From the NCBI GenBank assembly GCA_038496445.1, contig JALMLS010000505.1, positions 1 through 64,000 on the forward strand: a stretch of 64,000 nucleotides of DNA. The letters run 5' to 3'. The translations under genes and the position numbers were made by a program. Of the stretch, positions 1 to 64,000 are shown in pieces; position 1 is the stretch's first letter, and the number at the start of each line of letters is the position of its first letter. This stretch comes from Trichosphaerium sp. ATCC 40318 (lineage: Eukaryota > Protista > Tubulinea). The notes under the pieces were generated by a model. It did no database searches. It saw only the letters and a list, made by a program, of their open reading frames with translations, and was not told the DNA's origin.

Positions 1-95
1 TTTTAGGAAGAAATTCGCAGAGATTTGTGGTCCAAAATCTCAGAGATTTTAGGGGGTGAATCTCTTGATTTTTCTCAATTTTTTTTAGTACTGAT

Positions 96-705
96 GTGGT
101 ATATACCACCTTTTTATTGGTATATACCACTTTTATGGTATGCTTCAAGAAGGTCATGAAGGAGCTTTTTGGTAATGGGTTTTCTTGTTGAATGATCATA
201 GACGTCATACATTGAACGGTGCGTAGGGACCTTAGTATATCATAGAATCTAACCAAACCAGGCTCATTCGAACTGCAGGACCTGATTACAGTACCAACAT
301 TAAGGAACCTATATTGCAGGTATTATACAGACGTTCGTGGGTACCAGACAAAGTTGTATTTTATTTTCGTTTGATATACATTAACCGACCTCCATAGGCC
401 TTAGTAATTGATGGATTCAGGTGAAACCACTTTCATTAGGTGCGTAGCATGTTTTTACAGTAGGTACAGAAAGCTCATGGAGATGGACAAATTTTCCAGA
501 CGCCCATAGTAATGTAACTGTAGTGGACATTGTCCAAAACTTGTAACTCACAAACTGTGTATTAAATAAAGTGTATTTTCTGGAATTCCAGCAGGTGTAC
601 CATAAGTAGGCATAAAGTGGTATATAAGAGTGGTATATACCATGAAAAATTGGTATAAAAAAGTGGTATATAACTGGTATATACCTAAAAAAAGTGGTAT
701 ATTTT
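96..705. repeat. Clusters of palindromic (G)TGGTATATACC(AC) motifs
   Basis: Perfect 14-bp palindrome GTGGTATATACCAC at 96-109, a second copy at ~118-130, and about 6 variants at ~617-702. Confidence 0.75.
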
Positions 706-2404
706 TTTAGACCTGAATAAAGTAAGTTCTTTTACCAAACGATCCAACTTTGCTTTTTGTGCTTGAGTGATTTTAAGGATACAATGGACATCACAGTTAT
801 TTCTTTCACTTATGTTGTTAGTGCAGTCATGCAGAAACTTTTCTGGCACAGAAAACAAAGTCCAAGTTTCAGGTGGGTATCTATTGAGAATGTTAACAAT
901 ATTTTTTTTTGCAAACACAAACAATACCTTGCTGATCTTCCAAGCTCATAGCCAATGTAGGTTTCATTAAGGTACACTACAAAGGCACAACGAATAGTAT
1001 TGGATCCAGTGATAGCTTTCTAAAAAAGGTAAGTTAAATACAAAAAAGAAACAAGTTTATGTCATAAACTTCCAAAAAAATATGGTAAAATTCCAACCCA
1101 GTTTGTGCATGAAGCAAATCATCTCCTAAGCTTTTACACCACTTATAATCGGCAGTTTTAGCATCATTTGGAATGTTTTTGACTCTTCACTTCCGAAATG
1201 AGTCAGCAACATGGAACAAACAATGGTTGACAAGCATATCAGGCCATAACCACAATGCCACTAAAAAAAGGAAAAATAAACAACTTTGATGAAAGAATTT
1301 AAACATTTTGTACCTTTTTTTAAATTAAGCTCACAGTCAATCATTAAGCGCTCAAAAGGGTTGCCCACAACACGTTGGAGGTGGGCAAATGCGTATTCAT
1401 ACATCTCCAATTTTTTTCCATCAGTTAATGCCCAGCCAATACAAACTCCTTTAGAGTTGGTTGTTCCGATTGCTTTAACCCAATACAATAACAACTAATA
1501 CAATATTAGGATTAAATCAAAAAAAAAATTGTGTACGTGGCACTTGACATCACTCAAATTATGGATTGCATCAATGTACAAAGTGGAAAGATCAAACTTT
1601 CTCATTGTGTGCTCAACATCTGCTGGTATAAACGACACGACAAATGGAGCAAGTTGGATATGAATTTGGTCTTTGTAAGTAGCAACAAGGTTTGTTAAAA
1701 CCTACTTTGTGTTAAAGTTGAGAAAAACAACAAAACAAATTAACATTGTACCTCAGTGTTTTGCATTTCTTCTCTATGCACTACACTTGCAAGATGCTCA
1801 TATTGACGATTATTAGGAGAAAGAGCCGTATTCAAAGCATTTTCTTTCTCACGCAACAACAAATTACGATGCTAAACACTTAGTCAAGTACTGTGTGCTT
1901 CTATTGATGTACAATTAGGTGCACTGGAATGCCTCCTCTCACTTGATCTTGGATTTCATCATGAATGTCATTGGCAACATGGAATGATGTTGATGTTTGT
2001 GGTAAACAATTAACATGGTGATCTAAGGAAAAAATAAGGTACCATTTTCAAATTTTTCTCAAGAAATAAAAATACCTTTTGTTTGTCGTATTGCCAACAC
2101 TCGCCCATGGTGGTGTGCTGACTCTGTTAAAATCACACAACACCAGCAAACTTTTCTGTTACTGCATTTGAAGTAATGGTTTATTCCCAAAGCAACAGGA
2201 TTTCTTCCATCCACATGAAACTGAAAGCCATGAGTATGTGCTTAAAAAAATTAGTGGATTCAAATCGTTATCACAAAAATTACCTTCATTTATGTAAACT
2301 ATAAGTCTGTTTCCAGGTACCCAGTCCATCAAGTTTAAATTCTCTAAGCAGACTCGAGCCCAATACTTTGGAGCAGGAATTTTGCTGTCAGCCATTGCAA
2401 TCAT
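150..2404 (-). mobile_element. MULE (Mutator-like) DDE transposase, intron-containing, probably pseudogenised
   Basis: Spliced minus-strand motifs: LYIDAIHNL (~1560-1585, D1), LMIDCE (~1335-1350, D2), HCLFH (CxxH, ~1210-1225) and TNNISERNN (~800-825, E). In-frame TGA at 1187-1189 just after HVADSFRK. No TIRs located; the 3' boundary is uncertain. Confidence 0.8.
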
Positions 2405-3900
2405 TTTGAAAATCAGGATTTTTTAAAGAAATTTGATGTAATTTCAATACTGTAAGACTTAACCACAAAGCTTACCACTATTTATTTAAAGCGGACTTGT
2501 TTACATTGTTTTACAACTGTTTTAATAAATTGGCATTGATTCTACATGCGCTAAAAAATACTTTTCTACATTTTCGTATAAACCTGCATAGTAGGCTAAA
2601 CACAACTATTTGTAACTAGCGCTTTTGGTTTTTAGTTTGCACCACATTTTTAGTTTAAAGTCAATTTATGTAAGCGCAGGTAGCGTTAATGTGTTTTTAT
2701 TACGTTATTTATGTCACGTGAGTTTTAATATTTTAAATAGCGTGGCATCCTCTTCTGTACACTAACTAACCTGAACTAATATTCATTCGTTAAGTTATAC
2801 AGAAAGGTGAGTTGTCATCATCCCCCATATGTAATCATTTCAGGCGTTTGAATTCGTGAGACCAAAGCTCAACATTGAACTCAACAGAAGACGCATTAAC
2901 TCAATTAAACTATGGCTAATATCAACAACACCCACAAACCCCCTAACTAAATTCAAGCAAGCCTAATGTTACTAAACCGCCAAACCTTGTGTGATCAGTG
3001 TGTAATAATAGGGACACACTCAAGGAATATTGGTCAGCAATCAGAGTAGGGACGATTTTTGTAGCAGTTCACACTTTCAAAAAAAGTTTAGCACACCTCA
3101 AAAACGTTATTTATGTCCAATTTTTTGCTATACTTCAGAACACATATGTGGCTATAATTGATATTAACTAGAACTTGCTGGTAATAGTGTGCTTCAATCA
3201 ACTATTTCATTGATACTAAAACTGACTTTTTACTGCTTGGGATCATATTCTTCTCCTCTGTCACCACCATGTTTCACAGGTAATTCTTTTACAGCATAGT
3301 GAGTAAGGAATACATTCTTTCGTTTAAGACATTTTTTATCACTTTCAGTGTACCACATAAAGCTATCGTCACCTGTCTCTATACCTGATTGATGTAAATT
3401 GGTCATTCTTTTGAACAATCATTCTAACCCACAGATACCTTTTTCAAATCTTTCCTTTTGACGGCAGTTGCTCAATAAATCATTGTGTACCTATGTGCAG
3501 TTATAGCGTATTTGATAATTTAGGTATCAAAACACAGAGGTTTCTTTTTCAAAGAAGTTGATGAACATAATATTTAATTGAAAATGTCAAAAAACTCACT
3601 CTTGCTCGGGTACTTTATTGCATCAGATAGCCACAAAGCTTGCTGTATATGTATTTTACCACTTTAGGAGTTTTAGACAGAACTTAGTTTTTACATGGAG
3701 ATACTGCAAGATTTTCCAAAACCAGGTTCAAAGAAACTGTATCACTACACTCCATCAACTATTGCTATAAATTACACTGTGCAATACCACACATGTTGAC
3801 TATCACAATGAAAAGTTTGGGATGGTCAATTAGCTCTTGAGGTATTTAAATCCAAAAATCGCTTAATGGTGCGCATTAGTACAGAATATTGGAATTTATC

Positions 3901-4001
3901 AATTACACAAGTCTCGACAAGCTTAAAACTAATGTAAATACATTAAAAATAGTGTTAGACAACACTTCAGTAATTTAAACGCTTGTCAAAGCTTGTGTAA
4001 T
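3901..4001. repeat. Imperfect inverted repeat (22-bp arms)
   Basis: AATTACACAAGTCTCGACAAGC (3901-3922) matches the reverse complement of GCTTGTCAAAGCTTGTGTAATT (3980-4001) at 19/22 positions. Confidence 0.6.
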
Positions 4002-4931
4002 TGCTAATTTTGGGAACTCGCTTTTTCTTTATTCTTTACACCACAAACTAACGTTTTCAGGGTTTTTAGTGCAATAAACGTCGTTTAAAGGTACTTTGTA
4101 TACACTTGTTCATATTTTGGTACCATAATCCTTGTTTTAGATTATAACGCTTCTATTGCTGTTTAAGCACCGTTTATAACAGATACTGGATTGATTAATG
4201 TGTTTGTGAGCAATGAAGCTCAGTTGACGCTTTTTTAGGAAAGTCTTAAAAAAAAACGCCAAAAAACAAGTAAAAAAGTAAATAATTTATTCCACATTTA
4301 GAACGTAACAATAGAGCCATTCATTCCAAAGGTACATTCACACAGGATAAAGCATTGATATGAGAGGTGTTAACCGCTTACAAAAATCGGCCCTATTACG
4401 GCACCTCGAGTGCCAAGTGATTGAAAACTATGGTGGTAGAATATTAACACCCGTAACAACCCTTGAAAACTTCATTTTCTCTCCAAAACTTTTTCTTTTT
4501 CCACTTTTCACTTTTTCTTTTTTTTCAAATTCACATCTCGGATGTAATGTAATTCGCACAAGTGCGCTGTAGTGTGTTCATGTACAAATATACACGACAT
4601 CAGTGTGCTATTGATAGCCACTAAGACGTTGTCTTTCCTCCCAAGCAATCGCGTATTAGTTGTCTAGCTGGCGCAACGGGTATTCTAAACCAAGTAACGA
4701 ATTTTTTTTCTTCCAAGCCTTGGAAAATATGTTCCAGGATACAGATTAAAGCTCTCCAAGTGGTCAAAAAAACTGTTGTAAAGGCAATTGCGTTCTTGTA
4801 ACAAATCAGTAAAAAACACAGAACCAGAACCGTAATGCAAATTACAATAACACTTCACTGAAAAAAATCTTGTATCAAGTAACACTGACTTAACACTGCT
4901 TTGTGATAAACCTCAAGAGTGACAACACGTC

Positions 4932-7900
4932 ATGACAGAATCACAGAGTGACAAAACCCAACATTTAGAGCGGGAAGAACCAACCAACAACAACCATCTC
5001 CACATAATTGAAATTGTGTTTTCTTTTGCAGGTTTGCAATCCTTGGTAAGCAAATAGTTGACCAAGCATAGCAACAAATGGCTATGCTCAAGTTGTATCA
5101 ATGTTAATTAATGCCAATGCCAATATTGATGCTGTTGATAAATATGGAGACACACCTTTAATTTGTGCAGGTAACATGATATGATGAAATACAACATGTA
5201 CCATATCTCACTGCTGTATTATTTAGCACAAGAAGGGCGCAATGAAGTTGTATCAATGTTAATTAATGCCAATGCCAATATTGATGCTGTTGATGACGAT
5301 GGAAAGACACCTTTAATTTGCGCAGGTAACATGAAATGATGAAATACAACATGTACCACATCTCACTGCTGTATTATTTAGCACAAGAAGGGTACACTGA
5401 AGTTGTATCTCTGTTAATTAATGCCAATGCCAATATTGACGCTGTTGATAAAGATGGAAACACAGCTTTAATTCGCGCAGGTAACATGATATGATGAAAT
5501 ACAACATGTACCATATCTCACTGCTGTATTATTTAGCATGGTTTGGATACAATGAAGTTGTATCAATGTTAATTAATGCCGATGCCAATATTGATGCTGT
5601 TGATGAAGATGGAGACACACCTTTAATTTATACAGGTAACATGAAAGATGAAATACAACATGTACCACATCTCACTGCTGTATTATTTAGCACAAGAAGG
5701 GTACACTGAAGTTGTATCTCTGTTAATTAATGCCGATGCCAATATTGATGCTGTTGATAAAGATGGAGAGACAGCTTTAATTCGTGCAGGTAACATGATA
5801 TGATGAAATACAACATGTACCATATCTCACTGCTGTATTATTTAGCACAAGAAGGGCGCAATGAAGTTGTATCAATGTTAATTAATGCCGATGCCAATAT
5901 TGATGCTGTTGATGAAGATGGAAACACAGCTTTAATTCGCGCAGGTAACATGATATGATGAAATACAACATGTACCACATCTCACTGCTGTATTATTTAG
6001 CACAAGAAGGGCGCAATGAAGTTGTATCTCTGTTAATTAATGCCAATGCCAATATTGATGCTGTTGATGACGATGGAGACACACCTTTAATTTATACAGG
6101 TAACATGAAAGATGAAATACAACATGTACCATATCTCACTGCTGTATTATTTAGCACAAGAAGGGTACACTGAAGTTGTATCTCTGTTAATTAATGCCAA
6201 TGCCAATACTGATGCTGTTGATACAGATGGAAAGACACCTTTAATTCATGCAGGTAACATGATAAGATGAAATACAACATGTACCACATCTCACTGCTGT
6301 ATTATTTAGCACTAAAAGGACGCAATGAAGTTGTATCAATGTTAATTAATGCCAATGCCAATATTGATGCTGTTGATGAAGATGGAAAGACAGCTTTAAT
6401 TTGCGCAGGTAACATGATATGATGAAATACAACATGTACCATATCTCACTGCTGTATTATTTAGCATGTCGTGGACACAATGAAGTTGTATCAATGTTAA
6501 TTAATGCCAAAGCCAATATTGATGCTGTTGATAAATATGGAAACACAGCTTTAATTCATGCAGGTAACATGATATGATGAAATACAACATGTACCATATC
6601 TCACTGCTGTATTATTTAGCATGGTTTGGATACAATGAAGTTGTATCAATGTTAATTAATGCCAATGCCAATATTGATGCTGTTGATAAAGATGGAAAGA
6701 CACCTTTAATTCACGCAGGTAACATGATATGATGAAATACAACATGTACATATCTCACTGCTGTATTATTTAGCATGGTGTGGATACAATGAAGTTGTAT
6801 CAATGCTGATAGAAGTAAATGCAAATATTGATGCTGTTGATAAAGATGGAAACACAGCTTTAATTCGTGCAGGTAACATGATATGATGAAATACAACATG
6901 TACCATATCTCACTGCTGTATTATTTAGCATGTCGTGGACACAATGAAGTTGTATCAATGTTAATTAATGCCAATGCCAATATTGATGCTGTTGATAAAG
7001 GTGGAAACACAGCTTTAATTAAAGCGGGTAATGTCATATCTAGCCATGATAATGTTCAATATTATTGTAGCAATAAATGGTGATTTTGCATGTGTATCAA
7101 TGCTGATAGAAGTAAATGCAAATATTGATGCTGTTGATAATGATGGAAACACAGCTTTAATTCGTGCAGGTAACATGATATGATGAAATACAACATGTAC
7201 CATATCTCACTGCTGTATTATTTAGCGCTAAAAGGACACAATGAAGTTGTATCTCTGTTAATTAATGCCGATGCCAATATTGATGCTGTTGATAAAGATG
7301 GAAAGACAGCTTTAATTCGTGCAGGTAACATGATATGATGAAATACAACATGTACCATATCTCACTGCTGTATTATTTAGCGCTAAAAGGACACAATGAA
7401 GTTGTATCTCTGTTAATTAATGCCGATGCCAATACTGATGCTGTTGATAAAGATGGAAAGACACCTTTAATTCACGCAGGTAACATGATATGATGAAATA
7501 CAACATGTACCATATCTCACTGCTGTATTATTTAGCACTAAAAGGACACAATGAAGTTGTATCAATGTTAATTAATGCCAACGCCAATATTGATGCTGTT
7601 GATGAAGATGGAAAGACAGCTTTAATTTGCGCAGGTAACATGATATGATGAAATACAACATGTACCATATCTCACTGCTGTATTATTTAGCATGGTGTGG
7701 ATACAATGAAGTTGTATCAATGCTGATAGAAGTAAATGCAAATATTGATGCTGTTGATAAAGATGGAAGCACACCTTTAATTTATGCAGGTAACATGATA
7801 TGATGAAATACAACATGTACCATATCTCACTGCTGTATTATTTAGCATGTCGTGGACACAATGGAGTTGTATCAATGTTAATTAATGCCGATGCCAATAT

Positions 7901-10685
7901 TGATGCTGTTGATGAAGGTGGAAACACAGCTTTAATTAAAGCGGGTAATGTCATATCTAGCCATGATAATGTTCAATATTATTGTAGCAATAAATGGCGA
8001 TTTTGCATGTGTATCAATGCTGATAGAAGTAAATGCAAATATTGATGCTGTTGATAATGATGGAAACTCAGCTTTACATTGTTCAGGTTGCATCAAAAGA
8101 GATACTGCAAGTTTAACTAATGTTACTATTTAGTACAAAGAGGAAAGCATGAAATTATACTAATATTACTTAAAGCACATTTAAATAAGGACGTTGGTGA
8201 TGAAAATAGAAACAATGCTTATTTAGGTATGTTGCAATTTCACATTTGTTTGAAACAAACAACAATATTTAACAGTTGGTTTTAGTTGTACCAGATAACA
8301 AAAAGTGGCAAGGTTGTCTTTTATTGTTATTTAAACAAGTGATATCAAATACTCCAGCATCTGTTGAAGCGTTTGTAGCTTTTTTAAAACTCTGTCCAAA
8401 TGGAAAACAATGCCATTCACTGTGGAAATCTTGTTCATCCTTTGTGTCCTCCACAAACGACATATTGAAAATGCAAATGACACATGGCAACAAAGCATAC
8501 TTCAAGCAGTGGGAACAAGATCTTAAGCATCCTAAAAAATGGCTTCGGTACTTGGTATGCTACCTTTGAAAATGCTGTATTTGTTTTAATCCTTACAACC
8601 TTCAGCCAACGCGTTCTTATTTTAAACTGGCAATGGAAAAAGGTGTTTGTTATTTAATTTGTGCTGTATTAGATCCCAAAGTTGCTCTGTCTGCAGTACG
8701 AATCCGTAAATCATATGTAAACTTTGTAACTGTTTGCTTACTAGAACTTCTGGAAACAAGATGGAGAATTAATGCAAGGCATCTTGCATGATATGCCTAA
8801 TGATGCATGGGGTAATACAAATCATGTTGAATACTTAGAAGATGCCAATGCAGGTAACAAGGTCACTGTTTTGACAAGTACTAAATGTACTACAAAGGAG
8901 TTTTGGCTAAAAACTCATGGGATCTAAATCCAAGATTGCATTTTGCAAATAGTTGGGACAGATCTAAAAGCACGTACGTTCAAACTTATATTACCATTTG
9001 GGGGTTTTTTTTTAGTTTATTTTCAAAAAAGGGGCATTGATTTAAAGGCGACAGACTACAGAACACTGAACCTGCTTGATACAAATGACAAAGTTGCTGT
9101 CAGAGAATTCAACATACTCAAACAACAGATGTCTAAAATGCACGGCTATGACAATTACAATATTGTTGAAGCGACTCTTGTTTACAATGATATCTTGAAT
9201 GAAAACTTTGGTCGATTCAACAAAATACTACAACACAGACATAAGTACATTTATTCTAAATTAGCCCGTTTTAATGTGCCTAATTGTGTACTTGTAGAGG
9301 ACTTCCCAAGTTGTTTAAAAAGCAGACTTGGAAAAATAGTGTCCACAAAAAGTACAAAGAGAGTGTTTACAATGCCACACCAATGCAAAAAGATTCAAGT
9401 ACCGATAACAAAGATACTTCAAAACACGAGGTAATGTTCAGTAGAAATACCTATTTGTACTAACCCCTACATGTAGTTACCAGCGATATTGATGGCTCAC
9501 GGAACAAGTGAAAAGGCAGCTTACAGTATTGTACAAGCTGGTTTCGGGACTGTGAGCGCCTTGGATGCTGGTTACTATGGCCAAGGGATATACTTCACAG
9601 TACGCAAATAACAACGTCACATTTTTATTCATTGTTTTTACAACAGCGGAGTATAAAATATGCCTGTTCGTACGATAAGGGAGTAAAGGGAGTGAAAACA
9701 CTTATTTTGAGTCTTGTCACTCCTGGCAATGTATATCCTGTAAGTAAACAATTTTATTGTCGTACCTAATTTACAAAAAGGTACACCCAGACGACAAGTT
9801 AAGAGGACAGCCAATAAAACCAGGCTACCAAAGTCATTATGTATTGGTAGATAAATTAGGTAGAGCGTTCAAAGAAGATAAGCTTGCCAACGCAGTATAC
9901 GATGAGCTTGTTGTTGCTCAAGGTACGTTATAAAAATGAAATAGTATCATTGTGATTTATTTTATCTTGAAATCAGATAATCAAGCTGTTGCTCGTTACA
10001 TCATCAAAGTTGTACTGAAAGATAGTCAAATTAAAAAACGAATCAAAACAAAAAAATCCAAGAAAGGTGGCAAAAAGACAAAGAAACAAAACAAAGAAGA
10101 AAACGACGGTTCGGATGATGATCTTTCTGACGATGATGATAATTTTATTTCTAACCGGTAATTACATCACAAAATATCTTCATCTTTTTTTTAACCTTTT
10201 GTACTAGAAAACTATGGGCTGCTCATGAAGACTCAACTGATGACCAACAATCAACTAATAATGATGTCAATCTCGAAATAGAATTGCAGAAAGCAAACCA
10301 CGAGATGAACAAACTAAAGAATAGCAATATGAACATGAAGCACCGCAATATGAATATGAAGCAGCTTCTTGATAATTTACAACAAACCAATACAAACCAA
10401 CAACAACTCAATGCAAACTTAGAGCGAGACAACTTAATTAAACAACGCATCAAATTAACAGAAAGTGTCAATGACCTGAAGCAAGACAATGTCAAATTAG
10501 CACAAAGCGATGCCATGAGTAAAGAAAGTATCAAAACCCTGAAGAAAGATAACGTCAACTTATCCAAAAGCAATGCCAACCTGGAGCTAGATAATAGCAA
10601 CATAGAAAAAAGTTTAACTAGGCTGCAAGAGAGAAACACCATTCTACTTGCCAAAATAGCCCAACTTGAAAATACAAACAAGTAG
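4932..10685 (+). CDS. Ankyrin-repeat array (20 one-repeat exons) + linker + PARP-like ADP-ribosyltransferase domain + C-terminal coiled coil
   Basis: ATG at 4932, exon 1 4932-5031, then 20 exons of 99 bp (5072-8086) splicing in frame to ankyrin repeats (e.g. AQEGRNEVVSMLINANANIDAVDDDGKTPLICA), cap exon 8134-8226. ART motifs: MAHGT (~9492-9506), DAGYYGQGIYFT, SIKYACSY, GYQSHY, YDELVV (E at 9904). Lys-rich/acidic tract, then a heptad-rich tail ending in TAG at 10685. Confidence 0.9.
5072..8086 (+). repeat. Tandem array of ~155-bp exon+intron units (99-bp ankyrin exon + 55-56-nt intron; two 43-nt variant introns)
   Basis: 17 copies of intron A (GTAACATGATATGATGAAATACAACATGTACCATATCTCACTGCTGTATTATTTAG) with only a few variable positions, plus 2 identical copies of intron B (7028-7070, 7945-7987). 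Confidence 0.97.
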
Positions 10686-11523
10686 CTGGTACAATTAATT
10701 AGAGCTATTGTCATGATAATCACCATGTACTTAGATAGAATAAAACATACTTAACTACAACTCGTACCTTGCACCTTTTCTTGTAACAACAGTACTTAGG
10801 TCATTTGAGGTACAGAACATCTATAGGCCAGCTATCTCCTACATACGCTCATTTGAGCTCTAGCCGACAGCTATAGTTAGTTTTGGTGTATGTCAATATT
10901 TATTATTACAACTGCCTCTTGTCACCTAGTACTAAGTGTTTAGCCTTTTGAACAAACAAATCTTTTAATGATGCTATAATTCAGATTATAAACCAGAAAA
11001 TTCTAATTTCGAAACTATGTCATTTACTCTGAATATTGCTGAAATATTAAAGTCATATGTAACAAGTCGGTACAGCAATAAAACAAAGAAAAAGACATAA
11101 AACAGAGATGGTATGGAAACTGAAATAGTGAAAATTACGCACTTTTATAAATGCATTGTTTCAAACCAAACTTACAATATTGAGAAATTTATGTTGTCTA
11201 TGTCTTCTGATATCGTTTTTTGAGTTTAGTCAACTCACATTCCACGTTAGGCTACTATGGAGTGCTAGCTAGGTACGTATTTATAGCGTTTATAATACTT
11301 TGACCAAGGTGTCGATAGCCCAGTGGGTCATGGGCAGGTTCGTCTTGGGTTGCCGGTTCAAATCATAGTCAAAACCTTCGAAATACTATTTTTAATATGT
11401 TGTGTTATGCCAAAGTGCGTAATATTATCTGTTGTTGAATCCCAAAGCACTGAGGCTGACAGTGATAGCTCTCAATGATACGTGATCTTTCAAAAAAAAG
11501 GGTGAACTCTTCGCTCAAAACGC

Positions 11524-11830
11524 AGCGCTGTTTATATCGCGATATAGAAAATACAGAAAAAAATAAGAATTAACATTTATGGCAAACACGGTCAAAACCT
11601 CAGTTCTGATTTTTTCCACAACAGATCTACATGCCAATGCGCGTGTTTTGTATTTTCTAAGAGAAAAAGATTTGTAAACATTCCTTTTTTGGCTCAAAAA
11701 AACCAGAAAGAAGTCATAATATCTGGCTTGAAAAATCGAGTTTTGACCTGAGTCTTTGCACACTAATGCGACATGTATGTGCGTATAAACCTGCAATAAA
11801 TAATCTTTCTCCGCTTGGTTTTCATTGGTT
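11524..11830 (+). repeat. Diverged copy of the dispersed repeat at 14160-14456
   Basis: Shares CATTTATGGCAA.CACGGTCAA, ACATG.CAAT.CGCGT and TCTTTGCACACTAATGC.ACATGTATG with the reverse complement of 14160-14456. Confidence 0.7.
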
Positions 11831-13389
11831 TCGATTTTGAACAAATTTTTGACTGAAAAACATAATGTTAGCGTATGTCGTATAAGGTTCCACCATACTC
11901 CAGAGTGAGTGTGTTAATACGTTTTATATAGCGTAGTGGTTAGTACGCGACACGTATTACAAGGAGCCTCATATTGAACGCCCAAGCAACAATGGGAAGA
12001 AAACAGAAAAATAGTTTCTTTTTACCATTGGTGTAGGCATGTAGCGCTGTTGGTTAGCAAGACTTTCGCTGTAGATTAATGTTAACTATGTAGGCGAATG
12101 AACCAAATAGCCAAAGCGAAGCTGTAACCGGAGGGATCTAAACTAGATCACAACTATTCAAACCTAAAATTACAGATTGCTATTGCTATGCGAACATGTC
12201 ATCACCAGTGGATACTACATATTAAGGTTTAGACTCCACGTCTTATGTTGGTTTGCTACAACGAATGGTTGGAAGCGTTCATGGTTGCAACAAAGATCAT
12301 AGGCACAAGTCAAAAAAAAAGTTGTTGCAAAAATACTATTAGTAACGCAATATTGTATCCGCCAGAGTAGGACAATGAAAATGACTGGATGTCAGCTTTG
12401 CTACATTACAAAGTAACCATAGAAACAACAGTACCACCAAAACCCCTCAACAGAAAAAAAATAGAACGAGGCGGTGACGGCTATGAGACGTAGAGAAATA
12501 AGCTGTCTTTATTACAATAACAACAGCAGACTCAATTATTTGCCTTGTTGGCACTCTGTTAATCTTCTACAACGTAGATACACAAAATAGCAGAAATAAA
12601 TTGTTGCGGTACTTTGGCGAGAGTAGATCGATCGTTACAGTAGATTGTGGCGCGTAAGTAGTTCGTTGGTGCCGTGTTCATGTCCCACAGTGTTGTTGGT
12701 TCTGTTTAGCTCAAAACACTGTATGTTTAACACAAAGGCTCTCTCAAAAACGCTGTAATTTAAATAGCCTATTCTACAATCCAAAGTGTTACAAACGAAC
12801 CACTGGAAGATAGAAAAAAAATCTATCTCGAAACGTGATCAAACAAAAAAAAACAAATGGTTACGTTCTACCTGGCGTAAAAACTGCTCAACACGTTTCG
12901 TTGCGTTACGGTTCTCGTTATGATAATGACAACACAGACAATGTGTTGCGTGTCGGGTTAAAAAATAGTCCGCGAAAACAAAAGCGTTCTACACAACTGC
13001 AAACTACAAAGAAATAGGTTTTGCCTTAAAGGGTTTTTCTTTGTTTTCACAACTGCATTTTGAAAAACTGGTTCGCACTTGTTTCGCTCTATCACTGTAC
13101 GCTTATCTGATGATTTCTAAGCGACATCTCGTCAAATCACTTGCTAGCTTCACAATTAACGCTGTACCAACTGAAATCTTAGCTATCTTTGCTATGGAGT
13201 TACTCCCACGCACAGCAGTTCGAAAAGAAAAAAAATTAGCAAGCGTTTACGACAAGACTTTTTACTGTGATTATCTTTATTTTCAGCTTTGTTACAATGC
13301 TAGCGCCACTCAAAACTATACTTGTTATTTTTCCAGTTCAATGTGAAGCGTTTCTATCATCGAGCTTTCTAAGGAAATGCTTCAACCTA

Positions 13390-13560
13390 CAGTGAAGAAC
13401 AAAATAATGTATTTACCACCGTCGTTGGAACATGTTCTAGCCAAATCTCTGCTACTATTTTGAATGGAGCACTCAATGGATCTTATTTGTCCAATCGTAG
13501 GTGTTCGTCTTGTTTTCTTGGCTTGGCATGTAGGTAGACATTCCTGTATCTAAGTCTGAG
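13390..13560 (-). pseudogene. Possible LTR-retrotransposon (Gypsy-like) integrase relic
   Basis: Reverse strand reads CLPTCQAKK..PTIGQIRSI, then in a shifted frame APFKIVA, then ..DL..GGKYIIL. This resembles the end of the integrase HHCC zinc finger and the start of the core. Short and frameshifted. Confidence 0.35.
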
Positions 13561-14159
13561 TTTTTTATCATAGCAAAACCCTAGTATGAACTAAAATATG
13601 CAATTGCTGTTTATTTCAAGTACAGATAAGATTGGCTAACTGTATTTATGAATGCAATCATTCTATGTTCAAATATAAACACTAGAAGAGTCCTGCTGAG
13701 TATGGAAGTTGTTCAGAAATATTAAGAAGGCATCACTAAAGACTTGTACTCCTTTTTGAGAATTTGTGTGAAGATCTCTTGCTCATAACAGAAAACTGCT
13801 ACTTATATTCCATGTACTCTAAGCGCTTACAATGCATGTGACATATTTCAGAGAGAAAGAAACTTATTCATAAGTAGAGTTTCCATGATTGCAACTTGTA
13901 TCCTATCCATCCTTCCACAGTGCAGTGTTGTACTAGCTTAGATGCCCTTCTTTGCTTCCCTCATTTGTTCTCTTACCAATAGCCAATACGAAGAACCAGC
14001 TATCATTGACCAACAGTACTCAGTGCCTCAGGAGCAACAATGGAAAAGTAACTTTTTTTCTGTTTTAATCCACCAAGTACAAGAGATGAAGGACTAGCTT
14101 GTGTTAAAAAGTCATAAATTGTTCAATGTGTAGTTTTTTAGTACTCAAAAAACGCACGT

Positions 14160-14620
14160 GCGTTTATGAAAACCAGAGAGAGAAATTATTTTTATTGTCG
14201 GATTCTATGCACTCATACATGTTGCATTAGTGTGCAAAGAATCAGGGTCAAAATCGGTCTGGTAAGCGAGAAATTTTGACTTTTTTGTTGATTTTTTGCT
14301 CCAAAAACGAAGACTTTTGTACCTTATGAAAAAATAGAAAATACGCGTATTGACATGTTGGTGTAGTGTGTAAAAAATCATGGATGAAATTGACCGTGGT
14401 TGCCATAAATGCTACCTTTCTTATTTTTTTCTGGAAATTTTTTCGTATCAACCGCTAGGTACAAAAGTCTTCGTTTTTGGAGCAAAAAATCAACAAAAAA
14501 GTCAAAATTTCTCGCTTACCAGACCGATTTTGACCCTGATTCTTTGCACACTAATGCAACATGTATGAGTGCATAGAATCCGACAATAAAAATAATTTCT
14601 CTGTCTGTATTCATAAACGC
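14160..14620. mobile_element. Foldback/MITE-like element with ~164-bp near-perfect inverted arms and a ~132-bp spacer
   Basis: 14160-14324 is the reverse complement of 14457-14620 apart from a few differences near the outer ends. Non-coding; no clear TSD. Confidence 0.85.
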
Positions 14621-15331
14621 TTTACAAGTAGAACAATAACCTTATAAATATTGTTTGTGCTTCTGGTAACTTACAGCGGTTGCATGTAGCTTTATGTATT
14701 GTCTGTTGGGAGTATTGGCGGCTTCATTGAGTGGATCCAAGCGTGAAAAAAGATAGACTATACTGTTACAAGCTTGTTAGTTTGTGAGTGGAATGGGCAC
14801 GTAATTACTCAGAGTGTTTGTTGTCCGTTGTTGTAGCACTCCTGTAAATTTCAACGTGTACACAATTGTATTTTGAAACCAAAAGACCAGTATTGTTGGT
14901 TCGCTCAGTATAAACAACTCAACTAAGTACACCATTTTCGTTCTTGTTCTCCTTCCGCTTCAGCATGAATATAACGCTATTGGGCATGAAACATACCGTT
15001 TGTGATACGCCCTTCATGATGTTTACCATTGCTGAATACTTGTATTGACCCGATATGCGCTTACAGTGCAATATTTGGCACCTTGTACGCCAAGTATGAT
15101 AATTTTATGCTATGGTGGGTACAACAAGAACCAAAACCCAGTTGTTTGATAGACCGGAGAAGGAAAAATCTCAATTGGTATCTTTTGTATGTTATGGGTT
15201 GATTCACATACTACATACAGCCCCTACAATACCCACCCGATGTCACTTGAAAATTGTACTTATAATCAAGAGACTTGCATAGATAATCAATGTGATTCCA
15301 ACCGGTGTAAAATACAAAAAAAACCAAATAC

Positions 15332-16003
15332 TTACTCTTGTTTTCCAATCCGAATGTGGTTTCCATCCTTTATGTATACTATTGATGTAATAACCTTGAA
15401 CATGAAAACATTTTCATAACAATATAGCATGTATGCTCCTTCTCGTTTTCCATCTACATAGTTATAGCAGCTATAAAGAAAGCCATAATAATGCCACCTC
15501 CATGACTTTCCTTCTTTTTTGCCATTGATATAATAACACCTCTTACTTAACTGGCCGTACTCGTACCATGACTTGCTATCTCCTTCTAGTTCACCGTTGG
15601 AATACTCACATTGCTTCTTCAATTGACCATTTTGGTGCCACTCCTGATACTCTCCTTCATGTCTATCATTGACATAGTGACCTATCTTATGTATTTGGCC
15701 ATTTTCATGCCACATCTTGCACTCTCCATGACATTGGCCATGTCTCCAATTTTTTTCAGCCTTTGACAGATGTTACTGACTACTGCTATTTTTTAGTTTT
15801 GTTACCTTGCGTAGACCTGTTAATCGCCTAATTTGCCATTTTCCATGTTTTTGTAACTTATCATCAAATCTTGTTGTCATTGCTGTGTATTTTGTTAATA
15901 AAGGCCATATTTGATACAATTTAGAGTCTAAATCGATAATATCCAGATGTATCTCTACTGGAAGATGTAATAAACTTATACTACTTGATTTTGAGTTATC
16001 CAT
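15332..16003 (-). CDS. F-box-like + MORN-variant (MORN_2/YwqK-like) repeat protein, short paralogue
   Basis: N-terminus LLHLPVEIHLDII..W. A 45-nt GTAACA...AAAG intron removes the apparent TAA at 15773-15775. Repeats of the form WHENGQ...YxNG..EG. The 3' end may continue through a GTAAGT donor. Confidence 0.75.
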
Positions 16004-16372
16004 TCTTTTTAGTACTTGTATAGTTGCTCTGGACGTTGTTTAGAATAGATGTTGTTTTAATGTAGTGAAAGGCGTTTATACAGCTCTTCTACACGAGCGT
16101 GTTGTGTACTAGGTTAGTTTCGCTTCGGTTGGTAATGCATCAGTTAGTAGCCTGAAAAAGAAATGGCAGTCAAACTTTTTCGCCTATTGAATCTTATTTG
16201 TCTTTCATAGCAGAGTATCATGGCCTGAGAAATTCCAGCTTTCTAGAGAACGAAGAAGACGGACTCGTTGATATATTGTCGCTTTATGCCACGTAATTAC
16301 GAGGATTGTAGTGAACCTTGATACCTTTAAGTCATACTTTTTTGTAACTTAGGTTGCCAGTAAACAGTCACT

Positions 16373-18104
16373 ATGCAAACTGGTAAGCTCCGACCAAGTA
16401 AATATGTTCCAAGGATACAAGGTAAGGTGCGACTTGTTGTAGTGGCAGTTATTCTCTTCTGGTACGTCATGTTTTAAGGCGTTTCATAAATAACCAAGCA
16501 TCTAAAATCATCCTTCAGGGTGGCTAACAATGTTGGCGTCGTAATCTCTAATAAATACGTACGACGATGTGAAAATCGCAAGTACTCAAATTAAACAATA
16601 AACGACGCCATAGATATTCAAAGTACTCGTATGGCAACACCCTATCACATTATCCGCACGTGATTTTGAAATAATAAAAAAAAAACTATAACGGGTCAGA
16701 ATACGCGTTTTCACACTTGTTCTTAGGCTGTTCATATGCTTGTTTGCTCCGCTGGATCTTTTTTGATTATACACGCTTTTAAGATAGTACCTGCTGCGAA
16801 AATGTCTTCAAGGGATTACTTTTATGGTATTATACCTCTCGGTGTAATTATGGCTTTTAACGTTGTTCTTGGGAATGTATCTCTTAGATACATACCTGTG
16901 TCATTCATGCAAACGATAAAGGTACTACCAAATGATTCTATATAACGTTAGGTTTCAACTAAATAATGTTTGATCGCTAGGAATGTTATACAGATAGCCT
17001 TTTTTGATGTTTTAGCCATCCGTTTTGAACTGTTTTTAACTCCTTTTTTCATGCCACGTGGACACTTTATCAATGTTATCTGATGTTGTAATTTAGTCTC
17101 TTGGGCCCTTCTGGACTGTTGTCGTACAATATTTATTCTATCGAGTTGTCTACATTGAGAAGGGTGTCTATTTATCAATCATACCGATTGTTGTTGGTGT
17201 AATGTTGGCTACTTTTTCCGAAGCAAATTTCGTCCTTGTTGGTTTTTTATCGGCTCTCACAAGTTCGTTGATAGGAGGTACGATAATTTCTATTTATATT
17301 TTCTAATTTAACTCTAAATGGAGCTCTGCTTGAGTGAAAGTTGAACTTTAATGAAATTCGATTTTCCATTTGTATTTTTTGATTGACCGTTTTAAAGCTG
17401 AATTTTTGTAGCTATAAATAACTCTGTAAGTGGTAAATTATTGTCTCATAAACTTGATCCTATAAACCTTATTTACAATATTGCACCATGGAGTTTTTTG
17501 GTATTGGCTCCTATAGCATGTTATGGTACCAGGACTCAAAAATAAAAATGACCCAAAGTAGAATTTATTGTGCTAACGCTTTATAGTTGAACTTCAATCT
17601 ATCGAAAACGCAAAGGAGATATTTTTGATACCTGGTCTACCTTGGGTTTTGATACCTAATGCCTTACTTGCTTTAATTCTTAGTACGTCATACATCAATC
17701 AAACAAATTGAGTGAAAATGGTTATGTTTATCACGTGCCTATTTGACTGAAATTGCAGTAATTGTTTCTTTAGATTTTAGTACATTTCTATTTATAAATA
17801 CAACGTCTCCACTTACGTATACTGTTGTTGGTAACTGTAAAGTTGTGATAACAATAATTTTGTCTGTACTAATTTTCGGTAACAAGGTACTTTACATCAC
17901 TGATAAGCCTTATTGGTTACTTTTGTTTCAAGTTTATAATTTCTTTACCTTTAGGTATCTTTTACTAGTGGCGTGGGTTGCTTTATTACATTAGTAGGAG
18001 CAATGTATTATCAACGATGTAAGTTTAGCGAGCAAAAGAAACAGAAAAAATTGCATAGCACGCATGAACATGATCTAGAAGCTGATATAAATCAACGACG
18101 GTAA
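16373..18104 (+). CDS. Nucleotide-sugar / triose-phosphate transporter family (SLC35E/TPT-like)
   Basis: Spliced motifs VVISNKYIF, NVVLGNVSLRYIPVSFMQTIK, PIVVGV, TSPLTYTVVGNCKVV; multiple hydrophobic segments. Confidence 0.88.
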
Positions 18105-18325
18105 CCTCTAGACTTTAACCCCAAAAAAACACTCCATCTGTACATAAACAATTTCAAGAACGCCTTCACATGGTCCCATTGCAACCACCTACAACACATT
18201 GGAATAGACCGATATTCTGTTGCGATAAACGGAAACTAAACACCCCATATAATCCATGGAGAATCTTTTCTCCAGTTGTTTAATAATTGTACAAAGCGGC
18301 ATTTGTTTATTATATTCATTTTTTT

Positions 18326-21631
<3,306 letters not shown>

Positions 21632-21904
21632 ATTACCGTATATATAGCCTTACGCTTCCCAGGTTACTGATTTTGAGCTACTTGCACATCAATCAGAAAA
21701 ACAAGGCGGCTTGCCAGTCGTATGACAGTCAATGCTCTCAGCGAATTTGTCGGACTTAATTGCGTTAACGCTGCAAGTTCAGTTTGACGGCGGCTAATGA
21801 GGCTATACAGTTTGGTATCAATTCTCAGTTATGTTTTTGCATCTAGCTGCCTGAGGCGTGAATGACTGTGCAAGATAATAAAATTTATTGAATTAAATGG
21901 TAAT

Positions 21905-22943
21905 CTACAACAAAGCGAGCTGTTCTGGGGTTAACTCGATAGGAGCACTACGCTTCCTGTCAATCTTGGTACCATTGCTATCAGGCCAACGTCCAAGTAA
22001 GCACTTTTGTGGCCAATGTGTGGATGTATAACCGTTTTTAAAGAACTCCTTACGCTTCTTCATTATATCCTCGGAAGCAAGCGACTTTGGTACCATACAG
22101 ATTGTAAACGCTAATCGTGCAACATCAATTGAAGAAGTATCTCCTTCAAAGTATTCGTCATCGAAACCGGTACCAACTAAACCACCGTGCACGGTTCTAG
22201 AATCCCAAATGATGAAGTCACCTACACAAACAAGCAGTTAGTCTCACTAAAGTTGATAATACTTGTTGGTGTGTAGAGTTATCTCACCCGCTTTAGCTTC
22301 AATCAATTTGTTTTTCTTTTTCCACAACTTGTCTTTAGCAGATACTGTACAGAAATCACCACCGCCTCCATACGTTGATAAGATATGCTTGGACATCTCC
22401 ACCGTATGTGTCTTTGGGACAACTTCAAGGCCGCCTGTTTCCGGTGTAACATCTCTCATCACGAGCATACCTTGGGCGCACTACAGTCAACACGGTTAGT
22501 ATACGCAACGTAACAAGCAACAGTACCAAAAAAGTTTGCTTTTCAGGATTCTGATCAACGTGCAATCCCTCGGTTCTTGGTGGCTTATAACCGTATTTAC
22601 CAGACTTAGACCATGGTCTCCACATTATTACGGCGTCCATACTCGTTATAAGGTCGTCAGTACCCCATATTTCAGCAAATGCTGCTTTTATTTTAGGGTT
22701 GGCGCGTGCCCTCCAAACGGCTTCGCAGTGGGCTGTACCATGATTTGTAACGAACCCAGTTCTGAAATCTCCAGGCCATCGCTCGTTAGCCCACGTTTTA
22801 TAATCTGATGGATCTATTGACGCGTTCAAGGTTTTCAGTTTGTCCCAAAACAATTTTCTGACGGTTTTAACTTCTTCAGCGTCTAACGCGTTTTTAATTA
22901 CTACGTATCCGTTTTCCTTAAGCGCCTTCTTTACGTCTGTCAT
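21905..22943 (-). CDS. PhyH-like Fe(II)/2-oxoglutarate dioxygenase
   Basis: ENGYVVIKNAL, LHVDQN (HxD), GGLEVVPKTH, GDFIIWDSRTVHG; two introns. Confidence 0.85.
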
Positions 22944-25638
22944 TCTGAACTTTGATTTCTTACTTACGAAGTTCGGTAGTGGTATGGGTGTGAAATTATC
23001 CTAAATACCTGTTCACCTAAAACTGTTTTTAGTTTCGCCGTTTGGTTTTTCTTTCCCGGATTTTAGTATGTACAACAGTAACGATCTGCTACTTTAATGA
23101 TAGTACACACGCTCGCAAAACGGTATGTGATGACATTTTCTGACATACATTAGACGCACCTATAGCTACAGAGTTGAACAAGAGAGTTACCTCAGTGCTA
23201 CAGAACACAACGGCTTGCTGTCATTATTATTGTCGGTTCACGTATCGCTTGAGTTCAATGAGCTCAAACTCGCTAAAACAGAGTGCTGGCCTGTTTTCGA
23301 GGCGCAATCTGCGCTCTTGGTCTCAAATACTATCCAGGTAAATGATTGATTTAAGCTCGTCTACCTCCTTTATTAGGTATTACTGATGAAGTGAATGCTT
23401 CAACCTCGTACTCAAAGATGTTACAACAGTAACAAGGTGTCGTTTGATTGATTATTGTTCTGTAAGTAGCACATGTTTTCTCGGCGTTGATTGTTTTGTT
23501 GGTACGTTTAAAACTCCATTTCATATCTTTTAACTAACGCTCTATAGATCAACTTCCTCGCCACTGCCAGCCCTTACTCCAAACAACATTAGCTCCAAAA
23601 ATGACTCCTACTACGAAAAAATAACACAACCATCATTTTCTGTGCCTTATTACTTGATTTCAGTACGTGTAAAGATATCACATGTGACATTATCTGACGC
23701 TTCCTTAAATTTGCACAGGAACTATTGTAAAGTGTGGTTGGATCACTTAAAAACAAAGAAAGGTAAACCTGTAGTTGCTTCATGAAGCATTGTATCTTAG
23801 AATAAACGCAACTTTGGAGTTCATGTTAGGATTCGTGTAAATGTACATGATTGAATTTATTAATTGTATGTGATCATTAACAAGGATAAGATTAGTCTGT
23901 AGTCGCCTCTACCCGAATCAATTAAATACAAAGGTTATGTATTAGTCTACAGTTACCTCGCTACCTGGATCATTACAATTCAAAGACGCACCTTAACATT
24001 GGTATCAAGCTCGCTGATAAAGCGAGGAAAACGACTTGAAAGCATTTTTTGCAAACCTCGGAAGTTTGGAAGCACACTGTTGTGACCAAATGCTGACTCA
24101 AGCCGGAATTGACCGGATTATCGGCAAGCTGTTCAAAAAACAGTACAAAAACTGTATTTTTGGCATCGCCGTGCGTAGGTGATGCTACTGTAGCACTATT
24201 TTCTTTTTGCAACAAAGAGCAAGGGATAACAATACGGACTACAATCGTACGTCGCAGTCGATGTAAACACTAAAAGCTTTTGATCTCTCTGCAACTCAAG
24301 TCTACATACGTACCTTGTTTGTCCAAGTTTTTACGGCATACAATCTGTATTATGATAATACCACTAATGCAACGTGTACATAACTGCAGCAATAAACGAA
24401 ACCAAGGTCGAAACAAAAAAAAACTACCGTTAAAGAAAAGTCATGACTTTGCTTCTTGTGGAGGAAGACCTAAAGCTGCAACAACACAGGAGTATTAGCT
24501 TGAACTCTGTTTGGCTTTTATTGTAGAGGTATCCCATTCGTAGGTGATAAGGGTTTACTGTTACCTCGTGCAGCTCCGTTGTGGTTTTTTGGTCTTTTCT
24601 CCATCTCCGTACTCTCAATACTCTACCTGGCGTCCAAACAACATAAGGTAACCTTAATTTAATTTTCTTGTGCAACTTCTCATCTTTGTCAGTAGCACGC
24701 TCATTACTACACAGCACCTAGTGATCCTTCTTTTGAGGCTCTCGCTCAAAACCACTTGTTATTATGTCCTATTTTGTTTTGAGGTTACAACGCTCATGGT
24801 GCACGCATATACAGTGCTGGCGTTGCGTTGAGTGGTATTGCAGAACTAGTTGGGTTTTTTTTTGTGTCTAATAGTCACGCACGCGTGCTGAGGGTTGCTA
24901 CGGTGTTAGTTGAGCACAAAAGCTCAAAGGCGTTTTGTTGCAAGTCGCAAGTTGCTTTACACATGCAACTGGTCACGTACCTGAAACCAGCTGCGGTATT
25001 ACTTCATTCGGGCATTAACTTGTTTCTGTCATATTTCATGTTTATACGCGTACAATACTCAGTCTCTGGTACAAAAACCAGGACAATCATCGCTTGAAGA
25101 AAGACATTAACACTGCAAGGTATTCGCTATTTTTTGGTTAAATAACAACCAACTTTGTATCAAACGATAAATGATTGAGTATGTTCTCGATTCTTAAACA
25201 CGGTGGTGTTAAATAGTTGAAAAACCTTTTCGTTCGAACGTGTTGCAATTTTTTTTTCCCTGTTCAAAACGCTTAAGTTCGGTAATGCTTCTACCGAAAT
25301 CGTACGCCCAGTGCATTGAGCACTGCAAGCACGAGTTCGTTGACAGAATCAATAACCACGTGAAAGTTGAAAAACGCAACGGAATGATCAATTTTGTTCT
25401 GTGGTTGCAATCATCTAACAACATACTATATGTTAATAAAGCCCTTACTACGTTCTATACGCCTTTCTACAATATCAATAGCACTAAGTTTAGAAGCATT
25501 TTCACAATGTGCTACATACTTTCTACATACTTTTGTCTGCATTGCTTAAAACGCCTCATTCTAAGACAGACGTACGTACATCTGAAATTCGCGAAGTCAC
25601 TTAAGCGGCGTTCAAAAAAGCTCATCGCAAGCGTGACA

Positions 25639-26654
25639 ATGGTACAATGGACTGCACCATCCTAGTTACACTGTATTTATCTAATACACACCATAGGGCA
25701 GTCACGAAAATGGCAAACGCCAATTAACAATGAAAATTATTTTTGCAGGCAATTACTGTGCGTAAAACTGGCGAATGGAACCATTTTTTCAAGGATTGAC
25801 GTGAATTTTTACTAATGTCGACAATAGCTGCCGGAAAAACAGCAATATTCAAGCGATACAGTCAAGGAGTATACGAGGGAAACTATAGGGCAACTGTACG
25901 TAGAATCTGGGCAAGTCAGATCTTTACAATGACTTTTATTAGGTAGGCACCGATTTTGCTACAAAAGTCATCAAACGCCATGATGTTACATTTAAAGTTC
26001 ATCTATGGGATATAGTGCGTTAATCTATTTATTAAATGATTTAAATTCTCTGAGCTAAACTAAAAATATCAGGCAGGGCAAGAACGGTTTCAAAGTGTAT
26101 CAGCTGTACGTCTAATAAATTTTCTAAAGCAATTCTATTTCCACAATAACGGTTTTTTTTGACACTTTAGAAATTTTTGACTTTTTTTTTTTTAATTTTT
26201 CATGTAGATGTACTATAGGCAATCACATGGCGCTTTTGTTGTTTTTGATGTTACAAGTAATAAAACGATGCATGCAATAAAGTTTTGGATGGATGACATA
26301 AAGAAGAAAGTGCCCAACTATCCAAATGCACCTCGTCATAAAATACCAATAATTCTACTCGCCAATAAGGTTAACTGACTCCCTTTACAAGTTTTCGTAA
26401 TCATTTTACTAACTATACTCTAGATTGATGCTATTGATAACTTTAATGAAGATTTTAAGGCTACAATGGACGAGATTTGTACAGCAGAAGGATTTGTAAC
26501 TTGGATTGGGACTTCAGCTAAAACAAATGAAAACGTCGACAAAGCATTTAATATGCTCATAGATAATGTACATATGGTTCATCAGAACGCAGGACTTCCT
26601 TATGATGTATTAAAGAAACATATACCAAGAACAAGGCCCAAGTGCGAGTGCTAG
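25639..26654 (+). CDS. Rab32/38/29-like small GTPase
   Basis: Spliced GNYSAGKT, YRATVGTDF, WDIAGQERF (Rab32-group signature), LANKID, WIGTSAK, C-terminal CEC. The first coding exon is probably ATG only. Confidence 0.85.
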
Positions 26655-26905
26655 AATAGTAACAAGAACACCAAGAACAACATTGTACATAAGTAATAAA
26701 AAAAAAAAAGGTTTGTAATTTCACGTACAAAATAGTTCCTATGTTTGTCTAATATACCTGAAGAGATACCTTAATAATAAGAGAAACTGTGATTAAGTGA
26801 GAAATGTCAGTCAACATGTCAAGTGCCGGAAAAATGAAGCGGCGAAATCGGTGTTTCTTAATTTGAAAATAGTTCCTTCTATAGCAACTACACACAACGT
26901 AGTTT

Positions 26906-27632
26906 ATGCAAATGTACCTTTTTATTGCGTGTATATTGGCTGTAGCAATGAGTGGTGCCTCCAAGTCGAAAACACTATTCAACTTTGCAAAAGAGCCTGT
27001 TACTGGTTGGTATGAAGTCAGTGATACTGCCAGACGCGTAGGCAAGCTATGGTATTTGTTTTGCGCCTAAAATACCCTAGGAATGTCATTTGCCGTTATA
27101 TCAACTCAAAGAGCACAGCTATTTCAACGGGCAGTATTCTTTGGCCTTTTAAACCCTCAACCAAGTCCGTATTCGCTATTAGTGGACTTTCTTCGCTAAA
27201 TCACGTTTAGATGGAGCTTGTTTTGCAAGCATGCTTAAAAATGTTAAATGGGATCTAAGTGAGTACAATGGGATTACAACGAATGTCAGAGCTCAAGGAA
27301 AAAGTAAGAAATTCTCCGTTCTTTTGAGAGGTTATGAACAGCAGTACACATACGAATATTTCTTCACTCTTGACGATAAAGAGGACTTTGTTAATGTTAC
27401 TATGAAATTTAGTGACTTTGAAGCGTACTACAGAGGTACATGAACAGCCCTGGTTCACTTAAAATATATGGTTTCTTAAAAAAAAATAGGTAAACTTGTT
27501 TCCGATGCTCCACCTCTAAAGAAGGAGTCAATAACTACTTTTGGTTTTCGTGTTGCTGGTGGAGTTTACTCAGAACATAAGCAATCTGGTCCTTCAAGCC
27601 TTGAAATAAACAACGTCACAGCATGGCAATAG
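26906..27632 (+). CDS. CIA30 (NDUFAF1-like) domain protein with signal peptide
   Basis: Leader MQMYLFIACILAVAMSGA, then WYEVSDT, GACFAS, FSDFEAYYRG, GPSSLEI. Confidence 0.75.
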
Positions 27633-28022
27633 GATTAAACTTGCAACATTTATTTTTTTGTAAACACGTGCAAATTTGAAAGTATAAATTGCAGCCAATA
27701 AATATTTACTGCAAACATAGGCAGTTAATTATTGTACACACATGTAATCCACTTCAAAACAGGCAAGTGAGAGTGAGACCTCAACAAGCACTGATAAGCT
27801 TGGTGTAAAATGTTTAAATTGTGTCCATCCCTATTTTGCCTACTCTTCGCAATAGAATCTCAATGGCTCCCGCAGCATACAAGAAAATGTGTGCACAATT
27901 CTTTCTTTTCTATCTCTTGCACTCTTCTTCACGCTTGCCATTGTTACAAAACAATTAGTGCTTAATATACCATTCTCACAACTTAAACACTTGTGTCGGC
28001 AAAACAGTTTTATTGCAATCAC

Positions 28023-29776
28023 TCAAAACATGTTTGAAAAATGTTTCATAAATAATATTACTGTTTTGTTGTATCTCGTAATTATACCTTCAGCATACGT
28101 TCTATGTGCACACAAGTCACCACTACAATCCCATTCCCTATACTCTCCATGAAGCTCACCCTTATCATTGTAAAAGCAAAGAATCTTTAAGTAACCACTG
28201 GAATTCCGATGCCATTCCTTGTACTCATTGTTTAGCTTGCCATTTAGATAATAGCACTTCTTTTTAAGTTGGTTGTTGCATTCATTGTACTCTCCATTAA
28301 GCTCTCCTTCATTGTTATAAAAGCAATGAATGTGTAAATTACCATTGGAATGCCATTCCTTGTACTCCTTGTTCAACTGACCATTTACATAAAAGCAATA
28401 TTTAGATAATATACCTGTATCGAGCCACTCCTTATACTTTCCATGTAAAAGACCATTTACATAAGTACACTGTTTGCTTAACACACCATTCTCATATTCT
28501 TCCTTGTACTTCTTGTTCAACACGCCTTTGATGTAAAAGCATCTCTTACGCAATCTACCAGTTCTATACCAATCCTTATACTCTCCATCTAGGTTACCTT
28601 GACTGTCATAGCAACAATGTTTGTAAAGTACGCCATCCCAATACCACTCCTTGTATTCCTTGAACAAAACACCATTGAAATGAAAGCCTTGCTTACGTAA
28701 TCCCCCCTCACTATTCCACTCCTTGTACTTTCCGTTCAATTGTCCGTTATTGGAGTAATAACATTGTTTACGCAAGACGCTATTACCATGATACTCCTTA
28801 TACTCTCCTGTCAACATACCTTTATTGTCATAAAAGCAATGGATCATTAGCTTGTCTCGCTGGTACCATTTCTTGAACTCTCCGGTGAGATCACCATTTA
28901 CATAATAACAACGTTGTTGTAAGTAGCGTAAAGCACCACCAAAGAGGGTATACCACTCTTTATACTCACCCTCTAATTCACCATTAACATACGAACAGTC
29001 TTTCCATAATTGACCACTTCTTTTCATTTCTTTGTATTCCCCGTGTAGTTTACCTTTGACATAATGACATTGTTTACGCAATTCACTACTATTGGTATGC
29101 CACTCTTTGTACTCACCCTCTAATTTACCATTAACATACGAACAGTCTTTCCATAATTGACCATTTCTTTTCATTTCTTTGTATTCCCCGTGTAGTTTAC
29201 CTTTGATATAATGACATTGTTTACGCAATTCACTATTGGTATGCCACTCTTTGTACTCACCGTTGTATTTGCCAGCAACACGCCAACAGTGTATGCAACG
29301 TCGCCCATTTTTATACCATGTTTTAAACTCACCATCGTATTTGCCATCAACATACCAAGAGTGTACCTTAAGTTTCCCATTAGCATGCCACTGTTGGTAC
29401 TCTCCTTTCAAATTATCATTGCTGTACAAGCAGTGTTTTTTAAGTCGTCCGTTTCCAAACCACTCCTTGGACTCTCCATGGTGCTTACCATGTTTCCAAG
29501 AACCTTTCTGGAGAAGCTTCCACTTTTTCTTGTACAGGCCGTGCTTCTTCCACACACCATGTTTCCTGAGCTTGGAATCGAACCTTGTCGTCAAAGCCAC
29601 GTGTTTTGATAGTAATGGCTATTTGAGATAAGTTTCCGTATCCAAATCGATAATACAAAGGTGTAACTCCACAGGAAGGGTAAAAAGAGGACAAGACTCA
29701 GAGATATCTGTATTTCTCTAATAAGATCATTAAAAACTGAACTAAACAAACTGAATCGATGTACCACAACTTCCAT
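28023..29776 (-). pseudogene. F-box-like + ~20 MORN-variant repeats; nonsense codon in the F-box
   Basis: MEVV|47-nt intron|RNTDISESCPLFTLPVELHLCIIDLDTETYLK*PLL aligns to the paralogue's LLHLPVEIHLDIIDLDSKLYQIWPLL, with TAG at 29619-29621 replacing TGG. The downstream 525 codons (GEYKEWHxNG repeats) are intronless and open. Confidence 0.75.
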
Positions 29777-29957
29777 TGTTGTTTCAAGCGTTTTTTGTTC
29801 AAAAATAAAGTCAAACACAAGCAAGTTGACAGGCGTTCAACACGAAAACACGTGACACAAAGAAAAACAACACTTGTTCTAGTTTAAGGTTTATCAGACT
29901 GTATCGGGTCACAAGCAAAGGCAACTAAAGCTGTACTAAAGCGGGTTGTACTGTTTA

Positions 29958-30964
29958 TTAAGGGCACAAATTAAAGCAGCCACAGCACGTGAGGTAGAGA
30001 TCTCCGAGGCAAGCAGCGCAATCTGCACAACATTCGCAAACAGGATAGTCACAACTGCAAGATAGACCGCAAGAAGCCAACTTTACAGCACAATCTGCCT
30101 GAGGGCAATCACCACCAGCGTTATCCTTACTAACTTCTAACTTTCCGCACAAGTCGCCCCAGTGGTTGTCAATATCAAAGATACTAGTACTCTGTGGTCC
30201 AAGCCTAATACTTTCGATTGTTCGCGCCAACGTAGCTAGGTCGCTTCAGCAAGAGGATTCAAATTGAAGAAAAAGAGACTTCGAGGCTTACCTGTAGCTA
30301 GTTTTGATTGAGTTTTGTATGGCGCGTTTCCAACGGTTTCGTCCCAGTAGTCTGCCACAACATCAGTGTCGTTGTGTTGCCAATGATCGAGGTGATGTAC
30401 ACCAACACTTTCTTCGCCTGGCAGTCGGTTACTTTTTACGTCAAAAATCACGTGATTTGTTGGAACAGTTTGTCGACTTTTAAAGATGAAAGATTTGTAT
30501 ATTACGCAGTCCCGTACCAATGTAGGTGAATGCATCGAATGTAGGGACTTTCATCTTCCCTTCAAGAGGAAACTTGTAACATTTTGCTTTCTCTTCGGAT
30601 ATTTCAATAACGAACCTCTCACTCTACCATAGCGTCAACGAGAAAAAATTAACTACTTTCCAACTAAATAAAAAAAAAACCGGTTGAATACCCTATTGAA
30701 AAGACGATAGTACTCCCTTCGCATAGCCTTTCCCATGTGGTCTCTCTCTTCTGCTACTTTTTCAGCTTGTAGCGTTACATCATACCACCATCTGCCATGA
30801 GCTTGCTTCTCAGCATCCCTAAATAATCGTAAAAAAGGTCTCGTTTTAAAAAAGTGTCACCTTGTGTCAGTAAATGAAGCAGAGAAAGAATTTGGCCACA
30901 GAGGGGTTGGTACGGCAATAGCTACAACCAAAAACGCGAAAATTACAGTAATATAAGACTTCAT
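29958..30964 (-). CDS. Secreted ependymin-related (EPDR-like) protein with a C-terminal Twisted-gastrulation-like 14-Cys domain
   Basis: Signal peptide MKSYITVIFAFLVVAIA; PTPLWPNSFSASF, GRWWYD, KCYKFPL, FTYIGEESV..DHW, SIFDI..C; tail CPQADCAVKLASCGLSCSCDYPVCECCADCAACLGDLYLTCCGCFNLCP. Confidence 0.7.
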
Positions 30965-31639
30965 GCTTGTTGTTAAGAACACTTTATGGGAATGTATTGT
31001 GTGCACAAAGTGTCACATAAAATGTTCAGCATAGATAAAATTTGTTTCTTTGCAAAAAGTATTCTCTTACGCTTTTACATGTAACTAAGTGCTCTGTTCA
31101 GCCGGTTGAGTACAATGTGAACTTTAAATTTAACAATTGACTCAGAGACCTAGAAGAAAGCCTAAGAAAGCAGCAAGGATGGGAAAAAACAAGAAGGTTA
31201 TAACGTGACAAAGGGAAGACTAAGATTGTAAGAACAGTGAGTTACTATTAACAGAATAACTGTCAACAAAATACGTTCATTAAATGTACTTCCGGTAAAA
31301 TATTAACTCCTGCGAACTTGTCAACCATTCCGTTTTGAAACGTGTATCACTTGATTTGTACAGTTGAATGTTTCACCGCTATCCATGTGAGTATCTTATT
31401 GTAACAAATACTACAAACAATGAAGAGGAACCAGTTAATCTCATCTCACTACAGCAATAAACTCACTTCACTTAGCAAGAAACGGAGACGGCGAAAAAGT
31501 TTCAATATTGATAAGTCAGCGCTGATGTTAACGGCGTACAGCTTTACTATCCAGTAACGTAGCAAAATATCTATAAAACGAATAAACCGAGCAGCCTAGT
31601 AAAATTATTGCCTAATGTACAAGGAGGCTTTATTGTGAG

Positions 31640-32588
31640 TTACTTGTTAAACCCAAACCAAGATTGTACGGTCAAGAAGAACGAAGTACTATTTTCTGAA
31701 GGTATAATAACTCTCTCACTTGTAGATTCTTCTAAGTGGCGCCCTGCCTTTATATGCATATCTTCAGCACGGCTGATCATATCATCAAACATCTCAAAAA
31801 CGCCAGTGCCCTGTTAAAAGAAAAACAATCAGAAAAGGGACAAACAACAGAAGGAACGTTTTCTTATTTTTTTCTCGTACTTCTTTTGCACTGACTTCAA
31901 AATATGAAACACCCCAAAAGTCTGCCAGCTCACGTCCTTCTTTGGTTGATACATCTCGTTTATCTTTTAAATCTATTTTGTTGCCTACAATGGCAATACA
32001 ACATTGCTGATCTTTTGTTAACTCCATCACCTTTTCATACTTTGCTACTCTTTCAAAAGTGTTTCGTTGTGTGACATCAAACACAACAAATGCTATGTGG
32101 CTTCCTCTAACAAACGATCTGGCTTAAAATTTACATTAGCATATTAGCAGGAGGTAATAATATTACTTAGATTTGATAAACCCCGCTCCCTTCCAGCAGT
32201 ACTAAAAAAAGTCAACATTTTCTTATGTTTTCTGTCACGTGTTTTTAGCAGGAAAGACGATACGTACTCCCATATTTGTAACTTTATGTCTTTGATCACT
32301 TTCCCTTGTAGGTGTTTAATGTACTAAAACAAGATGAGATTCTAACTAAACGACCACAAAAAGAATGTAACATACAAACTCTACACCAATAGTCATCCTG
32401 CTATCTGAGAATTTATTTTCATTGTATCTTCTAATAATTGATGATTTACCCACTCGTAGACCTGTTTGATAGTAAACTAGCGAGAATAAGTTAAAAACAG
32501 TACCAGTGTCGCCCAACAGTATTATTTTGGTTGGAACAGTCTTCTTTCTATATTTAGGAGCGGTATTATTTGCTGTTCCCTTCGGCAT
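31640..32588 (-). CDS. Atypical Rab-like GTPase (paralogue A)
   Basis: GDTGVGKSS, TIGVEF, WDTAGRER, GNKID, EVSAK; ends QSWFGFNK* with no prenylation Cys. Confidence 0.85.
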
Positions 32589-33100
32589 TGTCGGTTACTG
32601 TTTTTATGAAAACTGAAATAAAAAGAATGTCACTGACTGCTTTTTATGACTCAAGTGTGACTAGTTTTCCCCAAGCTCGATGGAGAGCTTGTGTTGTACT
32701 GTACTGTAAAGCCGATCGCGCCTGTATTTAAGCTTGCTTAAGCCAATAAACCAAACAGTGTGACCAGTGTTTGTGCGAATTCTTTCAGCTTGTCACACTT
32801 CTTTTAAAGCATCACACATTGTCAACCAATGACGAGCCTGAAATTGTTGGAAGGCTAGCAAACTAGTATAGCGACATTAGGCTTATACCGATGTCTGGAA
32901 TGACCAGTAATTGGGTCAATTCCATAAATGCTACCAGTGAGACAGTTAAAGTGCCAAGAACTCACTATCAAGAAAAAAAATAAGACTTGAATGAGACAAT
33001 AGTAAGATTGCAAACGTACCGACCTATTGTTGACCCAAATGCAACTTTTTTTTTTGTTTGCTTTCACGAAAATTGGAGAAGAGACGCATTAACACACGAA

Positions 33101-33848
33101 ATGGAGGAACTGTGTTGGTAAGCAAATATCCATTCACCGCCAGACGTGGAACTTACGTTTATTACTGAAAAAGCGAACTTATGTGCTGTTGTTGTATTGC
33201 CGGCGCTGGAGCTGCTGCAGGTAGCGCGTACCAACAAAATAAGATGAAAAGAGAGCAACATCATATGATAGATGATCGTTATGGTCCTAGATATGGTTCA
33301 AACCCACCAGGTAATATTTCTAACGAAGTTTCATCTGAAGAAAAAAAAATTAGTCACGTGCGCCCTTTTTTTGAGCCGGTGAGAAGAAACTAAACAAAGC
33401 CTGGAAACGCACTCTTTTTGAACAAACTAGGCAGCTTGAGGCTCACTCAAAACGTCGCTGAGAATTCTTTTGATAATAAAACCAAACGATTTTGTTCCTG
33501 TTTATTTACGAATAACAGTCTACAATTTCATCTTTGTTATGGGCTTGCCTTGTGACCTTGATTGATTTTTACGTAGGACACTATCCTCACAATCATTATG
33601 CTCCTCAAGGTTATGGTCACGGAGGACCTCCTGGCGGATATCCACCTCACCACAATACGTATCCACCACAACACCACGGATATCCTCCTCCAGGTAATCT
33701 CATCAGAAGGAATACATTTTTTCAAATTTCTTCTCGTTTGGTTCCATGTGGACTGACTGTCTATGGCTATACTCAATTTAATTGTTTTATAGGACAACAA
33801 CACATGGCATCTGCACCTGTACCACCATACAATCCAAACTACCAATAA
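33101..33848 (+). CDS. Small protein with an N-terminal Cys string and a Pro/Gly/Tyr/His-rich tail
   Basis: Spliced MEELCCELMCCCCIAGAG...GHYPHNHYAPQGYGHGGPPGGYPP...PPYNPNYQ*. Confidence 0.65.
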
Positions 33849-33910
33849 ACGTGATAAAACTGCGAAACAATAAGCAAGAGGGAAAAATGTCATTTTTAAT
33901 ACGGATTTTT

Positions 33911-36900
33911 TTACAAGTGCTTATCACCAGCTTCTGCATCACTAGTCTTATAAAACATAATCTCTTTCCAATTGCCGATAATACCTTTATCATAAAAATT
34001 GCTGAATTTCCCGTTTTCGTCTTTAAGGTAGTCATAACGGTACCAATTAGCATTTTCGTTTGTAGTGAATCCACGAGAAATCAAATACATGTTGCTCAAT
34101 GTTAACGGCGTTAAAAATGCCAGCATCATATTGTCCCTGTTATAACACATAAGTATCTTTAGACTGTAACAAGATTTAAAAAATGGTCAGTCTGATAGCT
34201 GTTTTAATGCCTAAAGAAGGCGAAAAATCCAACAACAGAAAAAGAAATGTATTACATTACATTATTCGTCCTTTCGTTTCAAACACCGAAAGCGTACCAG
34301 ATATACAATGATAATAACCAAGGGTGGGTTCCATACACATGAGCTAGATTACCCCAGAATGTACCAGGAAGTCCATCAACGCAAAATAAGTCTAGAAGAA
34401 AGCATAAGCTTAAATCAAGAAATCAAATACCAAAACTGTCGTACAAATATAATTATATCTCGCTAGAACAAGAAGACAAGTCGCCATACATGCCATAAAA
34501 TATATGAAATGAAAGTGGTTACGAATACCAACACAATTGTTTATCCAAGGGCAATGATGATCCATACGATAAACACATCTGTTAAAAAATTATTAGATAT
34601 TCTTCAAAAAAAAATTTGCTGGTGTAGTTGTACTTGTTGCATATACGACAATGCTTTGATCTGACACTCTTTTTAATCTATACACCAACTATTAGTATTT
34701 TAAGACAAAGAAAGAAAAAAAGTTGCGAACGGGAGTCAAGGATGGGTAACGTACAAGGCAAGTTGAACAAAATTGCTTTGGAATAGTCTTTTGATTAAAA
34801 TGTTCTTCGATACCCTGGAAAGACATAATATAAGAAATGAGGTGTTAATACCTATCACATACTATGGAATCGTTTTGGGAACCACATATCCAACCAGGAT
34901 TATCATTTACAGCCTTAGAAAGAGTGAGATAAAAAACGTCAGGTTTTTAGCGATGTTACATGACAATAATGTACCTTGTAATACGCGTAACATCCATAAA
35001 AAAATCCAACATTACCAGGTAATATAAACCATAATTCTTGTTGTACTTCAGGGCCAGTGAATTGTTAAGACCAAATAAATACTACAACAGTTTCGAAAAC
35101 GAAAAAAAAAAATCAGGTGAAAATAAGAAGAATGACTTTACAGGTTGTTATGCCAATTATCAAAACATTCAGTAGGATACGAGTGATAGTGTAGTACCAG
35201 AAATTAAAACAAGATATTGCTAGAGTAACTGCCGCCCATACTACCAACGTAGGGTTCTTTTTAAGAATAAAATCGTCACTAGTAAACAGCCGAAACAAAA
35301 TATAAAACCAAATCATCATACCTAAAACAGTACATTTGAGAGAGATGTACATTTAATATTTAATGTATAAAATAAACCAAATAGTTCTTGTTGATATAAA
35401 ACAAACAATAATGAATAAATAGTAATTGCTAATAGCTGAGAACTGAAGAAAGTGCAAAAAGATGCCTAAAAAAGAGATTTTCGACTTTTTGTTTTGGAAC
35501 CATTCAACGAAAAGCGTACAACCACAAGCCAAGTAAAAGTTATAGCTGAAAGCTATAAGCATAACTACAAGCCAAAATCCGGCTGAAAAAGCATATCCCC
35601 ATTCACGCTATAAGAAGAAGAATAAGCAAAAAAAATACAAAAGAAAATTCGTTTCCCAGTTTCTTGTGTACTTACAACATATCTGGGTGCCTTTAAGTAT
35701 CGTAAAATATGTTCTATACGATCACTAACATCCCTGTTATTGGCTTCAGTAGCAATATCGAACGCTGTGTTATTATCATTGTCTCTGATTTCGAGGTGCG
35801 TTCTTTCGATTTCTGATGAATGCAGTATCGTATAAGCTACATCCTCATCACCCGTTTTGGCGCATAAGTGTAATGGTGTCTTTCCTGAGAGTTTTTAGCA
35901 CATTTTAGAGTATTACACAGAGAAAAATAAGATAGAGCAATGGTGAAAGCATTGAGATAACATAAAGTTAGATTATCTGTAGAAAAAATATCCGAACAAA
36001 CAATTAATACCTTCATTATCTTGCATGGTGAACACTGTATAATGCTTAGCCAACCTTTCAAATAAATCTTCGTGACCCAAAGCAGCCCAGTGTATAGGCT
36101 ACAACGAATAAGGTTTGAATACAAAAACGAGAAACAGAAGTGACGCACAAGTCTACCCATTTGATCTTTGGAAAATAATAAAGATTTAACAGTTGGATCG
36201 TACAACAAGTATGTAACAACTAAAGTGTGCCCTCCAATAACTGCAGTATGTAATACAGTCCTTCCACGAGCATCTGTCAACGATTAGTTTGCCATATAAG
36301 TCCATCATCTCGTTCAAATAAAAAAGTTTTACTACCTGTCTTGTTAAGATCAGCGCCTCTCTTTATGAGATACTCTACTGCGCTCACACAACCGCCTGTA
36401 ACAGCTAGATGAAGTGGTGTTTCTTTATATTCCTCAGTAGTTACGTTTACATCAACTAACGTATAATTAGAGCACGTTAATACGCAATAAGAAAAATAAG
36501 AAAACTCGTCCACGTTGCGTACTGTTTTTTGACACAAGGAAATTAAGCACATGCATATTTCCGCGTAGTGCTGCATGATGGATTGGATGGTAGCCGCTGT
36601 AACGAATTAATATTTGTGTAATGTTACAAGTAGGTTTTGCAAGGAAAATGGCCTTGAGCAAACTGCTGAATCTCGTTTTTGATGTGTATTTGGTTCGTAA
36701 GCAATAATACCCTTTGTCAGGAGTAGACAGACTCTGTCCATTGTGTAGCGCCTCTTCACATGCCTCCAAGGTGTTTAACTTATAATCTACGCCATTTAGA
36801 TAACTAAAAATCCAGATTGTACAATGTAGTACCATCTTTGAAAATTTCATCTTTGTTTTGCGTAGTTTTCCATATTAGCTCCCATCGTGTACGTTTGAGT

Positions 36901-36996
36901 TCTTTTTGAAACCTTTCGTCTGTACAGGGTTATTTTACTCTTATTAACATTTTCAGGTGTTGTACCAGGTGTTATTGTAGTGTCTTCGCCCATCAT
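33911..36996 (-). CDS. Ankyrin-repeat DHHC palmitoyltransferase (Akr1/ZDHHC13/17-like)
   Basis: Ankyrin motifs ([21 protein letters not shown]), TM segments, [42 protein letters not shown]. Confidence 0.92.
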
Positions 36997-37042
36997 GGCG
37001 ATCCACCAGTCAAGTTAATTCTTAATTGTATCGCGAGTGAGA

Positions 37043-39240
37043 ATGAGTTCAAAGCAGCAAGGTGGTCCAAAGTGTACGTATTTACGCGAAATTAGTTATT
37101 GAGAGGTAAAATAGATGGCTTTGGAAGCTTTCCACCACCTCGCAAACCAAAAGGGCGGCCTTTGCCCAGGGCGTCTGATATACCAACAATTGATGACATA
37201 AGCGTTCCTCAGCTCAAATTGCGTTCGACACAAAACCAGGCTAACCAAACGTATTCAGCGTCGCTTTGTACGTAATCTACGACTAAGTTGTGGCGTAGGG
37301 TCACTTTCTGTCACTACTGCTCTGTTTGCGTTTTTCATGCTCCCAATAACTTTGTCGTACTTACAATAATGTAGCTACACCTAAATTTCACTCCTACTGG
37401 TATTTGCAAGCACTTGAAAAATATACAGAGCTGCAACGAGGCGCTTCATCGCGTAGTGACTTCGATAAAAGTCCAAGAGTGCCAATAAACAAAGTCTTAA
37501 CCGGCACATTTTTTAATTCGGCATACGCTTCTACACTGGATCCAGAAACGTACTCAAGCTTGCCATTCGATCCTTTCAAAGTAATGAGACTTGAAAATGG
37601 GCGATTAGCGCGACTAATGCAAGTACGTCCAAGATGCTGTCAAACTGCACCAAAACGTTTATGGCTATTCTCTTATTTGTCTAAAAGGATGATTCCGGCT
37701 CAGTTATTATGGCTGTCCATGATCCTTCAGATGGTGCAGTTGCTTCTTTAGTTGATTTGGGAGATCATGTACCAGATCAGTTCAAGAAAGATGCAGACTT
37801 GCGTGCAGTTGAGCATGAGTATATTGAGTGGAAGAAAGAAGTTGAAGTAAGTCCCAATAATTTTTTCCGTATTTTATCCGAAGGCCTTCGTTGGATGTTT
37901 CTAGTGCAACTCATTAATGCTAATTTAGCGTAAAAATATTGCTAGAATGGCAATAGATCAGCTTAATAATGAAACAATGCCAGAAAGCCGCCGAGAGGAA
38001 TATGGTACGTTTGTATTTTTTGAAACTATTTATTTATGTACATATTAGAGGACTCTCTTCACTGGTTGCATCCATTCAGATTGAACAAGCGTGAAGTATC
38101 AAAAGGTTTAACAAAAGAAGAACAAGAAGGCTGGCTTCGAATGGCTAAATGTACGGTCTTTAACAGAGCTTTGTATGACACATTACTTACCGTTCTCTTT
38201 AGTGCCTGCTAAACAATTTTTATCAATTTTTTATCCGAATTTTATGCGATTGCTTGGTAAGTGATTGGTAGCTTGCTTCTCTGACATTGTTTCTTTAGAA
38301 TTCGAAGAGCAACGTGCTATACAGAAAATGGACTTGTTTAGACTTGAGAAACCAGAAGGAAGTACGTTACCCCAATGATTTTTTTCACGAACATTTTTTT
38401 TATCAATACGTTTTTGTTGTATTTGGGAGGTCTCTTACATGGTTTTAGTGTCTGATGCTGATTGGAAGTTTGAGAGACGTAGAAAAGAACTCGAAATAGA
38501 TACAAGAATGGATAAGTTCATTTCTATAACAAAGGCTACAAAAGAATCATGGTTGGATACAAGCAATTGGTTCAGTAAGGAATAATTTTAAAATTATTTG
38601 TTTTTTTTATGTTATCTACGATTGCTAGTATCTTACATGAGTGTTTAGTGGCTAGAAAAGTTCATAATAGACTTAGTGACCTCGAAACTATGCTTTATGA
38701 TGTACCCGAGGATACTCAAGAGACTCAAGAGTACATGAATTTAGAACTCGCTTTAAAATCCATCGCTAGTACGTTTTCGGTTTTTCACACTTTGTCGAAA
38801 GATAGCTCGTCCTATTTATATGCAATAAACTCACTCTAATGTTTAATGTTATAGAGGATAATGCTTTACCTAAATCCGAAGTCCTACGCGCAAAAGAAGA
38901 CAGGAGAATAGCAGAGGCTAATAAAAATAAGCCAGAAACAAACGAAGCAAAACCTTTTAAAATACCAATACAAAGAGCTTACTTTGGTTCTGGAATAGTC
39001 GATTATCTTACTGGAGAGAAAGAAGAAGAAGAAGTACCGCCGGCGGATGAGGATGAGGAAGAGGATGAGTATGCAAATTATGGTCAACTTAACACAAACA
39101 CCGGTATGTTTACTGAGAAGCAAAACTAGTTTTTTTTATTGATTTTATTCTCTTTCTGTTTTTTTTTCTTTTCTGACCTCCTGATTTACTTGTTATTCAG
39201 GATGGTCAAAGTCAACAAGAAAATAAAAAACAAAAATAAT
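37043..39240 (+). CDS. Hypothetical multi-exon protein
   Basis: Consistent GT-AG exons from MSSKQQGGPKYGFGSF to an acidic tract (EEEEVPPADEDEEE). No family recognised; the 3' end is uncertain and may splice into the next gene. Confidence 0.55.
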
Positions 39241-39395
39241 ACTTGCGTGTCAATAAAAATATTATTCAAATTCTTTCCTTTGAGGCCTGGACTTGAAGGA
39301 GATCCGAAGTTTTTTTCCCATTTTTTTTTTCTTGTTGTGTTGTACTTGCATTATGTCGTTTAATAAATGTTCCAGTGAGAGTTGATGAATCAGCT

Positions 39396-40651
39396 ATGGA
39401 ACATGATAATACTGCTAAACAATGCTTGATGGTTATGGGACAAGGTTTCTTGGTACATATCGACATTCGTTGTTTTGGCATTTTCGCTTATTTTGTTCTT
39501 TAAAGGGTGGATTCACTCTTGGTTTTGGTGGTAGTCTTTTGATGTCTATAATTAAAATAGGAACACTACATAGTAGAAGAGTAAGTGGTATAACTGCAGC
39601 ACGGTATAGAGGTGGTCAAACACTATCAAGAAGGCTTAGATTAGCTTTTTGGGGAAAATATCTGTACGTACTGAGTTCTTTATCTTTTTGACTATTTACA
39701 GGTGGCGGCCTCTCTTTCCTACCTACTGGCATATAAAGAATTCCAAAAGCATACCTATGACCAATAAAGAATACATGGCAAAACAATGGGCTGGTCACGG
39801 TAGAAGATTTTCAAGAGCGTTTGTACCACCTTGGTAAGTATTGAAAAAAAACCTACTGATTAAAAGTTGATACCTTTATTAGGTATCATTATATTCTTTT
39901 TCCATGGAACATTCGGATGTATGAGGCAGCTAGAATTCATGGAGAGAATTCACTACATGTAAGTACTTTAAAATGTCAACAAGCAAACTTATTTAAATCT
40001 TGTACCTTGCTTATTTTCTTCTCTTTTTTTAAAGGCAACACAACACGAACAAATTTATTATGAATGGACTAGATTGTACAGAAGTTGGACAAGTCAAGCT
40101 TCTACAGTTCGTTATGGATGGCATCTTTCTGTACGTATCCTTTTGTCGCCGTTATAACGCATACGAATTCCCTGTACCCGAAAAAACATTTTTACTTTTT
40201 TTATTTTTAACTTCGCTAACTAAGTTATTATTAGCCGATGTACTGGAAACCAAATGAAATTAAAGAAGCAAAATTAAGACAAGCGCTATTTCAGAACACA
40301 AAAAAATTTAATTTTATGGCTAGCTTGAAGTTACTTTCATCTGTACGTTTTCTTGAGAAAGAGAGGTGACAAGTTTTGAACCTAGAAAAACATTGACCTT
40401 TTTTTCTGGATGGTATTCTTCCCCTTATTATTATTGAAAAAAACACAAATAGATTGTGATAAACCATTGCAAAGGTATATCCCTTACATAATGGATGCCT
40501 TGCAATGGATGGCTTACGAGCAGTCACTCTTCTTTCTTTGATCTTCACTTTTCAAATAATCACACTTGTTTAGAACGCATTTCGTGCAATACCAGGCGGT
40601 TGTATATTTGGTTTGCTTCTTGCTGCAGGCGCGTCAATTAGGGAGTGCTAA
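39396..40651 (+). CDS. Romo1/Mgr2 (Tim17-superfamily-like) membrane protein with a long internal insertion
   Basis: N-terminal KQCLMVMGQGFLGGFTLGFGGSLL and C-terminal GGCIFGLLLAAGASIREC* resemble the Romo1 segments (CFDRVKMGFVMG...GGTFGTFMAIGMGIRC*). Confidence 0.55.
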
Positions 40652-41118
40652 AGAAAAGTTGGAAAAAACGAACACAGGAGTTTGGACATGTCAATTGGCT
40701 GTTTTTTCCGTTTATACCACATAAAAACTAAACGAAGGAAAACTCAAGAACAAATCCAATATTAACGGATGGAGAGGTTTCTGTTCGTTTTTAATTTAAA
40801 TAACATGGCACTGAGTGAGTGGAACCTTTTTTGGGGGGTGTTCGCTCCGATGTTGCTGTATGTGGTCATAACTATATTACTACGTCAATAAATAACAAAT
40901 AACATGCTCTATTAATGAAATACAAAGCGTTGTTGTAGTTTAATCATAAAAACCTTTTGAATTCTTGTATACTGTGTGTGTTTTCTGACTTTCGAATATT
41001 ACCATAGTATTGGCGGTTATTAGACCGGTATTGACGTAGTGCGTGGTTTTTTTTATAATATCCGATTTGTTATTTTCAGAGCCTTACAAACGAAGTAGCA
41101 ACAACAGTGATAATAAAA

Positions 41119-42491
41119 ATGAACTCAACAGCACAAGGACAAGACCACATAGACTATACACCTCATTCCTTTACAAATGTTCGCGCACCACTATTTAATA
41201 ACGTAAAACGTACGTATTATGCGCGTTTTTATATGTTACAGAAGGGGTTTTCGGGAATGCAACGAATTAACGGCGTATTCAATACTAATCATTCCTCTAA
41301 CATGCTCATTTGATTCTTTGACGTACTAAAATACGTACTAGCTTTACGAGATCTTTCAAAATACACTCCAGAAGAAAGAAAAAGCGCAAGAACTATTTGT
41401 GCTCTAGCCGAGCTTACTTTGGCTGACACAAACCCTCCAATACATCAAAGGCAACGTACTACGTCTACACCACAACAAACGTAAGTAATTCGAATCCCTT
41501 TTTCTTTTTCAGGCAATCCACAAAAACGAAACGTCAAAACGTAAAAAACAAACGTTGAAACCAGTGATTCTTGTTGCAAACAAAAAAAAAAGAAGAACTT
41601 CCTATTTATTTTTGTTCTTCCTGAAACTGTACATGAGAACTTTATATCTGTACCGGAGCTTATGTAATACCTCCGTGATGGCGTATTGTGCCCACCATAT
41701 GATGTACACTTCACGTCAACAGCGGTTCACAACATTTTGTGGATATTTTTTTCGAGTTTTCTGAAAACCAAAACGTTTCGAAGCGACGTCCTTCACGTGT
41801 TGTATAATGGTACTCTAAAAATCTATTGTACCATTTCCTTCACAGTTTTTCGCAGATTATAACGATAAGTGACACTATTTGTCCACTACTAAACTTAGAA
41901 CGTCAAGGACGTCGTATTTTTATTTCTCCGCTTTGCCATTTCAAGGACATTTTTTGGCTTCTTTCCCTTTTGACTCACCTTACTATTTAGTCAAGTTCCT
42001 CAACTACCTCCAATAAGAAATGCAGTACCATTACAAAGACGTCGTAGAAGGGCACACAGCGACGGCGCACCTTATTTTAGAAATGGACCGGCGAACCGTT
42101 TTATTTCCAACTTCCCATCGCCTACTGGCGCTCCTTGTCCTAATTGTCAACGTACAAGCTCAATAATATGGCATAGAACCATGTATAGAGGTGAATGGCT
42201 TGCTTTGTGTAACGCCGTAAGTACTATGAAGCATTTGTTTCCACACGTTTTTCTATTTGTTGATTTTCTTTGTTGTAGTGCCAGAGATGTAAGGAGAAGG
42301 GTACTTTTTGTAGTACATGTGACTTTATTACAACACCTGCTCAATATACAGCTGAATCTGAGTTATGGGCTCCTTGTTGCCGTTGTTATTCTCTCAACCA
42401 TAAGTGCTGTCTAAACACAAATGTATCAGGAAATTTATTCGTATGTAAGAAGTGTACAGACATTGCAAGACAAACTGGACGCTGGCCTTGA
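41119..42491 (+). CDS. GATA-type zinc finger + PHD finger protein
   Basis: CPNCQRTSSIIWHRTMYRGEWLALCNAC directly followed by FCSTC..WAPCCRC..NHKCC..FVCKKC. The 5' end is uncertain. Confidence 0.65.
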
Positions 42492-42892
42492 TTTTGGGCC
42501 AAACAAAAAAAAATCAACTTGGGATTTTTTTTCTTTTGGTCTTTCTTTTGTTTGATCAAACCTTGGTGCAAAAAGTCATTTCAACAAAAGTGGAAATGGT
42601 AGGATTATGTGTGTGTTCGTTACTGTACAGAAAGTGTTAATATTGTAAATAAAATTGTACAGACATTTCTTTGCCATTGTGAAAACTGAACTAGTTCAAA
42701 AAAAAAAAAACTCAACGAGAATACAGAAGCGCTCTCGTGCCACCACTATTTTCAACAAGAATCCTGGAAACAGCATTGATTAACGATTTCTTCAATATCT
42801 TATTAGTATGTAGCTAACCGTGTATCAATTCCTCTTCTACATTTGTGTTTTTTGTTGAATGTTCTTGATAGTATGTAGCCGCTCATTTAATA

Positions 42893-45800
42893 ATGTCCAA
42901 ACGTATTGAAGACGCTCACGTATGGATACCAGAGGCTATTCTAAGGCGTAGAACGAAGCACGTAAGCAAATTAAAATAGATTCTACCAGAATTGTGTTTT
43001 GTATTCATTAGTGGTTGCATTAGAGTAACGTAGAGTATCTTATCAAATGGGAGGGTTATCCGCGTGAACAAGCTACATGGGAGGTTAGAAAATATACAAA
43101 CGCTTAACAACGCGCCAATCACCATTAAATTATTCATAAATAGCGAAACAAGCGGTTTTAAAGTGCTTGTGGCGTAAAATCGTTTAAACTGGCGTAAAAC
43201 GCTCCATAGTTTTCTAACCTGTTTTTTATTAACTGTTTACCCGTCATAGAAGCTAGAAAACCTGCGTTGTGTAAAACTAATTGACAAATTCAATGAAGGT
43301 AAGTAGTTGGAGCACAGATACTTTGAGTGGCTACAAATGTTGCTACAGCGCTTTTAACGGATATCAACGGTTATGGAAGCCTTCTTCATAACCCCTATAA
43401 CTGTATTATGATTGTATAACTGGTTGTAGAGGAAGAAAGAATTCAAGATGACAAGGAGCGAGAGAAAAGAAAAGAAATTATACTGCGTGCTTGGCAAAAA
43501 AACAGTCAAAAAAACAGTCAAAGACACGCTTCTGAACTTGCTGCAGAAAAAGCATGCACTATGCCCAGTTTACCTTTAAAAGACAGTGTGGTTCTACCTA
43601 AAGAATTACTAGAACCGTTCCCTGACAAGGAAGAATACGAACGTTCTTTGGGTTACGTTTCAAAAGGGAAAAGTGTACGTTTGTTTAATCATATGATTCT
43701 CAGAATTTTCTGATTTTGTTGTTTAGGGCAAGAAAATAGCGACTTTGCACGTACTTGTTTTGCAATTTATCTACAAAAACTTTCATCATAAATCTATACA
43801 ATCGAGTATTCCAAATATTACAAGTGTGGAAAAGCAAGATATTCTGAATTACATTGTACCAAGGCAGAAAAAGAAAGAAAAAAACATCTTGACGGTTTGT
43901 ATGCATACCCGCCTTTTTAGCTAATGAACCTAATCTTACATAGCCGATATCATATCTCTACTATCTTCATCGCAGGTATTTAATCTTTAAAAGGGTGGAA
44001 GAATAGCTCATACTAGTGTAGGAAGTGTTGAACTTTTATCGAGCTGGAATGATAGATTTTGTAAAAGATGAATTGCTCAATGCCGTTTGTACTCAATGTC
44101 CAAGATTGAAGCTTCTTAATATTCGTACAGCAGTACGTTGAATATTTTGGAGGCGAACAAAATAACTTATTCTATACCCTTAGAGGAACATCAACTATAG
44201 TGTCATTGCTAAAGCGTTTAAGCAAGTATGTACTGCTTTCTTTTTTTTTCCGTTCAGCCTGTTTTTTACTGAAGTATTTGATTCAAGCTGATGCACCTGG
44301 ACCTACGTGGTTCTGATTTCAGTAAAAACGACTTGAAAAAGTTATGTACTGTACTTGGGCCAAGGTATGATTTAACTCTTTAAACTTATGTCTTACTTAC
44401 ACCAATTAAGGTTGATGGTTTTAAGGATGTCAGGAGTAGAACTTTCTGAAAGTGACTCGAAGATTATCGCCCCAAAGTTTACCAAATTAAAGTGCTTGAG
44501 TCTCGAGAAATGTTGTAGTATTTATGAAGAAGTGCTACCTTGGCTTCAGACAACTGTACTAGAAGAATTAGATTTATCAGGATGTAAATGTATTAAAGAA
44601 AAAGATCAATACATTAAATACGAAAAAAAAGCGCCCAGCTATATTGCAACATGGGGAGCACAAACAAAAGTACGCTCTTATATACCAGCATCGAAGAGTT
44701 TGAGAAAATTACGATTATCTGAAGGTACCAACAACAAAGATTTAAGAGGTTTTTTGTTTAACTTGTTCACAAAAAAGGTGGTGGTTATGATGGCTGGAGG
44801 ATGATTATGATGCTTTTTGCTAGCCAACATTTAAAATGGGAACAAATGAGAACCTTAGATATGACGAAGCTCACAAAGGGAACGTATGTTGATGCGTATT
44901 AACAAGATTTTTGGTTTTTTCTCAGAACTTTGCTAAAATTCTTGTACTTTGAAATTAGTCACGTGATTTTACAAAACCAAGTTAACGTTCTTGTTATCCA
45001 GGTGGTGTCGTTTGGGAAATTTATTTCAATCCGTTCCTGGACTTGAAAGACTTAATGTAAGTGTTGATAGAGATAAACATCTTCTTGATGAGAAAGCTGC
45101 GATCAGATGTATTCTTGATGCTTCTAAGTATTGCCCTAACCTTAACCATCTTTCTTTTACAAATATAGCCAACATATTGGATGCCATGCTTGATGTAAAT
45201 CCAGATATGCCTATTCGTCATATAGACTTTAAAAGTACTCAATCTTCTTGGCTTTATTTGAGTTTTGGAAAACTATGTACAAGAAAGTCAGTTTCACACT
45301 TGGAAACATTTGATACAAAGCCACTTCATATTACCTTAACAGATGATAAAAAAATTAATTGGGTATGTACTTTTAAGGTAATAGTATGTTTTGATGTTAA
45401 AGTTGGTGCTTTTTCTTTAGAGTGAAAAGACATTTTATCCTGCAACAAAAGTTAAAGTACTAAATGTTTATGCGCCTGTAAATTGTAACGAGGTATGTAT
45501 TTGATTTGGATGTAGTAATGCCTTACAACATATTGGATAAGTCATGGTTTTTTTTCTGATACTGGTAGGGAACACCGTTTTATAGAGCTATAACAGAGAC
45601 ATTTTATGGAGTGAGGTAAAACATAAAACACAAAAAAACCTAACGAAGTTTATCATATAATGGTTTTGTAACTAGGGAATTACATCTCAAGGGTTGTACA
45701 GTATCTGCTGGAACGATGAAGACGATATTAAAATCATGCACTAGACTTGTTAATCTTGGTCTTACAAGTTTATTCGCAACTGATCCAAAGAATGAGAGTT

Positions 45801-46269
45801 GGTCAGAGCTAGATTTTAGCAACTTGCTACAACTTGATATTTGTGAGTTAATACCATTTTGTATTGTTACTGACACCCTGTATTTATATAGCCTTTACAA
45901 CGTCTCTCTTTCCAGATTACTTACATAGTATACTTGCACGTTCTTCAAAACTTGTGAAGCTCAAAGCACAGTTTATAGAATTTGGTCCTTGTATGTTTAA
46001 ATATGTGTTACAAGAGCTCTTTATTGTTTACTTCTTGGAATGTCTTGTTAATGCTCGTTAGGGTTAGCAACTATCATACATAGTATACCATCATTAAAAG
46101 AAGCAGACTTAATTGGTAACCAATGTACAAGCCCTTTTTTTGTTTTGCTTACCTTGTAGCTTTACTAACAAATGCCTTTTTTAGCTTTTTATGATACAGA
46201 ATTCTTAACAGAATTGGTAAAATGTCCCAATAAGAACTTGAAAAAAGTGTACATATCAGACGCCTATGA
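42893..46269 (+). CDS. Chromodomain + RNI-like leucine-rich repeat protein
   Basis: WIPEAILRRR..VEYLIKWEGYPREQATWEKLENL; many LRRs (LKCLSLEKC, LEELDLSGC, CPNLNHLSF, LHLKGC). Confidence 0.8.
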
Positions 46270-46635
46270 ACTAAACCAATTGGAAGGTACATTAATGAAA
46301 GAATTTTAATTATGAAAAAAAACGACAAAGAAAAGGTAGTCAAGTTGTTGAACCATAAATGACTTGCCCAGACTAAATTATAAGCTGGTTAACACGTGTC
46401 ATAATAGCACATTCGTGCTTGAAACCACTTGATTGCCAATAACGAAATAATGTTGTTAAAGTAGTTTAAAGCTAAATTGTTTGTTTAGTGAAAACTCTTT
46501 TTGAAGAAGAACTTTACCAGAGCCATGTTAAATTCATAGAAGTTGATTATTGGAAGTAATTGTTATTGAATACCAACATAACTATAACATATTATAAAGA
46601 GCATAATAAATATTTCTTGCAGAGGTGTAAGGGAG

Positions 46636-46874
46636 GGATTTGACTTGAAATAGCGCTATTTTGTACTGGCACTAAGCCTGATTTTTCGGGACGGTTTGTG
46701 AACATAGTAGCCTATTTTGAAACGCTGCACGCTATACTACTAGTGTATCCTTATGGCTTACTTTACGTGAGCAAAAGTACAGAAAGTCACATGCGTACTA
46801 CAATTCATAGTGACCTTTTAAATAAAAAGCATGCTTAGCGTTAAAATAAAATAGCACTATTTCAGGTCAAATCC
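46636..46874. mobile_element. Small MITE with 27-bp terminal inverted repeats
   Basis: GGATTTGACTTGAAATAGCGCTATTTT (46636-46662) versus the reverse complement of 46848-46874, GGATTTGACCTGAAATAGTGCTATTTT (25/27). Non-coding interior. Confidence 0.65.
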
Positions 46875-47160
46875 ATCGCCATTTGTATGTTTGTGCTTTA
46901 AATATTTATAGCCTTGTTATTTAATATTACGGTATTCCTTGAAACGTTAAAGTACAAAACTATGCTGGTAAAAGCCTCACAAAGACTATACAGTATTAAT
47001 ATTCATTTAGAAAGAAACAACTTGTTATTTGTCAACATCTCCTTTTTTATGCACTCTTGACAGTTTTTTTATGCCAGTTGCTGTAACATACAAACTCTGC
47101 TTGTTAATTGTAAAGGTACGCTGGATCTCCTGAATATAAAAGGAGGTTTATTGTTTTATG

Positions 47161-48196
47161 TTACTTATTTAATCCAAACCAAGATTGAATGGCTGAGAAA
47201 AATGAGCCATGGTTTTCTGAAGTTGTACCATCTTTCTCAGAAGGTATTTTCTCTAAATGGCGTCCTGCCTTCACACAAACATCTTCAGCACGGCTGATCA
47301 TTTCATCAAACATCTCAAAAACGCCAGTGCCCTGTTAAAAGAAAATCAGAAAAGGGAAGAATACAGAAAGAACGTTTTCTTATTTTTTTCTCGTACTTCT
47401 TTTGCACTGACTTCAAAATATGAAACACCCCAAAAGTCTGCCAACTCGCGTCCTTCTTTTGTCGATACCTCTCGTTTATCTTTTAAATCTATTTTGTTGC
47501 CTACAATGGCAATACAACATTGTTGATCTTTTGTTAACTCCATCACCTTTTCATACTTTGCTACTCTTTCAAACGTGTTTCGTTGTGTGACGTCAAACAC
47601 AACAAATGCTATGTGGCTTCCTCTACTGTATACTATAAATTAAGTTAATATGTATTGTATACTAGAAGGTACTACCAAGAGTGGATATTCCCCGCTCTCG
47701 TCCAGAAGTACTAAAAAAAAATAAGGTTTCGTTCACCTGGATTTTAAACTAATACGTACTCCCATATTTGAAGTTTGATATCATTAATCACTTTCCCTTT
47801 TGTGTGTTTAAAGAACTAACATCGCGTTTAGATTATATTCCGGGCTCTATTATGACAATTGTTTGAAGGACAACAAGAACATGAAGATGTAACGTGTTGC
47901 AAAATAAAAAGTAGGTTCCAAGCACGTGTATTTTTTTTTGTTCCCGTGGAAGCAATTTCAAACTACAACGTACGAAATCTACGCCAATGTTCAATCGCCT
48001 ATCCGAGAATGTGTTTTCAACATATCTTCTTATGATCGATGATTTACCTGTCCGCATACCTGGTGGATAGTCAACAACATTGTAATAAAGCTACTTAACT
48101 TCTAAACACAGTACCTGTATCGCCTAAAAGTACTAGTTTTGTTCCGACTGTCTTTTGTCCATAATTTCGTGGTGTATTAGCGGTTCCCTTCGGCAT
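47161..48196 (-). CDS. Atypical Rab-like GTPase (paralogue B)
   Basis: MPKGTAN start, GKSSIIRRY, NIGVDF, WDTSGRER; central exon nearly identical to paralogue A; ends QSWFGLNK*. Confidence 0.85.
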
Positions 48197-48738
48197 TGGT
48201 AGGTTTTGTGGCTGGTTTTATTTGAAAAGTTGAAACGATGCTTGCAGAATATCGTTGACTGTACTCGTTGTGTTTTGTGTACGTAACCATTTAGTTTTGG
48301 TTAAACATACGGAGTATTTGCGTGTACAGCAGAGCTTATGTCAAAACAACGCCAAGTCATTGCATATCAAAGGTAAATACACTATGTTTATTCGGTGGTT
48401 TAAAACTTATCCCAACTTTTTCTTCCATCAATTGAAAGATTAATCATGTTTACACTAATCGTTATAAGCACGTGATAGAGTGAAGAAAAACGTAACCTTG
48501 TTCTCAAGTCAGTAGCATGCAATAGTTCTATGTTAATGACAATGATCTGCACACAGCAAACTTGGCGACTTAAACTTTGGTTTATAGTTTTTATAGCTTA
48601 AACTGAAGGTTCTGCAACACTACAACGCTTTGGTTATGTGAGTTTCTTTAATAGTACATAGTTCCATTACAACACTGTTATTGCAAACTGTTGTAAAATA
48701 ATATTACCAACATGCAGAGCTGTTCTTAGTTTTTTCCT

Positions 48739-49817
48739 TCAGATTTTTGTTTTTTTATTCGCCTCTTTTTCTTTGGCTTAGAAGCACTCCCTTCATCTTC
48801 GTTTTTCCTCTTGTTATTACTATTCTTTTTAAAATTACGTGTGAGTTCACCATTAACCATTGCTAATACAACTCTATCTTGTAAGTCGACAACTTTGCCC
48901 TTTGTTGGTAGCCCTTAAAAAGAAAAAGTAAGCTTAAGCATCAACAAGTTTTAGGTCTATGTGAAGTTTTTTTAACAAAGTTGTTTTACCTGCACTTGAA
49001 AGAACTTGTTTCAATTGTTTACTATTCATCTGAGATATTGCCAAGTCTTGTTCATATCTTATAAATGAATAAGCCTTTAAACGCTTTTCCACTTCAATTG
49101 GAAGTGTCATGTGATTCCAGAGTATGTCACTATCTATGATAAACTTTGCACATATTACCTAATCACATGTGAGCAAAATAAATATAATCTCAGTAGTCAC
49201 GTGATACATACAGACAACGAAGAAATTCTAGAGTCACTTTTTCTTTCTCCTTCATCAATCAAATCTAAATTCCTTTCAAGCTTCGTTTGCCGTTGTAATC
49301 CAACCAATTTGGCCACTTTGTACTTTGTAGATATAAGATCATGTTGATTAGAATCACTAACAAGCTCCCAACCCTAGAAAAGTAATTCAGTACACAAGGA
49401 AAAGTAACTAACTATTCTAACTTTGACTTTTTTTTTTCTGACATTTCACGTACTTCACAGCTTTCAAATCCAAAATATGCGGTTGGTTTAAGTTTCCTTG
49501 TTGGACCTGCACGCTTTACAGCACCTTTAATTATTAAAGTAGCGTCTGTGTCTTTTAGGCAATCAATATGATACCAATAACTGCTCTGTGCTGAACCTGT
49601 TGTAAAGTAAGTAATTACACGTTTGTTTGACACTTACCTCCCGAAAAATGTCCTGAAAAGCCAAACCTTACCTCGCCAACCATAAAATTGGCTTTACAAG
49701 TACGACATCTTGCTCTTTAACGCATTTTTAACCATTTTTCTTTCAAATAACAGTAAATTGTCAGTACCGCGTGTTTCTTGCTTTCTCGAACCTCCATTGA
49801 ATACTATTTGTTCTCAT
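48739..49817 (-). CDS. PARP-type zinc finger (zf-PARP) + SAP domain protein
   Basis: EKARNTRARCRTCK..GEVRFG..YWYHIDC; ISQMNSKQLKQVLSSAGLPTKGKVVDLQDRV (SAP); NLS-like PKKKRR. Confidence 0.75.
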
Positions 49818-50071
49818 GCTTTAGCGATGGTTTTAAATACGGAGTTTCAGGTAGAACTTAACCATTTTAGAGCTTAAGTAATGCTATGAAAAGTTCACAA
49901 CAATTCGTTTTAGGAAGGACTTTTTTGAAGAAAATGAAGAGTACGTTATAGCTGTTATAGCGTTCTTTGAGCTTATGAATCTACGAGCACATCTTGTGCG
50001 CCTTTGTGGAACTGGGCCGGGTTACTGTTACAGAACAGATTTATTTTATTAGTTTTACTGTAGTCCGTGAC

Positions 50072-52058
50072 TCATACGTTCTGATTAGTGGTCTCCAAGC
50101 TTTGATTATGAGTATGAGAGGTAACAGTTGACGTCTTAGAATTGACATTACCACTTGTACGGTTTGTCTTATTGCTTGATTTCTTGCTGAACAATGTAGA
50201 GATGTGTAGTGTACTGATAAGTAAAAATGCATACATAGTTAAACATAGCACAATAACTCTACCAACAGGGGATCTTCTCGCTGTGTTTCCAATAAAAATA
50301 TAGCCAAAAGTGACAATCGTGTAAAAGAATAATAGCATAGCCATAGCAAGAGATTTATACATGATCTACAAATTGAGTTAGAACAGCAAAAAAAAAAAGA
50401 AGAAAAAAACTGGAAAAACATTATTAGCTAACGCGTACAATTCGTAGATGTTTTACGTTTGCTGTGCGTGCAAGGCGCCTTGTTCTATATGTAACTCGAA
50501 CAGCTGTTATCGCAAAGAAAACACAAACAGCGACAAGAATAATAGATAGAACAATGTAGGAAATCGAGTTTGGGAAAGCAGACTTAAACAACGGTCAGTG
50601 AATGATACTAGACCTTAAACTTACCACAAAAGCGCCTAGCGTGGCAGCAAGCATTAGGAATAAAAATACACCGAAAAGTATAGCCATAGTTCCTTTGTAT
50701 CTACTCAAGAACATGTTGACGTTAACCTTGCTATTCTTTAGGAGTTTATGCCAGTACATAGTAACTAGCATGAGAGCACTTAATGCAAATGTATTTGCAA
50801 GAAAAATTAAGAACTGTGATACTGAAGCCGGATATATTCTCTTTGAATCCCAAGGATCGACTCCGTATAATATAACTCGAGCTATGTAACTTGTTAGTAA
50901 CAGCAAATAAGTCAAAAAAAATCGTTGTAGATATAATTGTTTTGAACCAAAAAACACGGTCTTGCTTACTGATATTATTTAGTACTTCTAGTGTAAGAAC
51001 TATCATCGGTACGCTGAAGTTTTTAGTTGGAGATTTGTAACCAAGAAACAGCTTGTACAGCGCATAAATCTTAAAGCAAAATAAGAAAAAAATACGATAT
51101 TCAGTAAAGCAAAAGCAAACATACAATATTAAGGCTCGCCCATAACCCCATTACTCCGTGGACACTTAAAGCAAACATTTTACTAGCATACATCTTAACG
51201 AAAGGGTTTTCTTCTAAAGAAAGAAATGAGAACCGCTTGACATCGGTTTCAAAACATACCCGGATAAACAGTAGCATTTTCACATGTTTTATTTGCCATT
51301 GCCACTTTAATCCACTCCACGTCTTCAGCTAATTGTAGCGTTAATCTAAAAACTCTCTTACGGAAAGCCTCTTCGAGGCCAAGATATCGTACGGTCAACT
51401 TCAACGGTTGGTACTGTTAAGTCATCATTAGATGATCCGTCAGTTGTCATGTACCCTAAAAATAATTTGTCAACTCACAACACATTTATTGTGTTCACCT
51501 ACCTTGCCCATATGAATCATCTGATATTATTAACGCCAACAGACCCGGTATTTGGTGATAAGGCCTTATTACATCAGTATATGCGATGACAAACTCGAAC
51601 ACTTTTTTTTTTTTGAAGTTTACCTTACAAGCGCTTCTATTGTGTTTTCATTACCACGTTCAATAATAAGGATTTTTCCAGTCAAGTCAGTAGCTGTATG
51701 GTTAAACGTCAAAGATCCCTTCACGGAAGTCCATTCACCAACGCCAGAAAACCTATAACAAAATTAGTACTTGTTCTCCCAAATCACGTTTTTTGGGTTC
51801 GGCTTTTTTTTTATTGGCGCTTGCCAATACAGCACACACCGTGATGTAGCTTTAAAAAAATACTTCCAAATTGAAATTTACTTACGGATAATTTATTGAG
51901 GGTGCTTCAACCCCGCCGCACGTCAGAGCGCATAAAGCTGTACTACAATACATGCTTATAATCTATTAAAATATAAATTAACTAAGCCCAAATTCTAATC
52001 CTTCAAACTTTTTACTTACAACACAGAAGGCAATAGTAGTAATAGTTCCCAAACGCAT
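50072..52058 (-). CDS. Signal peptide + PA-like domain + seven-transmembrane (GPCR-like) protein
   Basis: DLTGKILIIERG..VPTVEV (PA-like), about 7 hydrophobic segments including RVILYGVDP and LVTMYW, Ser/Thr-rich cytoplasmic tail. Confidence 0.6.
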
Positions 52059-52820
52059 TATATTTTCTAAAAACGTTAACGTGTGTTCGGGTTGGAATAG
52101 TCAGTTTTTTTTGAACTTAACGTTTTTCTCCGTGCGAAGCACGTGCAGTTCTTGCAGGTTTTATACATTGTCGAATCATCTCCGGGAAACAAGTAATATT
52201 GCGGCATCAATTCACCTCACTGCATGGCGAAGTACAAAATTTTATAGCGGGGTTTAAAGAGCATTTGACACACAATAAGAACTTCCTCAAAGAACCCAAA
52301 TTGTATAATGGTTTTTTTTGCTTGTGCTAACAGAATGACAACAGTTACAAGCGAACGTTGATTGGTTCACAACAGTGACTCGGCTCCCTCGGGCGTTATT
52401 GGGAGATAATCCTGAGCTTATTTGTCCTTTTTCAACCACGTTTGGGTCATGTGGTTGATAACAAATTCCAAAATGACCGCTCTTGTCTTACTCATCTTAC
52501 TTCGACACTGGGTATAAAATACACTTTCGTACCTGTACACCTTCATACTCCTTGAAGTACAACTACATTGTTCCACTGTATTGTTAGCTAATAGCAAAGA
52601 GCTATTTTGAAACGTGTACAGCACGTGAGACACATTGTTCAGGCAAATTTATTTGCTCTAAAAAAAGAAAACAACCACAAAGCAAACAATGTTGTTAAAT
52701 AAGGGTAAATTTTATACATAATACAAGTTATTTACAAAAGGGATTAGCCAAGCGTGAAGTAATTTCTGCAGGCTCTACACCTGTCTTATTTTTTTTGGCT
52801 AATCCATCCAAGACTGATTT

Positions 52821-54410
52821 TTAATTCGGTGATGACTTTCGGCATCTTGCCAAAAACTTAAACTCGTCGCCACGCATTGAAGATCTGTATTTTTTTCTCG
52901 GGTTGTTTATGTGCATACCTGCTATAAGAAAGTCTAAAACATTCCTAGCAGTATCAGGAGATTGTTTGTTATCAACAAAGAATACTTCAAGCTGAATATG
53001 TCGTAAGAAGTTTCGGAGTTGTTGTTCTTCTTTAGGTCTGAGTAGATCAACTTTTGTTACAATAAGACATACAATACTCACTATAAAATATAAAACGTCA
53101 GTAACGCTCAAGATACACGAGAGTATGATATTGAAAAACAAAAAAAAAATGCCGACATTGTTTTTGTAGAGTGGCTTGTTTTTTTGTTGATGAATCGTAA
53201 GGAATGCTAGGAAGCGGATCGAGACCTCAACGTACGTGAAAAGGGAACTTGTGATAATAAAACATTTAGCCATTGAATATGACCTAGTCTGTTACTGTCA
53301 CGTCTACAAGGTATCTCTTTAGCGCCAAACTATGATTTTAAACTGTTTGTTACTTACTTTACGAACCGATTTTTTATCCTCCCAGAGAAGCTAGAAAACA
53401 TTCTATGGTATCTTCTCACTCGTTTTGATAGTTTTGTAGCGTCTACAAATATTGCCGCTGAGTCTGGCTTGTGACTTGATTCAATTGAGAAATCATAAGC
53501 ATATGGCGATTTACGCTGTCCTACATGTGCTTCATAGTCCTTGTAGTCTACAAGAAAAAGGTAAGAAGAAATTCTCGTCTCACTCTGTTATCGTAACAAT
53601 TAAAAAAAAGAACTGCAGTTCCTAATAATGCTACAGTAACACTATGACGTCAGTTTTCTCGCGGAGTGTACGCACCAAATCGTGTGCTTAGTCCTTGTTT
53701 ACATAACTTCGATATTAATAGTGATGTGGCCGCGCTGGAGGCTTTTATGATGATAAGCCACGTATTCTATTTTTTTAATCTTTTTTTTATGGCGTACCAC
53801 TGCCAAGAGAGGATATATCAATACCAGGTAGATCATATATCTTAAAAAGGTCATCGTATACACGGAATGAAAGCGGCATAGTACAACCGCTTGGATTCAT
53901 TTTTACACGTGAATCAGAACTAAGAACAGGATCTAGCGCTTGCTATTGATAGTTTAATTAGAATACAGTGGGTTATTACAATAAAATAAAATGTGATGAG
54001 AAGTTCTGAAAAGCAGCTACACAAGATACCGTAGAACGAATGGAATTACTCTTGTTTTTAAAAGCTAGAAGGAAAATAAACAGTGTTCTTTTGGTACATA
54101 AACGTATGTGCAGGTCATGAACAGCTACTACTTTTCATAAAAAACGTGTTTAATGTTTAACACCCTTTTTATAACAAATAAACGTTCATTGTTGATCACT
54201 AAGCTGTGAAATAGATTTTATTCTTTTATGGCGTACCATGAAGCTTGTTTTGCCGCTTCCTTCGTCCCCTAGTAATACTACCTTGTACGCATTTACAAGC
54301 TCCATTGTAGCGTTAGAACTTTTAACAAGACTGCGCTTTGTTAAGCCACTTTGATTAATGAATTGACAAGTTACAGAAGAAGGAGTACCACAACTACGCG
54401 ACCTTGACAT
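52821..54410 (-). CDS. TRAFAC-class P-loop GTPase of unclear family
   Basis: KVVLLGDEGSGKTSF (G1), IYDLPG (G3), AIFVDAT, LIVTKVD (G4). Confidence 0.65.
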
Positions 54411-54626
54411 TTTTGAATCTCGAACTACCTCATCAGGAAGCCTGCAGGGAGGAAGTACGAGATTTTTTTGCAATGACAGGTGATTTTTTTTCTCAATTTG
54501 CTTTGGTTGACTTTTTTGAATTCTTTGCTTCCAAACCAAGCTCAAAAAAAAAACAAAATGAATCTTGGTACGATGGTTGTTTAGAATGGTTTTTTTTATT
54601 ACAAAGGAACACCTTACAGGTACTTC

Positions 54627-55538
54627 TTAAGCTTTGATCTGTAAAGAAAGTTCATAAGTAAAGAGAACAATAAAACAAGCGAAAACAACGAATGAAAAAG
54701 GGTAGTAGCGAAAACCACAAAAAAAAAAGTTGTCACGTACTTCAAGAACCTTGACGGTGTAACGCATTTTGTAACGTTTGAGTTGTGTAGCACACCATTG
54801 TTCCATGGCCTTAACACGGGCTTTACCTTCAGCGTTAAGAGGACCTGCAGAAAAAAAAATTAGTTTTTTGCTTGTTCGATGAATTTTTACTCTCACGCTA
54901 CTCTAACGGCGTATGGGAGCGCTATTGAAGTAAAATAAAAAGTTTTCGTGAGAGTTTTTTCCGTTCTTGCGTGTAAAGCGCTTCACTCACCTTCAGACAT
55001 AACAAAAACTACACCGTAGTCACCGTAGGTGACAGCAAGATCAGGGGATTGAGCAACACCATCTACGAGTGTGGCCCAAGCTTCACGACGTCTGGTTTGC
55101 CAGTAAGGCTTTAACAAAATATCGTGAGAAGTGTAAAAAGTGTAACCTAATGGTCGTCAGTGAGTTATAGCGAAGATAATTCAAATTGAGTGTTAATCGC
55201 AAATAATTTATGTTTTTTAGTATGCCATAGCGCTGTAGTGTCGAAAATAATGATTTGGTTGAATAGTTGAGCGCAAATGAGAAAAAAGACAAAACTTGCG
55301 CGAAGGAAGTCTTTTTGTTTTATAAGCTCCCTGGCGCGTAGCGGCATCATCTAATCAACAATCGATAAATCGCACCTCCACGGCTGTATCTGTAAAGCAC
55401 TTCAGCTACCTTTTGGGAGCATTTGTTGAGTCTTTCGTAACTCTTTTCAGTTGACCAGGTGGCGCCCTCGAGCAAGATGTTTCTGCAAGAGCCGAATGTA
55501 GCTGGTGGTACGGATTGTGTTTGGGTTACAACAGACAT
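54627..55538 (-). CDS. Small hypothetical protein
   Basis: Spliceable exons MSVVTQTQ..KCSQK|MMPLRA..|YWQTRRREAW..|GPLNAEG..IKA*. No family recognised. Confidence 0.45.
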
Positions 55539-55623
55539 GGTAAAACGATACGGTCTTTAGAATAAGATTGCGATACAAATTTTAGCGACTTAATTCTATT
55601 TTACAAAACCTTAAGCCATTTTT

Positions 55624-58280
55624 CTAACACGGCTCTACCTCCATTGATGACTCATCTTGCGGGTACATACGCGAGACAAAGCTGTTTGAGATGTATTTAC
55701 CGTTGGAAAAGGTCGTAAAGTAAGCGCCAAGCTGAATTATGTTAGTATAACGTATTTCGTTTCACGCAGTACCCCTTTATGTTGCACAGGCTCGTGGCTT
55801 ATCGGCCCCATACTGCTTTGAGGGATGTATGCCCAATCTTCATCAGTAATGTTGTTTTCACCCAAAAGTACGAGGTAACTTAGCGAGTTAGCAGGTTAAC
55901 CTTAAAAAAAAACAGAACAAGCGCGTACAATGGTTGATCTTGTTCTGTGTGCGGCTCTTCAGGCCACATTGACTCCCAAGAAGCATCATAAGATGCGCTG
56001 TACCCATAAACTACCATGGGAAATCCTATTCGTACTTTAGTGTACAGCGTTACTACCCAGTCTCCACGTACCCCAATGAGCGTGTAGGACAACAGTACCC
56101 AAACGGTACTTTATTGCACTTGGTGTTTCTCTTTTTATGCCTCTGAGTCGCAAAATGGTTGTTATCACTTTCTCGGTCAAGCCATTTTGATTTCCCGCTC
56201 CTACATGACACCTTGAGAACCAAACACAATTTTTCGGCCACGTACGCCTCAAAAACTCAATCTTAGCATCCACTGTATCCCACATCCCTCTTGCGTGTGC
56301 TATACGCATTCTACCAAGTACTTCATGTACTCTAGCTTGTCTGCGAGCTGATACAATATCTTGATGATCGTATAGATAAAGAAGTGTCATCGGATTTTCG
56401 CATACACCAAAGAGATTGTTTAGTATTCGTGAGTATACCTTTTCATAGAGCCACGTGTTAGAGCAAGGTATTATTGAGTATTAAGACAAGACTAGCATAC
56501 CTCTTTGTTTGAAACAAGTGGAAATAGGTCCATGTCTTGTGGGAGTTGGTATAGGTAGTTTTGCATAAAATATTGCTTTGGTCTTATCGTAAATTTATCG
56601 AAAACATCGATATAAACACTTTGCGACTTCGAATGCCATTGTTAGTAAGACAGAAATATAAATAACAAAAAAAGTTAAGTTTTCAGTCACGTGTTGTAAC
56701 ACGGGTTCTATTTTTAATTGTAATGCAAGTGCACGTACTACTACATTATTTTCGTCTGTACACTGAAATTGTGTGATAAAGTGATAAGGCATGCCAATCT
56801 AGAACGATAGCAATGAGTAAAAAAAAACCATGTTATTTTATTGTACCATCTGTATATTAAGATTTAGTCTCCTGCAGACTGCCTTATAAACCACAGCTAT
56901 GGTTATAGGTATACCCACTTTATTCTCAAGTACTTTGTTAATACAACTATTATCAGGGTGATAGTAATCTGCTGGTTTCTCAAACATTTTACCAAGTAAG
57001 TTATTTACCTACAAAATAAGTACCTATTAGATTACCGGCTTTAATCCATAGTGCTTAAAGAAAGGGAACTGTTCTTATTAAAGAAAAGTATAGGACGCAC
57101 TTTTTTAAGCTTTTCTAAGGGGTTTTTAATTGCATCAAGATTTACGTGTGTATTGATGCCATCTGCAAGGATATCTAACTGATCTTGAATACTCTTAATA
57201 GAGATCTCTGGGTATCTAATCGCAAGTATATTTTAGAACAGAGTGCATAGGTATGGATAGCTTAGGCACACGTACATTTCCCGAGCAAGTATTATTGCAC
57301 CAAATTCGATATCCTGAGTGGTACCGCGTTAGAAATAAAAGGCACAACTGTCTCGGTTTTTTTTTCAAATTCAATAAAGAAGACTTGGTTCTCACCCCTG
57401 AACAGTTGCTCCACATTTTCAAAGCGTCAACATGTGATATATAGTTTAGTGCCTTTCCTGCCCAATGTCCCATTGATAGACACTATGGAGGTTAAGAAAA
57501 AACCTGCTTTTTTTTTGAAGTTCAAAAAAAGGTACTTTGACAGTTCGTCCTTCGTTTGTGGCTTTTAAAAAGTCAATTGTATCATTGCTATCGCGTTGAT
57601 TAGTTTAAACACGTTACTGAAAGCATACCCTAGCGCAGCTAACTGCTTGAAACCTTGTTCGCGTGTACACGGGTGAAAACATAATTTGAGTATGTCTTGC
57701 GCTTTACTGTCCTGTTTATAGCGCTTTGCATATATTTTAAACCAGTCTTGATTACCTAGATCACGAATATCAATAAAATGATTAAATTAATCATTCGTGC
57801 CAGTAGGAGGCCAGTTATTCCCATATCGCCATGTTTTTAAGCATATATTTTGAAAGAGGGCAGTGTCACCTTGTACATGTTATTAGATAGTTTCCAATGG
57901 CTTACTCGCGCGTACGAGAATACTTATACCACGTTTTGCACACTTGCCCACAATTTACAATAGTAACGGGCGGGAGATTTGTAAAGCATGTAACTACTAC
58001 GTCTCGTATATGAGTCATGTCGTAATAGCAACGTTAAAGTGGTAACTATTGCACTAGCGAAAGTGTCAAGTTCGCCTGTCCTTAATGATTCCGTTCTTTG
58101 CAAAGTTTCGTTTTGTACAAGTCCACTGTGAGAATACTATTGCTTGAAATGAAACAAGAGAAAGGTAATCTAACTGGTTTAGAAGTGAGACGGCTATTCA
58201 GCAATAATAGCATACAAGAAATGGATATTTATTTTCTCTCCTCAACTTTCTTGGTACGTTGTTGATGCCTACTGGTCATT
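55624..58280 (-). CDS. FBXO21-like protein (F-box + SirB1/transglutaminase-like + YccV-like domain)
   Basis: VNCGQVCKTW (F-box tail), DYYHPDNSCINKVLENKVGIPITIAVVYKAVCRR (SirB1-like), KYRLGTVVLH..VVYGY..QPLY..AYIPQ (YccV-like). The start is uncertain. Confidence 0.72.
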
Positions 58281-58796
58281 GTAAAAGAGTTCAATTTGAT
58301 GAGTTTTAATCTATATGTAAACATGTGATACATGGATCGTATGTCATTGGAAATAACTATTTCTGGCCACATGTTTAAATGCGAGCCTTAGATATGAACA
58401 CACGTCTTGTTTTGGAATGGAAAGTGGATACCTCAATTGATTTTGTAGTAAGTCAGACATGTCAAATACCGTAACAGTAAACTCACGAGAATTCTACAAC
58501 CAGCTTTGGGCGGTAACTCTATGTTCGTAGTTTAGCTTTTCTTATACTATGCTTCTTGTATTATGTTCAATATTGAAGGATCCATTGATGCAAAAGTCAC
58601 GTTTAATATTGTACTTGGCTCTCCATGTTTAAGTGTTGCATTATCAAATGTCGCGCTCCTATTTAGAGTATTAATACGCTTTTAATTAAACATACAAATC
58701 TAAACATACGATTGTTTCGGTGTTGAAAGCTGAAAGCCTCAGTGCAATTCAAAAAATTTCATCGTATTTGTACGAAATATTATTGAACCTCATTCA

Positions 58797-59699
58797 ATGA
58801 AGTCTGAACGCTTTCTTACCATTTATATTTATATTTTCCAATCGTTGAAAGAACAGGATGCTACGTAAATTTGACTCTTTAGACGCTTGGACTAAAATGC
58901 CTGAAGAAAGAAAAATAGCATGCTACAAACTTGACTGGGAATCTGAAGACATACTGTACGCCGTTGTTGCAGCTAGAGTTACATGAGTAAACGTTTAGCC
59001 GCTTTGGAACGTTTGATTTATGTGTTGGAGCTCCTCAACGCATTAAACAGCTGTTTACAGCCGGTAAACACGGCAGCAGCGCAGAATACTCTTTTTTATC
59101 AAATTACTGCGAGGATGAACCTATTACTATCGAAAATATGCCTTGGCGTAGTACAGAGCATTGGTACCAAGTACGAGAAGTTTTAACCCTCGTACGTTGA
59201 CTAACGGGCACAAAAAGGCAAATAAGCTCGAAAAAGGTTCTCCAGAGTACACCTCAGTACGTACAGCAGTATCAGCTGACTTGGCGAGAGCAAGAGCTAG
59301 AAAATTTGAAAAAAATCACGTGCAACAATGGGAACCATACAAAGTACGAAAAAAAAGTGAAATTTCTGTTGTTAGCAGTACTCATTTACACAGACTGCTG
59401 TAGGTGATGAAGGTCGGCCTTTGGCATAAATTTGCCGGTAGTGATTCTCCTAAGGTTTATAGAGAGAAGTTACTTGCAACAGGTACAGTGTTATCATTCA
59501 AATTTTTTGTATTAAAAAACAAGGTGATACTGTTTTGATTGAAGGAAACCGCCGAAGCAACTCTGGAAGTGGTGATAATAAGTGGGGTGCTATATTCAAC
59601 GAAGAGTATACATTTGCATCCGGTTTCAATATCCTTGGGATACTACTTATGGAACTAAGGCAACATATAAGAGATAAACAAGAACATTGCAAATTCTAA
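58797..59699 (+). CDS. NADAR (YbiA-like) N-glycosidase / ADP-ribosyl hydrolase
   Basis: Spliced FLSNY..WRSTEHWYQANK..VMKVGLWHKF..KLLATGDTVLIEG..DNKWG..GFNILGILLMELR. Not evident in the ORF track because of introns. Confidence 0.85.
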
Positions 59700-59879
59700 A
59701 GTCGAAGGACAACACTGGCGTATGCATGATTAGTTATGACCAATTACTGAACAATTCTCACGCGCTCAGTATCCTGTCATATATCTACAAATTGTAAGGT
59801 TTCGAAAGAGTGCAGTGATATTAACTTAGTTCTTTTTGTACAAATTGTTTATTTAATTTTAACTTTTTTTTACTACAAT

Positions 59880-61824
59880 TCAACAAACTTCTGTGTGAAG
59901 TCCATCTGGTTTTGAAACCAAGTATGCTGTTAAATCTACTCCTAAAGATTTAAGCTGAGATAGAAATTCAATATCTCTCTTAGCAGCTTCATCTGCTGCC
60001 TGATTAATATGCTTAAGTGTTTCAGCATGTTTTTCTTCCTAATTTATTGATGTGAATACAATAGTGAAGTAACGTGCAAAACTAAGCGTACCTCGAGTGC
60101 AATTTCCAGTTTGGCTAGTTTTATTTTATGTTCAGCTTCTGCAGTTTGTAACTTATTTTCTGTTTTGGCACGCGCTTGTTCGTGATCAAGCTTAGTAAAA
60201 AATGTTAGAAAAAGCAAGAATAAAATAAGAAAAAGAATTTGAAGCCTATTGAGCTTTCACTGTATTTAACAGTTCTTGTCACTGGTTGCGAAAAATATCT
60301 TAAAAAGTATCACTTCGTGTATTTACATACCTTAGAATCAAGAAGCTGTTGCTTCTGTTTATCTTTATCGCCTTCAAGAAGAAGTAAAGCACGTTTTTTT
60401 ATACCTTCATCGACCATTTGTTGCAACGCTTTGCCTGCTTGATATCCTTTAAATACTACTTTATCTACACTACACCCAATGTCTTTTGCCATCTCAAGAG
60501 TATCTTTGTATGTACCAATATCGTTAAGAGACTCTGTCATGCCCTTAAATTTATTGAACTCAACTTTTGCAACAGCTTGAATAATATCTGAAGCTATAGC
60601 ATTTGAAAGGTCGGAAATTGGGTCACCGGATGCGTCTATCATTTGTAATACATCTAAAGCAACTGAATAAGTATCGAACAAAAAGACAGTTGTGTTTACT
60701 ACCAGTAAAACAGTTATTTCGTCAAAAAGAATCGTACCGTTGATGTGGAAAAAAACACGCAAGTTTACGTTAAGTAATGCATCATCTGCAGTTCTTACGT
60801 ACTCAACGTCGACATCCATATTGTCTGGGGTCGTTTGTAGCTTCTTAAAGGATATTCTTTAAAGGAAGTTAGATGCTAGCCTTGGAAGAGAAAATGTGAG
60901 TTACTTACTCATTCCATATAAAGTCATGCATCCACGAATTAGGCGGTGGAATGTAGAACATGGGACCGGTAATTATCTTTCTTTTTACCTTTTTAGAGGT
61001 ACTCTGGCAGTATACCACAAGGCACTAAAGTCAAATTTAGCCGATCAAACTTACAACAGGTCAAGGGTAGTTCCAAAACCAAGTTTTCTTTTTACCTCGT
61101 TCTGATCAATTGTTGTTTTATTCTTGGTAAGAATATGCTTATGTTCTGATGGGTTGAACCATACATCACAAGGACCTGATTTAACATCTTTTTTACCATC
61201 AAGATACTCGATAGAAACAAATTGCTCCGGTGTAGCGGTCAGTCGCGGCTAGAAAATAGAAGTCAAAAAAAAAACGTGTGCGCTGCTTTTTTTGCTTCAA
61301 AAAGTACTTACCAATAAAACGTATTCTGACTTGTACAATGACACTCTCTTAGGACCTGTCACAATAGAGAAACTACCTATTAAACAACGTGAATAGGTAT
61401 TTTGCTAACTAGTCATTGATGAAGCTAAAAAAAGCGTTCAAAAGGCTCTACTTTTGTTCAACGTGTACTGACTGGACGAACTAAAAGAACCAGCTTGCAA
61501 CTTAATTTCGCGCATTCCGTACCTTCCGAGTCCCATACACCAATTTTGGTGTTTTGATCAACTTTAATTGTGCTCCAACCCACGTAAGTTCGTGTAGGAG
61601 TACTGTAATGTGATTGGAGTACGTCTTGGGTGGATGCTCGGTGTGTTGTAGTGCGTTTCTATACGTAAAGTTCATCAAAAACGTTGGTTTCGTATTAAGG
61701 GCATGTATTAACGTACCTGCCAATGCGCAACGGCTTTAGCTGACTTGTTTGCGAATTGCTTTTTAACAGGCGTTCCCAAGCGCACCTCGCTTCTAGGGCA
61801 CAACAGCTCTACTTGTTGACTCAT
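59880..61824 (-). CDS. SPFH/band-7 protein with N-terminal major-vault-protein-like repeats and a C-terminal coiled coil
   Basis: Three beta repeats ending in VTGP, KSGP and ITGP; VRTADDALLNVNLRVFF; helical SPFH part; coiled coil; LKSLGVDLTAYL tail. Confidence 0.65.
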
Positions 61825-62228
61825 TACCGGTCTTCGGTTCCTCCTAGCCCTGTGCGTCAAGTTTCGGCTCATGTTGTTGCTACAGCGTTTATTGGTGACG
61901 TAGTTTTATTAGTCTTAATCGTCAAACGTTTTATTTAGCTGAAGTAGCAATGGTTAGTTAAAAGGAATTCTGTGAAGAGTAAACCGAATATTTGTCAACG
62001 TAGTACCGTACGACCTTTTTTTTTACAAGCGTGGAGGCTAACAGCGTAATACTTTTGACAAAAACTGTCTTACAAATGGTGACAGTACAAGTGACTGTGG
62101 CAAGTGACTTTAAGTTACTGAGTCTAACTACAAATGCAATACCACGTGACAACAGTGTGGGTAACAGTTTCTAATCTCCTTGATTGTTTAGAGCTTACGT
62201 AATATCTAGAATTTCCTTTGTTTCGTTC

Positions 62229-64000
62229 TTACTTTAGGCTACTCGTGCTTAAGATTGATCTGACATTCCTTGCCAATCGACTGAACAAAGATAAGTATTT
62301 AAAACAACGTTCTAACTTTTAATACATACCGCTGACGCGCTGATTTTAATGTTGCAAACTTTGCCCAGTTCCATGCATAGTGAGGTTCTACCAATGATAG
62401 TACTTGAGGATAATAAGACAATATACCATTTCCTCCAAGTCGTGATATATCCTCACGAGAAAGAGAATACCTAAAGATTTTGGTTAATAAAACAAGACAT
62501 TTCTCTTAAGAATTCTTGTAATTCGTGATTATTATCTGGATATCTTAATTCGTGTACCATTTCTCGGGGTTAGAAATATTAAAGTTATCCCTAACTTGTA
62601 ACAAAAAGTTTCTACGGTTATTATCTTTTAGCCAATAATTCTTTTCAGTAAATCCCCATTCATGAGATGGATAAAGTGCTTGAAGTAGTTCTTGCACACT
62701 ACCACCATACCTAATACTATGTAAGATTTTGCTAGTGGGTAGTTGATGTAGTTTTGTTACTCTCAATGTCTCGGAAAAAGACTCGTGACAGGTTGATAGA
62801 CAAGTTTGTTTGTTGTTGATTTTGGCGTACATTTTTAAGAGACTACTGCCTCCATACTGACGTATGGTTGTTGCCTGCACGTTTCTTAAAGAGTCAACAT
62901 CCTTAACACGTATTGAAGCAGAAATAGATTCAAGCGCTTTTAATCTATTAAATCGAGAGTCCCAGTATGTGTGATTGACATGTCTAGTAATTAATTAAGG
63001 TTTAAACAAGGCATAGTGCGTCATTTGATGAGTTTAACGACAATGATAGCGTAAATGTTACTTACGCAAAATCATGTGTACTCCAGTTGTGATTGGGATA
63101 CAAGGTCAGCAATGTATCGATAATAGAATTATTGTATCTGTAACTATGATTTAACAGAATGAAGTAAAGATTTTTGTAACAGTACATTCGTGTTAAACGT
63201 CTGCCACCATGACGAATAGTATCTTTATGCATTATCTGATACCAATCATCTAATTCCTTAACACCCAATTTCTCTGCAATACTATCAAGGAACGTCCTTT
63301 GTGTGTCGAGTTCGCTCCAAAACGCTTGTACAACATTGCTATTTATAAAAATGAACACCAACTCATTACACAGCGACAACCAACCACAGGTGTGGCTTTT
63401 TTCTGCAAATTCAAAAATCATTTTGTGCGCACGTGAATTTAGCAGATGACCATTTGTGTTGTGGGAATACTGCCTTCAGACATTCTTGAAGTGAGTTATT
63501 GTACCTACACCAAAGAGTGTTAACAACCTTTTGATAAATAATCTTATCATACCCGCGTAATAGACCACCTATATCAGAGTTGATGGCTTGTGTTGTGGTG
63601 ACTTCGTACCAACCATCCAAATGTCGCACTTTTAGTCTTTTAGCTAAATCTTCAATACAAGCGCGATGGTTTGTAATTTTAGCCCAGTGTGAGCGAGGGG
63701 CGTGGCTATTGATAGATTTAATATGACAGGTTGTCAAAGGTAATATTATAAGTGCCTGAAACGTAGAGGATGCCATTTAAACTTTGGAAACACTGCTTTT
63801 AAGCATTTTGATATAGAATTTCCGTATCTAACTCTATGAGTACTGGCGATAATGTTTTGAGTAATCTTGTACCGGTGTAGCACTCTACGGGCATTATTTT
63901 CGAATAAATCCTTTGATGTTACACTGTACCAGCCCTGAAGGTCCTTTACGCCTAAATCACGCGCCACAGAGTTCAAAGAGGTTCTTTGTTCCAAAATTAA
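62229..64000 (-). CDS. Trp-rich ~70-aa repeat protein (partial; 5' end outside the window)
   Basis: At least 5 repeats with consensus W....R.FL..lA..L.V.....WY.VT......GG..LL..Y..S....L...yP...W. Confidence 0.7.

Follow-up and report, generated by a model that had tools for sequence, protein, structure and literature searches.

A one-repeat-per-exon ankyrin array joined to a PARP-type ADP-ribosyltransferase domain in the protist Trichosphaerium sp.

Immune-like recognition systems in free-living protists are, to our knowledge, almost unknown. The locus described here raises the question of what kind of protein is encoded when a long run of equal-sized exons, each specifying one ankyrin repeat, precedes a PARP-like catalytic region, and whether its repeats serve a fixed or a diversifying recognition surface. 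We addressed this within a window of 64,000 nucleotides, the whole stretch of DNA analysed, from contig JALMLS010000505.1 of Trichosphaerium sp. ATCC 40318. A hand-built GT-AG model yielded a 33-exon gene on the plus strand, running from an ATG at 4932 to a TAG at 10683-10685 and comprising 4080 nt that encode 1359 amino acids (Table 1). The terminal TAG is the only in-frame stop in this reading frame, an in-frame TGA lies 12 nt 5' of the ATG, and GT-AG borders were found at 32/32 introns. The first 22 introns, i.e. every intron in the ankyrin part, are in phase 1. The C-terminal 628 residues (732-1359) were colinear with a cDNA-derived relative, P0001, at 57% identity and free of gaps at the exon junctions. 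The ANK-PARP gene is real, intact, intron-rich and protist. The 40-nt intron 5032-5071, for which no relative offers support, would join exon 1 to the array in phase 1. A first-pass annotation had proposed that the array is spliced in frame to a linker, a PARP-like ART domain and a coiled coil, and the 33-exon model, which is open throughout, bears this out. The protein encoded in the window was absent from the matches of a word-based search among proteins of 430-1367 aa.

Table 1. Features of the ANK-PARP gene, in window coordinates.
Feature	Position	Strand	Evidence
Exon 1, start codon and N-terminal cap-like segment	4932..5031, 100 nt	+	sequence
Array of 20 exons x 99 nt, each coding for a single 33-aa ankyrin repeat, phase 1-1	5072..8086	+	TRF, gene model, Pfam Ank
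Three-unit higher-order block, copy 1 (WCGYN, CRGHN, 43-nt intron, INGDF units)	6774..7169	+	self-comparison with 7691-8086
Three-unit higher-order block, copy 2	7691..8086	+	self-comparison with 6774-7169
Exon 22, degenerate C-terminal capping ankyrin-like repeat	8134..8226, 93 nt	+	sequence
Linker, four exons, ~180 aa, helical	8286-8554, 8606-8695, 8745-8853, 8898-8973	+	colinear with P0001 residues 2-165
PARP catalytic domain, five exons	9032-9244, 9298-9430, 9477-9599, 9647-9739, 9781-9922	+	Pfam, colinear relatives, AF2 fold
Last strand of PARP domain, then lysine-rich and acidic low-complexity segments	9977..10157	+	sequence, P0001 alignment
Last exon, single long helix with leucine-zipper-like heptads, then TAG	10208..10685	+	TRF, composition, AF2

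The gene model also confirmed an earlier claim of 20 successive 99-bp exons (exons 2-21), each encoding one repeat and all different, as 20/20 are distinct at both the nucleotide and the protein level. Analysis with TRF delimited a tandem unit of 155 nt (99 + 56) present in 18.5 copies across 5090-7937. Seventeen array introns measure 55-56 nt, eleven of them being identical, while two introns of 43 nt (7028-7070 and 7945-7987) are identical to each other. Translations of single exons (32 aa) passed the gathering scores of both Ank PF00023 (23.9-24.1 bits, cut-off 21.1) and Ank_4 PF13637 (24.2-26.6 bits, cut-off 22.7). Exon 22 alone gave no Pfam match, and the intron that follows it (8227-8285) occupies the position of an intron retained in transcript L001, the contig of the relative P0001, on which spliced ankyrin repeats and the PARP portion occur together. 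No paralogue or spare ankyrin cassette was detected elsewhere in the 64-kb window, with 36/36 tblastn ankyrin matches falling inside 4900-8300. A functional intron RNA was considered and rejected, the 56-nt intron showing no special fold (z = +0.76) and no Rfam match.

Downstream of the array, the linker exons matched no known Pfam family, searching a protein atlas with them yielded no informative match, and AF2 confidence was low over this region. When exons were scored piecewise, PF00644 matched one window exon at 19.2 bits (E 9e-4), below the cut-off of 26.7, and single-exon PDB searches returned nothing useful. The colinear relatives P0001 and P0002 (57-58% identical) scored 30.9 and 36.5 bits, respectively, and passed this gathering cut-off. 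The AF2 model of P0001 matched the folds of tankyrase, PARP1 and PARP12 with TM scores by target of 0.6-0.72; Foldseek ranked tankyrase first, with PARP1, PARP12 and PARP4 equally close, and sequence profiles of the catalytic domain favoured PARP12/10/ZAP and also matched PARP4. The H-Y-E triad is intact, with H in HGTS and Y in GIYFT (both in exon 9477-9599) and E in DELVV (exon 9781-9922), and these residues align with the triad positions of PARP12, whose third residue is I. GYYGQGIYFT, KPGYQSHY and DELVV constitute the subfamily motifs of the domain. The product of the last exon contains neither Pro nor Gly in 160 aa and has a 7-residue periodicity, with N/I/L at heptad position a and L at position d; TRF periods in this exon were 21 and 63 nt, and AF2 placed a helix over residues 3-157 (155 residues) at a pLDDT of 92. 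The coiled coil annotated earlier is therefore upheld as a predicted single helix with leucine-zipper heptads, which would mediate oligomerisation. An architecture consisting of a recognition-type repeat array, an ADP-ribosyltransferase and a predicted oligomerising helix is supported.

We then compared the repeats with one another. Divergence was 0.014 among the 17 introns of 55-56 nt versus 0.172 among exons, making the introns 12-fold more alike. Mean repeat identity was 73%, rising to 86% at framework positions and falling to 26% at seven variable positions, and most of the between-repeat variation is concentrated in these seven codons, numbers 2, 3, 5, 6, 24, 27 and 32 of the unit. In the canonical register, most of the seven correspond to residues of the ankyrin binding face, where the repeats mainly vary. 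By our mapping to the designed-ankyrin register, three of the seven (10, 16 and 17) fall outside the classic randomised binding positions. The two copies of the three-unit block differ at 13 positions, all exonic (12 nonsynonymous and 1 synonymous), and at 0/99 intron bases (Fisher p = 0.0098). Nearest-neighbour repeat pairs likewise showed 58 nonsynonymous versus 12 synonymous changes. Over all repeats pN/pS was 0.79, i.e. below 1, and for the variable codons only it was 1.10. A PHI test among the repeats (p < 0.0002; 278/780 site pairs incompatible) indicates, at the level of sequence comparison, recombination and mosaicism within the array. The repeats diverge far more at synonymous sites (0.17-0.2) than in their introns, a contrast that positive selection by itself does not account for and that calls for intron homogenisation together with linkage to selected sites. 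The earlier proposal that the array diversifies by repeat shuffling stands in part: recombination, mosaicism and the nonsynonymous excess in the recent duplicate speak for it, but differences between repeats of one protein are no proof of change through time and are equally expected of a fixed, specific binding surface. DGR-like A-mutagenesis was rejected as a source of the variation, the consensus base being A at just 23/48 variable sites.

The initial description of the gene's surroundings as a transposon-rich accessory region was not supported. The neighbouring ORFs tested were MORN, DEAH-helicase, ANK, LRR and PhyH-like, and no reverse transcriptase and no significant transposase match was found among them. 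The sole transposon-family match near the gene, TnpV, scored 16.3 bits, below the cut-off of 27, and just a few MITE-like or dispersed repeats were detected in the window. A viral origin was also rejected, given that IMG/VR held no relative and that the gene contains 32 spliceosomal introns.

The reading toward which we lean, with modest confidence, is that of a tankyrase-like enzyme whose ankyrin array recruits the targets and presents a recognition surface that is maintained in a diverse state. The protein would be cytoplasmic, with a solenoid of ~21 ankyrin repeats that may bind a protein target and a C-terminal PARP domain that would use NAD+ to ADP-ribosylate the bound target or itself. 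The 155-residue leucine-zipper-type helix would pair or oligomerise the protein, in the role of the tankyrase SAM. Blocks of one unit (155 nt) and of three units (~465 nt) may have been duplicated in tandem to build up the array, with short tracts still being exchanged between repeats, and such exchange would homogenise the introns and framework codons. At some seven codons in each repeat, the majority of them on the canonical binding face, selection would preserve or promote differences and thereby keep the recognition surface diverse. This surface is probably evolving fast, and we suggest tentatively that its targets might themselves be fast-evolving or non-self. A further-reaching version, which we consider unlikely, envisages a family of protist innate recognition enzymes in which the homogenised 56-nt phase-1 introns serve as universal joints. 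Unequal exchange, perhaps along with exon skipping, would then always combine ankyrin cassettes anew in frame and supply a repertoire of binding surfaces through which ADP-ribosylation is aimed at pathogen or non-self proteins. Such a family would be the ANK-PARP counterpart of fungal highly-conserved-repeat NLRs and of brown-algal exon-shuffled receptors.

Parts of this arrangement have counterparts elsewhere. In the animal ankyrin genes ANK1/2/3, many repeats are single 99-bp exons that encode one 33-aa repeat each; their repeats and introns are old and diverged, and they are not known to carry such an enzyme domain. Tankyrase (PARP5a/b, Clade 4) shares with the gene product an N-terminal ankyrin array, a C-terminal H-Y-E PARP domain and an oligomerisation element, and its fold is among the best matches in the PDB. 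However, the product is not a tankyrase, because it has no SAM, WGR or PRD domain: Pfam detected no SAM in the window's linker exons or in P0001 and P0002, and no WGR or PRD in the window exons or in these two relatives. Whereas tankyrase has its SAM between array and PARP domain, the window gene has a C-terminal leucine-zipper helix instead; tankyrase repeats form five ARC clusters, while those described here are near-identical cassettes, and by profile the catalytic sequence is closer to PARP12/10/ZAP. True tankyrases are reportedly found in animals only (PMC2964712). Clade 3 mono-ARTs (PARP10/12/ZAP-like), which are characterised by a third triad residue other than Glu and by WWE, CCCH or macro accessory domains, were the best sequence matches, but the third triad residue here is Glu; neither WWE nor macro domains were detected in the window exons or in P0001 and P0002, and the single CCCH-like match was weak (E 0.019). 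The same combination of ANK and PARP occurs in Clade 1A ANK-WGR-PRD-PARP proteins (Dictyostelium ADPRT3, C. elegans PME-5) and in Naegleria/Monosiga fusions, although the Clade 1A proteins contain WGR and PRD, neither of which is present here, and the catalytic subfamily of the window gene differs from that of these fusions. ANK+PARP fusions arose several times independently (PMC2964712, PMC4245714).

Fungal NLRs contain highly conserved ankyrin arrays with hypervariable sites (Dyrka et al. 2014, PMC4986451), and the Ectocarpus genome encodes candidate receptors of the LRR-ROCO and NB-ARC-TPR types with one repeat per exon (Zambounis et al. 2012, PMC3341825); both had been cited as precedents in the first-pass annotation, and the literature bears them out. 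Fungal NLR/STAND proteins (HET-E/NWD) combine near-identical repeats, hypervariable binding-face positions and a separate effector domain with traces of concerted evolution and of reshuffled repeats; the window gene would resemble them in these respects, its variable positions being placed on the binding face by the canonical register. In contrast to them, Pfam matched neither NACHT nor NB-ARC in the exons of the window gene or in its relatives, the effector here is C-terminal and a PARP, and each repeat has its own exon, which is not so in fungal NLR genes. The fungal criterion is a repeat identity of >85%, with hypervariable sites on the concave face, against a repeat identity of 73% overall and 86% in the framework here. 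The Ectocarpus receptors resemble the gene in giving each repeat its own exon, of equal length and frame-neutral, and in their evidence of shuffling or diversification. Their repeats are LRR or TPR rather than ANK, the signalling module here is a PARP, and the window introns, unlike theirs, are phase 1, tiny (56 nt) and homogenised. Spare, inactivated or inverted cassette exons of the Ectocarpus type were not found by tblastn in the 43-56-nt introns or nearby. The claim that this architecture was undescribed has to be narrowed to the full combination, which we did not find in the literature searched, and does not extend to its parts, since ANK+PARP fusions, conserved ankyrin arrays and exon-per-repeat receptors are all known.

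Other explanations have to be weighed against a diverse recognition surface. The gene might encode a tankyrase-like enzyme that has a housekeeping role and an unchanging set of partners. Purifying selection would then hold the particular surface residues of each repeat, with gene conversion permitted nowhere but in introns and framework codons; introns would be conserved and exons diverse, just as observed, although no diversification was in progress. Such an enzyme would agree with a pN/pS among repeats below or near 1 and with the tankyrase logic of ankyrin repeats, H-Y-E PARP domain and oligomerisation. We nevertheless think it improbable, given the absence of SAM, WGR and PRD, the 12-to-1 nonsynonymous excess in the recent duplicate, and a family whose nearest relatives are just 55-58% identical and which is sparse in libraries of 1.8 and 5.8 billion proteins.

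Since all 99-nt exons are symmetric, their skipping would always be in frame, and the array could instead be a splicing cassette system that yields many array lengths or combinations, with intron identity selected for equal splice-site strength. The phase-1 position of 22/22 introns of the ankyrin part and the identity of 11/17 introns of 55-56 nt favour this idea, and brown-algal exon-per-repeat ROCO genes are reported to be alternatively spliced (PMC11378527). Equal splice-site strength, however, needs no identity across the whole 56 nt, the intron has neither a special RNA fold nor an Rfam match, and seven contiguous ankyrin repeats are conventionally spliced in the relative's transcript L001, so that we regard a cassette system as very unlikely. 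That the array results from misassembly, or is a recent expansion that has no function and is now decaying, is hardly credible: although tandem arrays of 155-nt units are difficult to assemble, the array consists of 20 distinct in-frame units in a gene with an open reading frame and canonical borders at every intron, and ordered, unique units are not producible by collapse or mis-join.

With a recognition surface kept diverse as the favoured reading, the ANK-PARP gene is a small and testable example: its array, although natural, resembles designed ankyrin binders, has repeat boundaries that are exon boundaries, and is coupled to an enzyme whose activity is easily assayed. Should arrays prove to differ between strains or paralogues, fungal NLR repeats and the exon shuffling of brown algae would be joined by a third, independent way of diversifying repeat-based receptors, and ADP-ribosylation would be tied to recognition outside animals. 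The catalytic part also has a wider context. In other organisms the same PARP subtype is joined to LRR, ROC-COR, UBR, kinase, SH3-ANK and EGF/FG-GAP modules, LRR and ROC-COR being among those of a sensor-like kind, and its occurrence after LRR, ROC-COR, UBR and kinase modules suggests that it is a portable effector domain. Further members of the family were observed in Arcella and as ROCO- or ComC-like proteins.

A 155-nt tandem period extends over 5090-7937 of the window (18.5 copies, 88% matches), and reading the array as 99-nt exons separated by 55-56-nt GT-AG introns yields a single open frame. The full gene model, which was assembled manually, runs from an ATG at 4932 to a TAG at 10683-10685 and consists of 33 exons and 32 introns (4080 nt, 1359 aa, no internal stops); every intron has GT-AG ends and a length of 40-59 nt. 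One 33-aa ankyrin repeat is encoded by each of exons 2-21 (5072-8086), all of which measure exactly 99 nt, and phase 1 is maintained throughout introns 1-22. These 20 exons are preceded by an exon of 100 nt and followed by exon 22, a degenerate capping repeat of 93 nt; the first intron (40 nt) is the sole junction supported by frame logic alone. Single-exon translations exceeded the gathering scores of Pfam Ank and Ank_4. The exon count, coordinates and frame proposed in the first-pass annotation were therefore correct, and its claim of 20 mutually different repeats was borne out at both the nucleotide and protein levels.

We then searched 1.84 billion representative proteins with the 70-aa exon at 9033-9242. 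Two significant relatives of the C-terminal half were recovered, P0001 (590 aa) and P0002 (450 aa), which are transcript-like because both lie on short intron-less contigs from a single JGI sample. Model residues 732-1359 align end to end with P0001 at 57% identity, free of gaps at all ten exon junctions, thereby validating the modelled splicing for exon 23 and those after it. In L001, the contig carrying P0001, the PARP part is preceded by seven or more spliced ankyrin repeats, and the two parts are separated solely by a retained intron at the position of window intron 8227-8285; in a relative, therefore, they belong to one transcript. The retained intron (L001:700-805) contains an N run and splits the called genes into an ankyrin ORF and a PARP ORF. 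GC content is similar between the relatives' transcripts (37.7-38.2%) and the window coding sequence (36.7%), and DNA identity is 71-73%. These transcripts represent paralogues, or derive from a close relative, and do not originate from the window locus.

Pfam PARP was matched weakly by one window exon alone (E 9e-4), while P0001 (30.9) and P0002 (36.5) both pass the gathering score of 26.7; besides PARP, Pfam detected nothing in these two proteins, including SAM, WGR, PRD, WWE and macro domains. Family profiles matched the solved structures of PARP12, PARP10, ZAP and PARP4. An AF2 model of P0001:1-440, calculated from a 44-row alignment that included the window's PARP exons, gave pLDDT values of 85-95 for the PARP domain and matched structures of tankyrase 1/2, PARP1, PARP12 and PARP4 with probability 1.0 and TM by target of 0.6-0.72. 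An Atlas feature search was concordant with a PARP domain (score 0.95). The H-Y-E catalytic triad falls in the window exons within the motifs HGTS (H), GIYFT (Y) and DELVV (E); some family members carry Q instead of H. Pfam, the P0001 alignment, the AF2 fold and the triad thus uphold the proposal of an in-frame PARP-like ADP-ribosyltransferase domain. For the linker of ~180 aa, no recognisable family was found and the fold was of low confidence. The last exon encodes 160 residues with no Pro or Gly and has a 7-residue periodicity; tandem periods of 21 and 63 nt are found in its DNA. In its approximately nine heptads, position d is Leu and position a is Asn, Ile or Leu, and the exon product is predicted to form a single helix (residues 3-157, pLDDT 92), in agreement with the suggested coiled coil. 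An antisense ORF of 167 aa overlapping this exon is probably a by-product of periodic, low-complexity coding sequence.

Among the 17 array introns of 55-56 nt, which have a mean pairwise divergence of 0.014, 11 share one sequence, and the two 43-nt introns are likewise identical to each other, whereas the exons diverge by 0.172 and vary at 48 of 99 columns. Unit codons 2, 3, 5, 6, 24, 27 and 32 show 26% identity between repeats, compared with 86% for the remaining 26 codons. We take these seven to be positions 13, 14, 16, 17, 2, 5 and 10 of the designed-ankyrin register, where 2, 5, 13 and 14 are classic randomised binding positions and 10, 16 and 17 adjoin them in the inner helix and turn. 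Among repeats, pN/pS was 1.10 for the seven codons, 0.44 for the framework and 0.79 overall, and no general signal of positive selection is seen. Selection on amino acids alone is insufficient as a cause, since synonymous divergence (0.17-0.2) is 12 times intron divergence. The two copies of a three-unit duplication (6774-7169 and 7691-8086) differ at 13 sites, all exonic; 12 of the changes are nonsynonymous and 1 is synonymous, and none of the 99 intron bases differs (Fisher p = 0.0098, versus synonymous plus intron sites). Nearest-neighbour repeat pairs showed 58 nonsynonymous versus 12 synonymous differences.

Sub-exon blocks re-assort among repeats. Incompatibility was found for 278 of 780 informative site pairs, and near sites were more compatible than far ones (PHI-type permutation, p < 0.0002), which together indicate recombination or gene conversion among repeats and not recurrent mutation alone. 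All four combinations of two variable intron sites are present, so exchange has also occurred inside the 56-nt intron. The few variant introns are confined to the array's 5' half (5171-6309). Short-tract exchange would homogenise whatever selection permits, namely introns and framework, and differences at recognition codons would be kept along with tightly linked synonymous variants; we infer that this combination explains the contrast between introns and exons. The same pattern of homogenised introns and diverse exons has been classically described for MHC genes. The 56-nt intron gave no RNA structure signal (z = +0.76), and the array intron had no Rfam matches. Confinement of variation to adenines was rejected, as the variable sites are not limited to A.

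Relatives of the PARP subtype, which is recognised by the motifs GYYGQGIYFT, KPGYQSHY and DELVV, number 138 in contigs of JGI metagenomes, and none were found in IMG/VR. The subtype is placed C-terminally behind widely differing N-terminal modules: LRR (locus L031 and an Arcella protein), ROC-COR/Ras (proteins P0010, P0013, P0020), zf-UBR (P0018), kinase (P0019), ANK with or without SH3 (P0008, P0011, P0015, P0016, P0022) and giant EGF/FG-GAP proteins (loci L010, L024). P0023 is a further protein of the LRR/ROC-COR/zf-UBR/kinase/EGF group with this ending, and one named member comes from Arcella intermedia (Amoebozoa). Such varied recognition modules support, but do not prove, the sensor-effector idea; the subtype looks like a portable effector domain joined to recognition modules. 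An HMM made from the array's own repeats, which is insensitive to divergent ankyrins, was applied to 80 loci, and only in L053 may same-strand ankyrin repeats precede the PARP match; the matches in L033 and L066 lay either downstream of it or on the opposite strand. Near-identical repeats were absent from all ANK-PARP relatives examined.

The window gene is real and unusual. Fusions of ANK and PARP arose repeatedly, as in tankyrases, Clade 1A and the Naegleria, Monosiga and Dictyostelium cases (PMC2964712, PMC4245714), but the window gene lacks the SAM domain of tankyrases and the WGR and PRD domains of Clade 1A, and assignment to either failed. Its array behaves like the highly conserved ANK/TPR/WD repeats of fungal NLRs (PMC4986451), although it has no NOD domain, and resembles the exon-per-repeat receptors of Ectocarpus (PMC3341825), although no spare cassette exons were found. 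The gene joins a tankyrase-like design to repeat dynamics of the kind seen in fungal NLRs and Ectocarpus receptors, and its product may plausibly act as a diversifying recognition enzyme. The architecture had been put forward as undescribed. This does not apply to the ANK-PARP fusion itself; for an exon-per-ankyrin array joined to PARP, no description was found in the part of the literature covered by our search, which is weak evidence of absence.

Features overlapping or neighbouring the gene in the window
Feature	Position	Strand	Details
Antisense ORF	10223-10726	-	
Copy related to hairpin	11686-11787		102 nt, 77%; 2.4 kb upstream of hairpin
Near-perfect hairpin	14174-14607		two arms of 151 nt each with 99% complementarity, spaced by 132 nt
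MORN_2-repeat long ORF	15332-15715	-	E 1.4e-10
ORF fragments, DEAD/DEAH helicase and HA2 ratchet	19010-20951	-	weak, both under Pfam cut-offs
MORN_2-repeat long ORF	28023-29600	-	E 1.7e-22
147-nt tandem repeat within preceding ORF	28947-29261		95% identical
Dispersed repeat, ~0.7 kb	31630-32327 and 47151-47819		direct copies 15.5 kb apart, at most 95% identity over 276 nt
Two ORFs, weak ankyrin matches	35837-36850	-	

The description of the region as transposon-rich was unsupported. The tested neighbouring ORFs gave no significant transposase or reverse transcriptase match (one sub-threshold TnpV, 16.3 bits versus 27), and the only repeats seen in the window were the hairpin type and one dispersed repeat. 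The hairpin, which follows the gene closely on its 3' side, resembles a MITE or foldback element, and the dispersed repeat may be a transposon fragment or segmental duplication. The neighbouring ORFs examined encode MORN repeats, a DEAH-type helicase, another ANK protein, LRR and PhyH-like segments. The weak ankyrin matches suggest that the opposite strand carries a further ankyrin-repeat gene, which had no match to the array's repeats at E < 1e-3, and the helicase fragments suggest an ordinary DEAH-box helicase gene adjoining the locus.

What the first reader, a model, noticed from the sequence alone, without database searches (positions are those of the whole stretch)
29961..30107. Twisted-gastrulation-like 14-cysteine domain on an ependymin-like protein in an apparently non-animal genome
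Seen: tail C-x4-C-x6-C-x3-C-x-C-x4-C-x-CC-x2-C-x2-C-LG-x5-CC-x-C-x3-CP. Known (recalled): the BMP-binding N-terminal domain of animal Tsg/TWSG1 has 14 Cys in the pattern C-x4-C-x6-C-x5-C-x-C-x4/6-C-x-CC-x2-C-x2-C-LG-x5-CC-x-C-x3-C, and Tsg is generally regarded as metazoan. The spacing plus the LG motif match almost exactly. Here it is appended to a secreted EPDR/LolA-fold-like lipid-binding domain. Inference: a pre-metazoan origin (or horizontal transfer) of a BMP-modulator domain with a BMP-independent function.
Basis: partly seen in the sequence, partly recalled or inferred. Interest (0 to 1): 0.82.

Follow-up and report, generated by a model that had tools for sequence, protein, structure and literature searches.

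The report
Amoeba protein carrying a Twisted-gastrulation domain
A marine amoeba makes a secreted protein that ends in the same small, seven-disulfide module that animals use in Twisted gastrulation to hold BMP growth factors, and close relatives of the module sit on giant-virus-like DNA, so this "animal" signalling part also exists outside animals.

Summary
Window 29961-30107 (minus strand) encodes the last 49 residues of a 246-aa secreted protein. Spliced cDNA contigs from four runs confirm the five-exon gene.

The 14-Cys tail passes Pfam's Tsg_N cut-off (29.8 bits against 25). A profile built only from non-animal relatives hits human TWSG1 and nothing else among the PDB sequences (E 1.2e-9). 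The score collapses when the non-Cys residues are shuffled. TWSG1 or Tsg is the top structural match in three libraries, though each match is weak on its own.

The protein is 100% identical to a transcript labelled Trichosphaerium sp. ATCC 40318 (Amoebozoa).

New here: the tail belongs to a family of about 40 small secreted proteins, mostly on AT-rich, intron-free, orphan-gene-rich contigs with tRNA synthetases and ankyrin repeats. One contig is a labelled giant-virus genome. The motif is absent from 185,579 prokaryotic genomes. The BMP-contact residues are not kept.

The ependymin-like call for the N-terminal domain is only weakly supported. Whether the domain is ancient or was moved by viruses is unresolved.

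No searchable paper reports Tsg in amoebae or giant viruses, and the scan had not noted it before.

The parts
29937..30985 (-). Whole transcribed unit: five exons, 783 nt of mRNA, 246-codon CDS from ATG 30964 to stop 29958-29960.
   Evidence: Spliced contigs of runs X1 and X3 span all five exons with no mismatch. The X1 contig carries a template-switch cDNA adaptor at the 5' end.
30860..30985 (-). Exon 1: 21-nt 5'UTR plus codons 1-35. Residues 1-19 (30908-30964) look like a signal peptide.
   Evidence: The signal peptide is judged by eye (MK, hydrophobic stretch, AVP|TP); no predictor was run.
30692..30817 (-). Exon 2, codons 36-77.
   Evidence: Joints 30817/30860 and 30623/30692 are seen in four runs.
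30517..30623 (-). Exon 3, codons 78 to part of 113. Contains Cys92.
30292..30416 (-). Exon 4, from part of codon 113 to part of codon 155.
   Evidence: The 30416/30517 joint is seen in X1 and X3.
29937..30235 (-). Exon 5: codons 155-246, the stop, and an AATAAA (29954-29959) that overlaps the stop.
30129..30907 (-). N-terminal domain, residues 20-190 (the span includes the introns). Probably of the ependymin / DUF8395 (LolA-like) kind. Cys92 and Cys184 may form its disulfide.
   Evidence: Weak: Pfam PF25544 E 0.23; ESM features 0.92-0.94 to DUF8395 and Ependymin clusters. No sequence relatives were found by the word search. The AF2 model is poor.
29961..30107 (-). Tsg_N-like domain, residues 198-246. 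It has 14 Cys, which would form 7 disulfides if they pair as in TWSG1, and is modelled as a three-helix bundle.
   Evidence: Pfam PF23782 above its cut-off. A profile of the non-animal relatives hits only TWSG1 in the PDB sequences. The AF2 model has three helices, pLDDT 73. TWSG1 or Tsg is the top hit in Foldseek-PDB, VIA-wide and the ESM-Atlas shape search.

Best explanation
The gene encodes a secreted two-domain protein of the amoeba Trichosphaerium.

Shown:
- The C-terminal 49 residues are a genuine homologue of the N-terminal domain of animal Twisted gastrulation (Pfam Tsg_N). In human TWSG1 that domain is a three-helix bundle of about 50 residues locked by seven disulfides.
- The amoeba copy belongs to a non-animal subfamily with Cys spacing 4-6-3-1-4-1-2-2-7-1-3 and core motif C-x-C-D-x-P-x-C-E-C-C. 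Its other members are small secreted proteins, encoded mostly on giant-virus-like contigs and in uncultured microbial eukaryotes.
- The gene is spliced and expressed.

Inferred:
- The N-terminal domain of about 170 residues is an ependymin/DUF8395-type beta-sheet pocket that binds a hydrophobic ligand.
- The Tsg_N-like knot is a rigid, protease-resistant docking module. It would present the hydrophobic face of its first helix (Ala204, Leu207, Leu212, matching TWSG1 Ala32, Val35, Ile40) to a partner that is not a BMP, and so tether or target the lipid-binding domain outside the cell or in the endolysosomal lumen.
- The domain is a mobile module shared between protists, their giant viruses and animals. 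Animal Tsg is one use of it. The direction and date of transfer are not resolved.
For: Gene model and expression: (four GT..AG joints, cDNA adaptor).

Host: (P0001 100% identical), then (EukProt/MMETSP0405, taxid 498012, Trichosphaerium sp., Amoebozoa).

Homology to Tsg_N:
- Pfam 29.8 bits against a cut-off of 25.
- The exhaustive phmmer search gave 28 hits at E<=1e-3, and 24 of the 28 aligned sequences (the window's protein included) carry Tsg_N. They include P0019, which has the animal-type PIPSLF motif, and P0002, which has both Tsg_N and the Tsg C-domain.
- All 14 Cys are invariant across 24 sequences.
- A profile without P0019 and P0002 hits only TWSG1 among 177,635 PDB sequences, E 1.2e-9.

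Giant-virus link: GVMAG-S-1016713-46 in IMG/VR. Contexts of P0029, P0013, P0038, P0020 and P0010 and of contigs L011-L022 are dense intron-free orphan genes with tRNA synthetases and Ank, RING, Kelch, TPR and collagen repeats. The AT-rich ones are 23-33% GC.

Not prokaryotic: 0 matches in 596 Gb of bacterial and archaeal genomes.

N-terminal domain: and PMC6280359 (EPDRs occur in Amoebozoa, with conserved Cys near alignment positions 94 and 186).
Against: - The disulfide pairing is assumed, not shown.
- The N-terminal domain has no significant family hit and no confident model, so 'lipid-binding' is a guess from weak leads.
- No partner, ligand or location is known.
- The viral nature of most relatives' contigs is judged from gene content and composition. 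No capsid or polymerase marker was seen in the stretches fetched, and only one contig carries a giant-virus label.
- The host label rests on one transcriptome record plus coded run names.
Confidence: 0.75

Rival explanations
1. Virus-to-host capture. The Tsg_N-like module entered the Trichosphaerium lineage from a giant virus (or from a viral insertion) and was fused to a resident ependymin-like gene. The non-animal copies would then say nothing about a pre-animal, vertically inherited origin. The viral family might itself descend from an animal gene captured long ago.
For: Most close relatives lie on giant-virus-like contigs, and one is a labelled GVMAG. The fusion with this N-terminal domain appears in only one of 1.84 billion representatives. 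An intron-free MORN-repeat gene, a gene type also seen beside a viral copy, lies next door.
Against: The gene has four spliceosomal introns, and its composition matches the surrounding window (about 39% GC locally, 36% overall). No intron separates the tail from the end of the N-terminal domain. Relatives also occur on GC-rich contigs (54-65% GC), some with apparent exon ends, and in one MMETSP transcriptome, which suggests cellular owners too. The tree cannot be rooted or resolved.
Confidence: 0.3
2. The resemblance is convergent: a cysteine-rich, low-complexity tail that matches Tsg_N only through cysteine content and spacing.
For: Single-sequence phmmer against the PDB gives only E=3 for TWSG1 after bias correction. 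The structure-search statistics are weak.
Against: The Pfam cut-off is passed. The profile search returns TWSG1 alone at 1e-9 to 1e-10 and no other Cys-rich protein. With Cys positions fixed, shuffling the remaining residues drops the score from 39.4 to 10.8 +/- 5.0, and 0 of 1000 shuffles reach the real score. Non-Cys positions are shared as well: Ala after the second Cys, and LG after the tenth.
Confidence: 0.04
3. The sequence is not the amoeba's own. It would come from an animal, from prey or from another contaminant in the culture or assembly.
For: The MMETSP cultures were not axenic. The run organism names are coded, and five different labels hold the transcript.
Against: The gene lies inside a 64-kb contig of uniform composition with short-intron genes. 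Earlier follow-up notes on other parts of this genome call it an amoeba-like protist. The tail has the non-animal spacing signature (x3 loop) and groups away from the animal sequences. The protein has no Tsg C-domain.
Confidence: 0.03
4. The tail is not a docking module. It is a membrane-active or metal-binding peptide: a disulfide-locked helical bundle acting like saposin or amoebapore-type proteins, or a thiolate cluster acting like metallothionein. It might be released from the carrier domain.
Against: The signal peptide implies oxidative folding, which does not fit free thiolates. All 14 Cys match the seven-disulfide TWSG1 scheme (PMC11167000). No family or fold match to saposin-like proteins rises above background. 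No processing site is evident.
Confidence: 0.07

Closest known systems
N-terminal domain of Twisted gastrulation (human TWSG1 NTD, PDB 8BWL/8BWA; Pfam PF23782 Tsg_N)
   Same: It has 14 cysteines in the same order, the LG motif after the tenth Cys, and a size of about 50 residues. It is predicted as a three-helix bundle. It follows a secretory signal in the same protein. The profile E-value to TWSG1 is 1e-9 to 1e-10, and sequence identity is 34-39% over 47-51 aligned residues.
   Different: Two loops are two residues shorter: x3 instead of x5 between Cys3 and Cys4, and x4 instead of x6 between Cys5 and Cys6. The GDF5-contacting residues Lys28, Asp34 and Glu42 are replaced or deleted; only the hydrophobic positions are kept (Ile40 becomes Leu212). 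The domain sits at the C-terminus rather than the N-terminus. The host has no BMP ligands (established knowledge: TGF-beta ligands are animal-specific).
Full-length Twisted gastrulation / Crossveinless (Pfam PF04668 Tsg C-terminal region plus Tsg_N)
   Same: Both are secreted proteins that carry the Tsg_N module.
   Different: There is no Tsg C-terminal, Chordin-binding domain, so this is not a Tsg orthologue. Among the non-animal relatives only P0002 has a detectable Tsg C-domain. The C-terminal Cys domain of the virus-like proteins does not match it.
Small secreted Tsg_N-like proteins on giant-virus-like and environmental contigs (P0002-P0039, L004/L012 GVMAG-S-1016713-46, L010-L024)
   Same: They share 41-62% identity in the domain, and most share the same Cys spacing. 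They also share the motif CxCDxPxCECC and the LGD(L/M)(W/Y/F)xxCC segment.
   Different: In them the domain follows the signal peptide directly and comes before a glycosylation-rich linker and other Cys-rich modules. Their genes lack introns. None has the window protein's N-terminal domain.
Ependymin-related proteins (EPDR1; Pfam PF00811, PF25544 Ependymin_amoebozoa) and plant/protist DUF8395 (At4g14100-like)
   Same: Both have a signal peptide and a mature domain of about 170-200 residues. Two Cys sit at 92 and 184, close to the conserved EPDR alignment positions 94 and 186. EPDRs are known in Amoebozoa (PMC6280359). The language-model features are nearest to these families.
   Different: The first conserved EPDR cysteine is missing. 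No family reaches significance (best E 0.23). No structure could be obtained. No EPDR is reported with a Tsg_N tail.

Membership tests
Tsg_N domain (Pfam PF23782) | Scores above the curated Pfam gathering cut-off. | tested here: met
   29.8 bits on exon 5 and 25.8 bits on the full protein, against a cut-off of 25.
Tsg_N domain (Pfam PF23782) | Fourteen cysteines in the order C..C..C..C.C..C.CC..C..C-LG..CC.C..C. | tested here: met
   All 14 align with TWSG1 and are invariant in 24 relatives. Two loops are 2 residues shorter than in animals.
Tsg_N domain (Pfam PF23782) | Compact three-helix bundle (PMC11167000). | tested here: inconclusive
Tsg_N domain (Pfam PF23782) | Seven intradomain disulfides. 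| not testable with these tools
   Needs mass spectrometry or an experimental structure.
Tsg_N domain (Pfam PF23782) | BMP-binding surface (TWSG1 Lys28, Ala32, Asp34, Val35, Ile40, Glu42). | tested here: not met
   By the alignments, Lys28 becomes Gln, Asp34 becomes Lys, and Glu42 falls in the 2-residue deletion. Only Ala32 (Ala), Val35 (Leu) and Ile40 (Leu) stay hydrophobic. The residue list is from PMC11167000.
Twisted gastrulation protein (orthologue of Tsg/TWSG1) | Tsg C-terminal, Chordin-binding domain (PF04668) following the N-domain. | tested here: not met
   There is no PF04668 hit on P0001, and the domain is at the C-terminus after an unrelated domain.
Ependymin-related proteins (PF00811 / PF25544) | Significant match to a family profile. 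| tested here: not met
   The best hit is PF25544 at E 0.23, 11.8 bits against a cut-off of 27. There is no PDB sequence hit.
Ependymin-related proteins (PF00811 / PF25544) | Signal peptide, about 200 residues, conserved cysteines near alignment positions 23, 94 and 186 (PMC6280359). | tested here: inconclusive
   The signal peptide and the length fit. Cys92 and Cys184 are present, and the first cysteine is absent. Positions were compared by number only, not by alignment.
Ependymin-related proteins (PF00811 / PF25544) | LolA-like beta-sheet fold with a hydrophobic pocket. | tested here: inconclusive
   The AF2 model of this part has pLDDT below 50 because no homologues were available for an alignment. 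ESM feature similarity to DUF8395 and Ependymin clusters is 0.92-0.94, with 171-175 shared features for the top three, all DUF8395.

The most novel reading that the evidence does not exclude
The ligand-gripping module of Twisted gastrulation did not arise with animal BMP signalling. It is an older disulfide-knot domain that circulates among protists and their giant viruses. Animals recruited it, by descent or through a virus, into the BMP/Chordin system. A core 'developmental toolkit' part would then predate its own ligand.
Probability: 0.4. Interest if true: 0.8.

Novelty: new variant of a known kind. Interest (0 to 1): 0.62.

Why it matters
The 2024 TWSG1 structure paper called both Tsg domains previously unseen folds with no structural relatives in the PDB (PMC11167000). 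BMP regulators are usually treated as animal inventions. This finding adds three things:
- an expressed, intron-bearing amoebozoan gene that carries the N-domain;
- a family of several dozen relatives on giant-virus-like and protist contigs;
- one environmental protein (P0002) that has both Tsg domains.

The origin of a BMP modulator therefore becomes testable. It also offers natural variants of a 50-residue, seven-disulfide scaffold whose binding surface has diverged, and it raises the question of what giant viruses do with it.

Tried and rejected
1. The search for related loci on viral contigs with alignments A2 and A3: 25 and 72 pattern matches, none confirmed by its tblastn step. A degenerate DNA pattern was used instead, and it found the GVMAG contig.
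2. The word-index search with the family alignment was swamped by 8000 candidates and returned only input sequences. With P0002 it returned only P0002 itself. With the N-terminal domain it returned only the window's own protein.
3. AF2 on the full protein: the N-terminal domain came out below pLDDT 50. The Foldseek search with that model is meaningless.
4. I suspected that the C-terminal Cys domain of the virus-like proteins equals the Tsg C-domain. Its profile hits neither TWSG1 nor Pfam Tsg, so the idea was dropped.
5. The ESM-Atlas feature search of the 55-residue tail and of P0021 gave nothing usable. BFVD viral structures gave no match.
6. Hits P0003, P0005 and P0027 are large bacterial Ig-like repeat proteins. 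They match only a 23-residue motif upstream of the tail, multiplied by their repeat number. I judged this to be chance.
7. The exact-protein contig look-up for P0001 found nothing. For the short Logan contigs it gave no taxonomic information.
8. The spliced protein was never typed into a tool. It was reached through its database id, P0001.

Full report
**What is at the site**

The minus strand of window 29961-30107 encodes CPQADCAVKLASCGLSCSCDYPVCECCADCAACLGDLYLTCCGCFNLCP followed by a stop.

The sequence is the end of a five-exon gene. Laying public contigs on 29700-31300 gave four joints with GT..AG ends on the minus strand: 30860/30817, 30692/30623, 30517/30416 and 30292/30235. Two runs (X1, X3) have a single contig that spans all five exons without a mismatch, and two more (X6, X8) cover parts. 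The X1 contig ends in a template-switch cDNA adaptor (recognised from my own knowledge of the SMART oligo). It is therefore RNA-derived and marks the 5' end near 30985.

The spliced CDS (ATG 30964, stop 29958-29960, with AATAAA overlapping the stop) gives 246 residues. In order they are:
- an apparent signal peptide, residues 1-19 (judged by eye);
- a domain of about 170 residues with Cys92 and Cys184;
- a short linker;
- the 14-Cys tail, residues 198-246.

The gene is single-copy in the window.

**Whose genome**

The exhaustive HMMER search with the last exon returned a 246-aa protein that is 100% identical (P0001). Its source record is EukProt CAMPEP_0168509378 from MMETSP0405, TAXON_ID 498012. 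That taxid is Trichosphaerium sp. ATCC 40318, Amoebozoa. Earlier follow-up notes on other parts of this genome independently call it an amoeba-like protist. The window is 34-40% GC throughout. I did not verify a second gene against the transcriptome, and the run organism names are coded. A culture contaminant is not strictly excluded, but it is unlikely.

**Is the tail a Tsg N-domain?**

The sequence evidence is strong:
- Pfam Tsg_N (PF23782) matches at E 7e-7, 29.8 bits against a curated cut-off of 25, covering profile positions 2-53 of 59. On the full protein the score is 25.8 bits.
- The exhaustive search of 1.84 billion representatives gave 28 proteins at E<=1e-3. Twenty-four of the 28 aligned sequences, the window's own protein included, carry Tsg_N, with a best E of 1e-16.
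- Among them, P0019 has the animal-type linker motif PIPSLF.
- P0002 matches both Tsg_N (E 9.5e-10) and the Tsg C-terminal region PF04668 (E 1.9e-12).
- All 14 Cys are invariant across 24 aligned domains, and D217, P219 and G232 are nearly so.
- A profile of these domains hits only TWSG1 among 177,635 distinct PDB sequences, at E 1.5e-10.
- After removing P0019 and P0002, so that no animal-like sequence is in the profile, TWSG1 is still the only hit, at E 1.2e-9.

As a control for cysteine composition and spacing I scored the human TWSG1 NTD, as printed, against that profile:

| Sequence scored | Real score | Cys fixed, rest shuffled | Fully shuffled |
|---|---|---|---|
| Human TWSG1 NTD | 39.4 bits | 10.8 +/- 5.0 (max 26.4; 0 of 1000 reach real) | -11.1 +/- 3.9 |
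| P0019 domain | 51.2 bits | 18.0 +/- 5.0 (0 of 1000 reach real) | -10.6 +/- 4.0 |

The match therefore rests on non-cysteine residues as well.

**Fold**

With the 25-sequence domain alignment, AF2 gives three helices (9-22, 34-40, 43-50) at mean pLDDT 73. The TWSG1 NTD is described as a compact bundle of three helices locked by seven disulfides, with no structural relative in the PDB (PMC11167000).

- Foldseek against the PDB returns four matches at E<=10. All are TWSG1 chains: TM 0.54-0.59, rmsd 3.8-4.5 A, 35-39% identity.
- The ESM-Atlas shape search puts an arthropod 'Protein twisted gastrulation' cluster first (TM 0.63 by the query, 53 residues aligned).

Each of these is weak alone, as expected for 50 residues. 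Together they agree with the sequence evidence.

**How it differs from animal Tsg**

The Cys spacing here is 4-6-3-1-4-1-2-2-7-1-3. That is the most common spacing among the non-animal sequences. Human TWSG1 has 4-6-5-1-6-... and P0019 has 4-6-5-1-4-....

In the TWSG1-GDF5 complex the contacts centre on helix 1: Lys28, Ala32, Ser33, Asp34, Val35, Ile40 and Glu42 (PMC11167000). By the alignments:
- Lys28 corresponds to Gln200.
- Ala32 corresponds to Ala204.
- Ser33 corresponds to Val205.
- Asp34 corresponds to Lys206.
- Val35 corresponds to Leu207.
- Ile40 corresponds to Leu212.
- Glu42 falls in the two-residue deletion.

The hydrophobic stripe is kept, and the salt-bridge and calcium-site residues are not. 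The domain is C-terminal here, and there is no Tsg C-domain. This is a Tsg_N-family domain, not a Tsg orthologue. Amoebozoa have no TGF-beta ligands (established knowledge), so the function must be BMP-independent.

**The wider family**

The relatives are small proteins of about 85-280 aa. The domain comes right after a signal peptide and is followed by an NxS/T-rich linker and other Cys-rich modules.

Their genomic contexts are dense and intron-free, and most of the neighbouring genes have no family match:
- P0029 lies on a 70-kb contig next to a class I tRNA synthetase, a radical-SAM protein and a methyltransferase.
- P0013 lies on a 33-kb contig with MORN, ankyrin, RING and GDSL-lipase genes.
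- P0038, P0020 and P0010 lie with ankyrin, RING, Kelch and a class II tRNA synthetase.
- These loci are 23-33% GC.

A degenerate DNA pattern for the motif CxCDxPxCECC gave these counts:
- One match in IMG/VR, on GVMAG-S-1016713-46, a giant-virus metagenome-assembled genome. The ORF there has a signal peptide and the domain.
- Fifteen contigs in the JGI metagenomes, with the pattern extended by xxC.
- None in 596 Gb of bacterial and archaeal genomes, with the same extended pattern.

Neighbours on the larger metagenome contigs again include ankyrin, TPR and collagen-like repeats and a tRNA synthetase, among orphan genes. I saw no capsid or polymerase marker in the stretches fetched, so 'giant-virus-like' is an inference except for the labelled contig.

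Some members sit on GC-rich contigs (54-65% GC). Some of these ORFs end in the middle of the domain, as an exon would. One member comes from an MMETSP transcriptome. Cellular eukaryotes other than Trichosphaerium probably own copies too.

The contigs also carry a second subfamily that lacks the LG motif (…CVTATxADCCECLFPGWSGC).

In a 48-column tree the two animal-like sequences group together (support 89/75) apart from 29 microbial ones. The window's domain sits on a short branch in an unresolved comb. This places it in the microbial group but says nothing about direction or age.

**The N-terminal domain**

- The word search found no relative.
- The PDB sequence search found nothing credible.
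- Pfam gives only Ependymin_amoebozoa at E 0.23, below a spurious YqfD hit.
- Language-model features put DUF8395 (At4g14100-like) clusters first (0.94, 0.92, 0.92; 171-175 shared features), then Ependymin clusters at 0.90-0.92. All ten best family-bearing hits fall in one family or clan.

EPDRs are documented in Amoebozoa. They are secreted, about 200 residues long, and have conserved cysteines near alignment positions 23, 94 and 186, with 94-186 proposed to pair (PMC6280359). This protein has Cys92 and Cys184 and lacks the first one.

AF2 without homologues failed for this part. I therefore rate 'ependymin/LolA-like' as probable but not shown.

**Mechanism, with its status**

- Shown: the protein is expressed and spliced, carries a secretory-type leader, and has a Tsg_N-homologous tail of the non-animal type.
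- Inferred from the TWSG1 structure: the tail is a rigid seven-disulfide three-helix knot that docks by the hydrophobic face of helix 1.
- Inferred from weak leads: the N-domain is a hydrophobic-ligand pocket.
- Proposed: the tail anchors or targets the carrier domain to a non-BMP partner.

The rival explanations (viral capture as the origin, convergence, contamination, a membrane-active or metal-binding peptide) are weighed in their own sections.

**Novelty**

Full-text searches pairing 'twisted gastrulation' with 'giant virus', 'amoeb' or 'non-metazoan' returned nothing relevant. The scan's own notes hold no earlier Tsg finding. Public tables already tag these proteins with PF23782 automatically. 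The domain assignment is therefore not new to the databases, but the taxonomic reach, the viral association and this fusion appear to be undescribed.

Noticed in passing
window 31614-32590 and 47133-48198 (minus strand): The Rab-like small GTPase gene just upstream of the finding has a diverged second copy 15 kb away. The two blocks are 80% and 70% identical at the nucleotide level.
   Followed up: partly
window 28023-29600 (minus strand): An intron-free 525-codon ORF made of MORN_2 repeats (Pfam E 1.8e-22) lies tail-to-head with the gene. It contains internal 147-nt units that are 91% alike. MORN, ankyrin and RING genes also flank a Tsg_N-like gene on a giant-virus-like contig.
   Followed up: partly
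L011, L013, L015, L016, L017, L021, L024 (metagenome contigs): These contigs carry a second subfamily of the Cys domain. It lacks the LG motif and has a conserved ...AEKVKCVAA..GCG..C.CD.PVCECC..CLACVTAT.ADCCECLFPGWSGC core, followed by varied Cys-rich tails.
   Followed up: no
L019:5142-6587 (+), contig of 54% GC: A 482-aa secreted protein joins a Tsg_N-like domain, several repeats of a 'W.YWEYE..C..C' module, and the same C-terminal CC....CCCY domain seen in the small virus-like proteins. An ABC-transporter ATPase gene lies nearby.
   Followed up: no
L003:573-1214 (+), protein P0002: The closest relative of the window's tail (66% identity over the 50-residue match) is an intron-free 213-aa protein. 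It has both Tsg_N and the Tsg C-terminal domain, sits on a 1.4-kb contig of unknown origin, and has no close relatives in the word-index search. It may be a non-animal full-length Tsg.
   Followed up: partly
P0001 residues 175-198 (window about 30105-30176, minus strand): The 23-residue stretch DIDNHWGDLCGKLEVSKDNAGGDC resembles a motif repeated a dozen times in giant bacterial Ig-like/HYR surface proteins (P0003). I judged this to be chance, inflated by the repeat number.
   Followed up: yes
window 30066, 30072, 30742 and 30416-30486: Other runs show strain variants. Two are third-codon-position changes in the Cys domain, read as synonymous, seen in X6. One is D61N, seen in X8. One X6 contig runs from exon 4 into intron 3, so it is either unspliced RNA or DNA.
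   Followed up: partly
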